Notes under the pieces: generated by a model
What the model was told of the DNA's origin: nothing
The model's input: the letters and a program-made list of their open reading frames with translations, nothing else
Databases searched by the model: none
Source: Kofleriaceae bacterium
GTDB lineage: Bacteria; Myxococcota_A; Polyangia; Haliangiales; Haliangiaceae
Direction of reading: 5' to 3'
Assembly (NCBI GenBank): GCA_965215005.1
Contig: CBDCCZ010000003.1
Span: forward strand, 224,001 to 288,000
Length of the DNA: 64,000 nt
Position numbers and translations under genes: made by a program
Part shown: positions 1 through 64,000 of the stretch, in pieces
Position numbering within the stretch: position 1 is the stretch's first letter
Layout: each line of letters opens with the position of its first letter

Positions 1-1132
1 ATCGGCGTCGGAGGTTGTCGAGCGCGCGGATGACTCGCTCCACCCCGCCATCATCGTCGCGCAGAATCTCACGGAGCTCTTCGAACCGCAGCCGAGCTTC
101 TCGAGTGCCGTCGCCGTAGGCAGCGGCAATGGCAGCGTGCAGGTGCTCGGTGGCGTGGAAAAAGTCGAGCGCTTCCTCACCGTCGGGAAGCTCATTCGTG
201 AGGAAGTTCCAGTTGTCGATCGCGCCGTCGGCGACTTTGACGACCTTGAGGTCGGGGCGCTGCCGAAGGACCGCCGTTAACTCGGCGATGAGCGACTCTT
301 TAAGCGTTCGCTTCTTTGCCTCCGGTGCGCGCGCAATGCGGATCGCACCCAGCAGGTCTCCCTCGGAATCGCAGAACGAAACGGTACCGCATCCCACTTC
401 ACGGTAGCCGGCGGGCCCTTTGCTGATACGGCCTTGTCGGGCGGCAGCGTTGCGCACCTCGCTTGGCCGCTTCCCGCCGTCTATGGGTGCTAGCACGCCG
501 TCGAGCGATACGGCGACAGACGTCGTTCCTTCCGGGACGGTCAGGGCATCGCGGAGTGCGGCTTCGTGCGCCGCGCGGTCGGCCTCCCACCGCTCGCTCA
601 GCAACTTCGGCAGCCGGTCGAGACTGCTCTTGGACGGATTCATGATTCCCAAGCGTCGAAGCGCCTCTTCGGCCTTCTGCGGCGTCATTTGCGAGACCAG
701 CCAGAATCCTTGCTTGGCTGCGCGCGGCGTCCAGAAGTCGATCAACCCGAGCTTGGCCTCCATCGGGCTGACACTGCGCGCAGTATCGTCGTTGCGATCA
801 CGGTAGAGCCACCGCTCGACCGTCACCGGCCCAGCCGCCGTCATGTAGGTCTGCGCGGCGCGGAGCACTCGTCGGTGAACCTTGCCATCGATCTCGAGGG
901 CTGCGGCGTCCACGTCGTGCGCGGCCATCACTTCGGCCGTCAGGTCACGCTCAAGCTCGAGCATCTTTTCCCGCAGCTCCGCCTCGACCTCCTCGAACCA
1001 GCCGGGCTTGAGATCCTTTTGCATCCGCTGAGCATCGACGAAGCCCATGATCTCTGCGACGCGATCGCTACGGGTTTTCGCCGTGGTGGTTGTACAAGGC
1101 GCGCTCTTTCGGGCGGTGGCTTTCTTGCTCAT
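1..1132 (-). CDS. ISKra4/ISLre2-like (prokaryotic Mutator-type) DDE transposase, 3' end beyond window
   Basis: Not in the ORF track; translated by hand from ATG 1132: MSKKATARK...TYMTAAGPVTVERWLY...VAVSLDGVL...KVVKVADGAIDNWNFL...ALDFFHATEHL. The frame stays open to base 1. DG, DGA..W and LDFFHA.EHL motifs are typical of this transposase group. Confidence 0.8.
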   Translation of the reverse strand, partial: MSKKATARKSAPCTTTTAKTRSDRVAEIMGFVDAQRMQKDLKPGWFEEVEAELREKMLELERDLTAEVMAAHDVDAAALEIDGKVHRRVLRAAQTYMTAAGPVTVERWLYRDRNDDTARSVSPMEAKLGLIDFWTPRAAKQGFWLVSQMTPQKAEEALRRLGIMNPSKSSLDRLPKLLSERWEADRAAHEAALRDALTVPEGTTSVAVSLDGVLAPIDGGKRPSEVRNAAARQGRISKGPAGYREVGCGTVSFCDSEGDLLGAIRIARAPEAKKRTLKESLIAELTAVLRQRPDLKVVKVADGAIDNWNFLTNELPDGEEALDFFHATEHLHAAIAAAYGDGTREARLRFEELREILRDDDGGVERVIRALDNLRRR

Positions 1133-1201
1133 GCCCCTCTAACCAACTGAAATCGATCCGGATTCCCGGTGCGGCGCAAATTCAGGATTGGATCTACACC
1201 C
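1..1201 (-). mobile_element. ISKra4-like insertion sequence (left part), inserted in IS66 tnpC
   Basis: The minus strand reads GGGTGTAGATC from 1201, resembling termini of this IS group, 69 bp upstream of the transposase ATG and where tnpC-like sequence stops. The other end is outside the window. Confidence 0.65.
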
Positions 1202-1398
1202 TCAGCCTTCTTGCGATATGGTGCGCCGATCAACCATCGCACGCGCTCGCTGAGCTCGGACACCTCGTCTCCGAGCGAGCTCAGCAGAGCAATGATGCGA
1301 TCCACCGTCGCGCGTTCCGCGTCGCTCACCTTGTCTCGAAGCGCATCGAGCGCCTCAAGTGCCTCGTGAACCTCTGTGCGCGCTGCCGTCACCTGCAC
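1202..1398 (-). pseudogene. tnpC: IS66 TnpC N-terminal (coiled-coil) fragment, interrupted
   Basis: Third ORF after tnpA and tnpB. Heptad-rich helix ending ...VRWLIGAPYRKKAE resembles the LxRxxFGxxSE segment of IS66 TnpC, then runs into the nested IS end. Confidence 0.65.
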
Positions 1399-1426
1399 TC
1401 TTCGCTAGCAGGCGGCGGATCGAAGT

Positions 1427-1765
1427 TCAAGTGCTTTGCGACATCTCTTGCACCAACTCAGCGCGCGTAAGCAGTCGACTTAGCTCCGCTTGCGTTATCT
1501 CAGCAGCGCATTGATCATTTTTGATCGAAAGGCGCATCTGAAACGTGCCCTTCACCAGCCGCTTGCTCAGTAAGCAGTACCCGCCTTGATCAAAGAACAA
1601 GATCTTGATCATATCGCCGCGACGGTTGCGAAACAGATACAGGTCGCCACCTTCTGGCTCCCGCTCGAGCTGTTCGCGCACCAGCGTCGACAGCCCATCC
1701 ATCTGCTTGCGCATGTCACACGGCGACGCATACGCAAAGACGCGCGCGGCACGGTTACTCAGCAT
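1427..1765 (-). CDS. tnpB: IS66 family accessory protein TnpB
   Basis: PCDMRKQMDGL...GDLYLFRNRRGDMIKILFFDQGGYCLLSKRLVKGTF is the IS66 TnpB signature. Start placed at MLSNRAARV, overlapping the tnpA end. Confidence 0.92.
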   Translation of the reverse strand: MLSNRAARVFAYASPCDMRKQMDGLSTLVREQLEREPEGGDLYLFRNRRGDMIKILFFDQGGYCLLSKRLVKGTFQMRLSIKNDQCAAEITQAELSRLLTRAELVQEMSQST

Positions 1766-2144
1766 GGTCGCCTCCCAAGACTGCCATCCAAGGCCGTAGC
1801 GACACCGCATTCCAGTCGCCACGAAACACCATCGTTGCGCCAGTTCGCAGCGTGACCTCGACCTGCCGCCGATCCATCGTCTGCTCTGGCTCATCCACCA
1901 CCAGGACCGGCACGAAGCCGCCCGTTCCCGCCATCGATCTTGCAAGCGGCTCCGCGCCAAGCCTCTTGCGCCAATACTGAATTCGGTGCGACGCGACCCC
2001 TGTTCGGCGCGAATAGCCGGCGTCACTTTCGCCGCTAGCCGCCAACTCCTCCAACATCGCCGCTCCCTCCGCCGCGCTCCACCGCGCACGACCGCCCAGC
2101 GGGGCAGCTGATTGGCCCTGATCTCGCTCTCGTTGATGCTTCAT
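1755..2144 (-). CDS. tnpA: IS66 family accessory HTH protein TnpA
   Basis: RWSAAEGAAMLEELAASGES...YSRRTGV...IQYWRKRL HTH, then FVPVLV and VEVTL. Directly upstream of tnpB. Confidence 0.85.
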   Translation of the reverse strand: MKHQRERDQGQSAAPLGGRARWSAAEGAAMLEELAASGESDAGYSRRTGVASHRIQYWRKRLGAEPLARSMAGTGGFVPVLVVDEPEQTMDRRQVEVTLRTGATMVFRGDWNAVSLRPWMAVLGGDHAE

Positions 2145-2181
2145 GCCCTCCTACTGACCATGAAGCCGCGCATCGCAGTAG

Positions 2182-4419
2182 GTGCGGACTGTCGGGCGGA
2201 TACGTTGTATTGGAAGCGGAGCTCGGGCGATTCACTACCGCTCCAGCGCTCCTGCGCTGCGTCGCGGTGGGCCGCCCATCGTGCTGGTTCACGGGCTGGT
2301 CGTGTCATCGCGCTACATGGTGCGGCTCGCCCGTCTCCTCGGCGCCACGTTCGCCGTCTACGCCCCGGATCTCCCTGGGTATGGTCGTTCGCGCCATTCC
2401 GATGCACCCGCACGGGTGGGCGATCTCGCCGACGAGCTCGCGCGGTTTCTTCGCAGTCTCGACCTTCCGCCTGCGGTCGTGGTCGGCAACTCGTTTGGGT
2501 GTCAAATCGGCGCTAGCCTGGCGGTGCGCTATCCCGAGCGAGTCGACCGCCTGGTGTTGCAAGGGCCCACCGTTCCACCGTCAGAGCGGTCGATCGCCGC
2601 CCAGGTTCGCGGGTTCCTGAGCAACGCGCTGCGTGAGCCGCCGACGCTTGGCCCGATTTTGCTGCGCGACTACGCCAACGCCGGCTTCCGCCGCGCACGA
2701 CGAACCCTGCGCGCCGCCATCGACGATCGCATCGAAGATTCACTTGGCCGCATCCAACATCCCGCGCTCGTCGTCGCCGGCCTCCACGACGTCCTCGCGC
2801 CGGTTGGCTGGAGCGAGCGGGTCGCGCGCTCGATGCCACGCGGCTGCCTCGCCGTGGTCGATGGCGCGCACACCCTCGTGTACACCCACGCCGACGAGAT
2901 GGAGCGGGTCATCCGCGAATTCGTGCAGGAGGGCGACCTAGAAACGGCGTCCTCGACCTTGGGCCGCCGCCCGCGCACCATGCTTTCGGCGCAACGTCCG
3001 CGCCCGCCCAAGGCCCTGGCGGAGTTCGACTCGGCCTCCGCGATGGTGCGTGCGGCGTCGCTTAGCCTGCGCGCGTCGCCCTACCGTGACCTAGGAATCG
3101 ACTCAGCGATATCGACGGTCATGCCGCTCGGCAATGCGTTGCCAAAGCGCATTCGCGCCGCACTCTACCGCTGGTTTGGCTGGGCTACCGCGACCGCTCC
3201 GGCCGAGCTGGGAGCGATTTCAACGGACGAGCTGTGCCGATGGGCGAGCCGTTCCTACCCTCCGCGCCGCTATCCGGCGATCTTTCTCGGCTCGTCGAAT
3301 GGCGCAATCACGCATCTGGCGGCCGCAATGGACGCGCCGTTTCTGCCGCAGACCTTCCTCTTGCCGGTGCGCACTCGTTCTGGCGGCCTCATGGATCTCC
3401 AGGCGCGCATGGAGTGGGCACGCGAGCCAGCGCGGCGCCTGCTCGACGCCAACCCGGAGCTGCAGCTCCACCACATGCACGACCCCAACCAGGACGCGCT
3501 CATGGCCCATCGCATGGCCTACTTTCGCGTCAAGCTCCGCACCCTGCCCCGGGATTACGTGCGATTCATCGAAGAGCAGCTCGAGCCCGGCGGCACCATC
3601 TATCTCGTCGATTGCCGACAGCGTTGGCCAGTGACGCAGGTCGATGACCGCCATGTCTTTCAACCAGGGGCCGTCGGTGGCCTCGCGCCCGAAGACTATC
3701 TCTCACCCGACCCGCGCCTCGACAAGTTCGTCGCCGAGGTCAGCGGCGGCGGCCGTTGGCGCGTACCACGCATCGACGCTAGCGCGCCGGAAGCCGAATG
3801 GGGCTTTGAGCCGACGCTCGCAGGCGACGTGCGCGATCTCGCGCGAGCGCGCGGTTTGCGTGTGCAACGCATCTCCTTCGATGCGCCAGAGGATCTCAGC
3901 CCCGTGGTCGCCGATCTATTTCGCAGCTGGTACGCAGACGCGGGCGAGTCGAGCGAGCGCGTCTTGGTGAGCTCGTTTCTGCTCATGGAGCCGTACTGGT
4001 CCATTCGCACCCGCACGGTTCCGCTGTGGACCACCTTTGCCGTCGAGAGCTCCGCGCGCGCCGCGGAGGCCTACCTTGCCGCGCGAGAGCCCTTTCCGAG
4101 CGCCTATGCCTTCCTGTTTCCGCACGGCGTCTCCTCGGTCGGACACGCCGGTCCCAGCCGTTGGCGCCGCGCCCTCGCCTCCGCCAGCAACGTGCAGCTC
4201 TTGGGCGTCGACGAGCGCGCCTACCCCGCTGACTTCGCCGCGCTGGTGCGCTACCACCGCGACCTGCGCCGACAAGCATGGCCCGACCGTGGCCCCATGC
4301 CGCCGCTCACCACCGAGCAGCTCGACCACGCACTCGAGCGACACGGAAATCGCAACGATGACGCTCACGTTGCCGAGCGATTAAAAATCGTCGGTGGCAG
4401 CGAGGCGCGGCCGCGCTAA
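2182..4419 (+). CDS. Alpha/beta hydrolase fused to a large uncharacterised C-terminal domain; 5' end probably replaced by the IS66 end
   Basis: PIVLVHG, PDLPGYGRS, GNSFG nucleophile elbow, GLHD and GAH in the first ~250 aa. The following ~470 aa contain GSSNG, HHMHDPNQD and PEAEWGF. Confidence 0.75.
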   Translation: MRTVGRIRCIGSGARAIHYRSSAPALRRGGPPIVLVHGLVVSSRYMVRLARLLGATFAVYAPDLPGYGRSRHSDAPARVGDLADELARFLRSLDLPPAVVVGNSFGCQIGASLAVRYPERVDRLVLQGPTVPPSERSIAAQVRGFLSNALREPPTLGPILLRDYANAGFRRARRTLRAAIDDRIEDSLGRIQHPALVVAGLHDVLAPVGWSERVARSMPRGCLAVVDGAHTLVYTHADEMERVIREFVQEGDLETASSTLGRRPRTMLSAQRPRPPKALAEFDSASAMVRAASLSLRASPYRDLGIDSAISTVMPLGNALPKRIRAALYRWFGWATATAPAELGAISTDELCRWASRSYPPRRYPAIFLGSSNGAITHLAAAMDAPFLPQTFLLPVRTRSGGLMDLQARMEWAREPARRLLDANPELQLHHMHDPNQDALMAHRMAYFRVKLRTLPRDYVRFIEEQLEPGGTIYLVDCRQRWPVTQVDDRHVFQPGAVGGLAPEDYLSPDPRLDKFVAEVSGGGRWRVPRIDASAPEAEWGFEPTLAGDVRDLARARGLRVQRISFDAPEDLSPVVADLFRSWYADAGESSERVLVSSFLLMEPYWSIRTRTVPLWTTFAVESSARAAEAYLAAREPFPSAYAFLFPHGVSSVGHAGPSRWRRALASASNVQLLGVDERAYPADFAALVRYHRDLRRQAWPDRGPMPPLTTEQLDHALERHGNRNDDAHVAERLKIVGGSEARPR

Positions 4420-4525
4420 ACCGACGCCGCAGAGAAACGGTTTTGCACGAGCTTGGCGCCACGTAGCGATGCACGAACCAACTTCGAGCATGCTGCGACC
4501 GGATATGCGCCGCCACGTAGTCACG

Positions 4526-7500
4526 TTAGATCTCCGCGCAGCTGCCTGGGTGGTCTAGGCAGCGCCGGACCAGCTCCAGGAGCGCCTGGGTTCGGTACGG
4601 CTTGCGCAGGAAATTCTCGCGCTCGCGCAGGGGCGAGGACGGCTCGTTCCACTCGCGAGTGTAACCGGAGGTGTAAACGATGCGCAGCTTGGGCCGGTCG
4701 CGTCTCATGCGAGCCGCAAGTTCGACGCCGGTCATCCCGCCAGGCATCACGACGTCGGTGAGAACGAGGGCGATCTCGTCGCGATGCTGCGTCCAAAGCT
4801 CCAGCGCATCCGGCCCGGAGGCGGCGGTGAAGACGCGATAGCCGTGCAGGCGCAGAATGCGTGAAGCCAAGCCGAGTACCGCGGGATCGTCTTCGACAAC
4901 CAGCACCGTTTCGACTCCGGTAGGTGGCGTGTCGACCCAGTCACCTCCACCGATCGGCCGCTGCGGCTCGAGGCTTTCGCGCACCGGCAGGTACACGAGA
5001 AACGAGGTCCCGCTGCCGCACTTGCTTTCGACCTCGATCCAGCCGTCGTGCTGCTTGATGATGCCGTAGACGGTGGAGAGTCCGAGGCCCGTTCCCTTCC
5101 CCACTGCCTTGGTGGTGAAGAACGGGTCGAAGATCTTGGGAAGATCGGCCGCCGTGATGCCTTCGCCGGTGTCGGTGACGACCAAGCAAACGTACCAGCC
5201 GGGGCTGGATTCGGGGTTTTGCCGCGCTTGGGCCGCCGTGACGTGACACTCGAACGTGGTCAGCTGAAGACGCCCACCGCCAGGCATGGCATCGCGCGCG
5301 TTGACCGCCAAGTTCACGACAACCTGCTCGATCATCCCCGGATCTGCGTTGATCGAAGGCACCTCCTCGGCGACCTGCAAATCCAGCTCGATGTGCTCTC
5401 CCAGGATGCGGCTCAGCATCTTGGTAGAGCTGCCGATGACCTGGGTGAGATCGACCGACTGAAAGCGCATCTCGGCGCGGCGGCTGAACAGCAGGAGCTG
5501 TCCAGTGAGATCTGCCGCCCGCGCGGCGGCGTGGGCAATCTCCTGCAGCGCATCGGGCTTCCAGCTGCGCCTGAGGAGCTCGACGTTGCCCAGAATGACC
5601 GTCAAGAGATTGTTGAAGTCGTGTGCCACGCCGGCCGCCAGCTGGCCAATGGACTCCATCTTCTGCAGGTGACGGACTTGCTCCTCTAGGTGCCGGTGAG
5701 TGGTGACGTCCTGTGCAACTCCAACGATGCGAATCACCTCGCCGCTGTCATTGCGAATCGGATAGGCGCGATCGTGAATCCATCGAAGCTCGCCATCGGG
5801 CCGCACGATGCGAAATTCTTCGTTGTACCCACCGGTTCTTTGATTGTGCCGCGACTCGTAGGCAACGCGAGCACGATCGTCGGGATGGATGGATGCTAGC
5901 CAGGAGTGCGGATCTTCGTAGAGGCTCTCGCAGCTGAGGCCCCAAATCGTCGCGTAGGCGGGGCTGACGTAGATCGCTTCGTTTTTGTCGGGCGAGCTGA
6001 TCCAAAAGACTTCGTCGATAGCCGCGGCCAGCTCTTGATAACGCTCGTTGCTGACGCGAGCTTCGGCCTCGGCGTTCTTGATGGCGGTGATGTCGGTGGC
6101 GGTGCCGATCAATTGTTTGATCTCGCCATTGGCTATCCTGCTGAACACCGCATCACGACCATGGAACCATCGCCACTGGCCACTCTGGTGTCTCATGCGG
6201 TAGATGAAGTCGGCGGCCTCACCATCTGCCAGCTGGAATACCTCCCCTATGTGCGCGGCGAAGCGCGGCCTATCGTCGGGGTGCATGAGATGTTCGACAG
6301 GATCCTGCAAGACCGAAGGCAGCTGCTCGGCGGTGTACCCCAACGTAGCGGGCACCTCACGGTTCGCCAGGACATTCTGCTGCTTCTCCACATCGTAGAT
6401 GAACAGCACGCAGGGCATGACCTCGAGCACCCGCTCATTGAAGCGTTGTGCCTCGGCCAGCGCATCGATGGCGTCCTTTCTGTCGGTGATATCGGTGGCC
6501 ACGCCGATGATTTGCGTCACCAAGCCGCCGGCATCGCGCGCGAAGACGGTGTCGCGGCTGAGCATCCAACACCAGGAGCCATCGGATCGCCGCATGCGAT
6601 ACTCGAAGGTGGTGACCTCGCCGTCTCGAAGCTCGGTCGAGCGCGCAAGGTGCAACTGAAATTCAGGTACGTCCTCGGGATGCATGAGGCCGGCGAGCGC
6701 CGCGTGGTCCATCTCGTCGAGCTCAGCTTGGGAAAAGCCAAGTTGGTCCGTTACCTCGCGATTGATGAACACGTTGCGTTGTTCGACGAGGTCGTGCACG
6801 TAAACCACGCTGGGAACGATATCGAGGACGCGCTGGTTGAAGCGCTGCAGGTCAGCGAGCTGCTCCTCGGCCACCCGTTGGTCGTGGATGTCGCGACCGA
6901 CCGATTGGATCTCGATCAGAAGACCGCGAGCATCGAACACGCCGCGATCGATCCATTCCTGCCAGCGCAGCGCACCATCGGCACGCATCGCGCGGTGCAC
7001 GTGGCGAAGAACTGGCTCAGTCGGTGTTAGGTGTGCAACGTTCTGGCGGACCTTCTCGCGAGCCTCTTCACCTGCGATCAAAGGCATAAAGCTGTTGCCA
7101 ACCGCCTCTGCGTCGCTCAGACCAAAGTAGCGACGATAGGGTTCGTTGACGAAGGTCCGCGTGCCATCGGGACGCCAACGAACGACGAATTCCGTCTGGT
7201 CCTCGACGATGGCGCGAAACCGCGCCTCGCTTTGGCGCACGGTCTCTTCTGCGCGGATCCGGTCGGTGACGTCCTGCCCCACCACCTGCAGCTCACGTTG
7301 TCCATCGGATGCGGGCACCGGCACGATTTCCCAGTGCAACCATCGGCGGTCGCCGGTGGACGAACACCGATGGTGCTCCAACGTGCACGGGCTGCTCTGC
7401 GGCGACGGAGACCCAATGTATTGACGGAGCGTTGTCCGCCCCTCCGCAGGTAGCAGCTCAAAGAAGCTCGAGCCCAAAAGCAGCTCGCGCGGACGACCAA

Positions 7501-8146
7501 TACGATCGCAGAACTTCTGGTTTACGAACCTAAGCGTTCCGTCCGCAGTGATCCGCGCGATCAGATCGGTACTCATCTCGACGATTGCGCGATACTGCGC
7601 GTCACTCGCGCCGAGGGCGGCTTCCGCGTGATGCAGCAGAGAGCGCTGGTTTTCGAGACTGCGCCGCCGCAGCTCCAGAAACCTCACCGCTTGCCGCGCC
7701 AGCGCCACCAATCCTTGTCGTTGGGTTGGCGTGAGCTGGTGCGGCTCTGTATCGAGCACCAACACCGTGCCTACGGCGTATCCATCGGGAATCAAGAGCG
7801 GCGCGCCGGCATAGAACCGCAATGCAAGAGGCCCGGTTACCAGCGGACTATCGGTGAAGCGCGGATCGGCGGCGAGGTCTGGCACTTCGAATACCTCGGT
7901 GCCGGAAATGGTGTAGGCGCAGATAGCAATGTCTCGCGGCGTCTCGACCAAGTCGATGCCGACGCGCGCCTTGAACCACTGCCGGCGGTCATCGACGAGG
8001 CTGACGCAGGCGATGGGCACCCCACAGAGCGCGGCAGCAACCTGGGCAATGTCGTCGAACTCGGGCTCGGGCTCGGTGTCCAAGGCCTCGTAGGCCTGCA
8101 AAAGCGACAGGCGCGTGAGCTCGTTGGAAGGAGTCGGAGCGCTCAT
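4526..8146 (-). CDS. Hybrid sensor histidine kinase (GAF + five PAS + HisKA + HATPase + receiver)
   Basis: GAF (LDTEPEPEFDD...RFYAGAPL), five PAS/PAC units, H-box AHDFNNLL, NARDAM, FDPFFTTKAVGKGTGLGL, receiver LTDVVMPGG. Start taken at MSAPT. Confidence 0.95.
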   Translation of the reverse strand: MSAPTPSNELTRLSLLQAYEALDTEPEPEFDDIAQVAAALCGVPIACVSLVDDRRQWFKARVGIDLVETPRDIAICAYTISGTEVFEVPDLAADPRFTDSPLVTGPLALRFYAGAPLLIPDGYAVGTVLVLDTEPHQLTPTQRQGLVALARQAVRFLELRRRSLENQRSLLHHAEAALGASDAQYRAIVEMSTDLIARITADGTLRFVNQKFCDRIGRPRELLLGSSFFELLPAEGRTTLRQYIGSPSPQSSPCTLEHHRCSSTGDRRWLHWEIVPVPASDGQRELQVVGQDVTDRIRAEETVRQSEARFRAIVEDQTEFVVRWRPDGTRTFVNEPYRRYFGLSDAEAVGNSFMPLIAGEEAREKVRQNVAHLTPTEPVLRHVHRAMRADGALRWQEWIDRGVFDARGLLIEIQSVGRDIHDQRVAEEQLADLQRFNQRVLDIVPSVVYVHDLVEQRNVFINREVTDQLGFSQAELDEMDHAALAGLMHPEDVPEFQLHLARSTELRDGEVTTFEYRMRRSDGSWCWMLSRDTVFARDAGGLVTQIIGVATDITDRKDAIDALAEAQRFNERVLEVMPCVLFIYDVEKQQNVLANREVPATLGYTAEQLPSVLQDPVEHLMHPDDRPRFAAHIGEVFQLADGEAADFIYRMRHQSGQWRWFHGRDAVFSRIANGEIKQLIGTATDITAIKNAEAEARVSNERYQELAAAIDEVFWISSPDKNEAIYVSPAYATIWGLSCESLYEDPHSWLASIHPDDRARVAYESRHNQRTGGYNEEFRIVRPDGELRWIHDRAYPIRNDSGEVIRIVGVAQDVTTHRHLEEQVRHLQKMESIGQLAAGVAHDFNNLLTVILGNVELLRRSWKPDALQEIAHAAARAADLTGQLLLFSRRAEMRFQSVDLTQVIGSSTKMLSRILGEHIELDLQVAEEVPSINADPGMIEQVVVNLAVNARDAMPGGGRLQLTTFECHVTAAQARQNPESSPGWYVCLVVTDTGEGITAADLPKIFDPFFTTKAVGKGTGLGLSTVYGIIKQHDGWIEVESKCGSGTSFLVYLPVRESLEPQRPIGGGDWVDTPPTGVETVLVVEDDPAVLGLASRILRLHGYRVFTAASGPDALELWTQHRDEIALVLTDVVMPGGMTGVELAARMRRDRPKLRIVYTSGYTREWNEPSSPLRERENFLRKPYRTQALLELVRRCLDHPGSCAEI

Positions 8147-8527
8147 GGTCCGCTCCGCGAGCTCCGTTGAGCGCCGGAGGCGCTGGCGCTCCATACCCAC
8201 CCGGCGCTTCGCATATCAGCGCGCCACCTCGAATCACGGCTTCGGAACGTTACCCCCGCCATCCCGCTCCTTTTATACGCTGCACTGGAGCCGATGTGGA
8301 CCAGCCGCCCAGCAAGATTGGCTCGCTTCACGGCTTCTGTTTCCGATCATCGTGTTGCTGCGCTGCCGCCGCAATGAGGCGCATCGCAAGGATAAGCCCG
8401 ACCCAGGCCCTTCCTATCAATTACCGGCGAAGAGCGCTCCCACGCACGCGCGAGCTCCAAGCCGCTCTCGGCGAGCGCCGTCCGAGCGCCGGTCGCGGAG
8501 AGGTCTTCGCCGCGATGTTTCAAGCTG

Positions 8528-9232
8528 CTATAGGCCGAAGCGTTGCCGCAGCTGTGTTAGGTGGCGCCTGCTCACCGGAAGTGGCTCCGCCACGCCGGCA
8601 ACGATGGCGTGATAGGTGCCGGCGCCAACCAAACGCAGCTCGCGCAGGTAGTCAAGTGCCACGATGGTGGAGCGGTGGACGCGAACGAATGTGGCTTCCG
8701 GCAGTCGCTGGCTCCAGCGAGTGAGTGAGCTGCTCGTGAGGTGGCTTGTGCCGTCGCGCATTACCAACTCGGAGTAGTCACCGGCAGCACGCAGCACGGC
8801 AACGTCGCGCAGCGATAGGAAGCGGATGCCGCGCGGTCCGCCGACGGCGATGGAGTCGCTCAAGGTGAGGTGGCGCGCCGGCGGCGGCCGCTGTCGGCGC
8901 AATGCCTCGGCGAGGCGCGCCGGCTCGATAGGCTTGAGTAGGTAGTCGAGAGCGTTGACTTCGAATGCGCGTACCGCGTGCTGATCATAGGCGGTGACGA
9001 AGATGACGTCGGCGGTGACGGTAGTGCGCTGAAACAGCTCGAAACCGCAGCCTTGCGGCATCTGGATGTCGAGAAAAATGAGGTCTATGGGCGCCGAATC
9101 CAAGGTTTTGACAGCGCCGGCGACATCGCCCGCCTCGGCCGCAATCTCGAGCTCGGGATAGCGCTCGAGCAGGCGCCGCAGGCGCCGTCGTGCCGGTGCC
9201 TCGTCATCCACGAGCAGGACCGTACGCTTCAT
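8528..9232 (-). CDS. LytTR family response regulator
   Basis: VDDE, FLDIQMP, FVTAYD, DYLLKP receiver; FVRVHRSTIV and LPVSRR LytTR domain. Confidence 0.95.
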   Translation of the reverse strand: MKRTVLLVDDEAPARRRLRRLLERYPELEIAAEAGDVAGAVKTLDSAPIDLIFLDIQMPQGCGFELFQRTTVTADVIFVTAYDQHAVRAFEVNALDYLLKPIEPARLAEALRRQRPPPARHLTLSDSIAVGGPRGIRFLSLRDVAVLRAAGDYSELVMRDGTSHLTSSSLTRWSQRLPEATFVRVHRSTIVALDYLRELRLVGAGTYHAIVAGVAEPLPVSRRHLTQLRQRFGL

Positions 9233-10434
9233 GGCAGCACTTTTACGCCGGCGCTGGGGGATTGATGACTCGGACCTCCGGCGCCGCGATGCGGGGCAAG
9301 GGCGGCAGAGCTCTGCTGCTCACGGCCCCCCTTCGACGTCTTCCCAAGCGATTGTGGCTTTGCTGGTAGTTCACGACTTGCATCGCAGATCACCAGATGG
9401 GCACGCACCCGCAGCCCCCGTTGCTCGACCGTTAGGACGTGGCGAGCGGGATGCAGATGCGCGAGCCGCTGGCGCACGTTTGCCAGCCCCACGTGCGCGC
9501 GTCCAAGCCCAGACTCCGCAGGAGTGAGAAGGCCATCGTTTTCGATAGCGATGGCCACGCCGGCACCAAGCCGCGTGCACGTCACGCTAACCTCGAGCGG
9601 CAGCCGCCGCGTGGTGCGCATGCCGTGAACGATCGCGTTCTCGACCAACGGCTGCAACAAGAACGGTGCGAGAGGAAGCTCGGCGGCTCGCGGGTCGAGC
9701 TCCACGGTTACGCGGAGCTGGTCTTCGTAACGCGCCTTCTCGATCTCGAGGTAGGTGGCGATGGCGTCGAGCTCATCGGCTACGGTCGCCGCGGCTGCGT
9801 CGGCATCAAGCGCTCGACGCAACAGGCGCGAAAGCGCCAGGAGCAGCTCCTGCGACGCTTTAGGACGATCATCGATGAGCGAGACGATGGAGTTGAGGGC
9901 ATTGAACAAGAAGTGCGGCCCAAGCTGATAGCGCAGCAAATCCAGGGTGGCTTGGCGCGCTGCCCGCTCGGCTTGCTCGCCGCGGCTGCGCTCTTGCCGC
10001 CGGCGCACGTGCAAGTAAACGCTGATGGCATAGCCGTGCCACATCACCAGGACGAGCACCTGGTAGATCCAGGTTGCCACGACGTCTTCCGCCGGTTCCT
10101 CGGCGGCGCCGAGCAGGGCTGCGGGTGCCGCCGCGGCCACGCTCCAAAGGACTGCTTCACCGATTGCGGCCACAGTCGCCGCAATCACCACCACCGCGAG
10201 AGCATCGGCGTCTAGCAGCCGCAAGCGGTGCTGCAGCCACCAGCCGAGTCCCGCCAGTAGCGCGCCAATGGCCGCCCATCCCGCGCAACCCGCCGCCAAT
10301 GCGACGCCGGTGTAGTCTCCTGGACCCGGAGCAATCGAGCCAAGGACGTAGAGCAGCCCCGCCGCACTCAGCCACACCAGCGCTTGCGCCGGCCCGAGGG
10401 GACGCCTCCACGCTCGCGACGTCTCGTCACTCAC
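9229..10434 (-). CDS. LytS-type membrane sensor histidine kinase
   Basis: Several hydrophobic segments, QLGPHFLFNALN, YLEIEKARY, LQPLVENAIVHG, VGLANVRQRL. The stop overlaps the LytTR start (ATGA). Start codon uncertain. Confidence 0.9.
   Translation of the reverse strand: MSDETSRAWRRPLGPAQALVWLSAAGLLYVLGSIAPGPGDYTGVALAAGCAGWAAIGALLAGLGWWLQHRLRLLDADALAVVVIAATVAAIGEAVLWSVAAAAPAALLGAAEEPAEDVVATWIYQVLVLVMWHGYAISVYLHVRRRQERSRGEQAERAARQATLDLLRYQLGPHFLFNALNSIVSLIDDRPKASQELLLALSRLLRRALDADAAAATVADELDAIATYLEIEKARYEDQLRVTVELDPRAAELPLAPFLLQPLVENAIVHGMRTTRRLPLEVSVTCTRLGAGVAIAIENDGLLTPAESGLGRAHVGLANVRQRLAHLHPARHVLTVEQRGLRVRAHLVICDASRELPAKPQSLGKTSKGGREQQSSAALAPHRGAGGPSHQSPSAGVKVLP
9258..9347 (-). repeat. 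~90-bp dispersed repeat, copy 1 (inside the LytS coding tail)
   Basis: Its reverse complement aligns with 13296-13386. Both share the exact 23-mer TCTGCCGCCCTTGCCCCGCATCG and the end GTCATCAATCCC. Confidence 0.85.
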
Positions 10435-10450
10435 CGCTGCATACCATACG

Positions 10451-12019
10451 TCATGGCGTCCCCCACGGGCTCGGATCGCCGAGCAAGTACGCCGACACTT
10501 CGGCAATGACGGCCGAGGTTCCGGCCATGTCGATCGGCTCGAGCGCCGTGGCGCAGCTGGCGGTCACCGGGCGGCTCGGCTCCGCGAGGAACTCGAGCAG
10601 AACCTCGCTGCCGCACTGGCGACCATCGCCCAGGGGCGAGCTGGTGAGCGTGACGTGCCCGGCGGTCGGCATGTGCACATGCTGCGCGTTCGGCAGCGCC
10701 GCTGCGACTCGCTCGGCCCAGATTGGCGGAGTGAGGATATCGATACCGCCGGAGAGCACCAGCACTGGCGTGCGGCTTTCGGCCGGCGCATCGGCATCGG
10801 CACGTCGCCCAAAGCGTGGCCACGCCTGCTCCAGGGTCGCGAACAGCTCGAGCTCGCTGGTGCCACCGAACAGCGCACCAGCGAGCTCGGCGCGAATGGG
10901 ATCTAGGTCGATACCTTCGCGCCATAAGTCGCGCGTAGCGATGTGCAGTTGCAGGACCTGGTTGACGACTTCCAGGTTGCCGTCGCCGGCGCGGGAAAGC
11001 TCGTCGAGCACCGCGGCCAAGTGGACGAGCGCCTGCACGTCGGCGTCCGAGCACCGAGTTAGACGGTGTATCACGGCGGGAACGAGCACCAGCGTGGAGC
11101 GGTGGAGGTCGACGAGCCTCATTAGGAAGTCGCGAGCAAACTGGGCGCTTGCGCCCAGCTCGACAAGGGCGGGGCACCTTCCGTGATCGAGGCCGGCGAT
11201 CGCCGCGGCCGCGGTGCCAACGGGGTCACCGGAGAGGGCATCGTTACAGACCGGATCGGCGGCGCACAAATCGAGCACCTCATGTCCGATGTCATCGGCG
11301 TATAGCTGCCGGTTCCACACGTCGGCGGCGACATCGAGGACTCCGTCGAGAATGACGGCGTCGGCCTGCTCGGGGTAGCGCTGCAAGTAACGCTGTGCCC
11401 AGTAGCTGCCGTAAGAGCCGCCCCACACCGCGACCGGCACGTCGGCGCGCGTGGCTTCGATCAGCCTACCGAGATCTTCAGCAGCGGCAAATGCCGAGAA
11501 CTGGCCGAGGTCTTCGCCCCAAGAGCGGGTGAGCTCATCGACGCACGAAGGCAGCTCGGCGTCGGTTATTATCACGCCTTCGGCACTCGCAGCCGCTTGC
11601 GCGGTGGGACACGTCAGTGGCGTGCTGGCGCCGGCACCGCGGTGGGTGGGGATGTATATGCGCCAGCCAGCGTCGAGGAGTGGACCGACGATGCGCGGCG
11701 ATTCGAGGCCAGCGCCGGTGCCACCCGGTCCGCCATCGAGGAGCCAGAGGTCGCCACGGACCGGCACAGATGGCTCGACGCGCTTGACCACCACGTCGAT
11801 GAGCGGCCCTTCGGCAGCGACGCGTTGGTCGTAGGCGCGAAGCGGCAAGCGCGAGGTGGCGCAGTCGCCGGGGCGGCCGCCTTCGATGCGTGGCGCGCAC
11901 GGCTGCCACTGGAGGTCTTCGCCTCCGCCGGCGTTGCAGGCTGCCGCGGCGGCAAGCGCGACGACGGCAGCGTGCAGGCGGCTGCGATGACAACCGCGAG
12001 AAATGAGGTGATTGCTCAT
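10451..12019 (-). CDS. Exported alpha/beta hydrolase, TAP (tripeptidyl aminopeptidase)-like, probable lipoprotein
   Basis: Lipobox-like LAAAAAC, DGGPGG, GGSYGS nucleophile elbow, VILDG, LSGGIDILTP, AGH. Confidence 0.85.
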   Translation of the reverse strand: MSNHLISRGCHRSRLHAAVVALAAAAACNAGGGEDLQWQPCAPRIEGGRPGDCATSRLPLRAYDQRVAAEGPLIDVVVKRVEPSVPVRGDLWLLDGGPGGTGAGLESPRIVGPLLDAGWRIYIPTHRGAGASTPLTCPTAQAAASAEGVIITDAELPSCVDELTRSWGEDLGQFSAFAAAEDLGRLIEATRADVPVAVWGGSYGSYWAQRYLQRYPEQADAVILDGVLDVAADVWNRQLYADDIGHEVLDLCAADPVCNDALSGDPVGTAAAAIAGLDHGRCPALVELGASAQFARDFLMRLVDLHRSTLVLVPAVIHRLTRCSDADVQALVHLAAVLDELSRAGDGNLEVVNQVLQLHIATRDLWREGIDLDPIRAELAGALFGGTSELELFATLEQAWPRFGRRADADAPAESRTPVLVLSGGIDILTPPIWAERVAAALPNAQHVHMPTAGHVTLTSSPLGDGRQCGSEVLLEFLAEPSRPVTASCATALEPIDMAGTSAVIAEVSAYLLGDPSPWGTP

Positions 12020-12376
12020 GGGTGCTATCGTTCCAGCAAGCCGGCCGCCGTCCAGGTCGCGCCGCCGAGCGGCACGATAGACACGTTATTCGGCGCCTAT
12101 CGCCGGCGAGCGATGTGATGCGAGCACCCGCGGCGGAACGGGATTTCGCTGCGACCCGCACGGCGGAGCTTGCGAGATCATCGCAGCAGGTTCGGAATCC
12201 ATATGACCGCTCAACCTGCCGGCAACTGCGATTGATCGCAGCAAGCCAATTCCTTCAACGAAGCACAAAGCGGTTCTGTCACGAGAGAGGCAACATCGCG
12301 AATCGCAGCACGGCATGGCGGCGCAGCGCTAGTTTGCGCCGCCGTCGACAGCGGCGCGGGAGGTCGCGAGTCGCAA

Positions 12377-12392
12377 TGGCACCTCGGCTGCA
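12377..12392 (+). promoter_or_regulatory. Putative sigma54 -24/-12 promoter
   Basis: TGGCACCTCGGCTGCA has GG-N10-GC spacing and ends 12 bp before the ATG at 12405. Confidence 0.5.
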
Positions 12393-12404
12393 CTACGTGA
12401 GCTC

Positions 12405-13229
12405 ATGAGCGCTAAAATTCCCATTCTCGCAGTCATCGGTCTGACCGCCCTTTCGAGCTGCATGGAGGACAACCTCGGCGACGCCGCTCTCGATTCGCCG
12501 GTTACTCAACCCGATAATTCACCGGAGGGAACTGCGTACGACGGCACTCACGGCAGATACGACTCGATCTCTGGCCAACAGGTGCACTTGCGCTTCGCGG
12601 GATTCATTCCTTGCGATGCCGTCGGCATTCCCGCGCCATTCATACGGCGATGGTCGCACTACCGTGGCGACGGTCGCGGGTTTGACTTCGTCGGCGCCAA
12701 GCAGCGCAGCCGGGCGTCGCTCAGCGTGCTCGTTAGTCGGAACCGCATCGATGCCATGTCGCCCATCCTTGGCGAATCGCAAGGATTCACCTCTAGCCAG
12801 GTCACCTCCGGCCAAGGAAACTGCTTTACCGTTCGAGCGGGGCAGACTCCCGGCGAGCGCAAGCTCGACCCCAATCCCGAAATCATGGCCTGGCACTCGG
12901 CCAAAGGACAAAACCAAGGCTATGAGCTGACCAAAACTCGGCTCAAGTTGCACGCTACGGATCCCATCCCCTACGGGCCGGTGCCGTCGCTGGATGCCTA
13001 TGTCGATATCTGGATCTGGTGGAGCGGCAACACGCCGGTGCACTACTATCTCGATGGTAAACGCGACAGCTATCCGAGCTATGAGCTGTACATCAACGGC
13101 AACCGCGTGTACGCGTTCGACGCGTTAGCCGCTGGCACCTCGCCGCTCGACTTGGCGCTCAACGAGCGCACGTTCGATTCGGGCTCGGTCCATCGCATCC
13201 CGCGATTTCCGCCGGGCGTCAGTCCTTAG
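12405..13229 (+). CDS. Hypothetical lipoprotein (C-terminus reminiscent of DUF3238)
   Basis: Signal peptide ending LSSC; beta-rich body; DSYPSYELYING motif. The family call is tentative. Confidence 0.65.
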   Translation: MSAKIPILAVIGLTALSSCMEDNLGDAALDSPVTQPDNSPEGTAYDGTHGRYDSISGQQVHLRFAGFIPCDAVGIPAPFIRRWSHYRGDGRGFDFVGAKQRSRASLSVLVSRNRIDAMSPILGESQGFTSSQVTSGQGNCFTVRAGQTPGERKLDPNPEIMAWHSAKGQNQGYELTKTRLKLHATDPIPYGPVPSLDAYVDIWIWWSGNTPVHYYLDGKRDSYPSYELYINGNRVYAFDALAAGTSPLDLALNERTFDSGSVHRIPRFPPGVSP

Positions 13230-13295
13230 TCGCGGCAACGTCTCGTCGCCACCAACGACGAGGTTAGCCAGATTTTCGAGCTCACCGCGACCAGG

Positions 13296-13386
13296 TTGAG
13301 GGAGACGCCGAAGGGGGCGGGTGAGCAGCGGACGTCTGCCGCCCTTGCCCCGCATCGGGGCGGCGGATTGCTGCGTCATCAATCCC
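13296..13386 (+). repeat. ~90-bp dispersed repeat, copy 2 (intergenic)
   Basis: Roughly 80-85% identical by eye to the reverse complement of 9258-9347. Confidence 0.85.
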
Positions 13387-13433
13387 GCGGCGGCGTAGTA
13401 GGACGCTGCGGAGCTACTGGAGGCGGGGCGGCT

Positions 13434-13724
13434 TCACTGGCCTGCTCGGTGAAGCTTTTTGTCGACCAGGTCGTGCTCGTGGTCGTGCTGGGCGCCTAGC
13501 TCTTCGCCGTCTAGGAAGAAGCGTTCTTCGACGGGGTCGAGATCTAGCGCGTCTACGGTGAGAAGCTCGTAGATGAGGTAGTAGTCGTCGCCAGGGTCAA
13601 CGGCGAGCTCGATTTCGGCGTAGTAGTCGTCGTCTAGGAGCATCGAGTGTTCTGGCGCGCGCCAGGTTTCTGTGCTCGCGCGCACTCTTTTTGAGGCGTT
13701 CCACATCGTGGGTTGACCTAGCAA
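13434..13724 (-). CDS. Small acidic hypothetical protein
   Basis: D/E/Y-rich ORF (LLDDDYYAEIELAVDPGDDYYLIYELL), unlike GC-rich shadow ORFs. No recognisable family. Confidence 0.45.
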   Translation of the reverse strand: MLGQPTMWNASKRVRASTETWRAPEHSMLLDDDYYAEIELAVDPGDDYYLIYELLTVDALDLDPVEERFFLDGEELGAQHDHEHDLVDKKLHRAGQ

Positions 13725-14229
13725 GGGTTAGTCCATGCTCTGCTTCTCAGAAGTTACCTATACTTGCTAAGACTCCGTGAGAAAGCTGCTGTGCGCGGTT
13801 TGCACGCCTGCTGGCGACTCTTGAGGTCTCCTCAGGAAACCTTCGTAGCAATGGTTTCGGCTGGCGATGGTGGAGCTCACGGCAGAAGCAGGCAGAAGCG
13901 CGCGAACGCTTGCGTCGAGCGCAGCGACGAGGGGACATTGTTAGTGGCCAAGCCACTGGCCACCCCTGATGCACCCGCGCCGCAGTACCTGCGGCGGCCC
14001 CGCCCGAGGAGCGCGCTGCAAACACCTGCCGAGCGGCGTCTTCACGGGCGCGAGGATGGCCGAACTAGCCACGCCCCCGGCTCCTTGAGCCGCCGCTTGC
14101 TCGGCCAACTAGCGAACACTACACAAGAACGGATCTGGCTGAGAGCTTGCTACCTGCCAAGCCTCGCCGGGTACCGAAGGCTGCGTTCGGGACCGTTTCG
14201 ATGGAACCACAACCGCCAGGAGCCTTCTC

Positions 14230-15576
14230 GTGTTCAGCTTTCCCCTCCGCGCCGCCCCTCTTCTTCTCGTCACCGCCAGCTGCGTGACGCCTAACGCGGA
14301 GCTGGAAGTCGATACCACTGCCGAGGAGGTCGTAGGCGGGCGCCACGAGAACGGCTACGCCGCCGCGGGACATTTGCTAAGCGGCTTTCGTCCCGACACC
14401 CTCACGGGCCCCGCGTGCGGAGCCGCGTTGATCGCTCCCACCATCGCAGTAACCGCCGCGCACTGCATCGACGATCCACAGTCGGTCTATGCGGTTGGCT
14501 TTGGCGACGTTTATTCGTCGCCGCCGCACCTCGTGAGTCACGTGGTCATGCACCCGAGTTACGACGGCGACCCCGGCAGATGGGAGCGCTGGCGTCACGA
14601 TCTGGCGGTACTACACCTCGCGACGCCAGTGCTCGACGTCGAGCCGGCCTCTATCGCGACGCCGCAACTCGGCTGCAATAGCCGCTACGTCGGTCACGGC
14701 CGCGTCACAGAAGGAACGTTCATCGAAGAAGACGGCTACACCGGCGAGCGCAAGAGCGCCGGCCAGTGCATCGATGAGATCGCCAACCAGCATCTCGTGA
14801 CCCACGGCACCGACGGCGGCTTATGCTGGGGCGATTCGGGTGGGCCGCTCCTGCAGCAAGGAACCAACCAGATACTGGGTGTGCTCGCAGACTTCGACGG
14901 CATCTTTTCCTGCTACATCGGCAACTCGATGATCTTCACCTCGCTCTCTGGCGAGCATACGTTCATTGATTGCGCGATAAACCGGAGTTCCGACTCCCCC
15001 GCGGGTCGTTTCAGCGACACGACGTGCCATTGGGCCGAGCCGTTCATCACAGCGCTCGCCGATTCGAACATCGTTGCTGGCTATCCCGAGGGCGCGTACG
15101 CGCCGGATCGCGCGTTAACCCGCGCTGAGCTCGCCGCGCTCATCGCAGCGGCCTTCGACCCCGCCGCCAAGCGCGACTCCAGACGCTTCCGCGACGTCGC
15201 CGGACACTGGGCCGCCGGTGTCATCGACGTTGCCTACCGCGGCGGATTTCTCTCCGGCTATCCCGATGGCTCGTTCCGCCCCGATGCCACGCTCACGCGC
15301 CTGGAAGCGCTCGTCGCCCTCGCCAGTGGCCTCGGGCTGCAGGACGCACCTGCCGAGCTAGCAAGCTTTGCCGACGCCGCGGCCATTCCCGTGTGGGCAC
15401 AAACGAAAGTCGCTGGCGCGAAGACCGGGGGTCTCATCGCGAGCTATCCAGACATCGGCCGGCTCGAGCCCGGCGCGCCGGCAACCCGTGCTGACGTCGC
15501 GGCCTTCATCTACCAATCGCTGGTCCACCTGGGGCGACTTCCGCCCCTCACGAATGACTACTTGATAGTGGAGTAG
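14230..15576 (+). CDS. Trypsin-like (S1) serine protease with three C-terminal SLH domains, probable lipoprotein
   Basis: LVTASC lipobox; TAAHC, HDLAVL and GDSGGP catalytic triad; three SLH repeats with TRAE, TRLE and TRAD motifs. Confidence 0.92.
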   Translation: MFSFPLRAAPLLLVTASCVTPNAELEVDTTAEEVVGGRHENGYAAAGHLLSGFRPDTLTGPACGAALIAPTIAVTAAHCIDDPQSVYAVGFGDVYSSPPHLVSHVVMHPSYDGDPGRWERWRHDLAVLHLATPVLDVEPASIATPQLGCNSRYVGHGRVTEGTFIEEDGYTGERKSAGQCIDEIANQHLVTHGTDGGLCWGDSGGPLLQQGTNQILGVLADFDGIFSCYIGNSMIFTSLSGEHTFIDCAINRSSDSPAGRFSDTTCHWAEPFITALADSNIVAGYPEGAYAPDRALTRAELAALIAAAFDPAAKRDSRRFRDVAGHWAAGVIDVAYRGGFLSGYPDGSFRPDATLTRLEALVALASGLGLQDAPAELASFADAAAIPVWAQTKVAGAKTGGLIASYPDIGRLEPGAPATRADVAAFIYQSLVHLGRLPPLTNDYLIVE

Positions 15577-15581
15577 CCGCG

Positions 15582-16190
15582 TCAATCCTGCCCTTGCACA
15601 CGCACGGCGGCAACGAACAGCTGCACGAGCTCACTGACGTTCCGGCGATGCTCGACGGCATCCACGGCTTTGGTTCTTGCGCCCTCCGCCGAGCGAAATA
15701 GCAGCAGAGCGGCCTGCGGCGCCGTCATCTCCAGTGCCTGCAGCTCGATAGTCTTTGAGCGCGCGGCTCCGCGGATGAGGCTGGTGAGCATGGCCAAATA
15801 CGCCCTGTCTGCCTCGAGAATGATCTCACTGCTGAGCTGATCGCTCGCGGCGAGCAGCTCAGCGGCGTGAGGGCCGCGGTGCAGGAGCTCGAACACGTAG
15901 CCAAACTTCGCTTCGAGCATCTCGATCAACTGCTCCGCAAACGATTCCGCCTCACGGGCGCGTTCGGCGCGTGCAAGGAACGTCTGAACCACGAGCTCGC
16001 AAGCGCCTCGATAAATGTCGTCTTTACTCGGAAACGTCGCGTACAGCGTTCCCTTTGCCAGCCCCGCCTCCGCGGCAATGCGATCAACGGAGGTGCGACG
16101 ATAGCCGTAGCGACCGAACAGCATGATGGCAGCCTCTAAGATGCGACGGCTCTTTTCGGCAGAAGGATCAACCACCTGCGAAGAATACAC
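15582..16190 (-). CDS. TetR/AcrR family transcriptional regulator
   Basis: ILEAAIMLFGRYGYRRTSVDRIAAEAGLAKGTLYATFPSKDDI HTH. Confidence 0.92.
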   Translation of the reverse strand: MYSSQVVDPSAEKSRRILEAAIMLFGRYGYRRTSVDRIAAEAGLAKGTLYATFPSKDDIYRGACELVVQTFLARAERAREAESFAEQLIEMLEAKFGYVFELLHRGPHAAELLAASDQLSSEIILEADRAYLAMLTSLIRGAARSKTIELQALEMTAPQAALLLFRSAEGARTKAVDAVEHRRNVSELVQLFVAAVRVQGQD

Positions 16191-16209
16191 ACCGCTGGGC
16201 TCAAAAACT

Positions 16210-16241
16210 AATTGTACTGAATGAACTCATTCAGTACAATT
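16210..16241. promoter_or_regulatory. Perfect 15-bp inverted repeat, probable TetR operator
   Basis: AATTGTACTGAATGA-AC-TCATTCAGTACAATT, AT-rich, between the divergent tetR and reductase genes. Confidence 0.8.
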
Positions 16242-16265
16242 GAGACTCGACAAAAGGAGAGCCCT

Positions 16266-17312
16266 ATGACCACCAACACCCGGCCTATCTGCGTCACCGG
16301 TGCATCCGGCTTCATCGCCTCCCATATCGTCAAAGACCTGCTTGCCCATGGCTACCGCGTGCGCGGCACGGTTCGCGACGCCAGCCGCCGCGATAAATAC
16401 GACTACCTCCACGCGCTTCCCGGTGCCGCCGAGCGGCTGGAGCTGGTGAGCGCAGATCTTCTCGCGCCAGAAAGCTTTGCCGCAGCGGTCGCGGGATGTG
16501 AATACGTCCTCCATACCGCGAGCCCATACGTGCTCGACGTGAAGGACCCGCAGCGCGATCTCGTGGAGCCAGCAGTCAACGGCACCCGAGCGGTTCTCGC
16601 AGCATGCAAGAACGCAGGCGACGTGAAGCGAGTGGTCGTCACCTCATCGATGGCGGCCGTTACTGACGAGCCGGACTCCGAGCGGGTGCTTACGGAGGCA
16701 GACTGGAACGAATGCTCTTCGCTCACACGCAACCCTTACTATTACTCCAAGACCCTTGCGGAGCGCGAAGCGTGGCGGTTCCAGCAAGATGAAGCGCCGG
16801 CGTTCGACCTCGTGGTCATCAACCCGTTTCTGGTCATTGGCCCTTCGCTCACGCCAAGCCTCAACACCTCGAACCAGCTCTTTGTCGACATGCTCACCGG
16901 CAAGTATCCCGGCATCATGAATATTACGTGGGGCATGGTCGATGTTCGCGACGTCGCGCGCGCCCACCGGCTCGCCTTCGAGCGCGAGTCAGCATCGGGC
17001 CGCTACCTGTGCGCCAACACCACGATCTCGATGCGCGCCCTTGCCGACCTACTGCGTGAGCAAGGCTATGGAAGCTATTCGCTTCCTAAGCTGGGTATGG
17101 ACTGCTCCGCTGGTGATTTGATGGTGCGACTCTCGAGCTACTTCTATCCCAAAGGAACGGGAAGCTACTTGCGCACCCACGTAGGCCGCACTCCCCGGTT
17201 CGATCACGGCAAGATCCGCCGCGAGCTCGACCTCGAGTTCACGCCGCTAGCCGACTCCATCCGCGACACCGTCGATGACCTGCAGCGCTGGGGTCACCTC
17301 CAGGAGGCGTGA
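16266..17312 (+). CDS. NAD(P)-dependent extended SDR (dihydroflavonol-4-reductase/aldehyde reductase-like)
   Basis: AAGGAG RBS; VTGASGFIA, HTASP, VVTSSMAA, YYYSKTLAE (YxxSK), VDVRDVA. Confidence 0.92.
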   Translation: MTTNTRPICVTGASGFIASHIVKDLLAHGYRVRGTVRDASRRDKYDYLHALPGAAERLELVSADLLAPESFAAAVAGCEYVLHTASPYVLDVKDPQRDLVEPAVNGTRAVLAACKNAGDVKRVVVTSSMAAVTDEPDSERVLTEADWNECSSLTRNPYYYSKTLAEREAWRFQQDEAPAFDLVVINPFLVIGPSLTPSLNTSNQLFVDMLTGKYPGIMNITWGMVDVRDVARAHRLAFERESASGRYLCANTTISMRALADLLREQGYGSYSLPKLGMDCSAGDLMVRLSSYFYPKGTGSYLRTHVGRTPRFDHGKIRRELDLEFTPLADSIRDTVDDLQRWGHLQEA

Positions 17313-17430
17313 GTGGCTCATGAGCAGCTACTGCACTGCCCGCATTGGCGCGATGACCACGGCTCGTTCGAGCAGCCAGTGATAGGTGTTACTCATTGCA
17401 GGCGACGCCGCTGCACGATATGAAGCGCTG

Positions 17431-17937
17431 ATGCTTCGCCGCGCGCTCTGGATGTCGCTTCTCTTAACCCTTAGCTGCGCGCAGGCCGGCACCAACGCCG
17501 AACCGCTAAGTGTCGATGCTGCCGGGCTCGGACCGGCCGACGCCGCTCCGGCCGACGCTGCTGGCCCCGTGGACGCACTGGAGTCGCTGCCAGACGCGCA
17601 GCCCCCGCTTCCGGATGCGGCCCCACCGGCAGACGGGCCGGTGTCGCGTCCCCCCGACGCGATGCCACCGGCCGATGCTGCACGTCCCCCGGACGCAGCC
17701 CCCCCGGCCATTGACGCTCGCCCACCCGTGGACGCTAGCCCGCGGTGCGGCCAGATCAATCAGCCCTGCTGTCAATACCGCTACTGCGACGGCGACGAGG
17801 TGGCCTGCATCAGCGGCGGATGCGTCTACTATCCCAGCTGCGGCCAAACCAACACGCACTGCTGTGGCGGCTACGACGGCACGTGCCGCCAGCCGAGCGA
17901 TGAATGCCGCGAGAACGTCTGTCGGAGGCGCGACTAA
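17431..17937 (+). CDS. Pro/Asp/Ala-repeat lipoprotein with Cys-rich C-terminus
   Basis: LLLTLSC lipobox, repeated PDAAPP/PADA, two CGQxNxxCC modules. Confidence 0.75.
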   Translation: MLRRALWMSLLLTLSCAQAGTNAEPLSVDAAGLGPADAAPADAAGPVDALESLPDAQPPLPDAAPPADGPVSRPPDAMPPADAARPPDAAPPAIDARPPVDASPRCGQINQPCCQYRYCDGDEVACISGGCVYYPSCGQTNTHCCGGYDGTCRQPSDECRENVCRRRD

Positions 17938-17993
17938 AGGTGACCTTGTCGCGGACCTCGCGCCGTTGATCAAGCGCGGCGCATGCAGCGTCG

Positions 17994-18566
17994 CTATGGA
18001 GCCGTCAGCTGGTGCTCAGCGTAGTGCTTCCAGCACACCGGCACATATTCGCCGTCGGCGCCCAGCATGACCCGAGGACCTTCAAAAACGGCCTTCCCCG
18101 CCAGCAGTCGCAGGTTGAAGGTGGCTTTGCTAGTGCAGTACTGGCACGTCACCTTTACTTCCTCGATGCGATCCGCGAGCTCGAGAAGGCGCTGCGAGCC
18201 AGCGAAGAGTCGGGTTTGGAAGTCGGTGCGCAGGCCGTAGCAGATCACCGGCACCCCCGGATCAATCGTGGCGCGTCGCAGCTGCTCGATGACGGCCGGC
18301 GCGAGAAACTGCGCTTCATCCACGAGCACGCAGTCCAGCGGCGGCGCCAGCAGCGGCCCGAGGTCGCTGTCGGCGTCGATCAGCGCGTCGGCATCGGCGG
18401 TTAGTCCCGAGCGAGAGGCAATGCGCCCGGCACCGAATCGGTCGTCCAGTCGCGGCTTGAGGAGCAACACCCGCTTGCCCTGCTTGCGGTAATTGTGCGC
18501 GACCGCGAGCAGGTTCAACGTCTTGGCACTATCCATGGTGCCGTAGCGAAAGTAGAGCTTTGCCAT
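17994..18566 (-). CDS. tdk: Thymidine kinase
   Basis: MAKLYFRYGTMDSAKT, VLVDEAQFL, YGLRTDF, CQYC...YVPVCWKH zinc site. Confidence 0.95.
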   Translation of the reverse strand: MAKLYFRYGTMDSAKTLNLLAVAHNYRKQGKRVLLLKPRLDDRFGAGRIASRSGLTADADALIDADSDLGPLLAPPLDCVLVDEAQFLAPAVIEQLRRATIDPGVPVICYGLRTDFQTRLFAGSQRLLELADRIEEVKVTCQYCTSKATFNLRLLAGKAVFEGPRVMLGADGEYVPVCWKHYAEHQLTAP

Positions 18567-18659
18567 CGCGTTAGCCCGTAACGTCCGATAGAGACCTTCG
18601 GTTGCCGCAAACTGATAGGCCCGTGCAAGCGCGCACGTGCCGCTTCCATGCAATGACCA

Positions 18660-20897
18660 TTATTGATCACCCGCGACGCCCGCGTTCTCCGCGCGCGCCT
18701 TCGCCACCGCCGCACGCGCGGCTCGCAAATCAATCTGCTGCAAGAACGCCAGCTTCTGAGCCGCCGCCACGTCGCCCGAGATTCGCAGCTTGCCGGAGGA
18801 ATACAGCTTTATCGCATCGGCCTTGCCACTCACCATAGCCAGAAAATCGGCTTCCGCGAGGGCAAGCGTGCAATCGGCACTCGCGGCTTCGCCTTGGCTA
18901 ACGCTGCCAGCGGAGTTCTTGAGGTCGATGGTCCAGGTGCTGTCGGGATCACGCAGCTGAAAGCGAAAGACGGTGCGGACGCGCTCCACGAGCGCCGGAT
19001 GGCGTTCGATATGATCGCGGATGGCAACGAACACGTCCGCGCTGGAAGGAGCTTCCGCGGCTTGTCCTGCTTCTGCAATCCCGCCCAGAGTCGGCACCTC
19101 TTGGTGCAGCTCGACCGCCGCGTCGGATAGCACGACCACGTCGCGCTCGACGACCTTGCACTGAAACACAACGCGTTGCGGCGACTCGCGCCACATCTCG
19201 GTCCGCAGCGTCTCGCCAGGAAACACGCTGGCCGCAAACCGCGCCCGGATGCTCTTGAAGTAGTCGGCGTCGCCATTCGGCGCCATCGCCTCGAGCACGT
19301 GGCGGGTCGCATAGCCAAACGTGCACAAGCCATGGAGGATCGGCCGATCGAAGCCGAAGGCTTTGGCAAATCCCGGATCAGCGTGCAGCGGATTCCAGTC
19401 GCCGCTGAGGCGATAGAGCAGCCCCTGCTGGAGCGGAATCAGCTCCTCGCGCACTTCATCCGGCGCGCGCTCGGGAATCGTGCCTTCGCGACTCGGCCCG
19501 CGGTCACCGCCCCAGCCGCCGCCACCACGCACCAGCGCCGTGACCTCATTGCGCATCAGCGTTCTACCCTCGCCGTCGTAGCTGAGGATTTCCGTCACGA
19601 CCAACGCGTGCTCGCCTTTATCGAAGATATCTTTGATGCGGGCTCGATGGCTCAACGTTTGGCTAGTCGGCAGCGGTCGCATCAGCTCCGTGTACTGTTC
19701 ACCGTGCAAGACCCGATCGAGCCCATAATGCAGCCCCGGCGCTTGCTTGCCCTCCACCGCCAGCTGAAGCATTGCGTTGAGCGCTGGAATGACCGCAAAG
19801 CTCGGCAACACCTTCATCCCACTTTCGTGGCGCTCGTACACGAGCTGGAGCTCTTGGTCGTCGGTAGGCCGCGAGCCCGCACCCACGCCGAGCGCATACA
19901 GCGCGACGCTCTTCTCATCATAGCTCGACTGCACCTCTGGATAGGAGTAACCGAGGGCGGCATCCACGTCGATGAGCTCGCTACCGCCCTTGGAAGGTCC
20001 CGCCGCGACATTCTCCATGATCGGTTGCAGGGACGCGGCAACACTATCGGGATGAGTCGCGTGCGCAAAGCTCGTGATGTCACTCCAAGCCTGATCCACG
20101 TCTTCGATGGACGGTGATCGACCGGCGCGGACCATCTTGCCGGCGCTGCGCTCCCAGCGCAGCTTCGAGAAGAATCCGCCGCCTACTTCGAAGATGGCGC
20201 CCGTCTCCTGCGACGACTCGTGGCAGAGGCGCGCGACGAGTGGCGAGACATATTCGGGGCGAAGTGCCGCGACCAGCGGCGCGGGCAGAATCGTCTCGGT
20301 CATGCGCGAGCCGGCGATGGGCGCGATGGTGTTCACCAAGATGTTCTTGCGCCGTCCCTCGGTGGCTAGTGCCAACGCAAAACCGGCGAGGCCGAGCTTG
20401 GCCATTGCGTAGTTTGTCTGGCCGAAGTTTCCATAGAGCCCTGCTGCTGAGGCAGTCATGATCACGCGCCCGTATCCCTGCTCACGCATCAGTGGCCATG
20501 CGGCGTGGGTGACGCGAAAGGCGCCTTGCACGTGGACCTCATACACCTTGTCCCAATCCTCCTGCGTCATCTTGTGAAATGACACGTCGCGCAGGATGCC
20601 GGCGTTGTTGATGACGATGTCGATGCGGCCAAAGGCCTCGACCGCGGCGCGCACGATGCTGGCGCCGTCGCTGACCGAGTCGTAGTTGGCGACGGCCTCG
20701 CCGCCGCCGGCGCGAATTTCTTCGACTACGGCATCCGCGGCGCGGCTCGAGGAGCCATCGCCGGTGATGCTGCCGCCGAGATCATTGACCAAGACTTTGG
20801 CGCCGCGCGCGGCCAAGAGCAGCGCGTGCGCTTTCCCCAAACCGCCACCGGCGCCGGTAACGATGGCCACTCTGTCATCGAATCGTAGTTGACTCAT
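18660..20897 (-). CDS. Multifunctional enzyme type 2-like protein (SDR 3-hydroxyacyl-CoA dehydrogenase + MaoC hydratase 2 + SCP2)
   Basis: TGAGGGLG, NNAGILRD, NYAMAK; hydratase-2 motif YRLSGDWNPLHADP and ILHGLCTFG; C-terminal SCP2 (WTIDLKN...GKLRISGD). Confidence 0.93.
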   Translation of the reverse strand: MSQLRFDDRVAIVTGAGGGLGKAHALLLAARGAKVLVNDLGGSITGDGSSSRAADAVVEEIRAGGGEAVANYDSVSDGASIVRAAVEAFGRIDIVINNAGILRDVSFHKMTQEDWDKVYEVHVQGAFRVTHAAWPLMREQGYGRVIMTASAAGLYGNFGQTNYAMAKLGLAGFALALATEGRRKNILVNTIAPIAGSRMTETILPAPLVAALRPEYVSPLVARLCHESSQETGAIFEVGGGFFSKLRWERSAGKMVRAGRSPSIEDVDQAWSDITSFAHATHPDSVAASLQPIMENVAAGPSKGGSELIDVDAALGYSYPEVQSSYDEKSVALYALGVGAGSRPTDDQELQLVYERHESGMKVLPSFAVIPALNAMLQLAVEGKQAPGLHYGLDRVLHGEQYTELMRPLPTSQTLSHRARIKDIFDKGEHALVVTEILSYDGEGRTLMRNEVTALVRGGGGWGGDRGPSREGTIPERAPDEVREELIPLQQGLLYRLSGDWNPLHADPGFAKAFGFDRPILHGLCTFGYATRHVLEAMAPNGDADYFKSIRARFAASVFPGETLRTEMWRESPQRVVFQCKVVERDVVVLSDAAVELHQEVPTLGGIAEAGQAAEAPSSADVFVAIRDHIERHPALVERVRTVFRFQLRDPDSTWTIDLKNSAGSVSQGEAASADCTLALAEADFLAMVSGKADAIKLYSSGKLRISGDVAAAQKLAFLQQIDLRAARAAVAKARAENAGVAGDQ

Positions 20898-21026
20898 GGT
20901 GATTCCTCGGTCGCAGGAAGACCGTTTCCACGGCAGCGAGCGGAACGCAAAAGCACGTGTTGCTTCTGCCTAGGCTCGAGGCTGTGATTGTACGCGAGGA
21001 ATCGCCGCCAGAGGCACCGAGAGAAG

Positions 21027-21353
21027 CTAGGACATGAACATGTCGAGCGCTCGCGTCGTCGCGGCCGTAGCGACGCCATACCCCACATGCGCGGCCAACG
21101 TCGTGATGTGCATCGATGGTGGATGCTCCGTCGGCTTCTCGCCAAGGCCGAGCAGCGGAACCGCGAGCTCATCGCCAAGGGCCCACAGACCGACGCCAAA
21201 CATGGCGCCACCGAGAACATAGAATCCGCGGGCGCGAGGCGCGCGGACGAGTCCGTAGCCGACAGCCATGGTCAAACCGCATCTTTTCTGCGGAGCTGAC
21301 GGCGGTGCAACTGCCGTACTTTCCCACTCGAGAGTCTCTCCGGCAGAGACCAC
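21027..21353 (-). pseudogene. DUF1440-like membrane protein, apparently lacking its N-terminal half
   Basis: FGVGLWALGDELAVPLLGL...P...HITTLAAHVGYGVAT matches the C-terminal half of this family. The upstream part does not look related. Confidence 0.5.
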
Positions 21354-21395
21354 GTAACCTCGACCTCTCGCCCTAGCTATTCCGCCGTGGATGCG

Positions 21396-22958
21396 TCAAA
21401 TGCGCTCACCTCGCGTCACTCGTGCCGTAAGCGAGCGCGCCTGCGCGCGAATCGCCTCGAGCTCTTCCGCAGACTTTCGCTCGAGGTTGCGCAGCTGCAT
21501 CGCCATCCGACGATTGTCGGAGAAGGTCTCGCAGTGACGCGCGAGAAAGTCCCAATAAAGTGTCGTGAAGGGACAGGCGTTCGCGCCAGTGGCGTGACGT
21601 GGCTCGTAGCGGCACTCACGACAGTACCCGGACATGCGCTTGATATAGTTTCCGGAGGCGCAGTAGGGTTTGGTGCCCACGAGGCCACCATCTCCCCATT
21701 GGCTCATGCCGAGCGCGTTGGGCAAGCTCACCCAGTCGATGGCATCGATGTACATTGCCATGTGCCACTCGTGGAACTTGCGTGGATGAACGCCCAGCAG
21801 CTGGCTGAAGAGCCCCAACACCATGAGCCGCTGGATATGATGCGCGTAGCCGTGCTCGATGACCGACTGCATCGCGTCGCGCACACACGCCATGTCGGTC
21901 TCACCGTTCCAGAAAAAGCCTGGGACCTCTCGATCCGCCCGCAGCGCATTGCGCTCCTGGTAGTCGGGCATGTAGCGCCAGTAGACACCACGCACGAATT
22001 CCCGCCAGCCAAGGATCTGGCGTACAAAGCCCTCCACCGCGTTCAGCGGTGCGGCGCCATCGTGATACGCCGTCACCGCCGCCTCCACCGCCTTACGAGG
22101 CGATAACAGCTTGGTATTGAGCAGCGCCGACAATCGCGAGTGGTAAAGAAACTCGCGACCTGGCCACATTGCGTCCTGAAACCTGCCGAACTGCGGCAAG
22201 CGATGCTCGACGAAGTCGCGCAGCAGCGCGAGCGCCTGCGCATGCGTCACCGGCAGCTCGAAATGCTCGAGCGAGCCCGGATGCGCCGCGAATCGCTCGG
22301 CAACGAGCGCGAGCACCTCTTGGGTGATGGCATCGGGATGAAACCGACGCGGCGGCTTACTCCGCTCAGGCCCTGTTGCGGAGAAGCTGTCGCGATTTTC
22401 TTCATCGAAGTTCCACCGGCCGCCTTCGGGCTCATTGTGCCCATGCATCAAGATCCCATGGCGATTGCGCATGAGCCGGTAGAAGCTCTCCAGCACCAGC
22501 GAGCGCTTGCCGTCGGCCCAGCCGTCAAACTCTGCAAACGTGCAGAAAAAGTGGCGGTCAGAAATTACCTCGAGTGGGATCTCTAATGACGCAGCGGCAT
22601 CGCGCAGCTCGGCAAGCACGCGCGCATCGCCCGGCTGGGTGATGACCAGCCGCTCGGGAGCCAGCTCGCGCACGCTGCTCGTCAATACCTCGGTAAAGCT
22701 CTTGCCCAGCTCTCGCTCTGGATCGCTTGAGAGCTCGTGATAATGAACCTGCAGCCCCTGCTCGCGCAGCTCGTCGCGAAAATGGCGCATCGCCGATAAG
22801 AAGAACGCGATGCGCAGCTTGTGACACCAGACATGGGTGAGCTCGCGCTCGACCTCCGCCATCCACACCGCATCGCGCGCCGCATCGAAGTCATCGAACA
22901 CCGCCGCCCAACGATCGAGCTGATCCCCGAGCACCAGCACCAGCTTGCGAACCGCCAT
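21396..22958 (-). CDS. Cryptochrome/photolyase family protein, FeS-BCP ((6-4) photolyase-like) class
   Basis: [54 protein letters not shown]. Four Cys for a 4Fe-4S cluster (MAC, YCREC, ACPF). Confidence 0.93.
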
Positions 22959-23041
22959 GCCCCTATGATGCGAGCATGCGCCGCCATGTCAGGAGCGCCG
23001 GCACAAAATCGCGCACGACGTATCCTCGACAACCCGCCGCG

Positions 23042-24193
23042 TCATTCCGCCGCAGCAGTCGGGCTGCTCGTGCGGCTACCGAGGCTCTCGCGATAGATTG
23101 CCCGATGCGCCGCCAGAACGTGCTCCCATCCAAAGGAGCTGCGAGCGCGCGCAGCGGCGGCTATTCCCAGCGATCGTGCGCGTGCCGGCTCCCGAGCGAG
23201 CGCGATCGCCACGGCCGCCAGCTCCGGCGCCTCACACAGCAGACTATCGACGCCGCTGGTGATGGCTTCTTCTACGCCACCGGAGCGGGTCGCTATAACC
23301 GCGACGCCCTGCGCCATCGCCTCGCGCACCACCAATCCGAAGGTCTCTAGGCGACTTGGCGACAGCAAGATATCGGATTCGGCATAGAGTCGCGTGACAG
23401 CAGCCGGCTCGAGCCATCCCAGCAGCTCGCAGCGGTCGCGAGCTCGCGCGTCGAGAGCATCGAAGCGCGCACGCCAGCGGCGCTCGGCCCGCGGATTGGC
23501 CGGCAAGCCACCCGCAATGCGAATCACAGCCGTCGGCAGCGCGGCAGCGAGGATCGGCAACAGCTCGAGCAGCTCTTCGATGCCGCAGACGTCGGCGAAG
23601 CGGCCCACATACGCTATCCGCGGCGCGTCGCCAACGGCCTCGCGGCGCTCTTGCACAGCGAGCGACACTCCCAGCGGCGCGATGCGCAGCCGTTTCCAAG
23701 CGCTCGCATAGCTCGCGGTCAATCGCTCCGCACAAAACCGCGACGGCGCGCTCACCAAGTCGGCTTGCGCCACGGCGCGATCTTGCGCAAGCGAGCTCTG
23801 CGTCGGTTGCGACAGGCGGCGCAGGCGATCCTGCTCGCGCTGCAAGACGTGCACGCTGAGCACCGTCGCCGCCCCGAGGCGCTGCGCAAGTGAATGCCCG
23901 AAGTCCCACAGTAAATCGTGATGCACGACGATGACCTCTGACTGCATCGCGACGGCCGCTTCGAAGGCTGTTTGCAGCTGCGCCGAGCTGTGCACCCGAA
24001 GCACGCTGGCACCCTCGAGCTGATCGCGCTCGAGCGGCTTTGCAGTCACCGCGCGCGCGCGGTAGTCGTCAAATGACACGGCCGCCACGGAATCGCCGGC
24101 GGCGCGCTGCGCTCGCAGCAAACCGCCCACCGCGCTCGAAATGCCGCCGTTGCCACGCGGCGGCAGATCGCGCGTTATGTGCAGGACGCGCAT
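23042..24193 (-). CDS. Glycosyltransferase family 4
   Basis: MRVLHITRDLPPRGNGG, YVGRF, PSRLETFGLVVREAMAQG. Confidence 0.9.
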   Translation of the reverse strand: MRVLHITRDLPPRGNGGISSAVGGLLRAQRAAGDSVAAVSFDDYRARAVTAKPLERDQLEGASVLRVHSSAQLQTAFEAAVAMQSEVIVVHHDLLWDFGHSLAQRLGAATVLSVHVLQREQDRLRRLSQPTQSSLAQDRAVAQADLVSAPSRFCAERLTASYASAWKRLRIAPLGVSLAVQERREAVGDAPRIAYVGRFADVCGIEELLELLPILAAALPTAVIRIAGGLPANPRAERRWRARFDALDARARDRCELLGWLEPAAVTRLYAESDILLSPSRLETFGLVVREAMAQGVAVIATRSGGVEEAITSGVDSLLCEAPELAAVAIALAREPARARSLGIAAAARARSSFGWEHVLAAHRAIYRESLGSRTSSPTAAAE

Positions 24194-24305
24194 TCGTACT
24201 GCCCCTTTGAGGTTCCGCGTGCGACTGCGCCGCAGCGCCCTCCGAAAGCAACAAAGCCGCCGCCGAGACGATCGGCGACGGCTTCCCTGTTTCAACGACT
24301 GCTTG

Positions 24306-25999
24306 CTACTGCGCCGTCTGCGCGCCTGCGGCCGGAGCCGTCGCGCTCACCGACGTCGGCTGCGGCGAGAACGACAGCGGCAGAACGACCTTCGTGGTGC
24401 CCGGTACATTGCGCCCTGGGAACGTCCAGGTGTTCGCATCCTGCGCGATGCACTGCGCAACCGCTGCCATGCCGTCTTCGCCGGCGGCAGGCTCGGTGTT
24501 GACACCGGTAACTGCTCCAGTGGCATCGAGCTCGAGGGTAACCTTAACGGCTCCTTGCAGCTCTGGGTTGGCCTGCAGCACCGACTCGTAACACGCCTGG
24601 ACCGCGAGCAGCCGCATGTCCACGCGCTCCTTCATGCGCTCGACCTCGTGCTTACCCTTGGCCGTCGCCGCGCTCTGCCGGGTCTCATCGAGACGAGCCG
24701 CATAGGTTTTGATCTCGCCTGCATTGGCAGGAGCCGGCTGAATGGCGAGGTAGTAATCGTAGAGCTTCTTCGCCGGCGCGTAGTACGCCTCGTCGTACGT
24801 GGTTGCGTAGATGGTGTGAAAGTGGATGGCAATCTTGCCCATCGAGTCGACCACCGCGGCCACGTTGTTGGGATCGCACTCCGCACACGTCGCAGCGATT
24901 TGATGCGCTTCGATCAACGCGTCGGCGGTCTCGCTGGGTTGGTTAAGGCGCAGGTGATAGTTGGCCTCGCGAAACTTCGCATTGAGCAGCTCATTCGGCG
25001 GCACCTGGCCTTCCTTCACTGCAATGGCGGCATCGAGCGCGGCGATGGCTCGCTCGAAGCTACCGATGTTGGCGAGGTTGTCCTGGAGCAGGAACAGCCA
25101 TACGTACTGCGCCTGCGCCGGATCCGCCCCTTTGGCCGCGAGCGCCGCATACAGCGCCTGTGCTTCCTCTACGGAGGCTCCCGTGCGGGCGTAGAACCGA
25201 TGCATGTCTTCGACGATGATCGGCGCGGTCGCGGTGTTGCTCCAGCCGCGCACCGCCATGCCGATGAGCTCACGCGCCTTGTCATAGTTACGCGCGCGAA
25301 ATTCAGCCCAGGCTTTTACGTAGGCTGCATCGGGGTTGGGGCTGGCGGGGTCGATCTCGATCTGGCTAGCAAGCTGCTGCGCCTCTTCGTTGTTGCCCTG
25401 GCGCATCATGATGTATGCGAGCCACGTGCGCGACTGCTGAACCGCTTGCGCCGAGCCCTCTTGAGCGCCGTACTTGTCGACGTGCATGCGAAGCGCCTCG
25501 GCGGCTTCGTTCCAGTTGCCGAGCTGGCCCTCGAGAGCCGCCAGCATGCGCAGCGTGGTCTCGCTGACCTCATCGGCGCGCTCTGCTCGCACTTCGCGCA
25601 GCACCTCGAGCATGCGTGCTTGCTGGCCTGTGCCTGGTCGGCGCTACCCGCCGCTTCTTGCTTCTTTGCTTCGTCCCAGAGCACGGAGGCCAGCTTTTGG
25701 CCTTCGACCTCTTTTGCCGCGCCGCTCGCGCGTTGATAGGAACGCTCGAGCCCTTTGACGTTCGGCCGGCCCTTGACCACGACCTTGATCATGTTCGGCT
25801 CGCCGAGCGCTTCAGGCTGGAAGACGACACCCTGCACGGGCATCTCCGTCAGCTCGACCACCGTATCCTCGCCGGTTGCCTTGTTACCTTCCGCCTGATC
25901 GGGGGTCGTTGGCTGTTCTTGCGTGCCGCCGCAAGCGGTGGTCATCGCTGCCGCGGCAACGAGCGCGGCCATTAGATTGCTAAGTCGATTGTTCAACAC
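24306..25999 (-). CDS. TPR lipoprotein with AgmX/PglI (TonB-C-like) C-terminal domain, split by one frameshift near 25615
   Basis: ORF from 25999 has the lipobox MTTAC. ORF 25613-24306 has TPR-like helices and CYESVLQANPELQGAVKVTLELDATG...QCI...WTFP. Adding one base joins them into ~564 aa. Confidence 0.75.
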
Positions 26000-26161
26000 C
26001 GTATTCTCCCTGCTGTGAACGCAAACGTCGGCGCGGCGTAGGCCTTACGGATCTGGCGTGGGATATCACGACCCGCCCGCCAGATAAAGCCGCTTGGGCC
26101 AGGAGTTGGTCACGCGCCAGCGACTGGCCGCTGCGTGCGCTTCGCGATAGACTCGGGCGCA

Positions 26162-26380
26162 GTGCGTCGCTCCTGCCTCGTCCTCTCGATTCTCGCAGTG
26201 ATGGGGCTACTCCCGGGCTGCGCTCGCGTCAAGCCATATGAGCGCGAGCATCTCTCCCGCCGGTCGATGATCACCGACCGAGATGCCGGCGAGCGCCGGT
26301 TCGGCCAACATCAAGCCGGCTCGCGAGAAGGCGCCGATGGCGGCACTGGCGAGCCCGGCGGCGGCTGCGGATGCAATTGA
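26162..26380 (+). CDS. DUF4266 family small lipoprotein
   Basis: LPGC lipobox, VKPYEREHL, SREGADGG...GGGCGCN C-terminus. Confidence 0.9.
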   Translation: MRRSCLVLSILAVMGLLPGCARVKPYEREHLSRRSMITDRDAGERRFGQHQAGSREGADGGTGEPGGGCGCN

Positions 26381-27477
26381 TGCGGCCGCTTCGCGAGCTC
26401 TGCGTCGTGGTGCTCGCGCTGGGCCTGTCGGCCGTTTCAGCGCAGCGGGTCAGCGCCGATGGCGAGGTCTCAATGCGCGGCGCCTATTATAAGGAGGAGG
26501 CGACTCGGGTGGTCCAACCGATGCTCGACGCTCGCTTCGACGTCGGCGATGACGGCGAGCTCGCGACGCACGGACTGATCGATGCAATTACCTCTGCGTC
26601 CGTGGCGGCCGGTGCGGCGGCAGAGCCGTTCACCGAGCGCCGCTACGAAGCGGGAGCTGCTTACAGCCATCGGCTCGAGGACCTCGTGCTGGGCGGCAGC
26701 GCGCGGTACAGCGACGAGCCCGATTACCAGTCGATCTTCGTCTCCCTGCGCGGCGAGCTGGCGTTGGCGCAGGACAACACCTTGGTCGGCGCCGCCCTCG
26801 CCCGCGGCGCCGATGACATTAGCAACGCGGGTGCTCGCGGCGGTCTTGGCGAACCAATCAGCGGCGAGCTTTCGACCACGCTGGGCTCCCTCTCGATCAC
26901 CCAGCTGCTCTCACCAACCACGCTGATCGGCGCAACCTACGACCTCATGTACCTGAGCGGATTCCAGGAAAATCCTTACCGCACCGTCATCGCCGGCGGC
27001 ACCGCGCAACCGGAACGCGTTCCCGCGACCCGCTGGCGTCATGCCGTGTTCGCCAGCGCGCGGCGGTTCGTGCCCAATACCCGAACCACCGTGTTTGGCG
27101 GCTATCGCTTCTACACCGACGACTGGGGCATCATAGCCCACACGCCCGAGCTACGCGTCATTCAGGAGCTGCGCACGGGACTCGAGCTGTCGGTGCGCGG
27201 TCGCTTCCATACTCAACGCGCCGCCGACTTCTTTCGCGACATTTACGACACCGACGATCCCAACGTCGAGCCTTACCTCACCGATGATGAAAAGCTCAGC
27301 GCGTTTCACAGCTATCACCTCGGCGTCAAAGCAGACGTGCTCCTTGGCATCCTCGGCGTGCACGGCGACTGGAGCCGCGCGCGCGCCGAGTTGCTCGCAG
27401 AATACATCGTGCAAGACAATGACTTCGGCAATGCAGTTCAAGCACAAGCAGCACTCACCATCCCGTTCGATTATTAG
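26371..27477 (+). CDS. DUF3570 family protein (predicted outer-membrane beta-barrel)
   Basis: Signal peptide, DAITSAS, SDEPDYQS, GFQENPYR, ERVPATR, YRFYTDDWGIIAHT. Overlaps the DUF4266 gene. Confidence 0.88.
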   Translation: MQLMRPLRELCVVVLALGLSAVSAQRVSADGEVSMRGAYYKEEATRVVQPMLDARFDVGDDGELATHGLIDAITSASVAAGAAAEPFTERRYEAGAAYSHRLEDLVLGGSARYSDEPDYQSIFVSLRGELALAQDNTLVGAALARGADDISNAGARGGLGEPISGELSTTLGSLSITQLLSPTTLIGATYDLMYLSGFQENPYRTVIAGGTAQPERVPATRWRHAVFASARRFVPNTRTTVFGGYRFYTDDWGIIAHTPELRVIQELRTGLELSVRGRFHTQRAADFFRDIYDTDDPNVEPYLTDDEKLSAFHSYHLGVKADVLLGILGVHGDWSRARAELLAEYIVQDNDFGNAVQAQAALTIPFDY

Positions 27478-28012
27478 TCTGGTCATGCTGCTCGGCGCAG
27501 CCGGCTGCTCCGGCGACGATCGAGTGTGCGGCTCCGCTGATGCGCCCGCCGACGGTCTCACGCTCATGATCGACGGGCAGGCGTTCACCTACGGCGGCGC
27601 CACCTCGTCACCCAACAACGACTGCACCCCGGTGCAGGGCCAAGAACCAACGAGCCTAACGGTCGACCTACGCCAGCTCACGCCGACGCCGCCGGCGGAG
27701 CGATTGCTGGTGTTGTGTCTGCCGCGCCCCGATGCGCTCGGCGAAGAACCAATCGCCATTCCCAGCGAAGAGCTGGTGCAATTGATCGACATCTTCGCCG
27801 AAGCCGACGACTGCTTCATCAGCTTGGATCGCAGCGCCAGCTCCACTGGCACCGCGACCTTCATCGGCTTCTGCGACGCGGGCTCGCACCCGGATGGCTA
27901 TGCGCTCGAGCTCGAGGGCAGCTTCGCTGGCACTCGCACCTGCGAGGGCCAAGCCATGGAAAGCGTGCGCATCGAGCTCGACGGCCGCGTCGCCGTCAAC
28001 CCGCTGCTATAG
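27431..28012 (+). CDS. Hypothetical Cys-containing lipoprotein
   Basis: Signal ending LLGAAGC; overlaps the DUF3570 3' end; start uncertain. Confidence 0.7.
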   Translation: MQFKHKQHSPSRSIISLVMLLGAAGCSGDDRVCGSADAPADGLTLMIDGQAFTYGGATSSPNNDCTPVQGQEPTSLTVDLRQLTPTPPAERLLVLCLPRPDALGEEPIAIPSEELVQLIDIFAEADDCFISLDRSASSTGTATFIGFCDAGSHPDGYALELEGSFAGTRTCEGQAMESVRIELDGRVAVNPLL

Positions 28013-28023
28013 GCGCTGCGCCG

Positions 28024-29616
28024 TCACGGCAAGACCCCCACGGCATCCACCAGCGGCGCGAGCCCCGCGCGCGCCAGTCGCCGTAGCCCTTCCGATTCAC
28101 CCACCACCTGCGCCAAGCTCGGACCAAACGTGTAGTAGGCCTCGACCAACAGCTCGCCGGCGACATTGGAGCGCAGATACCGGTCGCGAAACTGCCGCAG
28201 CATGTGCACGTCCGCGGCCATCAGCGAGCCATAGGCAGCGGTAGCGACGAAGCAAGCATCGACGGTGCCGTTCTCGCGCTGCGGCGTCGTGATTTGAAAC
28301 GTGGCCACCGGACCGACGTTCTTGCACTCATCGTAGGCGCGAATCGCCAAGTAATAGTTGGTGCTCGGCAGCATCTCTTGCACCTCGAACGACTGCTTGG
28401 TGCCCGGCGCTGCGGGCGCAAGAGTCACCGGCGCCGGCGTCATGTCCTCGAAGTTGTCCTCGGTGATCGGCTCGCCCGCCGAAAGCCGAACGTCGTAGCC
28501 AGAAATCAAGCCGGTCTCGCCATCGTCACCCGGCGCCACCAGCTCGACCAACGCCCCCGACTGCGTCACGTCGAGCACCTCGAGCTGCGTCACCTCACCC
28601 GGCCGTTGCTCGTCAGCCGACGGTCGCGCCGCGACCTTCACGCGATACATCTCATCCCCTTCATCGACCAGGAGCAGTCGGCTCGCCCCAGATCCCGGCG
28701 TGCCGGTGGTGATCGTGGTGTCGGGTGCGAACAACATGCCGCTGGCTCCATCGGGATCGCCATAGCCAGCGTAGTCGACCGTCATCGCGATGGTTTCCTC
28801 GGTCGCGATTGCGATGGGTACCCGGTAAACGACCGAGGGCTGGCCGCGATACGGCAGCCCGTACTCGGAGTACGAAATCGCCAAGGGTGCGGGGTAATCG
28901 TAGAAGGCATTCTGATCGAACTCTTTAGCGACCTCGACCCAAACTACATACTCGCCTGCCGGGAGATTCTCGGGAATCTTCCAGCCGACGCGAAACGGCT
29001 CGCCGCCCGGTGGAGTGGCGCGCGAGACGCTGTCGAATGGGTTCAAGCTCGAAAATCTCGCGACATCATTGGAGTCGACTGGGTCACCTGCAACGAGATC
29101 AGAACGGGGCGGATAGTTGCTGGTCTCCGTGGCGCTGAAGGCGCCTTTGTCCGTGTACACCGTAGAAGCACAGGATTGCGCATCCCACGCGGCTTCGCCC
29201 TCTTTGAGCGGACGGCAGTAAAATGACTCGGCACTGGACTGCCCCAGCTGATGCGACAAGTTGTTGTCATTGCCGTCCTGAAACACCACCAGCGGCCACT
29301 CCATTCCGTGGCGATGCGCCCACACCGGAAACGTCGAGATGCGGCGCCCGTACGGCCACCGCCACGCGCTATTGAACTCCATGATTCCCGGCCGATTGCC
29401 GAGCCCGTAGGTGCCCGTGAGCCGCGAGATGTAAAGCGTCTCCACGTAATTGCCGGCGACGTCTTCGAGCCACACCACGATTTGCAGCTCGGCAGTGGGG
29501 ATCATCTCGAGCTCGACCACGCGACACTCAGAGACCTCTTCGGCTGCTTGCACCGGTGCCGATGCGCCCGCAAGAACCGCTGCGCACGCAGCGACACGCC
29601 AACCGCTTGAACCCAT
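28024..29616 (-). CDS. Secreted DUF2271-like + fibronectin type III + CFI-box-CTERM protein
   Basis: Signal peptide; QIVVWLEDVAGNYVETL, DSVSRATP and LPAGEYVVWVEVAKE (DUF2271-like); APGDDG...YDVR...YYLAIRAYDE (FN3); CFVATAAYGS...LRQFRDRYL...YYTFGP (CFI-box). Confidence 0.8.
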   Translation of the reverse strand: MGSSGWRVAACAAVLAGASAPVQAAEEVSECRVVELEMIPTAELQIVVWLEDVAGNYVETLYISRLTGTYGLGNRPGIMEFNSAWRWPYGRRISTFPVWAHRHGMEWPLVVFQDGNDNNLSHQLGQSSAESFYCRPLKEGEAAWDAQSCASTVYTDKGAFSATETSNYPPRSDLVAGDPVDSNDVARFSSLNPFDSVSRATPPGGEPFRVGWKIPENLPAGEYVVWVEVAKEFDQNAFYDYPAPLAISYSEYGLPYRGQPSVVYRVPIAIATEETIAMTVDYAGYGDPDGASGMLFAPDTTITTGTPGSGASRLLLVDEGDEMYRVKVAARPSADEQRPGEVTQLEVLDVTQSGALVELVAPGDDGETGLISGYDVRLSAGEPITEDNFEDMTPAPVTLAPAAPGTKQSFEVQEMLPSTNYYLAIRAYDECKNVGPVATFQITTPQRENGTVDACFVATAAYGSLMAADVHMLRQFRDRYLRSNVAGELLVEAYYTFGPSLAQVVGESEGLRRLARAGLAPLVDAVGVLP

Positions 29617-29762
29617 GACTCAGCATTATTGCTGACCTACGCTTGGCGACAAGCCCGGGACCTCACACACCAGTGCCGGGGCCTCTGAGCCTACCCTCGC
29701 GTTTCGCCCGTCTGCGTCCCCGCTTGCCGGATGCCGGTAAATCTCGCAAGCTGCTGCCGCTC

Positions 29763-30335
29763 GTGTACCGCCGCCTGTCGTCTCGTTTCTTCCGCCGCGA
29801 CCCGGAAACTCTCGCCCGCGCACTGCTCGGCAAGCGTCTGGTCTGCGGAGGTCGCAGTGGGCTCATCGTCGAGACCGAGGCGTATCTCGGACCCCAGGAC
29901 CGAGCCAGCCATGCACGGTTTGGCAAGACCCGCCGCAACGCGGTGATGTTTGGGCCTGGCGGTGTCTCCTATGTCTACCTCTGCTATGGCATCTACGAGC
30001 TTTTCAACGTGGTCGCGGGTAGCGACGGCGACCCCGGCGCGGTGCTGGTGCGCGCGCTGGCCCTAGCGCCCGAACAAGGCAGCGACCATCGGGTGGCTCA
30101 AGGCCCCGGCAAGCTCACCCGAGCCCTTGGTATCACGCGCGCCCACAGCGGCATCGAGCTCGCCGCCAGCGACGAGCTCTTCATCGCCGCCGGCCGTCGC
30201 GTTGCCGCCAGCGAAGTTGCCGCCGGACCGCGCATTGGCGTGGACTACGCGGGCGATTGGGCGCTTGCCCCGCTGCGATTTTGGCTCGCCGAGCACCCCG
30301 CAGTCTCCGGCCCGAGCAGGCGCCGCAATCGCTGA
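29763..30335 (+). CDS. mpg: DNA-3-methyladenine glycosylase (MPG/AAG family)
   Basis: [37 protein letters not shown]. Confidence 0.93.
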
Positions 30336-30377
30336 CTCAGGCGTTGCGCGTTGCCTCCCGGGCTTCATACTGCGTGA

Positions 30378-30708
30378 GTGCCAACGGTCACGTTTCAACG
30401 CCCCGCAGACGAAGGCGGCGTCGCCACCATCGAGTGCAGCAGCGGCGAGAGCGTGTTTCCTCGTGGGACAGCGCGCCGACGTGCGCATCGAGACGGCGTG
30501 CGTTGGCAAGGGAACCTGCGGGCTGTGTCGAGTCCGCATTCGCGACGGGGAGCATCATCTCAGCGAATACAGCGAGATCGAAGAGAAACACCTGGGCAAC
30601 CTGTATCATCTGACGAAGCTGCGGCTCGCGTGCCAGGCAGTCGTCACCGGCGGCGACGTGATTGTCGAACCCGCTCCCAAGCGACGGTCGGCGAAAACAA
30701 AGCGGTAA
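30378..30708 (+). CDS. 2Fe-2S ferredoxin, one extra base near 30456
   Basis: MPTVTF...GESVF in one frame, then LVGQRADVRIETACVGKGTCGLCRV...RLACQ in the +1 frame (C-x5-C-x2-C...C). Confidence 0.85.
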
Positions 30709-30754
30709 AGGTTCCGGCGTGAGTCGGAAACGAATCACGCGGCGTCGTAGTAAA

Positions 30755-32866
30755 TCAGAGTTTTGCGCGCACTTTGGTGGTCTCGCCCTGCCGAATGTCG
30801 ACGGTCAAGCTCGACTGCTGGCGGGTCACCGGGTTGACGAGCTTGAGGCGATGGCGGCCGGTGGGCAGAGTGAGCGGCTCACGAGTGGTGGCCCGGCCGA
30901 TTTTTCGGCCTCGCCAGTAGATCTCGGCCCATCCTTCGTCGACAAAGATGAGCACGCTACCTTGCGGAGTGCGCGCCTTGCGCAGCTCGCGGGTGATGGC
31001 CGTGACCTCACCAGCCGCCAAGTCGACCGTGGCGCTCGCCGGCTGATATCCCGGCAGGGTCAGGGTCACCGCGCGCTCGTTGCCCGGCGCCAAATCGACG
31101 GCTTCCAGCGGCGTGACGCCCAGAACCTCGCCGTCGACGGATACCGTGGCGCCCGGTGGAGTTGTCGCGACCCGCAAGCTCGACCGCGTAGGCACCAGCT
31201 GTGCGCGCACTCGCACGGTCTGGCCGGCGGGAATGCTGATCTGCTCATCGACGAATCGGCGATAGCCGGGCAGCTCAACGGCAAGCTCATGGGCCCGATC
31301 GGGCGCTACGTCCACCGACAGCGGCGTTTGGCCCGCGAGCGCCTCGCCGTCGATGTAAACGGTTGCACCCGAAGGCAGCGATGCCACCAGCAGCGTTGCG
31401 CGGCCGAGCGGCGCGCCGGCGTCTGCGAGCGCCACGGCTACCCGCCCACCAGTCCGTTCTCGGCCGTCCAGACCAAACACCGCCACCCCGAGCACCGCCA
31501 ACGCGCCGCCCGCCAACGCGATCCAAGGCCACCGTGACGGTGGTCGCGCAACCGCCAGCGCGGTCGCTGCGGTGCCGGAGCGGTCGTGAATCATCGCACC
31601 GACACTGCCCGAGCGCTTGCCCTTGAGCGCCGAAGGGCCCGCGGCGATGGTCTGCTCGGTCTCGACGGAATCGAGCTCCCACATCGTGATGCCGTCTTCG
31701 CCGAGCCCGACCTTGACGAACGAGGCCGACTGATCGCCTTGCGCCGGCTCCGTACGGCGATCGAGCAGCTCGGGCTCACTGCTCGGTCGCGCGATCGGCT
31801 CGGCTCGCGCGGCCGGAATGGGCGCGACGCGCAGTGCATCGCCCACCGCGGTGTGACGGGCCACGTCACCGCTGTCGCCCAATTGCTGCCGAATCAAATC
31901 ATCGAGCCCGGACGCGGGCGCAGACGGACCTTGCTGCGCCTCCTGCCTCTCGCCCACCTGGGCAAGAGCCTCGGCGACATCGAGATCGGTGGCCACGATG
32001 CTCGACTCATAGCTGATCTCGGTGAGCTCGCGCTGCATCTCCGCGGCGCGCAGCGGCCGTTTTCCCGGCGCCCGCGCCAGCGCCCGCCATAGCACCTCAT
32101 CGAGCCGCGGTGGCAACCCCGCGCGTTGCTCAGACGCCGGCGGAATCGCCATTCTGTGGATGTTGTCGATGATGTCCTCGGCCTCGTCGCCGGGGAACAA
32201 CTTCTTGCCGGTGAACAGCTCGTAGAGCACCGCGGCCGCTGAGAACAGATCGGACTGAGTGCTCAGCGTCTCGCCCTGGGTCTGCTCCGGGGACATGTAG
32301 CGCCACTTGCCCATGATGCGCCGCTGCCGCGAAGGCCGACCAACCAGCACCGGCTCGGCCGCGGTGGCCGCGACCGCGATGCCAAAGTCGGCAATCTTCA
32401 CCTCGCCGGCACGCGACAGCAGGATGTTGGACGGTGAAACATCGCGATGCACCACCCCGTGCTGATGGGCGTAATCCAGACCGCGCATGATCTCGATAGC
32501 GATCTGGAACGCTGCCGGCAGCGGAATGGGTTGTCCGCGATCGCGGTAGCGCTTGAGCATCGCCGCCAAATCGAGCCCCGCGACATACTCCATCGCGATG
32601 AACAGCGATCCCGCAAAACGGCCGAAATCGAAGACTTGAACGATGTTGGTATGCGTGAGCTGAACCGCCAGCTTGGCCTCGGCGATGAACCGATTTTCAA
32701 ACTCTCGATCTTTGGCCAGCTCCGGCAAGATGCGCTTGATCGCCAGCGTTTTCTCGAATCCGTGCGGGCCATACGCCTTGGCCCGATACACCTCGGCCAT
32801 GCCGCCAACGGCGACGCGCTCGATCAAGTCGTAGCGTTCGAGGGGCTTGTCACCTGCGGCGGGCAT
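30755..32866 (-). CDS. Membrane-anchored Ser/Thr protein kinase with PEGA domains
   Basis: GGMAEVY, LAIKRI, HRDVSPSN, DFG, YMSPE; one TM helix (WPWIALAGGALAVLGV); PEGA repeats (PSGATVYIDG...GQTPL). Confidence 0.95.
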   Translation of the reverse strand: MPAAGDKPLERYDLIERVAVGGMAEVYRAKAYGPHGFEKTLAIKRILPELAKDREFENRFIAEAKLAVQLTHTNIVQVFDFGRFAGSLFIAMEYVAGLDLAAMLKRYRDRGQPIPLPAAFQIAIEIMRGLDYAHQHGVVHRDVSPSNILLSRAGEVKIADFGIAVAATAAEPVLVGRPSRQRRIMGKWRYMSPEQTQGETLSTQSDLFSAAAVLYELFTGKKLFPGDEAEDIIDNIHRMAIPPASEQRAGLPPRLDEVLWRALARAPGKRPLRAAEMQRELTEISYESSIVATDLDVAEALAQVGERQEAQQGPSAPASGLDDLIRQQLGDSGDVARHTAVGDALRVAPIPAARAEPIARPSSEPELLDRRTEPAQGDQSASFVKVGLGEDGITMWELDSVETEQTIAAGPSALKGKRSGSVGAMIHDRSGTAATALAVARPPSRWPWIALAGGALAVLGVAVFGLDGRERTGGRVAVALADAGAPLGRATLLVASLPSGATVYIDGEALAGQTPLSVDVAPDRAHELAVELPGYRRFVDEQISIPAGQTVRVRAQLVPTRSSLRVATTPPGATVSVDGEVLGVTPLEAVDLAPGNERAVTLTLPGYQPASATVDLAAGEVTAITRELRKARTPQGSVLIFVDEGWAEIYWRGRKIGRATTREPLTLPTGRHRLKLVNPVTRQQSSLTVDIRQGETTKVRAKL

Positions 32867-32886
32867 CGCGATAGGTGGGGTATATT

Positions 32887-34107
32887 ATGAAGGTGGTAAC
32901 CCGGATTGTGGCAGTAAGTTTCCGAGGACTTGCTGCGCTCGTCACGATCGTTTCACTGTACGTAGCCACCGCTCACGCGGCCCCGCAGCGAGTCGCCATC
33001 GTCAACATCGCGGCCGACCAGGTCAAGGGCGCAGAGCTTGCCAGTGCGTTGCGCGAGCAGCTGAGGCGCGAATCAACGCTGCGCGCGATTCCCATGGGCG
33101 ACCTCTCGCGGGCCCTCGAGGCGCCGCTGCCGCCCCCACAGCCCACCGAGGAAGCGCTGCGCCAACCCCGCGAGAGCCTGGCTCGTTCCAAGGACGCGCG
33201 GGCGCGATTCGACTTTCCCGGCGCATTTACCGCGCTGCGCAACGGTCAGCGCGCGTTGTTGGCGCTGCCGCCCAGCTCCGCCGTCACCGCGCTCATGGCT
33301 GAGCTCGAATTCGAAGCGGGCCTCGCCCACTTTGGCGCCGGCGATTTGGCTGCGGCTCTGGAAGCATTTCGCGCCGTACGTCGGTTGCATCCCGACCGTG
33401 CGGCGCTCGATCCTGCGCGGTTTCTTCCCGATATCGTCGCGACGTTCGAAGCCGCCGGCGTCGAGCTTGAGCCCTCCGCTGTGCTCTCGGTTTCGTCGCA
33501 GATCGACGGTGAAGCGGTGTATCTCGATGGTCGCTTGGCGGGCACGACGCCGGCGGAGCTCCCCGTGGCGCCCGGAATCCACTACGTCACGGTTCGCTCC
33601 GACGACTATCGCGTCATCGGCTCGCGCGTGGTGCTCGAGGCCGCGGCGAAACGCGAGGCGGAGCTCGGATTCGAGCGCCTCGAGGTCGATGAACGCGCGC
33701 GGGCCGCTCGCGCAGCGATGATCCCTGCGTCGGCCGCTGAGCGTCTCACCCGAGCCGCGGGTCGACTCGCAAGCTTGGTGGGCGCGGACGCGCTGATTCT
33801 CGTCGCCGGCGACGATTCGCTGCGCACGGCGCTGTTCAGCGGCCGACAAAATCGGCTGAGCGGCTGGCGCCCCGCAAGCGGCGTTGCCGCATCGCACCTC
33901 CTCGCACCGCTGCGCCCCGCCACCATGACCACTCTTGCGCTCCCCGACGCGATCGAGGTTCAGCCGGCGCCGCGGCCGTGGTATCGCCGTCGCTGGGTGC
34001 AAGCAACCGCCGCGGGTGGCGTAGTGGTCGCACTTCTCACCGCCGCAGCCTTCGGCTTATCAGCCAAACGAGACGAGATGGCCGTTCCCACGTTCGACCC
34101 TTTCTAA
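32887..34107 (+). CDS. PEGA domain / TPR-like exported protein with C-terminal membrane anchor
   Basis: Signal peptide ending AHA, VYLDGRLAGTTP, PWYRRRWV followed by a TM helix. Start uncertain (32887 or 32908). Confidence 0.8.
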   Translation: MKVVTRIVAVSFRGLAALVTIVSLYVATAHAAPQRVAIVNIAADQVKGAELASALREQLRRESTLRAIPMGDLSRALEAPLPPPQPTEEALRQPRESLARSKDARARFDFPGAFTALRNGQRALLALPPSSAVTALMAELEFEAGLAHFGAGDLAAALEAFRAVRRLHPDRAALDPARFLPDIVATFEAAGVELEPSAVLSVSSQIDGEAVYLDGRLAGTTPAELPVAPGIHYVTVRSDDYRVIGSRVVLEAAAKREAELGFERLEVDERARAARAAMIPASAAERLTRAAGRLASLVGADALILVAGDDSLRTALFSGRQNRLSGWRPASGVAASHLLAPLRPATMTTLALPDAIEVQPAPRPWYRRRWVQATAAGGVVVALLTAAAFGLSAKRDEMAVPTFDPF

Positions 34108-34114
34108 CCCGCCA

Positions 34115-35305
34115 ATGACGCGCGCTTCGCTGCTTTCCATAGTCGCGCTCGCGGCCTGCTCCGATAGCGCCGCGCCGAGCTTCTCGATTGGCCTCGACTT
34201 CGACTCCACGAGCTGCGCGCGGGACAGCTGCGATGGCTACGCGATGTCGTGCGGCGCTCGGCTCAGCATTCGCATCGTCGATGCCAACGCCACGAGCGAT
34301 GCTCCTTACACGAGCCAATGCGTCGAGCTCGAAGGCGACACTTTGTGCTCCTTGGACCAGCTCGATGTCGAGCTGGGCTCGGTCCCGGTGGGCCGTGCAC
34401 GCATTGAGGTTGCACTGTGGGATCCGGCTCAGATCGGCCCCTCGTGCCCCGACGAGGATATCTTCACAGTGGGTAACGACGCCCGACCACGAGCCGATTT
34501 CCTCCCCAATCCCGCGTTTGGTGGCGCCAGCTACGTCGATGTCGGCAGCGCCACCGAGGTTCGCGTGTTGCTGCATTGCGACGACGCTCTGCAGCTCGAC
34601 GCGCCCGAGTGTCGCGACGCAACCACGGTGTCGGCTGGTGTTCAAGACCTCACCACGGGGCTGTTCGTGGTTCCCGAAGAGGCAATCGATCTATTGGTGT
34701 CGGTGGGTGAGCCGCGCACTCGCCCCACGGGTGCAGGCGAGGTGGAGTGGGTGCTAGAGCCGGGCGATACCACGCCGCTCGACATCGAGACGCTCGAGCC
34801 GGTGCCGCAGTGGATGGGTGAAGCACCGCGGCGCTTTGGTCGCGCTGCGTGCATCGTCGTGCTCGGCAATGAACCGCAAGCGACGCGGACGGTAACCTGC
34901 TCGCCCGCCGAAGAGATGCGCCCGCAGCTCGATTTGCAGGGCTATCTGTTGCCCAAGGCACGCCTGGACGAAATTCTCGCCGCCGCCGAGCTAACGACGT
35001 TTCCGCAGCAAGGGCTGGTGATAGGTCGCGTCGTCGACGAGCTCGGAGCGCCCGCGGCAGGCGTGACATTGGTGCCCGAGCAGGGCAGCGTGCAGTACCT
35101 TTCCGAAGACGGCACCACGTTTCTCGGCCGCGACCGTACCTCGTCAAATGGCTACTTCATCTCGCGCGACGCGCCGTTTGCAACGCGATGGCGGGCCTTC
35201 TTAGGCGCAACGCCCGCCGAAAGCGGCGAGTTTCGCGCCGGTCTGATCGCGGGCAAAGCGAGTGTGCTCGAGATTCGTCTCAAAGAGCCCCTCGCGCTGC
35301 CGTAG
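34115..35305 (+). CDS. Hypothetical Cys-rich lipoprotein with carboxypeptidase-regulatory-like C-terminal segment
   Basis: LAAC lipobox; GLVIGRVVDELGAPAAGVT...TSSNGYF. Confidence 0.75.
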   Translation: MTRASLLSIVALAACSDSAAPSFSIGLDFDSTSCARDSCDGYAMSCGARLSIRIVDANATSDAPYTSQCVELEGDTLCSLDQLDVELGSVPVGRARIEVALWDPAQIGPSCPDEDIFTVGNDARPRADFLPNPAFGGASYVDVGSATEVRVLLHCDDALQLDAPECRDATTVSAGVQDLTTGLFVVPEEAIDLLVSVGEPRTRPTGAGEVEWVLEPGDTTPLDIETLEPVPQWMGEAPRRFGRAACIVVLGNEPQATRTVTCSPAEEMRPQLDLQGYLLPKARLDEILAAAELTTFPQQGLVIGRVVDELGAPAAGVTLVPEQGSVQYLSEDGTTFLGRDRTSSNGYFISRDAPFATRWRAFLGATPAESGEFRAGLIAGKASVLEIRLKEPLALP

Positions 35306-35363
35306 CCGTGGCCGGCTGCGCGGTTCGATAGCTCTACGTCGCGGCGGTCGCTATCATATCCTG

Positions 35364-36170
35364 ATGAGCCATCGACTCCTCGCCGTGCTGCGACGGCCCG
35401 AGATCCTCGTGGCGGTCGTTAGCCAGCGCCGCGCCGACTTCGAGCGAGTGTCGCGTACCGACGTGGATCCCTACATCGAGCGCGCCGTGCCGCTGGCGCA
35501 AACGCCGGAGTCGATCTGCCCGTGGCGCGATAAAGACGTCAAAGCCTGGCGCGCGCTCGGCAGCGTTGGCCAGCTCAACAGCCGCGCAGCGCTCGCCATC
35601 GTTCGCACTCTGATCGGCTCGGTCGCCTGGCCTATCATCGACATCGTCCCTGCGCCACTGGCGAGCGCGCAGCGCGGCGTGCTCGATCTGCGTCCGCTGC
35701 TGTGTCATCCAAGCGGCGAGCAGCAGCTCATCGAGCAGATGCGCAGCGTGCTCGATGCGCTCACAGCAGACGATGCCACCGAGTTTCCCAGCTGGCATTG
35801 GAGCCGCCGTCTCGAGTTAGCCGCCCTTCCCGCCGAGTTTCGCCGCCTCTTCTTGTGGGGTCTGCACCTCTCGTCTTGGCGCCAACTCGAGCTCACGCTC
35901 GCCGCATTCGATGCCCTGGAGCTCGACCAAGCGCCGCCGCTGCGCCGCGCAGTCGCCCGGCTGTTGTCCATGGCCCCGCGCGATGTCGGCCTCGCATGGT
36001 GCGGTGTGCTCGCCGAGCTGCAGCCCGGCGCACGAACCCGCGGCGCTGAGCTCATCCTCGAATCTGGTGCCGTCGCCATGATGCCTACCGAAGCAGCCGC
36101 GGCTGCCTTGGAGCGCGCTGCGCATCACGGCGCCGACGCCCCTGCCGAGCTGGTCGCGCTGTCGTCGTAA
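35364..36170 (+). CDS. Hypothetical protein
   Basis: 268-codon ORF that fills the gap between genes and has helical composition; no recognisable motif. Confidence 0.6.
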   Translation: MSHRLLAVLRRPEILVAVVSQRRADFERVSRTDVDPYIERAVPLAQTPESICPWRDKDVKAWRALGSVGQLNSRAALAIVRTLIGSVAWPIIDIVPAPLASAQRGVLDLRPLLCHPSGEQQLIEQMRSVLDALTADDATEFPSWHWSRRLELAALPAEFRRLFLWGLHLSSWRQLELTLAAFDALELDQAPPLRRAVARLLSMAPRDVGLAWCGVLAELQPGARTRGAELILESGAVAMMPTEAAAAALERAAHHGADAPAELVALSS

Positions 36171-36179
36171 CAGGCGCTT

Positions 36180-37598
<1,419 letters not shown>

Positions 37599-37652
37599 CG
37601 ATCAGCGAGACTAACACACCAAATCCAGTGCTATGCTGCGCAGGAAAGGGTT

Positions 37653-38768
37653 ATGGGAATGAGTCAGCAGTTGCCAGAATGCCTTGCACGTCTCGATGAG
37701 ATGGATGCCGTTTGGGGAGAATCGTGTCCCGGTGCGCGCTTGGCGATGATTCGCCCCGCTGGTCGAGCACTGCGCAAGCGACTCGTCCATGATGGAGCGG
37801 CAATCGCAGTGCGAACGGCCGAGCTCGTCACCTTTCCCTATCCCACGCGCTATGGCTTGGAAGGCGTTGCCGCCTCGCCGGCGCCCTACGTGATGATGAC
37901 CAACCGCGTTCAGCTGGTGCAGGTGAGCTGGCAAGGCGAGCTCATCAACGTCCTCATCAACCCCTCCGATCCAGAGCGCTCGCTGGCGGCGCCGTTCTTT
38001 GCGCGACAGCTCGAGCGCTATGGGCAGCTCCTCACGCGCCGCGTGCTCTCCAAGCAACACGGTACCGTGCGGGATGCGCTCGCGCTTTGGGGCGTGGCGC
38101 CCGAGGAGATCGATTACATCACGTTCGATCACCTCCACGTGCAAGACGTCCGCGGACTGCTCGGCACCAGCGAACCCGAGCCCGGCAACACCGAGCCGAC
38201 ACCGCCACTATTGCCCAATGCACGGCTGCTCGCACAAGCGAGTGAGCTGCAGACCTTTGCCCGACTGCATCCGCTGCAGCACACCTGGTACGTCGCCGAT
38301 GGCTTGCGCGGCGTCTCACATGACAAGATCATCGCTCTCGATGGCGACTACGCTCTCGGCGCAGGCCTTGCGCTGGTGCGGACGCCCGGTCACACGCGCG
38401 GCAATCACAGTCCCACGGTCGTCACCGATCGAGGGGTTTGGACGATCAGCGAGAACGGCATCGCGGTAGACGCCTATGCCCCCGAATCGAGCGCGATAGC
38501 GGGGCTGCGACGCCACGCTCGGCAAACTGGCGTAGAGGTAATCCTCAATGCCAACACCCGCGAGAACACGCTGGATCAATACAGCTCGATGGTGCTCGAG
38601 AAGACGCTGGCAGATCCGTCGGTAGAGCGGCCCGAGTTCCCGCAGTGCTTTCCTTCCTCCGAGCTCACGCGCAGCGCGCTCGCGCCGGGTCTTGCACCTA
38701 CCTACAGCCACGGTCACATCACCCACGGCACGCTACAACAAGCTCGACGCACTTCTTCAGCGGCGTAG
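37653..38768 (+). CDS. Metallo-beta-lactamase-fold protein with variant metal motif
   Basis: IDYITFDHLHVQD, LPNARL, RTPGHTRGNHS; RBS-like AGGAAAGGG. Confidence 0.75.
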   Translation: MGMSQQLPECLARLDEMDAVWGESCPGARLAMIRPAGRALRKRLVHDGAAIAVRTAELVTFPYPTRYGLEGVAASPAPYVMMTNRVQLVQVSWQGELINVLINPSDPERSLAAPFFARQLERYGQLLTRRVLSKQHGTVRDALALWGVAPEEIDYITFDHLHVQDVRGLLGTSEPEPGNTEPTPPLLPNARLLAQASELQTFARLHPLQHTWYVADGLRGVSHDKIIALDGDYALGAGLALVRTPGHTRGNHSPTVVTDRGVWTISENGIAVDAYAPESSAIAGLRRHARQTGVEVILNANTRENTLDQYSSMVLEKTLADPSVERPEFPQCFPSSELTRSALAPGLAPTYSHGHITHGTLQQARRTSSAA

Positions 38769-38855
38769 CCTCTCAACCTCGCGAGTCACCGCATCGCTGC
38801 CGGCAGCCGGCTCATCCTGCATACTAGCTAGGATGGCCGCGCGGGCCTCGACTCA

Positions 38856-40499
38856 ATGGATCGACGCGTAAAGGTATTTCTTCCGGTGCTGGCTGCGGTG
38901 ACGCTGCTCATCGTTAGCACCTACCTAGCCATCGTTTCATCAGCGGCAGTCGAGCGCTTCATGCCAGCGCTCAACGATCCAACACCGCCACTTGCCGCCG
39001 AACCTGCGGTGCTCGAGCCGGCGTCGGCGCCGCTCGCCCAGCGCGTCGTGTTGGTGATCATCGATGGGCTACGACTCACGGAGTCGTATCGGTTGCCGCT
39101 CCTCGACGCGCTTCGCCGCCGCGGCGTCGATACCAGCGCCCAGTCGCACTATCCGACCATCTCCAGACCCAACTACGTCACCATCCTCACCGGCGTGCCG
39201 CCGATTCTCTCCGGCGTACGCAACAACTTCTATTCGCAGCCGGTGCTGCTCGACTCGCTCATGGACCGAGCGGCAGCGACCGGTCGCGGCTCGGCCTTCG
39301 TGGGCGACGCGAGCCACGGTCCCGCGGAAATGTTTCGTGCACGCGCGGCCAACGGCCACTGGCGAGATGACTTCAATGAGGCGCTTTTTACACCGTGGGA
39401 CGGCGGCTTCGTCACCGCGGCACAACACTTGGCTGCAGGCACGAGCGCGCTCGTGGTGATGCTGCCAGGCGCGGTGGACATCGCTGGTCACGCCCGCGGC
39501 GCCGCTTCCGAGGACTATCGCGCCGCCGCTCGCCAGGTGGATGCGCAGCTCGCCGATGCGCTCGCTGGCCTCGATTTCTCGCGCGATGCCGTCATCATCA
39601 CCGCCGATCACGGCCACACCAATCGCGGCGGTCATGGCGGGGTCGAGCCGCAGGTTCTCGAAGTTCCTCTGGTGCTGGCCGGCGCGGGCATTCGCCCAGG
39701 CGCCGCGGTGGTGGGCGCCGAGCTCATCGATATCGCGCCCACTGTCGCGGCGCTGCTCGGTGTTCCGGCTCCTGGACACGGTGTTGGCCGCACCCTCACC
39801 CGCGCGCTTCAGCTCACCGAGCAAGCAGCGGCCCGCATCGAGGCCGCTGACTCGCGTCGCATCGCGAGGAATCTCGCCGTGGCCGACGCCGCTCGAGACG
39901 CGAGCGCAAAACTCGCCAGCAGCGTACGCGTCAAACGTCTGGCGTGGGCCGCTGTGCTCATCGGCCTAGTGATCGTGGCGATCCTTCTCGCGCGACGACT
40001 CGGCGCGCTGTTCATCGACTGGCGGGTCATTCTCATCGCATTGCCGGCGTTCCCACTCACGTACTACGCCTTGCTGGGAATCTTTGGGCAGCAGTACTCA
40101 CCATCGTTCATCCCGATGCCCGGCCGACTCCTCGACAAGCTGCTTCGGTTTGGCCTCATCTCTACCGGCGTCACCGCAATTGCCTGTTGGATAGCGCTGC
40201 ACGGTCGCGTCGTCTTGGCCAAGCGACTGGCGGCCGCCAACGGTCTTGTCGCCTGTGGCTTGGTCACCGCGCTCATTCCAGCCGCCATTGCGTGGATTTC
40301 GCTTCCCACGTCTATCCTGCAGGTTCCCCGACCAGCGCTCTTCATGCTAGTTCCGGCGACCTACGTGGCGGTTGCCTGCTACGCGATCTCGGTGACCGTT
40401 AGCCTAGGGCTCGAGCTCATCGTTTTCTTCGCCCGCGCTGTCGACCCGCGCCTTCACCGCTTCACTCGCTCACGCTGGCGCCGCGACACCTGGCCTTAG
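38856..40499 (+). CDS. Alkaline phosphatase/phosphodiesterase superfamily membrane protein
   Basis: VIIDGLR, PTISRPNY, DIAGH, ITADHG, DIAPT; N-terminal anchor and several C-terminal TM helices. Confidence 0.88.
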   Translation: MDRRVKVFLPVLAAVTLLIVSTYLAIVSSAAVERFMPALNDPTPPLAAEPAVLEPASAPLAQRVVLVIIDGLRLTESYRLPLLDALRRRGVDTSAQSHYPTISRPNYVTILTGVPPILSGVRNNFYSQPVLLDSLMDRAAATGRGSAFVGDASHGPAEMFRARAANGHWRDDFNEALFTPWDGGFVTAAQHLAAGTSALVVMLPGAVDIAGHARGAASEDYRAAARQVDAQLADALAGLDFSRDAVIITADHGHTNRGGHGGVEPQVLEVPLVLAGAGIRPGAAVVGAELIDIAPTVAALLGVPAPGHGVGRTLTRALQLTEQAAARIEAADSRRIARNLAVADAARDASAKLASSVRVKRLAWAAVLIGLVIVAILLARRLGALFIDWRVILIALPAFPLTYYALLGIFGQQYSPSFIPMPGRLLDKLLRFGLISTGVTAIACWIALHGRVVLAKRLAAANGLVACGLVTALIPAAIAWISLPTSILQVPRPALFMLVPATYVAVACYAISVTVSLGLELIVFFARAVDPRLHRFTRSRWRRDTWP

Positions 40500-40501
40500 T
40501 C

Positions 40502-40653
40502 GGCGCTCCGAAACAAATGATCCGTTCTAGGCGACTGTGCATCCGTGCTGGCGGCGTTGCTCTTCGGTCGTTGGGGATGACCCAACTCCCTCAGAGCGCC
40601 TTGCCAGCCCGGCGCACAGACGCCGATCTCCTGACCATTTATTCCTGCGCGCC
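40502..40653 (-). ncRNA. Candidate structured rod-like ncRNA (family unknown)
   Basis: Nested stems across ~150 intergenic nt. A 13-bp stem closes on the minus strand with three G-U pairs, and tandem GA/AG mismatches lie near the apical loop. Confidence 0.55.
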
Positions 40654-40731
40654 TCCTTAGCCCGGTTGAGCTTCGTCGGCTTGCTCGCCAGCGAGCTTCC
40701 GTGAGAGGTTGCTGCTCTCTCGAGGTGGCCG

Positions 40732-43281
40732 ATGCAGCGTGAATTTGCTCTCCCTGGAACTCGTGCGCGGTATCCGCGCGACCGCTCCTTCGATATCGAA
40801 CACATCGATCTCGATCTCGAGCTCGACCTCGAAGCCCGCACGGTGTCGGGCCGCTGCTCGCTTACTGTCACACCGCTTGCCGATGGCGCGCGATGGCTCG
40901 AGCTCGACGCCGTCGAGCTCGACATCCATACGGTGCGCTGTGGCAGCGAAGATCATCACTTTCGCCACGACGGACTGCTGCTGCGCGTCGATGTCGGGGA
41001 GCATCGACCGGGGGGCCAGTCCTTCACCCTCGACGTGACCTACAGCGGGCGGCCGCGGCGCGGGCTCTACTTCATCCATCCCGACGAAGGCTATCCCCAT
41101 AAGCCGGTCCAGGTTTGGAGCCAAGGGCAAGACGAGGACTCGCGCTACTGGTTTCCCTGCTTCGACTCGCCCAACGAGAAAGCCACCAGCGAAGTTCGAG
41201 TCACCCTTCCCGCTGAGTTGTTCGCGTTGTCCAACGGCACCCTGCAAAGCGACACCACTGAGGGTGATCGGCGGACGCTGCACTGGCGTTTCGACGTTCC
41301 GCACTCGTGTTACCTCATCACGCTAGTCGCTGGTCACTTCAGTGAACAAACGGATCGCTGGAATGAGGTCGAGCTTGCCTACTACGTCGAGCGCGGCCGG
41401 GAAGAAGCGTGTCAACGCACCGTGGCGCGAACGCCGCAGATGCTCGAGCTGTTCTCGGATCTGTTCGGAGTTCGCTATCCATATCGGCGCTACTCGCAGG
41501 TGTTCGTCGCCGACTTCATCTTCGGCGGCATGGAGAACACCACCGCCACCACATTGGCCGACGTGGTGCTGCTCGATGAACGCGCCACTATCGACTTCGA
41601 CATGGACTCGCTCATCGCTCACGAGCTAGCCCACCAGTGGTTTGGCGATCTCATCACCTGCCGCGATTGGAGCGAAGGCTGGCTCAACGAAGGCTTTGCT
41701 ACCTACGCTGAATACCTCTGGCGTTACCACCATGAAGGCGCCGACGCGGCCGCCGTCGAGCTGCAGAGCTTCGCCGATCACTACTTTGGCGAAGACTCTT
41801 CGCGCTATCGCCGGGTCTTAGCCACCAAACACTACGACGACCCAATTGATATCTTCGACGCTCATCTTTACGAGAAGGGCGCGCGGGTGCTCCACATGCT
41901 CCGCCGCGAGCTCGGCGATGAAGCCTTCTGGGATGCGATTCGCCACTACTTGACAAAACATCGCGGCGGCTCGGTCGAGACCCGCGATCTGCTCAGAGCC
42001 ATTGAAGACGCCACTGGCCGCGCGCTCGACTGGTTCTTCGAGCAATGGGTCACCGAGAGTCACGGTCACCCGGAGCTGACGGTGGATTTTCGCTGGGACC
42101 CCGAAGCTCGGCTTGGCGAGCTGACAGTGTCGCAGACGCAAAAGGTCGAGGGCCGCACACCGCTGTTTCGGCTGCCCACGCAGCTGCGATTTCGTACCGC
42201 GGCGGGCGATGTCGAGCTGCCGCTCGAGGTTGTCGAGCAGACGCAGACGTTTTTCTTGCCACTCTTCGATGAGCCGCAACAGGCAATTTTCGACCCTGGA
42301 AAGCACCTTCTTGCCCACGTGGTCACGACCAAGTCGCTGCCGCTTTGGATCGCTGAGCTCGGCAACGCCACGGAAGCCATCGACCGAGCCCACGCCGCCA
42401 CCGCCCTCGGCAAGCTCGGAGGACCTCGTGCCGAAGCTGCGCTGGTCGCGGCAATGACCTCAGATGACTTCTGGGCCGTCCGCGCCGCCGCCGCGGAGGC
42501 GCTCAGCCGGGTTCGCACGCCGACCGCGCGCGACGCATTGATCGCCGCTCTCGGCGCCACCCAACATCCCAAAGCGCGCCGCGGAGTCGCCCGCGCCCTC
42601 GGCGCATTTCGCCACGATGAGCGTGCGGCGGCGGCACTCGCCAGCGCCCTAGCCCACGGCGATTCGAGCTACTTCGTCGAAGCCGAGTTGTGCATTTCGC
42701 TCGGCAAGACGCGCAGCCCGCGCGCCGCCGAGCTTCTACGCGCCGCCAGCAATCGCGAATCATTCACCGATGTCATCCGCAGCAGCGCCTACCGCGGCCT
42801 TGCCGAAGCTCGCGACGACAGTGCCATCGAGCTGCTGATCGACGCGAGCCGTTATGGTCGCAATGCCCCTCACGGCCGCCGAGCCGCCATCTCCGCACTT
42901 GCGCAGCTGGTCCGCGGGCGGCGCGATCACGCCGCGGTAGTGGTGCGTGAGCACGTCGAAGAGCTGCTCCATGACGCCGACTTCCGCGTTCAAGCCGCCG
43001 CCATCGAAGCACTCGCCACCATCGGCGATCCAGCCGCCGCGCCGGCAATCAACGCACTCATCGCGCGCGCTCTCGACGGCCGACTACGCCGCCGCGGACG
43101 CGAAGTCGTGCGCGACCTGGACGCTGCACAACCCGCTGGCGAGCAGCTCCAAACCGTGCGTGATCACCTCGAAACCATGCAGACGGAGCTCCGGCAAGTG
43201 CGCGAACGCATGGCACGCGCCGAAGCCGAGCTCGAGCAGCTGCGCCGCAGAAAATCAAAGAAGAAGAAGAGCAAGAAGTAA
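40732..43281 (+). CDS. pepN: M1 family aminopeptidase N with C-terminal HEAT repeats and coiled-coil tail
   Basis: WFPCFDSPNEKAT, GGMEN, HELAHQWFG...WLNEGFA, YEKGARVLHML; HEAT-like repeats; Lys-rich end. Confidence 0.93.
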   Translation: MQREFALPGTRARYPRDRSFDIEHIDLDLELDLEARTVSGRCSLTVTPLADGARWLELDAVELDIHTVRCGSEDHHFRHDGLLLRVDVGEHRPGGQSFTLDVTYSGRPRRGLYFIHPDEGYPHKPVQVWSQGQDEDSRYWFPCFDSPNEKATSEVRVTLPAELFALSNGTLQSDTTEGDRRTLHWRFDVPHSCYLITLVAGHFSEQTDRWNEVELAYYVERGREEACQRTVARTPQMLELFSDLFGVRYPYRRYSQVFVADFIFGGMENTTATTLADVVLLDERATIDFDMDSLIAHELAHQWFGDLITCRDWSEGWLNEGFATYAEYLWRYHHEGADAAAVELQSFADHYFGEDSSRYRRVLATKHYDDPIDIFDAHLYEKGARVLHMLRRELGDEAFWDAIRHYLTKHRGGSVETRDLLRAIEDATGRALDWFFEQWVTESHGHPELTVDFRWDPEARLGELTVSQTQKVEGRTPLFRLPTQLRFRTAAGDVELPLEVVEQTQTFFLPLFDEPQQAIFDPGKHLLAHVVTTKSLPLWIAELGNATEAIDRAHAATALGKLGGPRAEAALVAAMTSDDFWAVRAAAAEALSRVRTPTARDALIAALGATQHPKARRGVARALGAFRHDERAAAALASALAHGDSSYFVEAELCISLGKTRSPRAAELLRAASNRESFTDVIRSSAYRGLAEARDDSAIELLIDASRYGRNAPHGRRAAISALAQLVRGRRDHAAVVVREHVEELLHDADFRVQAAAIEALATIGDPAAAPAINALIARALDGRLRRRGREVVRDLDAAQPAGEQLQTVRDHLETMQTELRQVRERMARAEAELEQLRRRKSKKKKSKK

Positions 43282-43324
43282 CGCTGGCACGTGCTTCGCG
43301 AAGTAGCGCTGGCACGCGCTTCGC
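43275..43324 (+). promoter_or_regulatory. 25-bp tandem duplication, each unit carrying a sigma54-like -24/-12 element
   Basis: GAAGTAACGCTGGCACGTGCTTCGC and GAAGTAGCGCTGGCACGCGCTTCGC (23/25 identical); both contain TGGCACG-N4-TCGC. Confidence 0.6.
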
Positions 43325-43337
43325 AAAGACGACGGCA

Positions 43338-43505
43338 ATGGACATCCTTCGGATCATCATCGCCATCCTCTTGCCGCCACTGGGCGTCTTCATGCAGGAG
43401 CGCCTCAGCAAACATTTTTGGCTCAACGTCCTGCTGACCCTGCTCGGCTACATCCCCGGCATCATCCACGCCGTCTACGTCATCTTGAAATACGAGCGCC
43501 GCTAG
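43338..43505 (+). CDS. yqaE: YqaE/Pmp3 family small membrane protein (55 aa)
   Basis: Not in the ORF track; hand translation MDILRIIIAILLPPLGVFMQERLSKHFWLNVLLTLLGYIPGIIHAVYVILKYERR. Confidence 0.93.
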   Translation: MDILRIIIAILLPPLGVFMQERLSKHFWLNVLLTLLGYIPGIIHAVYVILKYERR

Positions 43506-43663
43506 TCCCGTCAACACCGCGGGGTTTCCGGAAATCGTGCACCGATCGAGCCGGATTGCTACAGCCGCGATTTCGGTGCCTCGCAACTCGCGACGGCCAA
43601 GGCTTCCTCGTCACTTGTGAAGCTATACCGCCGACGCGCACGATCGCGAGACGACAGCGACAC

Positions 43664-43978
43664 TCAGGTCAGTGTTCCTCGGAGCCAGCATATAGCGCTC
43701 TCGACCAGCTCGCACAGTGGGATGCTCTCCCAATCTTCGGGTGCTGCGGGTGCTTCGCCGAAGCCGAACTCGACAATCGGACTCACCCTCTTCAGTTCAA
43801 CTACTTCGTCCGAGTCCGTCAGAACTCGATTCAGCACCACGTATAAAAAGCTCGCTGTCGCTTCCTCTTCCGCATCCGACGCCACCGCTAACCAGCGCTC
43901 CAAGAACGTCGCCACGGCCTTGCATGTCGGCGGCCGATACCTCGTCGCGGCCGCAATGGTCGACTCGAGGCGCGTCAT
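43664..43978 (-). CDS. Small hypothetical protein
   Basis: Acidic/hydrophobic ORF from MTRLESTIAAA in a lower-GC patch; no recognised family. Confidence 0.4.
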   Translation of the reverse strand: MTRLESTIAAATRYRPPTCKAVATFLERWLAVASDAEEEATASFLYVVLNRVLTDSDEVVELKRVSPIVEFGFGEAPAAPEDWESIPLCELVESAICWLRGTLT

Positions 43979-44346
43979 AAATACGACGACTTCGTGTGTC
44001 TTGCCCGCAAATCCGATAGGGGGGCTCCATTCTCTATTAGGGGACGAACCCATGAAACAGCTCCCTGATGTGATCCTCGAACTCCCGGAGCAAGTGACGT
44101 GGATTTCACAGTCTTACCGATCGACGGCCCCATGCCTTGACGTGCAGGAGAGATGCGCTTCGTGTGCACGGAGCGATACAACATACTCTGACCGTCTCCG
44201 CGCGGTCTGCGGCTCACGGTTCTCCCCGCGGGAGTCCGTGTACGCTGCATCGACGCATTTAGGTCTGTGCTCATCGATGCATTGAACCGACTGGCCCGTC
44301 CGCTACGCCTCCCTTGCGGCACTGAGATGCCCGGGTGTCGCTGCAG

Positions 44347-44697
44347 CTAGCGCGTTTCGTCTGAACGCGATTGCCAGCAAGACATGCAGAGCGTGACACC
44401 CGCCTCGCCGAGGCGCCTCATGTCCTGCGCAGACAGTTCCAGATTGCACTGCTCATCATACTCATAGAGCAGCCAGACTGTGATGTCGTTGCGCGTCACG
44501 CCCAGCCTCTCCAAACAGGTGAAGCGGCCTTCAAGGAGATTCATGAACACGTCCACGAACGGTATCGGCTCATCATCAGCGCGCTGGTCAAGAAACCAAT
44601 TCCACTCTCGCGTATCGTCGGACGATTCGCGGCCCAGCACGTGAGCCACCTCGGCACGTGCTGCGTTCGCAATGCGAAGGATATAGTTGTACCGCAC
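44347..44697 (-). CDS. Small hypothetical protein (DUF4279/immunity-protein-like)
   Basis: AGGAG RBS before GTG; C-terminal YEYDEQCNLELSAQDMRRLGEAGVTLCMSCW. The family call is tentative. Confidence 0.6.
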   Translation of the reverse strand: MRYNYILRIANAARAEVAHVLGRESSDDTREWNWFLDQRADDEPIPFVDVFMNLLEGRFTCLERLGVTRNDITVWLLYEYDEQCNLELSAQDMRRLGEAGVTLCMSCWQSRSDETR

Positions 44698-44930
44698 GCG
44701 CGTCGCTCCTAACCTTGGAGCCGGCTTACCGCCGGCAGCTTTACCCTCTAGCGTTGTTCAAGCAGTTGCGTTCCGAAGCCTCGCGTCCTCGGACAGACTC
44801 CATAGAGTCGTCATGAACGCGCAGCTGTCGTCCTTTCTCTCACGGCGCCCACTCAAAGCCGAAGGTCGGTCCCGCAGAAATGGAGCTGATTTTTTCGACC
44901 TGCTATCAGGAGACGTCGTCGCGGCGTTGC

Positions 44931-47900
44931 TCACGTCGGCGGCCAGAGCGGCCAGGAGGTTTCTGTCCAATTGGCAGCTTCGGCTTGTAGCTTGGCGCGC
45001 AAGATGTCGATGCTCGGCCGCGCTGCTGGATCGGTGCGCAATGCGGTGGCCAGAATTCTGGCTAGGTTGGTGAGCGGCGGTGGGGCGCCCGCTATGGTTG
45101 GGAGGACGTCGCCGCGGCGATGGGCTGCTATCACGGCGGCTGGTGTGTCGCCGGCGCAGGCGACGCGATTGGTGAGCACTTCCCAGGCAACGCAGGCAAA
45201 GGCGTAGACATCTGCGGCGCTCGGTGCAGTCGCCACCGCGCCGGACCAGATTTCGGGGGCGCCGTACTGCAGCGTTGCGCAGCCTGGGCGCAGGTTGCGC
45301 CCGGCCAAGCCGAAGTCGACCAATACGGGCTGATCGAGGGCATCGCCGCGCAGGACGACGTTGCTCGGTTTTACATCTAGGTGCGCGATGTCGGCGGCGT
45401 GCATCGCACGCAGACCCGCGGCAACGCCATCAAGCAGCGCGAAGGCCGAGGCGGTCGTGAAGAGCTGCTCTTCCAACGCCGCTTGCAGGGTTCGGCCGGC
45501 GATGAGCTCCATGACGAGAATCGGCTTGGGGCGCGCGCCGGCGTCGAAGGTGATGAATCGCGCCAGATGCGGATGCTCGGGGAGCGCGAGCAAGGCGCCG
45601 GCTTCCTGGCGAAACATGCGCGAAAACTCGGCTTCCGAAAGGGTGTGCGCGACGGCGCCGACGTACTCGGGCACTTTGAGCGCAAACGTTTCCGCACGCG
45701 GATCATGGCGCTCCTCGGCGCGCCGAGCTGCAAAGACCGTCCCCACAGCGCCGCCACCGAGGGGCTCGAGCAGGTAGAAGCCGCCGATGATTCGGCTCGG
45801 AGGCACCCACGAAGCCAGCCGCGCGGTGCCTCCGGTGCCGCTGCGCATCGTGGGCTCTTGCACGACGCTGGCGTTGGTCACGGTGGCGGGCAGCTCGAGT
45901 AGGCGCTGAAGATCGCGCCCGATGGCGTCTGCAAAAGGCGGCGGCAGCTCGCGGCGCAGCGCACTCAGTGCCTGCTGCGCAACGTCGGGAAGCTCACACA
46001 CCTGCCCGCGCAGACGACGCTCGAGTGTCCATCCAAGGCGTTGCAGTGCTGCCGCCGCGCGCGGGGCCGCATCGCCCGTAGACTGGCCCAAACGGCGTCG
46101 CGCGCCCATCGCGAGCCGCGCCAAGCGACTCACGGCCTCGGCGAGCTCGGCGAGAAATCGCCCACTGGCGACTGCGCGCAACTGCGCGAGGCTGTGCGCT
46201 TGGGCGAGCACCGCCAGCGCCATCGAGGTGCGCACCAGCGCCAGTCGCAACGCCTCGACTCGCGCCGCGGTTGCTGCCGGCAGTGCGTCGGCGATAGCGC
46301 GCAACCCCAGCGCGCTACCCATCGGGTCCGCCGCCCGCACCAGCTTCGCTAGTGCCGCAATGCTGCTTTCGAGCGCGGGTTGCATGCTCGCTTCGGCCAA
46401 GATGTCGAGCTGCTCGCAACGTGCGGCGCGATCACTTACCACAAGCAATACATCTGACACTTCGCACAGCTCCTCGCGAATCATCGCGTCGGCAGTGCGC
46501 GCCAGTGCAGCCCACACGGTGCGCTCGAAGCGTGAATGACTCTCTCGCGGCGCTCGCGCTAGCAGAACATTCCAGCTCGCGATGCGTCGCGCCAGCCGTG
46601 GCGCTTCGGCAGGAGCAGCATAGCCGTCGGCGTCGATCACGTGCAGCAGCGTGCGCAAGGCGCGCCTGTGCATCACCGCGCGCTGCGCCTCGGCCGGCGG
46701 CGGATCGCGCTCGCGCTCGAGCAAGCAGTGGGTAACGTGCTCGAAGACCCCGGCGAGGCTCGCATTGGCTTCGTCCTCCCCCTTCGCGCGCGTTGCGGCC
46801 AATAGATCGAAGAGTATCGCGGTTTCAAACACGTTATGATCGAGCTCTCGCAACGCGAGGAACGCCGCGCCCTCATCCCCAATGGTCACCGCTTCCTGCA
46901 GCGCCGCCGCCGCCGCGCCGGCCAGCTGCACGGCACGCTCGGTCGCGGGCCTCGCAGCAGCGACACCGCCCCGCGCAAATTCCTCCAGCGCCTCGCGCAG
47001 CGCCCCCGCCAAACCGGGCTTCGACGCGGCGGTGAGCTCGTACTCGAGCGACTCTCGCAGCGCCGCCAATCCAGCATCGGTGGCACGTGGGCGGCTCGCC
47101 AGATGCGTTTGCGCCAGCTGTCGCGCAGCTGCAAACGCTGGCGCTGCGCACTCCCCTGCAATCTCGACCAACGCTTCGATCGCGCTCAAGCCGCCGCAAG
47201 AAATCAGCAGTTGCGCCAGCGTCTGGGCCGCCTCAGGCTCGGCATCGGCGACGGCGACAAGCCCGAACATCGCGGCACCAGCGAGGCCGCGATCGCTTCG
47301 CGGGGTCGCAAACAGCACTCGGGCCTGGGCAATGGCGTGCTCGGGCTCAAACGCCGCACTGGCTATCAGCGAGGCAGCCGCGCGGCGCCATTGCGTGGCA
47401 TCCAGCGCGGGGTCGAGATCGCGCTCGACCTCGGCGGCTTGGGTGCCATCGACCGCCATGAGCGAGCCACGCGCGGCGGCAACGTGGCGCCAAACCAGTG
47501 GCTCGCGGTCGGCTAGCAGTCGTCGCCATGCTCCTGGAACGCCGCCGGCTTCGAAAACGAGCAGCGCGCCATCGTCTCCGAGACGAGCGCGGCGAGCCGC
47601 CTGCCGTGCGGCGCGCTCGATGAGCAAGGCCGCCAACCGTCGGGCCGGCAGCGAACCCGTGGCGGGACCGGTGACCCACTCGCGGGCGAGCTCGCGGCGG
47701 CTCAGGAGCGCCAACGCCAAGGCATCCACGGCGGCGCCAAGCGCTGCCGGCAGTCGCAGCGCCAACGCAATGCGCGCCCGCATTGGCTCGCTGGAAAGCG
47801 CGCGACCTGAGCTCGCAGCCATCGCGGTGGCAACCGCGACGAAGGTGGTCGCATCGCCATGTTGCATCGCTTCGAGCACCCGGCGACCGAGCTCGCGTTT

Positions 47901-48182
47901 CTCGCCACTGCGCGGCAACGCGGCAGCAAGCTCAAAGAGCGCCGCCGTAGCGGCTGGCGCGCTTAGCCACTCGAGCTCGCTCAACAGACCGCGTTGCATC
48001 GCCGCGCGCACCCCGAGGAGCAGCGCCTCGGGGCGCAATCCCTCGAGCGGCACCGGGTGTTGCTCCGCGGCCAACGCCGCCAGAGTCGCCATGGCTTGTC
48101 GCCATACCGCGCGCTGACGGGTATCGTCTTCGATCTGGCCAAGCTCGGCGAGCCCGGCCAAATACTGCTGCGCATCGCTCAT
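44931..48182 (-). CDS. Large helical-repeat protein with C-terminal Ser/Thr kinase domain
   Basis: ~790 aa Ala/Leu/Arg-rich helical region, then LGGGAVGTV, FALKVP, HLDVKPSN, VDFGLAG, YGAPE, ADVYAF. Confidence 0.88.
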   Translation of the reverse strand: MSDAQQYLAGLAELGQIEDDTRQRAVWRQAMATLAALAAEQHPVPLEGLRPEALLLGVRAAMQRGLLSELEWLSAPAATAALFELAAALPRSGEKRELGRRVLEAMQHGDATTFVAVATAMAASSGRALSSEPMRARIALALRLPAALGAAVDALALALLSRRELAREWVTGPATGSLPARRLAALLIERAARQAARRARLGDDGALLVFEAGGVPGAWRRLLADREPLVWRHVAAARGSLMAVDGTQAAEVERDLDPALDATQWRRAAASLIASAAFEPEHAIAQARVLFATPRSDRGLAGAAMFGLVAVADAEPEAAQTLAQLLISCGGLSAIEALVEIAGECAAPAFAAARQLAQTHLASRPRATDAGLAALRESLEYELTAASKPGLAGALREALEEFARGGVAAARPATERAVQLAGAAAAALQEAVTIGDEGAAFLALRELDHNVFETAILFDLLAATRAKGEDEANASLAGVFEHVTHCLLERERDPPPAEAQRAVMHRRALRTLLHVIDADGYAAPAEAPRLARRIASWNVLLARAPRESHSRFERTVWAALARTADAMIREELCEVSDVLLVVSDRAARCEQLDILAEASMQPALESSIAALAKLVRAADPMGSALGLRAIADALPAATAARVEALRLALVRTSMALAVLAQAHSLAQLRAVASGRFLAELAEAVSRLARLAMGARRRLGQSTGDAAPRAAAALQRLGWTLERRLRGQVCELPDVAQQALSALRRELPPPFADAIGRDLQRLLELPATVTNASVVQEPTMRSGTGGTARLASWVPPSRIIGGFYLLEPLGGGAVGTVFAARRAEERHDPRAETFALKVPEYVGAVAHTLSEAEFSRMFRQEAGALLALPEHPHLARFITFDAGARPKPILVMELIAGRTLQAALEEQLFTTASAFALLDGVAAGLRAMHAADIAHLDVKPSNVVLRGDALDQPVLVDFGLAGRNLRPGCATLQYGAPEIWSGAVATAPSAADVYAFACVAWEVLTNRVACAGDTPAAVIAAHRRGDVLPTIAGAPPPLTNLARILATALRTDPAARPSIDILRAKLQAEAANWTETSWPLWPPT

Positions 48183-48295
48183 CGGCAACGCCAGTGTATC
48201 GCGGCGCCGACGGCAGAACGTGCGAAGCTCGACTCGATGCCTTCTTCGCAGCTCGCCGCGTCTTCACCGCTCACATGGCAGTACACTCTTTGAGC

Positions 48296-49840
48296 ATGAC
48301 GGCTTTGCCGGTCCTGGGAATCGACCTTGGCACCACCAACTCGGTGGTCGCAGCCGTCATCGACGGGCGCGTGCAGGTACTTCCCGATGCCAGCGGCAAC
48401 TACTTGCACCCCTCCGCCGTTGCCTTCGTGCCCAGCGGCGAAGTGCTCATCGGCGAGCCGGCGCGGGCGCGACGCATCATCGATCCCGCCAACACCGTCA
48501 TCTCTTCTAAGCGCATCATCGGCCGCGCGTTTCATTCGCCAGCAAGCCGAGCCGCTATCGCCCAGCTGCCTTACGAGGTCGCACCGGGGCCCAACGAAGA
48601 GCCGCTCATCCTTACTCGCGCCGGCGCCGTGGCGGTCACCGATATCGCCACCATGATGCTGACGCATTGTCGCAATCTGGCCCAGGCCTACCTCGAGCGT
48701 TCGATCGAAGCGTGCGTGGTGACGGTTCCCGCCAACTTTTCCGACGCTCAGCGGCAAGCAACCCGCGCAGCGGCCAGTCGCGCCGGCATGGAAGTGCTGC
48801 GGGTTCTCAACGAGCCCACGGCGGCTGCGCTCGCCTATGGCGCCACGCGAAGCGGCGGCCATGAGCGCATCGCGGTATTCGACCTCGGCGGTGGCACCTT
48901 CGATCTCACCGTGCTCGCGGTGCGCGATGACCTTTACGAGGTTCTGGCCACCGGCGGCGAGTCCTACCTCGGCGGCGATGATTTCGATCAGGCGCTGGCG
49001 GAGCTGCTAGCGATGCAGGCACTGCGCGAGCTGCGCGTGGATCTGCGGGCGGACCCGCTGGCGTGGCCGCGGTTGGTCGCTGATGCCGAGCGCATCAAGC
49101 TCGAGTTAACCCGCGCAGAGCTCGCTTCCGGGGTGCTCGAAGAGATCGGCTATGGGCCCGGTGGCAAGCCGCTAGCGCTTCACTACCGAATCACACGGGC
49201 GGAGCTCGAAGCCGCGATCGCGCCGCACATTTCGCGCGCGATCGACTGCGCCGCTGCAGTGCTGGCCGAGGCAGCGATCGCTCCGAGCGCGATTGACACC
49301 ATCATCTTGGTGGGCGGCTCAACGCTGATTCCGGCGGTGTATCAGCACGTGGGCCAGTTATTTGGCCGGCGACCGCAGCTCGTGGTCAACCCGATGCAAG
49401 TTGTCGCCGCCGGCGCCGCGCTGCACGCGCAGGCGCTCTACGACCCCGATCCCACGCGTGCTCGCGGTTTGCTCATGGACGTCACGTCCCATGCGCTGGG
49501 CATCGCCACCACCGGGGGCTTTGCCGAGGCGCTCATCGCCAAGAACACGCCCATTCCCGCGGAAGGCGTGCGCGCGTTCACTACCGCGCACGATGGCCAG
49601 GATCAGGTGCGAATCCGCATCTGCCAGGGCGAAAGCCGCATCTTCGAGGAGAACACGCTGCTTGGAGAGCTCCGGCTGTCGAAGCTGCGCCCAGCGCGGC
49701 GCGGCGAGGTCACCATCGACGTGAGCTTCTTGGTCGATGCCAACGGCATCTTGCAAGTCGCCGCGCGCGACGCAATCACCGGACAAACCGCGGCGGCGAC
49801 CCTCGAGGTCCTGGGCGTCACGACGGCCGAGGAGCTATGA
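48296..49840 (+). CDS. Hsp70 family protein (DnaK paralogue lacking the alpha-helical lid)
   Basis: GIDLGTTNS, TVPANF, NEPTAAALAYG, FDLGGGTFD, LGGDDFD, LVGGST, linker LLMDVT, SBD-beta; ends at TTAEEL. Confidence 0.93.
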   Translation: MTALPVLGIDLGTTNSVVAAVIDGRVQVLPDASGNYLHPSAVAFVPSGEVLIGEPARARRIIDPANTVISSKRIIGRAFHSPASRAAIAQLPYEVAPGPNEEPLILTRAGAVAVTDIATMMLTHCRNLAQAYLERSIEACVVTVPANFSDAQRQATRAAASRAGMEVLRVLNEPTAAALAYGATRSGGHERIAVFDLGGGTFDLTVLAVRDDLYEVLATGGESYLGGDDFDQALAELLAMQALRELRVDLRADPLAWPRLVADAERIKLELTRAELASGVLEEIGYGPGGKPLALHYRITRAELEAAIAPHISRAIDCAAAVLAEAAIAPSAIDTIILVGGSTLIPAVYQHVGQLFGRRPQLVVNPMQVVAAGAALHAQALYDPDPTRARGLLMDVTSHALGIATTGGFAEALIAKNTPIPAEGVRAFTTAHDGQDQVRIRICQGESRIFEENTLLGELRLSKLRPARRGEVTIDVSFLVDANGILQVAARDAITGQTAAATLEVLGVTTAEEL

Positions 49841-51096
49841 CCAGCGTCGCCCGTGAAAGCCTCGAGCACGCCATCGCGATGGCCGCCAATCTCGATGCCC
49901 ACAGTTACTATGAGCTCCTCGGGGTACCGAGCAACGCCAGCGCTGATGCCATTCGCGATGCGTACTACGAGCTGGCGCGCTGGATTCACCCCGACCGTCA
50001 CGCTCGCGCCACCACGGATGAGCGTTGGGCCTTCACGCGCCTCTACGCGCGCATTGGTGAGGCGTATCGCGTGTTGTCGCTGCCGGAGCAACGGCAAGCG
50101 TATGACCGCGGTTTAGCCAGCGGCAAGCTGCGCTTCGATCGCGAATCGGAGCTCGCCACCAGGCCTGCCACCGACCCGCGCACGGATCAGGGACGGGATC
50201 TGTACGGACGCGCGCTTGCGCTGCGCGAACAGGGCGATCGCCGCGCCGCGCGCGCGCTCCTCGATCTCGCGCGCCAGCTCGAGCCGACCTCGCGGGCGAT
50301 TCTCGAGTTGCTCGCGCAAGTGCAACCGGGAACCACCAAGCCGCCCAGCTTCGAGGCTGCCAGTGCGCCGCGCCGCCCCTCGAGCACCGCTTCGCCGCCG
50401 ATGACGGGCTCCTCGAGCCCTCCGCCGATGGCGCGCCGACCATCGGGCACCACCGCCCCGCCGATGGCGCCGCGCCCGGCTAGCGCGGCTCCCTCATCGC
50501 CGGCATCGAGCGCTGCGGAGCGACCGCGCCGCAAGACGCAAACGCTGCCGCCTCCTGCCGTCACTGTGCGCTGCACCAGCCTGCAGCAGGCATCGGCGCT
50601 GCTGGCGCGGCTTCGCTCCGGCGCGGTCTTCGTCAAGAGCGCCACCCCCGCGGCGCTGTCGAGTAGCGTCACGCTGCGCATCATCCTGTTCGACGAGCGC
50701 GAGCTGACTATCGAAACCACGGTCAAGGCCACCAGCTCCGGCGAGCGCGTCGGCATGGAGCTCGAGCTTCGCGACGAGCTCCAACCGGGTGTGGTCGAGC
50801 TCGAAACCCTACTGCAACCGAGCGATCGTGCAAGCGACCTCGAGCGGCTCCTCGATGCCGCCGATCGCGCCCTTGCCGAGAGTCGCTACAGCGATGCTCG
50901 GCGGTTTCTCACCAAGGCCATCGAGCTCGAGCCCCAGCACCGTCTCTGCCGCGCCCGCTACTATCTCGCCTTGGCCCACGAAGCGCTGGCCGCAGGGGAT
51001 CCTCGCGAAGCGCGCGTCCACCTGCAGACGACCCTGATCTTCGAGCCAGAAAACCAGCCCGCGCGCATACGGCTACAGTCGCTGCAGGAAGCATAG
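49837..51096 (+). CDS. J-domain co-chaperone with TPR, Pro/Ser linker, PilZ-like domain and second TPR region
   Basis: YYELLGV...IRDAYYELARWIHPDR (HPD); GAVFVKSATP...VGMELE; KAIELEP and LIFEPEN TPR ends; ATGA overlap with the Hsp70 stop. Confidence 0.85.
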   Translation: MTSVARESLEHAIAMAANLDAHSYYELLGVPSNASADAIRDAYYELARWIHPDRHARATTDERWAFTRLYARIGEAYRVLSLPEQRQAYDRGLASGKLRFDRESELATRPATDPRTDQGRDLYGRALALREQGDRRAARALLDLARQLEPTSRAILELLAQVQPGTTKPPSFEAASAPRRPSSTASPPMTGSSSPPPMARRPSGTTAPPMAPRPASAAPSSPASSAAERPRRKTQTLPPPAVTVRCTSLQQASALLARLRSGAVFVKSATPAALSSSVTLRIILFDERELTIETTVKATSSGERVGMELELRDELQPGVVELETLLQPSDRASDLERLLDAADRALAESRYSDARRFLTKAIELEPQHRLCRARYYLALAHEALAAGDPREARVHLQTTLIFEPENQPARIRLQSLQEA

Positions 51097-51118
51097 CGCG
51101 CGCCCGGCCACTGCCATG

Positions 51119-54100
51119 CTACATGTTGCGGCGGTACTGCCCGCCCACCTCGTAAAGAGCGGCGGATATCTGGCCGAGCGTACAACTCTTCACCGTCTCC
51201 ATTAGAGTCGTAAAGATGTTGCCGTGCGTGAGCGCGGTCTCGCGCAGCGCCGCCAACGCCGCCGGAGCGCGTTCGGCATTGCGCCGCTGAAACGCCTCAA
51301 TGGAGGCGATGGCGTACTCTTTCTCCTCTTTGGTGGCACGAATGACCTCGCCCGGCAGAATGGTCGGAGAGCCTTTGGCATCGAGAAACGTGTTGACCCC
51401 CACGACCGGCAGTTTCCCCGAGTGCTTGAGCGACTCGTAGTGCAACGACTCTTCTTGGATCTTGGTGCGCTGATACATGCGCTCCATCGCGCCGAGCACG
51501 CCCCCGCGCTCCGAGATGCGGCGAAACTCGGAAAGCACCGCTTCTTCGACCAGGTCGGTCATCTCCTCGATGATGAACGAGCCCTGGAGTGGGTTCTCGT
51601 TCTTACTCTGGCCGAGCTCCTTGTTGATGATCAATTGGATCGCCAACGCCCGCCGCACGCTTTCCTCGGTGGGGGTCGTGATCGCTTCATCGTAGGCGTT
51701 GGTGTGTAGAGAGTTGCAGTTGTCGTAAAGTGCGTAAAGAGCTTGCAGAGTGGTTCGGATATCGTTGAAGGCAATCTCCTGCGCGTGGAGCGAACGACCC
51801 GAAGTCTGAATATGATACTTGAGTTTCTGCGACCGCGCGTTTCCTCCATACTTGCGCGCCATCGCCTTGGCCCATATGCGCCGCGCTACCCGGCCAATCA
51901 CTGAATACTCGGGATCCAATCCATTGGAGAAGAAGAAAGACAGATTGGGCGCGAATGCATCAATATGCATTCCGCGCGCGAGATAATACTCGACGTAGGT
52001 AAATCCATTGGCCAGCGTAAAGGCGAGCTGACTGATTGGATTGGCGCCCGCTTCTGCAATGTGATAGCCGGAGATGGAGACGGAGTAGAAATTTCTCACC
52101 TCGTTCTCCGTGAAGTACTGCTGAATGTCGCCCATCATGCGTAGTGCGAACTCGGTCGAGAAGATGCATGTATTCTGGGCTTGATCCTCTTTGAGGATGT
52201 CTGCTTGCACCGTGCCGCGCACCGACGACATGACCTCTGCCTTGATCTTCTGATAGACCTCCGCCGGAAGAACCTGATCGCCGCTCACGCCGAGGAGCAT
52301 CAAGCCAAGGCCGTCGTTGCCCGCGGGAATCTGCCCCTGGTAGCGCGGGCGCGGCAACTCGAGCTGACGGTAAATCGTCTCGATTCGCGCCTCAACCTCG
52401 TTTTCTAGCCCCTGGGCGCGGATGTACTTCTCGCAGCCCTGATCGATGGCCGCATCCATGAAGAACGCCAGCACCATCGGCGCCGGACCATTGATGGTCA
52501 TAGACACGCTCGTCGACGGATGAGCGAGGTCGAAGCCCGAGTAGAGCTTCTTGGCATCATCGACCGTTGCGACGCTAACGCCAGAGTTGCCGACCTTGCC
52601 GTAGATGTCCGGCCGATAATCGGGATCCTCACCATACAGCGTGACGGAGTCGAAGGCGGTCGAGAGACGTTTGGCAGCCAACCCGCTCGACACGTAGTGA
52701 AACCGCTTGTTCGTGCGTTCAGGGCCACCCTCTCCCGCGAACATCCGCGCCGGGTCCTCGCCTTGGCGCTTGAGCGGAAACACGCCCGCAGCGTACGGAA
52801 ACGCCCCTGGAACGTTTTCCGTGAGCAGCCAGTGGAGAATGTCACCCCAGTCTTGATACTTGGGCAACGCGATCTTGGGAATGCGCAGGTGGGAGAGCGA
52901 CTCGCTAAACAGCTCTTGCTCAATGACCTTGTCGCGCACCTGAAATCGATACTTGTCCGCTCGATAGCGCTCGACGACCGCCGGCCAGGTTTCCAGAAGC
53001 TGCTTACAGCCGGCGTCAAGACGGCGCTCGAGCTCCTGATACAGCGTCTCGAGCTCGCCGAGATACGCCGGAGCACTCTCAGTGGTTTGCACCGCGTGAA
53101 CCAGCGCGGCATCGCTATCGACGAGCTCGACCTTGGGCTTGCCCACGCGTGCCCGGAGCAGCTCGATGGTGCCCCGCAGTCGGTACAGCTCGCGGGCGGT
53201 GCGACACTGCGCATCGACCCAGTCGCGATAGCGGTCGCTGGTTTCCACGATCTCCGCCAGGTAGCGGACGCGCTCGGGAGGAATGATGTAGCGCTTCTCG
53301 CTCCTGGCTCCGCTCGGCTCGAACGTCGAGTGCAGCGGAGCACCGGTGGTTTCAGCCACTTTGTCGATGAGCCGCCGATAGAGGACATTGGTTCCCGGAT
53401 CACTAAACTGCGAAGCAATGGTGCCGTACACCGGCAGCTCGTCGTCTTCAGCGTGCCAGAGTCCGCGATTGCGCTTGTATTGCTTCTTGACGTCGCGCAG
53501 CGCATCGAGCGAGCCGCGCTTATCGAACTTGTTGATGGCAATCAAGTCGGCAAAATCGAGCATGTCGATCTTTTCGAGCTGGGTGGCGGCGCCATACTCA
53601 GACGTCATCACATACAATGAGACATCCGAGTGCTCGACGATTTCGGTATCCGACTGGCCGATTCCGGACGTCTCTACAATGATCAGATCGAATCCAGCCG
53701 CTTTGCAGATGTCGATTGACTCTTGTACGTAACGACTGAGCGCTAAGTTGGACTGCCTCGTCGCCAGCGAGCGCATGTAAACCCGCGGCGAGGCGATCGC
53801 GTTCATGCGAATGCGGTCCCCCAACAAGGCGCCGCCGGTGCGTCGCTTCGACGGATCGACGGAAATTACCGCAATCGTCTTATCTGTGAAATCGAGCAAG
53901 AAACGCCGGACCAGCTCATCGACCAGCGAAGACTTACCAGCGCCGCCGGTGCCCGTGATACCGAGAATCGGCACCGCGCGCTCCGCAATCCGCTGCCGCA
54001 GCGGCGCCCGCACCGTCTCGAATGCCTCGGGATGATTCTCGGCCAGCGTGATGAGCCGCGCGATCGCCTGCGGATTGTCCACCCGCAGCGCCTCCACGAG

Positions 54101-54565
54101 CGGCTCCGCCGGTGGCTCGGTAGCGGGGAAGTCGCACTGCTTCAGGAGGTCATCGATCATCCCCTGAAGTCCCAACGCGCGACCGTCATCCGGCGAGTAG
54201 ATGCGCGCGACGCCGGCGGCGTGAAGCTCGTCGATCTCGCTCGGCAAGATGGTGCCACCGCCCCCGCCGAAGACGCGAATGTTGGCGCCGCGCTCGGCGA
54301 GCAGCTCGACCATGTACTTGAAGTATTCGACGTGACCTCCTTGATAGGAAGTGATCGCGATGCCTTGCGCGTCCTCTTGGATGGCACAATCGACAATCTC
54401 GGCGACCGAGCGATTGTGGCCCAAGTGAATCACCTCGGCCCCGGATGCTTGGAGGATCCGCCGCATGATGTTGATCGCCGCGTCGTGACCATCGAAAAGC
54501 GACGCGGCGGTGACGATGCGAACGTGGTGCTCAGGACGATACGGGTCGGTTTTCGTTGCTTGCAT
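51119..54565 (-). CDS. icmF: Fused isobutyryl-CoA mutase / MeaI GTPase
   Basis: B12-binding [30 protein letters not shown], mutase barrel [31 protein letters not shown]. Confidence 0.96.
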
Positions 54566-54793
54566 CGCGGGACCTCCGCCGCATGCATAGCGCATGCTCA
54601 CCAAGCGCCACAAGGGCAGCTCGCCCGCGCGGGCTCACACCAATCGGGGGGTGCGGGCCCCGCGGCCTGCATCGCACGAGCGAAGGCGATGCCGCACGTG
54701 CCACGCGATCTCCGAGGTTTGCGGAGCCCGCCCACCGGCGACTCCCGCTGGATCGACCGTTGCAAACGCCACAGTCGAAGGCGCTTGGTTCCG

Positions 54794-55912
54794 TTGAAGT
54801 ACCCGCAAACCATTGGTGACTATCAAGTCGTTGGCTTCCTGGCGAGTGGTCGCGACTGCGATATCTTGCTCGCGCGCACCAGCGAGCTGCGCCGTTTCCG
54901 CCATACCGTCGCGATCAAGTGGCTGCGCGATCCCTGCGCCGTCGATGGCCCGCGGGCCCGGCTCTTCGTCGAAGAAGCGCTCTTGGCCAGCCGCTTTCAT
55001 CATCCTCACGTTGCCGCCGTGCACGACATTGGCGAGGACGGCGGCCGTTTGTTCATCGCCATGGACTACATCCGCGGCTGGAGCTTGCGCGCGATTGCCA
55101 TGGCCACCCGCCGCTCACCGCGCGCGCTGCCGCTGAGCGTAGCGATGACCATCCTCTATCAGGCGGCCGCAGGGCTGCATCACGTGCACGAAACCGGCGC
55201 CGCCGACGGCCGCGCGATCGTTCACGGCGAGGTCTCGCCAACCAACCTGCTGGTGTCCGACCAGGGCTTTGCCGCCGTGCTCGACTTTGGCGCGGCGGCC
55301 ACGTGGCTCCGCGGCAAGCGCCCCACCGTCTCGCCCGGCGCCGCGGGCTATCTATCTCCCGAGCACGTCCGCGGCGAGCCAATCGATCATCGCGCCGACA
55401 TCTACGCCCTCGGCGTTCTGCTCTACGAGCTCACGTGCGGCACCCAGCTCGCCGGCCGTCACCTGCTCGAGAGTGACGTCCGCCGCGCGATTGTCCGACC
55501 TTCCAAGCTTCGCGATGGCTATCCGCGCATCCTCGAAGACGTTCTCCTCACGTGTCTCGACCGCCGCGCCGACCACCGCTACCAAACCGCGGAAGAGCTG
55601 CAAATCCATCTCGAGCTGGTCGCGAGCCGCATGGGGGTTGGATTATCGCCTATTCGATTGGCTCGCGCCCTGCGCCATCTCTTCCGCCATGAAGGACAAC
55701 TCGAGCACGCCAGTCGGCGCGCTCCTAGCGTTGCCTCTCCTCTTGCCGACAGCGGCAAGACCAGTGTCATGATCGACCGCACCGAAGTAGGTCCCCCGCC
55801 AGCACCGCGGCGACGTCGCTCGACCTCTCCGCCCGCCAATGGCCTCGTTCCGCGTTACAAGCTGTTCGAGAACGGCTTTGGTTGGGGCCGGGCATCGTCC
55901 GAAGGCGATTGA
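54794..55912 (+). CDS. Ser/Thr kinase-like protein, probable pseudokinase
   Basis: VAIKW, DFG, YLSPE and DIYALG present, but the catalytic loop is HGEVSPTN and the Gly loop is LASGRDC. Start uncertain (54689 or 54794). Confidence 0.85.
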   Translation: MKYPQTIGDYQVVGFLASGRDCDILLARTSELRRFRHTVAIKWLRDPCAVDGPRARLFVEEALLASRFHHPHVAAVHDIGEDGGRLFIAMDYIRGWSLRAIAMATRRSPRALPLSVAMTILYQAAAGLHHVHETGAADGRAIVHGEVSPTNLLVSDQGFAAVLDFGAAATWLRGKRPTVSPGAAGYLSPEHVRGEPIDHRADIYALGVLLYELTCGTQLAGRHLLESDVRRAIVRPSKLRDGYPRILEDVLLTCLDRRADHRYQTAEELQIHLELVASRMGVGLSPIRLARALRHLFRHEGQLEHASRRAPSVASPLADSGKTSVMIDRTEVGPPPAPRRRRSTSPPANGLVPRYKLFENGFGWGRASSEGD

Positions 55913-55937
55913 GGAGCCGCCCTACCGCAGCCGTGGA

Positions 55938-57845
55938 TCACGCAGCGTCTTTGCTGGCGGTGGCGTCGTCGTGGGTGGGATCGAGCCGCTCTTTGGCGAC
56001 GGCCGGCCGCAAGTGAGCAGCTTCGAGGCTGGCACGGGCCACATCAGCGCTGGCGACCGCGATGGCGACGACGAGCCGATCGCCTTTCTGGAGACGGGTG
56101 TCATCGTGAACAGGGCCAACTTCATCTTCGCTGATGAGTAGCAGCGGCAGGATGCCTTCGGCGTCCTCTTCCCCGGAGAAAATTGCCGGCTCGGCCACCG
56201 ATTCCGAGGCGACCCAAGTCTCCAGCAAAACGTCGCCGTTTTCTTGCGCCTCGCTCCACCAGCCCAGCGCCCGCTCCTCATGAAAAAGGATCTTGGCGCC
56301 GCCTTCTCGAGCTGCTTCTTGCGAGAGACCGCCGCTGCGACTATCGAGCGCGATCGCCACATCAACGCCGTGGAACAGCTCTTTCACCCGCCGCGCGAAC
56401 GCATAGTTGATGCTGTCGTTGGCGGTGAGGCCAATGCACCACGCGCTGCGATCGGCGCCGGCGGAACGCAGCGTCACCTCTTCTAAGCCGTTGCCGCAGC
56501 GGGCTTCGATGCCCAGGCCACGCGCATTGACGCAGGCATCGGCATTCGAGTCGACAAGCACGGCAGGATGGCCGGCCTTGCGGAACAGCTGAGCCAAGAG
56601 CACTCCGAGCGGATTGGCGCCGAGGATGAGCGCGCCGCGCCGAGGCCGACTGACCCCGAGCAGCCGGGCGACCACACCGCTCGTGAGGCCTTGAAGCGTC
56701 ACCGTGCACGCGATGACCAGAAACACCAGCGCCTTGAGCTGCTCGCCGCCCTCGATACCGACGCGGCCGAGCTCGATAGCGAACAGGGATGCCACCGCGG
56801 CGGCCACGATCCCGCGCGGCGCTAGCCACGAAAGAAATAGCTTCTCCCGCAGCGACAGCCCGGTGCCCCAGGTGCAGATCGCGACGCAAATCGGTCGCAC
56901 GACGAAAGCCAGGGTGACGACCGTTGCGACGCCCGGCCAACCCAGCTGCTCGACATCGGCCAAGCGGACGTCGGCAGCCAAGAGCACGAATAGAGTCGCA
57001 ACTAGGAGCACCGTGAGTTGCTCTTTGAACGTGACGATTTCCCGCAGCGCATGGCTCCGCGAATTTCCCACCACCATGCCCGCAGCAATTGCCGCCGCGA
57101 TGCCGCTTTCATGGACAATCGCGTCGCTGAGCTCGAACGCCAATACCGCCACCGCGAGCGCGAGCACGTTGTGCAGCCCCGGTGGCACCAGGCGCGGTTT
57201 GCGCAGCAGCGCGGCGAGAGCAAGCCCCATCACGCCGCCCACCGCCATGCCGGTCGCTGGGCCAAGCACGATGGACGCGAGCCCAAGCCCCACCTCGCTG
57301 CGGGTCTGAGCAATCGTAACCTCCAGCGCCACGACAGCGATCGTGGCTCCGACCGCATCGATGAAGATGCCCTCCGCTTCGAGAATGGTGGCGACTCGCT
57401 CGTCGAGCCGAATCCGCCGGATGAGCGGCGTTACGACAGTGGGGCCGGTGACGATGACCAACGTGCCGAACAGCACCGCCAGACGCCAGCCCCAGGGCAT
57501 CCACAGCACCGCCGCCAACGCGCCGCCGATCGCGGTGACCACCGCTCCCACGGTGACCAGACGGCGAATCGGGCTCGCCTGCTCGCGCAACACCGACAGC
57601 TTTAGATTGAGGCCACCTTCAAAGAGAATGACTGCCACCGCGACGCCGACGATGCCCGACATGCCACTGCCGAGCGTCTCCGGGCGAATTAGATTGGCGA
57701 AGTCGGGGCCGAGCAGCACCCCAACGGCGAGGAGGAGCACGATGCCAGGTATCGCCATGTGGCGCGCGAGCCCTTGCGCAATGACGCCAACCGCCATTGC
57801 CGTGGCGAACACCAGCGTAGGGCTGTCGAAAAGTCCATGAAGCAC
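55938..57845 (-). CDS. CPA1 (NhaP-type) cation:proton antiporter with C-terminal TrkA-N/RCK domain
   Basis: ILFEGGL, VTGPTVV, LEAEGIFID, APRGIVAAAV; ILGANPLG...LVDSN. Confidence 0.92.
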   Translation of the reverse strand: MLHGLFDSPTLVFATAMAVGVIAQGLARHMAIPGIVLLLAVGVLLGPDFANLIRPETLGSGMSGIVGVAVAVILFEGGLNLKLSVLREQASPIRRLVTVGAVVTAIGGALAAVLWMPWGWRLAVLFGTLVIVTGPTVVTPLIRRIRLDERVATILEAEGIFIDAVGATIAVVALEVTIAQTRSEVGLGLASIVLGPATGMAVGGVMGLALAALLRKPRLVPPGLHNVLALAVAVLAFELSDAIVHESGIAAAIAAGMVVGNSRSHALREIVTFKEQLTVLLVATLFVLLAADVRLADVEQLGWPGVATVVTLAFVVRPICVAICTWGTGLSLREKLFLSWLAPRGIVAAAVASLFAIELGRVGIEGGEQLKALVFLVIACTVTLQGLTSGVVARLLGVSRPRRGALILGANPLGVLLAQLFRKAGHPAVLVDSNADACVNARGLGIEARCGNGLEEVTLRSAGADRSAWCIGLTANDSINYAFARRVKELFHGVDVAIALDSRSGGLSQEAAREGGAKILFHEERALGWWSEAQENGDVLLETWVASESVAEPAIFSGEEDAEGILPLLLISEDEVGPVHDDTRLQKGDRLVVAIAVASADVARASLEAAHLRPAVAKERLDPTHDDATASKDAA

Positions 57846-58059
57846 CGGCAGAGCATGACGCGAGCCGCTTCCGCATGCAGCAGGAAAGCCGCTCAATCGA
57901 CCAGCGCTCGTGGCCGAGCCGAGCGCGCCCCTCGCAAAGAAGCCGTGGATGGGGGAGACGCCATTAGGCAGGCTCGGGCAGCGTCGTCGGCCACCCTCGC
58001 CTCGCATCCGCGCCGCCGGCAACCGCGGTGGGCTCAGCGGCGGCGTGCCCAGCTGGCGA

Positions 58060-61000
58060 TCAAAAGCCGGGGACGATGACCCGAAGCATTCGGTCCGGCG
58101 CCGCCACACCTTCGACCGCAAGCCGCCGCAGCGCCGCGGCGCGCAGCTCCTCGCCCTCGTCGCCACCGACGATGCCGGCAAGCCGCAGCCGCGCCAGGTC
58201 TGCCGCCAGGTGCATCTCTCGGCTTTCCGCGAGCTCCATCGCTTGGCGGAGCCTGTCGCACGCGCGCGACGCATCGCCTTCCTGATGCGCCAGAGCCGCC
58301 TCGAGTAGCCCCCGCCAGACCCGAGCGTAGCTCTCTTTCTCGCGCGCCAGAAGCCGGATGCTCTTGGTCACCTCGCGGCGCATCGTGCTCGGCTCGTGCC
58401 CCGCTGCGGCCGCCGCCAGCCGCAGCCGCGCTTGCAGCCAATGATGCAGCGTGCGCGGCATTTTCACCCGCATCAAGAGTGAGCTTCCCATCGCTTTAGA
58501 ACCCGTAGAAAGCGCTTCCAACGCACCAACGGCGAGATCTTCGTAAAGCGCGAGCTCGCCGCGCGCCTCGAGCTCGAACCAGTGCTGCACGTGAAAGTGT
58601 CCCTCGAGCGGCAGCCAGTCGGCTTGCGCAAGGTTGAGGTGCGCGGCGGCGGCCTCATCGCGCGCGAGCCAAAGCTCACTGCAGTAGCGGCGAATGGTGG
58701 TCTCGGTATAGCGATCGCCGCGCTGCGCCGCGTCGCGCACCATCTGCTCGAAAGTGGCTCCGAGCTCGCGCATCGACCCCATCCGACGGAGCGCGAACAA
58801 CCGAAACATACGCACCTGACCGATCTCCCAAGGAGCGCCGCGGGTCTCGCTGCTGAGCAGCGACAAGCTGCGATCGAACGTCCGCACCGCCTCGCCGAAG
58901 CTACCTTCGAAATAATGCAGCGCGCCCCAACATGCATCGGTCCACGCGCGGATGTACGGATCATGGTTCTCATCTGACAGTCGCTCGGCGACGCGGGCAA
59001 TGCGCCGAGCTCGACGAAATTGCCCCTGGGCCGCCATGTGGCCAAACTCCAGCGCCAACGCCCGGGCGACCCGCTTGACCTCCCCGGTGCGAAGCGCCCA
59101 CAACAGATCACGGGTGTTGAAGTCCGAGCCGCGAATCGAGTCGACCATCGATAGCCCTTGGCTAATCGACTTGAGCACGTCGACGCGCATGAGCTCCTCG
59201 CGCGCCACTTGGCTCTCGAGACGAGGCTTGAATTTCAGCCCTCGCAGGCGCAGCTTGAGGCGATTCCACAACAGAGACGTGAAGGCGCGGCCAGCGGTCT
59301 TTGGTAAGTAGACGCCCATCTCCACCAACAGCGAGTCCATGGTGTCGAGACCGCGTTCGATGTGGCCACTGATCATCAGCTGCTCGGCCGCCAGTCGCCG
59401 GCACTCCATGCGCGTGGTCGGCTCGGCGCCCTCGGCCGCCGCCAAGAAACAATCGGCGGCCTCAGGTCCGCGCGCCGCGTTGAGCAGCGCATCGCCGAGC
59501 GCCAGCTGCAACGCCCGTAGCGCCGGCCCCTGCGGCTCACTCAATCGCAGCGCGGTGCGATACAGCTGAGCGGCACGATCGAACGCCAAGGCTCTCGCAG
59601 CATGCGCTGCGGCGCGTTCCGCGTAATCCGCCGCTTTCAATCGCTGCCCCGCGGCCTCGAGGTGACGCACTAGCAACTCCGGGCGCTGATCCTCGACCTC
59701 GAGCGCAGCCGCTAGCATTTCGTGCCGCGCGCAGCGCTGCCGGTCATCAAGATGCGATATCACCGCTTCGAGCACGCGGTCGTGATATGGCTCGACCGCA
59801 TTGCCACTGCCGTAGGCGCGCATTCGCACCAGGTGCGCCACCCGCAACAGCGAGAGTCCCTTCTGAAAGTCTTGCGGCGGCAACTTGGTGGCGCGCCGCA
59901 GGACCTCTTGCGACAGCGGCGCGCCAGCCACAGAAATCGACTCGAGGATCAGCTTTGCGCTGGGTGGCAAGCCCTGCACGCGACTCCAGATCGCCTCATC
60001 GAGCCGCACCGGCGCCGTGCCATCTCCCGTCGATGCCACTCGATGTACGAGCTCTGCGATGAACAATGGATGGCCTTCCGCTTCCCGCGCGATCGCGGCG
60101 GCATCGGAATCACTGCTGATACCGCTGCGCAAAAGCAGGGCCCGCGCCAGCTCCAGCGCGCTCTGCGGTACCAGTGCACGAACCTCGAGCTCGCGCACCG
60201 GTGGCGGCAGCACGCGCGCGAGTCGACCGCGTACCTGCTCGAGCGTATGTCCTTCGTCGATGCGCGCGGTGAGCACCAGAAGCAGGCGCGGTGGATCGGG
60301 AGGTCGCAATAGCTCGCGTAGCAGCGCCAGGCTATCGGCATCGGCCCATTGCACATCGTCGATGACGATCATCAGCAAAGAGACTGTGCCGAGGTTGCTC
60401 ATGAGCCGGCGCACCGCTGCGAAGATCCTGCCGCGAAGCTCCTGACTGCCACCGACCTCGAGTCCCGTTCGCGCCCGCGCAATGGCTTCAACCCGTCCGA
60501 GCACCGGAAACATCCGCCGCGCCAGCGCGATCTCGGCAGGCATCACCGCGGCTACGCGGCTATCGTCGAGCGTTCGCAGGTGCTTTGAAAGAGCATCTAT
60601 CACCCCATCGAACGCTTTATAGGGCAAGGCCTCCCGCTCATAACAGCGGCCACTGAGTACCACCACGGCCGGATCGCTAGTGGCGGCTTCGTCGGCAAAC
60701 TTGCGCACCAGCGCCGACTTACCCAAACCAGAAGCACCATGCACCAGCATCGCTGCGCCGCCGCCCCCACGTACTTCGGCCAGCGCTTCGGCCAGCGCCT
60801 TCGCTTCGTGGGTTCTGCCGATGAACGGGGCGTTCATCGACAGGTGTGGAGCTGCCAGAGCTGCTCGTGCCTCGGCTTCGGTGGCTCCCAGACGCTGCAT
60901 GATCGAGCGCTCGGGCGGCCGCTCGCGCGGATCGTACTTGAGCAGCTCGCAACACAGCGACTCGAGATCGTCCGGCAGGTTCGGCACGTGGGAACGCGGC

Positions 61001-61692
61001 GGCGCCGGCACGTGCTGTTGCTTGTCCATCAAGATCTCCAGCACGCTGCCGGTGAACGGCAGGCGGCCCGTGAGTGCCTGATAGAGCAATACGCCCGCTC
61101 CGTACCAATCGACCTCGGGCCCCACCGCCTTGGAAGCCGCTTGCTCTGGCGCCATGTATTCGGCGGTGCCCACCGCGCTACCGTCCGCCGATTGGCGCTC
61201 GAGATCGACCTCGGTGCTGAGACCGAAGTCGAGCAGCACCACACGACCGCTGCTGCTCACCAAGATATTCGACGGCTTGATATCGCGATGAACGGTGCCG
61301 GCGCGATGCAGGGCCGAGAGGCCGAGCGCGAGCTGGCGCAGCGCATCGCGCAGCCGACGCTCATCGAGAACCTGATCAGGACGGACGTAGGAGAGAAAAT
61401 CCACGCCTTCCACCAGCTCCATGGTGAAGAACCAGGCGTGGCCGCTTTGAATCAGCTCGCCCAAGCTCACGAGGTTGGCGTGCTCGAGATCCTGAAGCGT
61501 GCGAAATTCTTTCTTGAGGCGATAGAGCGACTGAGCGTCTACGTTGTGAAGCGTCTTTAAGGCGACGCGCGCCTCCTGGGCGCGGTCGAATACCTCGTAA
61601 ACGACGCCCATCCCGCCAGCGCCGAGCCGACGAATGACCTCGAAGCGCTCCGTCCCTTGAAAGTCGAATGAGGCGTGTGGATTGCCAAGCAC
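58060..61692 (-). CDS. Ser/Thr kinase + AAA (STAND-like) NTPase + TPR-like protein
   Basis: LGAGGMG, VALK, HRDIKPSN, DFG, YMAPE; Walker A GASGLGKS; Walker B IVIDDVQWAD; GHPLFI; helical C-terminus. Confidence 0.93.
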   Translation of the reverse strand: MLGNPHASFDFQGTERFEVIRRLGAGGMGVVYEVFDRAQEARVALKTLHNVDAQSLYRLKKEFRTLQDLEHANLVSLGELIQSGHAWFFTMELVEGVDFLSYVRPDQVLDERRLRDALRQLALGLSALHRAGTVHRDIKPSNILVSSSGRVVLLDFGLSTEVDLERQSADGSAVGTAEYMAPEQAASKAVGPEVDWYGAGVLLYQALTGRLPFTGSVLEILMDKQQHVPAPPRSHVPNLPDDLESLCCELLKYDPRERPPERSIMQRLGATEAEARAALAAPHLSMNAPFIGRTHEAKALAEALAEVRGGGGAAMLVHGASGLGKSALVRKFADEAATSDPAVVVLSGRCYEREALPYKAFDGVIDALSKHLRTLDDSRVAAVMPAEIALARRMFPVLGRVEAIARARTGLEVGGSQELRGRIFAAVRRLMSNLGTVSLLMIVIDDVQWADADSLALLRELLRPPDPPRLLLVLTARIDEGHTLEQVRGRLARVLPPPVRELEVRALVPQSALELARALLLRSGISSDSDAAAIAREAEGHPLFIAELVHRVASTGDGTAPVRLDEAIWSRVQGLPPSAKLILESISVAGAPLSQEVLRRATKLPPQDFQKGLSLLRVAHLVRMRAYGSGNAVEPYHDRVLEAVISHLDDRQRCARHEMLAAALEVEDQRPELLVRHLEAAGQRLKAADYAERAAAHAARALAFDRAAQLYRTALRLSEPQGPALRALQLALGDALLNAARGPEAADCFLAAAEGAEPTTRMECRRLAAEQLMISGHIERGLDTMDSLLVEMGVYLPKTAGRAFTSLLWNRLKLRLRGLKFKPRLESQVAREELMRVDVLKSISQGLSMVDSIRGSDFNTRDLLWALRTGEVKRVARALALEFGHMAAQGQFRRARRIARVAERLSDENHDPYIRAWTDACWGALHYFEGSFGEAVRTFDRSLSLLSSETRGAPWEIGQVRMFRLFALRRMGSMRELGATFEQMVRDAAQRGDRYTETTIRRYCSELWLARDEAAAAHLNLAQADWLPLEGHFHVQHWFELEARGELALYEDLAVGALEALSTGSKAMGSSLLMRVKMPRTLHHWLQARLRLAAAAAGHEPSTMRREVTKSIRLLAREKESYARVWRGLLEAALAHQEGDASRACDRLRQAMELAESREMHLAADLARLRLAGIVGGDEGEELRAAALRRLAVEGVAAPDRMLRVIVPGF

Positions 61693-61818
61693 AGCGAGTC
61701 CTTCGCCACGTCTCCACCCGCTGCTTCCCCCAATCGCGAGTGTACCTCATGGAGCGGTTGCCCTGTGAGACCCTCTTCAGAAGGGTCTATGGGCAAATGA
61801 GCGAGAATGTCGGAGGCG

Positions 61819-62031
61819 TCAAACCAACGGGTCTGCGGTGGGCAGCGTCCCCGCGGCCGTCTTCGCGCTGTACAGGTCGACCAGCTGTTCCTCGAGGCTA
61901 CGCACCATCGCGATGATGCGCTCGGCATCGGCCGTGCCTAGCACCCGAGCCAAGCGTTCTCGCTCGGCATAGAGACAGGTGAGCTGGGCCTCCATGTCAC
62001 CGCGATCTGCGGGCGGATTCTCGTGCGGCAT
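61819..62031 (-). CDS. Small hypothetical helical protein with a duplicated motif
   Basis: MEAQLTCLYAER and LEEQLVDLYSAK; divergent from the HTH-PYP gene. Confidence 0.7.
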   Translation of the reverse strand: MPHENPPADRGDMEAQLTCLYAERERLARVLGTADAERIIAMVRSLEEQLVDLYSAKTAAGTLPTADPLV

Positions 62032-62078
62032 CAACTGGCCAACGCTAGCACTAGTGCGCTACAAAGACGAGAGGCGAA

Positions 62079-62606
62079 ATGGACGATTTACTCACAACCC
62101 AGGAAGTGGCGAAGCTACTCGGCGTTGGCACCACCAGCATCAAGCGGTGGTCCGACGAAGGGAAGCTCCCGGCTTTCAAGACCGCCGGAGGACACCGCCG
62201 TTACCGCCGCGAGGACGTGGAAAAACTGCTACAGCACGCCACCGAGGACGAGGCCCTCCACGCGCGCCTGTCCGGGATGAGTCGCCGCGAAATCGACGCG
62301 TTAGCAGTGGGAGTCGTGCAGCTCGACGATGCCGGAATGGTGCTGCTCTACAACGCCGCAGAGGCGCGGTTTGCCGGTATTTCGGCCGAGGAAGCCGAGG
62401 GCAAGTGCTTCTTCACCGAAGTGGCACCTTGTACCAACAATCGGATTTTGATGGGGCGGTTTCGCGAAGGAATCCGGATCGGCCAACTCGACGCCCGGAT
62501 CGACTACACGTTTACCTATCGCATGCGGCCTACATTCGTCGCCTTGCACCTGTACCGAGATCCGCAGAGTCAGACCAACTGGCTGATCGTCGACCCGCGG
62601 CTCTAG
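62079..62606 (+). CDS. pyp: MerR/excisionase-type HTH fused to a photoactive yellow protein domain
   Basis: N-terminus [26 protein letters not shown]...TAGGHRRY; C-terminus GVVQLDDAG...YNAAE...[13 protein letters not shown]...[10 protein letters not shown], with Y42/E46/C69/F96/M100 equivalents at the Halorhodospira PYP spacing. Confidence 0.92.
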
Positions 62607-63077
62607 GGACGGGCTAAGTGAAGTCCACAGCGCCTTGCCGTGGAGCAGTGCGGTCGCGGGCTGAGAATCTGGCCTGAGCCGACTCGCCTCCATAGGCACG
62701 CAACGATAGGCGGTCGACCGGCCAACATCACTGCACGCACGCGGCCAGCTGCGCCACGGCAACGTCATGGTCGAGATAGTCGTTCCCGAAGTCGCTTCGC
62801 AGGCCATTATGAGCTCATCGCGGTGCTTGCTCGCGAACCAACGTTGAGGAGCCGTGAGCTGCGGCAGAGCCAGAAAATTGGCCCTACCGCTCGGTATCGT
62901 ACGCCGATCCGACCCGTGCGCGCTCACTTAGAAGAACGCGTCACAGCAGCTCCCCGGAATTGAGCACGCCGCGTCACCTTCGTACATGAACCGCAGCAGG
63001 TGCAACGGCGGCCGACGCCCCCGAGCACCGGGCGCGCTATCTGGCCTCCGCGAAGCCGCGTGGCCAAGCGCAAACCG

Positions 63078-64000
63078 CTAGCGCGAATTCGCGCGCGGCC
63101 GCGGAATGGAATACTTCTCGAGCCGCCGCACGAGCATGCGACGGGTCATGCCGAGCATTTGCGCCGCGCGAGTCTGGTTGCCAGCACAATGATCGAGCGC
63201 GGCGACGATGCGCGTTTTCTCGCTGCCACCGATTGGTAGCCGCGCCTCCGCAGGCAGCGACACCGATGGCTCCTCGCCGCGCGCGGCGCCTGCGGTCAAG
63301 GGATCGAGGGCCACGTGATGGGCCTCGATGGGCCCGCCGCCGGAAAACGCGACTGCGCGCTCCATGGCATTGCGCAGCTCGCGAATGTTTCCCGGCCAGC
63401 TGTGGCTGCGAAGCAGCGCCATCGCAGTCGGCGTGATGGTCGGTGCCGGAACCCCGGCGCGATTGGCAGCACGTTCGGCGAGCGCGGTGGCGAGCGGCGC
63501 GAGGTCGCCGGGACGCTCACGCAGCGGCGGGATCACGATTGAGACGCCGTTGATGCGAAAGTAGAGGTCGCGGCGGAACCGGCCATCGCGCACGTCTGCC
63601 GGCAAATCGCGATTGGTAGCCGAAATGAACCGCACGTCGATGGGGATCGACGTGCGACCGCCGATGCGCATCACCCGACGCTCCTCGAGCACCCGCAACA
63701 GCTTCACTTGCAGCGACAGCGGCAGCTCGCCTATCTCATCCAGGAAAACCGTGCCGCCCGAGGCTGCTTCGAGTAGTCCGGCGCGGGTTTGCTGGGCACC
63801 GGTGAAGGCGCCGCGTTCGTGGCCAAACAGCTCGCTCTCGAGCAACGTCTCGACCAGCGCGCCGCAGTTGATGGACATGAAGGTGTGATCACGACGCGGA
63901 GACAGGGCATGGGCGCGACGCGCAAAGACGTCTTTGCCGGCACCACTCTCGCCGAGCAGTAGCAGGCTCAGCTCCGAAGGGGCTAGCCGCGCGACCATCT
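63078..64000 (-). CDS. Sigma54-dependent enhancer-binding protein, 5' part beyond window
   Basis: GESGAGKD, GAFTGA, FLDEIGE, FRRDLYFRI, WPGNIREL, GNQTRAA HTH. Confidence 0.95.
   Translation of the reverse strand, partial: MVARLAPSELSLLLLGESGAGKDVFARRAHALSPRRDHTFMSINCGALVETLLESELFGHERGAFTGAQQTRAGLLEAASGGTVFLDEIGELPLSLQVKLLRVLEERRVMRIGGRTSIPIDVRFISATNRDLPADVRDGRFRRDLYFRINGVSIVIPPLRERPGDLAPLATALAERAANRAGVPAPTITPTAMALLRSHSWPGNIRELRNAMERAVAFSGGGPIEAHHVALDPLTAGAARGEEPSVSLPAEARLPIGGSEKTRIVAALDHCAGNQTRAAQMLGMTRRMLVRRLEKYSIPRPRANSR

What the first reader, a model, noticed from the sequence alone, without database searches (positions are those of the whole stretch)
62079..62606. One-component photoreceptor candidate: MerR-type HTH fused to photoactive yellow protein
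Seen: the PYP domain matches recalled Halorhodospira PYP numbering without gaps from Y42 to M100, keeping Y42, E46, the chromophore Cys69 (TGT 62430-62432), F96 and M100, with T50 to A and R52 to I. The N-terminal HTH (TAGGHRRY) is the MerR/BldC/CarH type. Known: PYP binds p-coumarate made by TAL and pCL, and its outputs are poorly understood; CarH uses a similar HTH with B12. Inference: a directly light-switched DNA-binding protein with a shifted spectrum or photocycle. No TAL or pCL gene is in this window. The fusion may already be catalogued, but I know of no functional characterisation.
Basis: partly seen in the sequence, partly recalled or inferred. Interest (0 to 1): 0.85.

Follow-up and report, generated by a model that had tools for sequence, protein, structure and literature searches.

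The report
DNA-binding photoactive yellow protein with partner
This gene fuses a small DNA-binding domain to a blue-light sensor (photoactive yellow protein) and always sits beside a tiny uncharacterised helper gene, so it offers a simple way to test how this classic photoreceptor passes on its signal.

Summary
Window 62079-62606 (+) encodes a 175-aa protein. It has an N-terminal HTH_17/MerR-type winged helix (res 4-52). A full photoactive yellow protein (PYP) domain follows, aligning without gaps to H. halophila PYP 8-122. Tyr42, Glu46 and Cys69 are invariant in 93 aligned homologues.

The fusion is a family of about 96 clusters, mostly Myxococcota MAGs. Two recent PYP surveys do not discuss it. 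One lists a single 'HTH_17 | PAS' entry in a supplement.

New here: a 70-aa acidic helical-hairpin gene (61819-62031, -) lies 47 bp upstream, divergently. It is adjacent to the fusion in all 16 fusion loci examined. In 401 Myxococcota genomes it occurs only in the 12 with the fusion, plus 2 where it lies near a stand-alone PYP. It tracks PYP, not the HTH: 14 of 31 against 0 of 48 metagenome loci.

The closest HTH relatives sit in CarH-like B12 photoreceptor regulators. No TAL or canonical pCL was found in this 92.8%-complete genome. T50A and R52I match the family consensus, so they do not indicate a shifted spectrum.

Best reading: a blue-light-switched transcription factor working with a small partner. 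Chromophore binding, DNA binding and partner binding are all inferred.

The parts
62079..62606 (+). HTH-PYP fusion gene, 175 aa plus stop
   Evidence: ORF list and sequence; Pfam, NCBIfam and PDB matches; AF2 model with pLDDT 93.3
62088..62234 (+). HTH_17 / MerR-type winged helix-turn-helix, residues 4-52 (basic; residues 1-56 have pI 8.1)
   Evidence: PF12728 56.9 bits; PF00376 and PF13411 above cut-off. BldC structure 6ama matches at E 1.8e-8. W24, G37, G38, R40 and R41 are invariant in 93 homologues. pI.
62208..62276 (+). Predicted continuous helix, residues 44-66, joining the HTH to the PYP N-terminal cap. Confidence is lower (pLDDT 66) in residues 51-60.
   Evidence: AF2 secondary structure and pLDDT by block. 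Linker length varies among homologues.
62247..62591 (+). PYP domain, residues 57-171, equivalent to H. halophila PYP 8-122, including the N-terminal cap
   Evidence: Gapless phmmer alignment. Foldseek to solved PYPs gives rmsd 1.3-1.5 A over 117 columns and TM (target) 0.86-0.91.
62349..62363 (+). Codons of Tyr91 (=Tyr42; 62349-62351) and Glu95 (=Glu46; 62361-62363), which hydrogen-bond the chromophore in known PYPs
   Evidence: Alignment; invariant in 93 homologues
62430..62432 (+). TGT codon of Cys118 (=Cys69), the predicted thioester attachment site for p-coumaric acid
   Evidence: Sequence, alignment, invariant in 93 homologues
61819..62031 (-). Conserved small partner gene: 70 aa from the ATG at 62031, with an alternative start at Met13 (61995), plus stop. 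Acidic (pI 4.6), predicted two-helix hairpin carrying two 'QLxxLY' motifs.
   Evidence: tblastn with this ORF alone finds it beside the fusion in all 15 other fusion loci. Alignments A2 and A3. AF2 hairpin H10-31/H36-59, core pLDDT above 90. No Pfam family. Genome co-occurrence.
62032..62078 (.). 47-bp divergent intergenic region (83 bp if the small gene starts at Met13), the likely shared promoter and operator region
   Evidence: Coordinates. The head-to-head arrangement recurs in 12 of 16 loci. No conserved motif was detected, so the operator role is inferred.

Best explanation
The gene encodes a blue-light-responsive transcription regulator. A MerR/CarH-type winged-helix DNA-binding domain is fused, through one continuous helix, to the N-terminal cap of a complete photoactive yellow protein domain.

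Proposed mechanism, all inferred from what is known of H. halophila PYP. p-Coumaric acid is thioester-linked to Cys118. Blue light isomerises it. Glu95 protonates it. The N-terminal cap (res 57-76) then undocks from the PAS beta-sheet. Because the cap is contiguous with the last helix of the HTH, this changes how the HTH domains are held or oligomerised, and so changes DNA binding.

A 70-aa acidic helical-hairpin protein, encoded head-to-head 47 bp upstream, is an obligate companion of the PYP domain. It most likely binds PYP in one of its two light states and tunes or relays the output. The divergent intergenic region is the most likely operator. That would make the pair a small autoregulated light switch.

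The direction of the switch is not determined. My guess is a dark-state repressor released by light (about 55:45). The basis is the CarH-like ancestry of the HTH and the carotenoid genes next to the fusion in two genera.

Shown here: architecture, residue conservation, fold, gene linkage. Inferred: chromophore loading, photocycle, DNA binding, partner binding, targets.
For: (1) Both domains are real and confidently folded. See the HMM and PDB matches, the AF2 model at pLDDT 93.3, and the Foldseek match of the PYP part to solved PYPs at rmsd 1.3-1.5 A.

(2) Tyr42, Glu46, Pro68 and Cys69 are invariant in 93 fusion homologues. The HTH residues W24, G37, G38, R40 and R41 are invariant too. The pocket positions checked (31, 62, 66, 67, 70, 96, 98, 100) are kept or conservatively changed in 10 compared copies, including tandem paralogues.

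(3) The HTH is 60-63% identical to the HTHs of two CarH-like proteins. Both show a weak NCBIfam CarH match (44.8 and 57.9 bits). Both show B12-binding-type motifs, which I recognised from memory. So a DNA-binding module used by a known photoreceptor repressor is here joined to a different light sensor.

(4) The topology, with the DNA binder N-terminal to the PYP cap, matches the engineered GCN4-PYP light-controlled DNA binder. That design exploits light-induced unfolding of the PYP N-terminal segment (PMC4469895, passages read).

(5) Partner gene. Using the G000 ORF alone as query, tblastn finds it next to the fusion in 15 of 15 other fusion loci. Among 401 sampled Myxococcota genomes its profile hits 14. 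These are the 12 with the fusion, plus 2 where it lies within 1-5 kb of a stand-alone PYP gene. In metagenome loci it is present in 14 of 31 with a PYP domain and 0 of 48 with only the HTH.

(6) In 12 of 16 loci the pair is head-to-head, with 28-142 bp between the assigned start codons in the 10 loci measured.

(7) The context in other genera suggests light protection. Carotenoid genes (phytoene synthase, two amine-oxidase-type desaturases) abut the fusion in G357 and G312.
Against: No experiment exists for any member.

The genome (92.8% complete, 8000 bases withheld) has no PF00221 aromatic ammonia-lyase at all, and no pCL. Its best TIGR02372 match is MenE, next to MenA. Of the 11 other fusion genomes, only 3 have a pCL-like match at E<=1e-20. 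All 7 lyases tested are HutH above its cut-off. The chromophore source is therefore unknown. This is not specific to the fusion, however. Only 1 of 23 other Myxococcota genomes with PYP-like domains has a pCL-like match. The literature reports TAL in 7 and pCL in 42 of 113 pyp operons (PMC12826048, section 8).

TIGR02373 scores below its equivalog cut-off. No conserved operator motif, promoter or inverted repeat was found. Neighbouring genes are not conserved across families, and in G000 they are a Ser/Thr kinase and an FHA-sigma54 activator with no obvious link to light. The relative position of the two domains in the model is uncertain (pTM 0.70, with a pLDDT dip at residues 51-60).
Confidence: 0.6

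Rival explanations
1. A hydroxycinnamate-availability sensor rather than primarily a light sensor. The organism makes no p-coumarate, so the regulator becomes active (holo) only when p-coumarate or a related acid is scavenged from outside and activated by a general aromatic-acid CoA ligase. DNA binding would then report chromophore loading, with light secondary or irrelevant.
For: The genome has no TAL (no PF00221 at all) and no canonical pCL. It does have two benzoate-CoA-ligase-family enzymes above their cut-off (409 and 386 bits against 375), which could activate aromatic acids. In family f23 a TonB-dependent receptor gene lies next to the module in 4 of 4 loci tested. Dohmen et al. also raise uptake of pCA from the environment.
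Against: The full photochemical set is invariant in 93 homologues: Tyr42, Glu46 as proton donor, Cys69, and the N-terminal cap. That is more than simple ligand capture would need. Lack of a recognisable TAL or pCL is common among PYP-bearing genomes, so it does not single out this family. The genome is incomplete.
Confidence: 0.15
2. Cys69 acts as a redox or thiol sensor without a chromophore. This has been suggested for some methylobacterial Ppr-type PYPs with altered pocket residues.
For: No chromophore pathway was detected. Xing et al. 2022 discuss putative redox sensing in PYP variants (PMC9664959, section 7).
Against: Those variants carry Y42C and S50C changes. Here Tyr42 and Glu46 are invariant and the hydrophobic pocket is intact. 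A lone buried Cys has no partner thiol in the domain.
Confidence: 0.05
3. The N-terminal domain is an excisionase or recombination-directionality type HTH of a mobile element, or a protein-binding module, rather than a transcription-factor domain.
For: TIGR01764 (excisionase-type DNA-binding domain) is matched above its cut-off, and there are weak matches to phage Cox and the IS607 transposase N-terminus.
Against: No integrase or transposase lies beside it in any of the loci annotated. GC3 matches the neighbours. The closest HTH relatives are CarH-like regulators. The small partner follows PYP, not the HTH.
Confidence: 0.05

Closest known systems
CarH / LitR family (MerR-type HTH + B12-binding domain; light-dependent repressors of carotenoid genes in Myxococcus, Thermus, Bacillus)
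   Same: N-terminal MerR-type winged helix, 60-63% identical to the HTHs of two CarH-like Myxococcota proteins. PDB matches to CarH (5c8d) and a cobalamin-binding regulator (8jbs, E 6e-7) fall in the HTH. The layout is a small DNA binder followed by a light sensor. Carotenoid genes are adjacent in two genera.
   Different: There is no B12-binding domain. The sensor is a PYP (PAS fold, p-coumarate, blue light). The oligomeric mechanism is unknown. It has a dedicated small hairpin partner. CarS, the antirepressor of CarA/CarH, is recalled only as a functional analogy, not a relative.
Stand-alone PYP (H. halophila) and known PYP fusions (Ppr, Ppd, PYP-HK, PYP-V4R, MCP-PYP)
   Same: Complete PYP domain with N-terminal cap, Tyr42/Glu46/Cys69 and the consensus pocket.
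   Different: The PYP is C-terminal to a DNA-binding domain. This output type is absent from the architectures described in PMC12826048 (section 6) and PMC9664959 (section 7). The protein is under 200 aa, so it falls under the 'single-domain' length criterion of the 2025 survey. A search for longer relatives found only MCP-, phytochrome- and EAL-linked PYPs (6 proteins).
Engineered GCN4-PYP photocontrolled DNA binder (Fan et al. 2011, as cited in PMC4469895)
   Same: The DNA-binding element is appended to the N-terminus of PYP, so that light-induced unfolding of the N-terminal segment controls DNA affinity.
   Different: That construct is synthetic, uses a bZIP zipper and has no partner protein. 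This protein is natural, uses a winged helix, and forms a conserved family.
Rhodobacter capsulatus Rc-PYP with PYP-binding protein (PBP)
   Same: A PYP works with a small acidic protein encoded next to it (PBP pI 3.9). Binding depends on the light state (bioRxiv 10.1101/2021.06.01.446672, passages read).
   Different: PBP is 142 aa, with predicted helices plus beta-sheets. The partner here is about 60-90 aa and an all-helical hairpin with two QLxxLY motifs. No sequence comparison was possible because the PBP sequence is not held.
LOV-based one-component regulators (EL222 LOV-HTH; aureochrome bZIP-LOV) - recalled, not tested
   Same: A PAS-type blue-light sensor is directly fused to a DNA-binding domain. 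Aureochrome shares the effector-then-sensor order, with signalling through the N-terminal flanking helix.
   Different: The chromophore is flavin rather than p-coumarate, the DNA-binding folds differ, and there is no dedicated hairpin partner.

Membership tests
Photoactive yellow protein (xanthopsin; TIGR02373) | PAS fold with the PYP-specific N-terminal cap | tested here: met
   Gapless alignment to PYP 8-122. The AF2 model superposes on solved PYPs at rmsd 1.3-1.5 A over 117 columns.
Photoactive yellow protein (xanthopsin; TIGR02373) | Cys69 for the thioester link, with Tyr42 and Glu46 hydrogen-bonding the chromophore | tested here: met
   C118, Y91 and E95 are present and invariant in 93 homologues.
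Photoactive yellow protein (xanthopsin; TIGR02373) | Score above the curated equivalog cut-off (143.05 bits) | tested here: not met
   111.6 bits. Many accepted PYP homologues in Xing et al. 2022 are likewise listed as 'photo_yellow (< cutoff)'.
Photoactive yellow protein (xanthopsin; TIGR02373) | Covalently bound p-coumaric acid and a blue-light photocycle | not testable with these tools
   Needs protein expression and spectroscopy.
Photoactive yellow protein (xanthopsin; TIGR02373) | Chromophore supply genes (TAL and pCL) in the genome | tested here: not met
   No PF00221 match. The best TIGR02372 match (50.9 bits) is MenE. The genome is 92.8% complete, so absence is not proven. This feature is also missing from most pyp operons in the literature.
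MerR family transcription regulators | N-terminal winged HTH matching PF00376 / PF13411 | tested here: met
   36.8 and 37.1 bits against cut-offs of 28.2 and 21.6.
MerR family transcription regulators | C-terminal coiled-coil dimerisation helix and effector-binding region | tested here: not met
   PF13411 matches only profile positions 2-47 of 69. After residue 52 the chain enters the PYP domain.
BldC family (NF033787) | Score above the subfamily cut-off (77 bits); small stand-alone HTH protein | tested here: not met
   61.6 bits. The protein is a two-domain fusion. Structural relatives 6ama and 6amk match at E 2e-8 and 5e-8.
HTH_17 / excisionase-type DNA-binding domain (PF12728, TIGR01764) | Domain model above its cut-off | tested here: met
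   PF12728 56.9 against 27; TIGR01764 47.9 against 28.8.
CarH / LitR B12-dependent photoreceptor regulators | B12-binding domain following the HTH | tested here: not met
   NF052513 scores 16.6 bits against 400 and covers only the HTH. There is no B12-binding Pfam match.

The most novel reading that the evidence does not exclude
The HTH-PYP protein and its 70-aa hairpin neighbour form a two-protein light switch, and the hairpin is a downstream partner of PYP of the kind sought for decades. Light-driven release of the PYP N-terminal cap would exchange cap docking for hairpin docking, or the reverse, and that exchange would gate DNA binding. The same hairpin motif also occurs in three other settings: as multi-repeat proteins beside stand-alone PYPs; as single helices fused N-terminally to some PYPs; and in proteins from other phyla, named by their sources as Planctomycetota, Armatimonadota (Capsulimonas), Leptospiraceae and Kapabacteria. 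It may therefore be an ancestral, general PYP signalling partner in the phylum where PYP is thought to have arisen. The module would also have to obtain its chromophore without TAL or a canonical pCL.
Probability: 0.3. Interest if true: 0.88.

Novelty: new variant of a known kind. Interest (0 to 1): 0.77.

Why it matters
PYP is one of the most thoroughly studied photoreceptors in biophysics, yet how it passes its signal on in cells is still largely unknown. The preprint and review passages read here state that no downstream partner is established for the classic protein.

A natural PYP wired directly to a DNA-binding domain gives an output that can be read with standard assays: EMSA, DAP-seq and reporter fusions. 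A strictly co-occurring 70-aa partner gives a concrete candidate for a PYP-interacting protein.

If it works as proposed, it would be a third chromophore class of simple bacterial light-switched transcription factors, after flavin (LOV/BLUF) and B12 (CarH). It would be the natural counterpart of an engineered optogenetic design. At 175 aa plus 70 aa, it would also be a very compact blue-light gene switch. The apparent lack of TAL and pCL in most carrier genomes raises a separate question about where the chromophore comes from.

Tried and rejected
1. Complex prediction of the fusion (alignment A1) with the small protein (A2): no verdict. The scores were 0.21 and 0.22, below the mark of 0.32, and the controls were not run. 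This is neither for nor against binding.

2. Operator search. k-mer motifs shared by 7 divergent intergenic regions, one per genus, did not exceed shuffled controls. There was no sigma70-like promoter or intrinsic terminator in 61600-63100. There was no inverted repeat in 61950-62120, and only two short two-copy direct repeats.

3. Rfam on the whole window: 0 matches at gathering threshold.

4. Single origin of the fusion. On a quick ML tree of 120 PYP domains (114 columns) the fusion label needs 8 changes, at least 3 of them forced by well-supported branches. It is clustered (0 of 500 shuffles as low), but one origin is not shown. Some 'PYP-only' rows may be truncated gene calls.

5. ESM Atlas for the small protein. 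The first call was answered as closed for new sequences. A stored homologue gave no usable hit.

6. Sequencing runs: no RNA holder is listed.

7. Earlier findings of this scan: nothing by place, sequence or words.

8. The genome-contig scan with the single protein gave only 2 loci. The metagenome scan returned mostly stand-alone PYPs and HTH-only genes. Those served as controls.

9. I considered the G380 TAL-like and ligase pair as a PYP chromophore operon. It sits among a thioesterase, an acyltransferase and a halogenase/reductase-like gene, on a different contig from the fusion, so it may belong to another pathway.

10. The conserved-neighbourhood idea failed. Apart from the small gene, no neighbour is shared by all families.

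11. Meyer et al. 2012 (Photochem Photobiol Sci 11:1495) is not held. I cannot exclude that it mentions this architecture.
Full report
**The observation**

The window holds an ATG-initiated ORF at 62079-62606 (+) of 175 aa.
- Pfam places HTH_17 at residues 4-52 (E 2.5e-15). MerR and MerR_1 are above their cut-offs. A PAS fold lies at residues 69-155.
- NCBIfam's best model for residues 58-171 is TIGR02373 'photoactive yellow protein'. The score is 111.6 bits, below the equivalog cut-off of 143.05.
- For the N-terminus, NCBIfam gives BldC-type HTH (61.6 bits, below 77) and the excisionase-type domain (47.9 bits, above 28.8).
- phmmer against all PDB sequences aligns residues 57-171 to H. halophila PYP 8-122 without a gap (E about 1e-23). 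It aligns the N-terminus to BldC (6ama, E 1.8e-8) and to a cobalamin-binding regulator (8jbs, E 6e-7).

These are Tyr42, Glu46, Cys69 (TGT 62430-62432), Phe96 and Met100, with Ala at position 50 and Ile at position 52.

**A conserved family, not a one-off**

The large protein database returned 490 relatives. Of the 120 listed, 96 (P0001-P0096) carry the same HTH plus PAS architecture at 163-247 aa. [quoted passage not shown] JGI names them 'photoactive yellow protein'.

In an alignment of 93 of them (I left out P0008, P0023 and P0025):
- The HTH residues W24, G37, G38, R40 and R41 are invariant.
- The PYP residues G29, Y42, E46, G59, F63, P68 and C69 (H. halophila numbering) are invariant.
- Ten copies compared in detail, including tandem paralogues, all keep Tyr42, Glu46 and Cys69.

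An AlphaFold2 model built on that alignment has mean pLDDT 93.3. Its PYP part superposes on solved PYP structures at 1.3-1.5 A over 117 columns. The model shows one helix, residues 44-66, running from the end of the HTH domain into the first helix of the PYP N-terminal cap. Confidence is lower at residues 51-60, and pTM is 0.70, so the relative domain orientation is not fixed. A search restricted to longer proteins found only MCP-PYP, phytochrome-type and EAL-linked PYPs (6 proteins), none with an HTH.

**Distribution**

Among 401 sampled genomes of the same phylum, full-length matches occur in 12:
- G000 itself.
- One genome of another family in its class (G380).
- Six genomes of family f23.
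- Four genomes of family f21, one of which has two tandem copies.

None of the other six genomes of G000's own family has the fusion. Record titles of related loci and database names show the phylum to be Myxococcota.

**Where the HTH comes from**

The same search found HTH-only matches (44-63% identity to residues 1-57) in longer frames in about 20 other genomes. I examined the two with stored loci. Both are 60-63% identical in the HTH. Both continue into a region with weak NCBIfam CarH matches (44.8 and 57.9 bits, far below the cut-off of 400). Both show motifs that I recognise from memory as the CarH-type B12-binding signatures. The DNA-binding module is therefore the kind used by CarH/LitR light-dependent repressors, joined here to a different photosensor. 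G000 has no close paralogue of this HTH.

**A conserved partner gene (new)**

The 44-47 bp upstream of the fusion gene separate it from a divergent small ORF. That ORF is 61819-62034 (-) by the ORF list, or 70 aa from the ATG at 62031. I first took it for noise.

Used alone as a tblastn query, it found a homologue directly beside the fusion gene in every other fusion locus held, 15 of 15 (E 1e-8 to 2e-14, 40-68% identity). The arrangement across all 16 loci is:
- head-to-head in 12;
- downstream in the same direction in 3 (fusion, small gene, then a DUF455 protein);
- tail-to-tail in 1.

The proteins are about 59-99 aa. They share a 45-residue core with two 'QLxxLY' motifs and an invariant Gly between them. 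They are uniformly acidic (median pI 4.46 over 98 sequences). They have no Pfam family. They fold in AlphaFold2 as a two-helix hairpin, H10-31 and H36-59, with core pLDDT above 90.

A profile search of the large database found 184 clusters, all unnamed or 'hypothetical'. At least 26 of the listed fusion clusters share their longest-contig length with a listed hairpin cluster, which is an indirect sign that they lie on the same contig.

In the 401-genome sample the profile hits 14 genomes. These are exactly the 12 with the fusion, each with one strong adjacent hit. The other two (G120, G111) have weaker multi-repeat versions about 4.5 kb and 0.9 kb from a stand-alone PYP gene. The 12 strong hits are partly by construction, because the profile was built from those loci. 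The informative results are the absence of the profile elsewhere and the single-sequence search.

In metagenome loci the hairpin profile hits 14 of 31 loci that carry a PYP domain, always within 0-247 bp of it. It hits 0 of 48 loci that carry only the HTH. So the partner follows PYP, not the DNA-binding domain. Three of the 120 PYP-family proteins carry a single copy of the motif helix fused N-terminally to their PYP domain (E about 1e-4). Longer partner forms are tandem repeats of the hairpin. A structure-based complex test gave no verdict (see Tried and rejected).

**Chromophore supply**

The genome is 6.2 Mb in 62 contigs, 92.8% complete, with 8000 bases withheld.
- It has no PF00221 aromatic ammonia-lyase at all.
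- It has no TIGR02372 ligase above cut-off. The best match is MenE, next to MenA.
- Its other AMP-forming ligases are acetate, fatty-acid and NRPS types, plus two benzoate-CoA-ligase-family enzymes just above their cut-off. These two are the only visible candidates for activating an aromatic acid.

Among the 11 other genomes with the fusion:
- All have one lyase, and the 7 tested are histidine ammonia-lyases above the HutH cut-off.
- Only G380 has a second, TAL-like lyase. It lies beside a pCL-like ligase, in a cluster that may serve another pathway.
- Only 3 of 11 have a pCL-like match at E<=1e-20.

This is not peculiar to the fusion. Only 1 of 23 other Myxococcota genomes with PYP-like domains has such a match. 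Dohmen et al. 2025 found TAL in 7 and pCL in 42 of 113 pyp operons, and they raise uptake of p-coumarate (PMC12826048, section 8).

G000 also encodes a second PYP-type domain (Phe42, Glu46, Cys69), at the N-terminus of a 367-aa histidine kinase on contig C23. The genome therefore keeps two Cys69-bearing domains with no recognisable pathway. Either the pathway lies in the missing 7% of the genome, or the chromophore is scavenged and activated by an unrecognised ligase.

**Neighbourhoods**

Apart from the hairpin gene, nothing is shared by all families.
- In G000 the flanks are a 1210-aa Ser/Thr kinase with an AAA_16 domain, and a convergent FHA-sigma54 activator.
- In family f23, a ~950-aa TonB-dependent receptor with a fused TonB_C domain is adjacent in the 4 loci tested.
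- In two f21 genera the fusion abuts carotenoid genes: phytoene synthase and amine-oxidase-type desaturases.
- In G007, G362 and metagenome locus L069 the order is fusion (two tandem copies in G007 and L069, one in G362), hairpin, then a ~650-aa DUF455 protein. An epimerase/DUF1731 protein or a DUF1722 protein lies nearby. I recall DUF1722 proteins as photolyase-associated in E. coli, but I did not test that.

These hints point toward light protection, but they are not general.

**Mechanism**

What follows is inference from the established photocycle of H. halophila PYP: trans-cis isomerisation, proton transfer from Glu46, and partial unfolding of the N-terminal cap in the signalling state. 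It also draws on the engineered GCN4-PYP protein, in which a DNA binder appended to the PYP N-terminus becomes light-controlled through that unfolding (PMC4469895, passages).

In the natural fusion the cap is contiguous with the HTH's last helix. Cap release should therefore change how the HTH is held or oligomerised, and so change DNA binding. The acidic hairpin follows PYP, so it most plausibly docks on the PYP domain in one light state and modulates or relays the output. The head-to-head promoter region is the likely operator. I could not find an operator motif, and the direction of the switch is open.

**Comparison with the literature**

Two recent surveys of the family do not contain the words HTH, MerR, helix-turn-helix or DNA-binding in their main text.
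- The 2025 survey calls proteins multi-domain only above 200 aa (section 6), which puts most of this family in the 'single-domain' class. [quoted passage not shown]
- In the 2022 survey's table, all 12 'MerR', 12 'helix-turn-helix' and 3 'HTH' occurrences are in gene-neighbourhood columns.
- The recurring operon partners tabulated in 2025 include neither an HTH nor a small hairpin protein.

Full-text searches for PYP with MerR, helix-turn-helix, myxobacteria, HTH_17, GCN4 or PYP-binding protein turned up no paper describing the fusion or the hairpin partner, judged from titles and abstract starts of the rows listed. The 2012 review by Meyer et al. is not held and could mention it.

The same 2025 paper gives Ala50 and Leu52 as the family consensus (section 5).

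**Verdict**

This is a real, conserved and essentially undescribed variant of a famous photoreceptor. Its output domain is directly readable, and it has a newly noticed, strictly linked partner gene. All functional statements remain to be tested.

Noticed in passing
window 61819-62031 (-); also L011, L012, L016, L059-L070 next to each fusion gene: A 70-aa acidic two-helix hairpin protein with two QLxxLY motifs and no Pfam family. It is adjacent to the HTH-PYP gene in 16 of 16 loci, and it tracks the PYP domain rather than the HTH (14 of 31 against 0 of 48 metagenome loci).
   Followed up: yes
G000:C23:40622-41722 (L153:4622-5722, +): A second PYP-type domain in the same genome (Phe42, Glu46, Cys69), at the N-terminus of a 367-aa HisKA/HATPase histidine kinase. 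No ligase or lyase lies beside it.
   Followed up: partly
L065:7847-9341 (G007) and L069:1130-2632: Two tandem HTH-PYP paralogues, both keeping Tyr42, Glu46 and Cys69, followed by the hairpin gene and a ~650-aa DUF455 protein in one direction. G362 (L064) has one fusion, the hairpin and DUF455.
   Followed up: partly
L063:1-4501 (G357) and L062:3773-7953 (G312): Carotenoid-type genes (phytoene synthase SQS_PSY and two Amino_oxidase desaturase-like genes) directly abut the fusion gene, convergently.
   Followed up: partly
L059:4862-7819, L060:4493-7474, L067:2259-5156, L068:5649-8393: In family f23 the module lies next to a ~950-aa TonB-dependent receptor that carries a TonB_C domain fused at its N-terminus, an unusual architecture. 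Any link to chromophore uptake is speculation.
   Followed up: no
P0107, P0109, P0113 (database proteins); P0121-P0130: Some PYPs of 160-175 aa carry one copy of the hairpin's motif helix fused N-terminally (E about 1e-4). Proteins of 144-166 aa are tandem duplications of the hairpin plus a C-terminal extension; one is named as coming from a Planctomycetota MAG.
   Followed up: partly
L029:1501-2337 (+), L034:853-1665 (-): CarH-like proteins (HTH plus a B12-binding-type region) in other Myxococcota genomes whose HTH is 60-63% identical to that of the fusion. This suggests exchange of sensor modules on one DNA-binding domain.
   Followed up: partly
window 51122-54613 (-): An 1164-aa fused B12-binding + MeaB GTPase + methylmalonyl-CoA-mutase-type protein, with IcmF-like architecture. 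It is a known kind and unrelated to the finding.
   Followed up: no
L151:5842-10649 (G380:C32): A TAL-like lyase (best NCBIfam match BagA/FevW tyrosine ammonia-lyase, 437 bits, below cut-off) near a pCL-like ligase (144 bits). They sit among a thioesterase, an acyltransferase and a halogenase/reductase-like gene, which suggests a possible aryl-polyene or similar pathway rather than PYP maturation.
   Followed up: no
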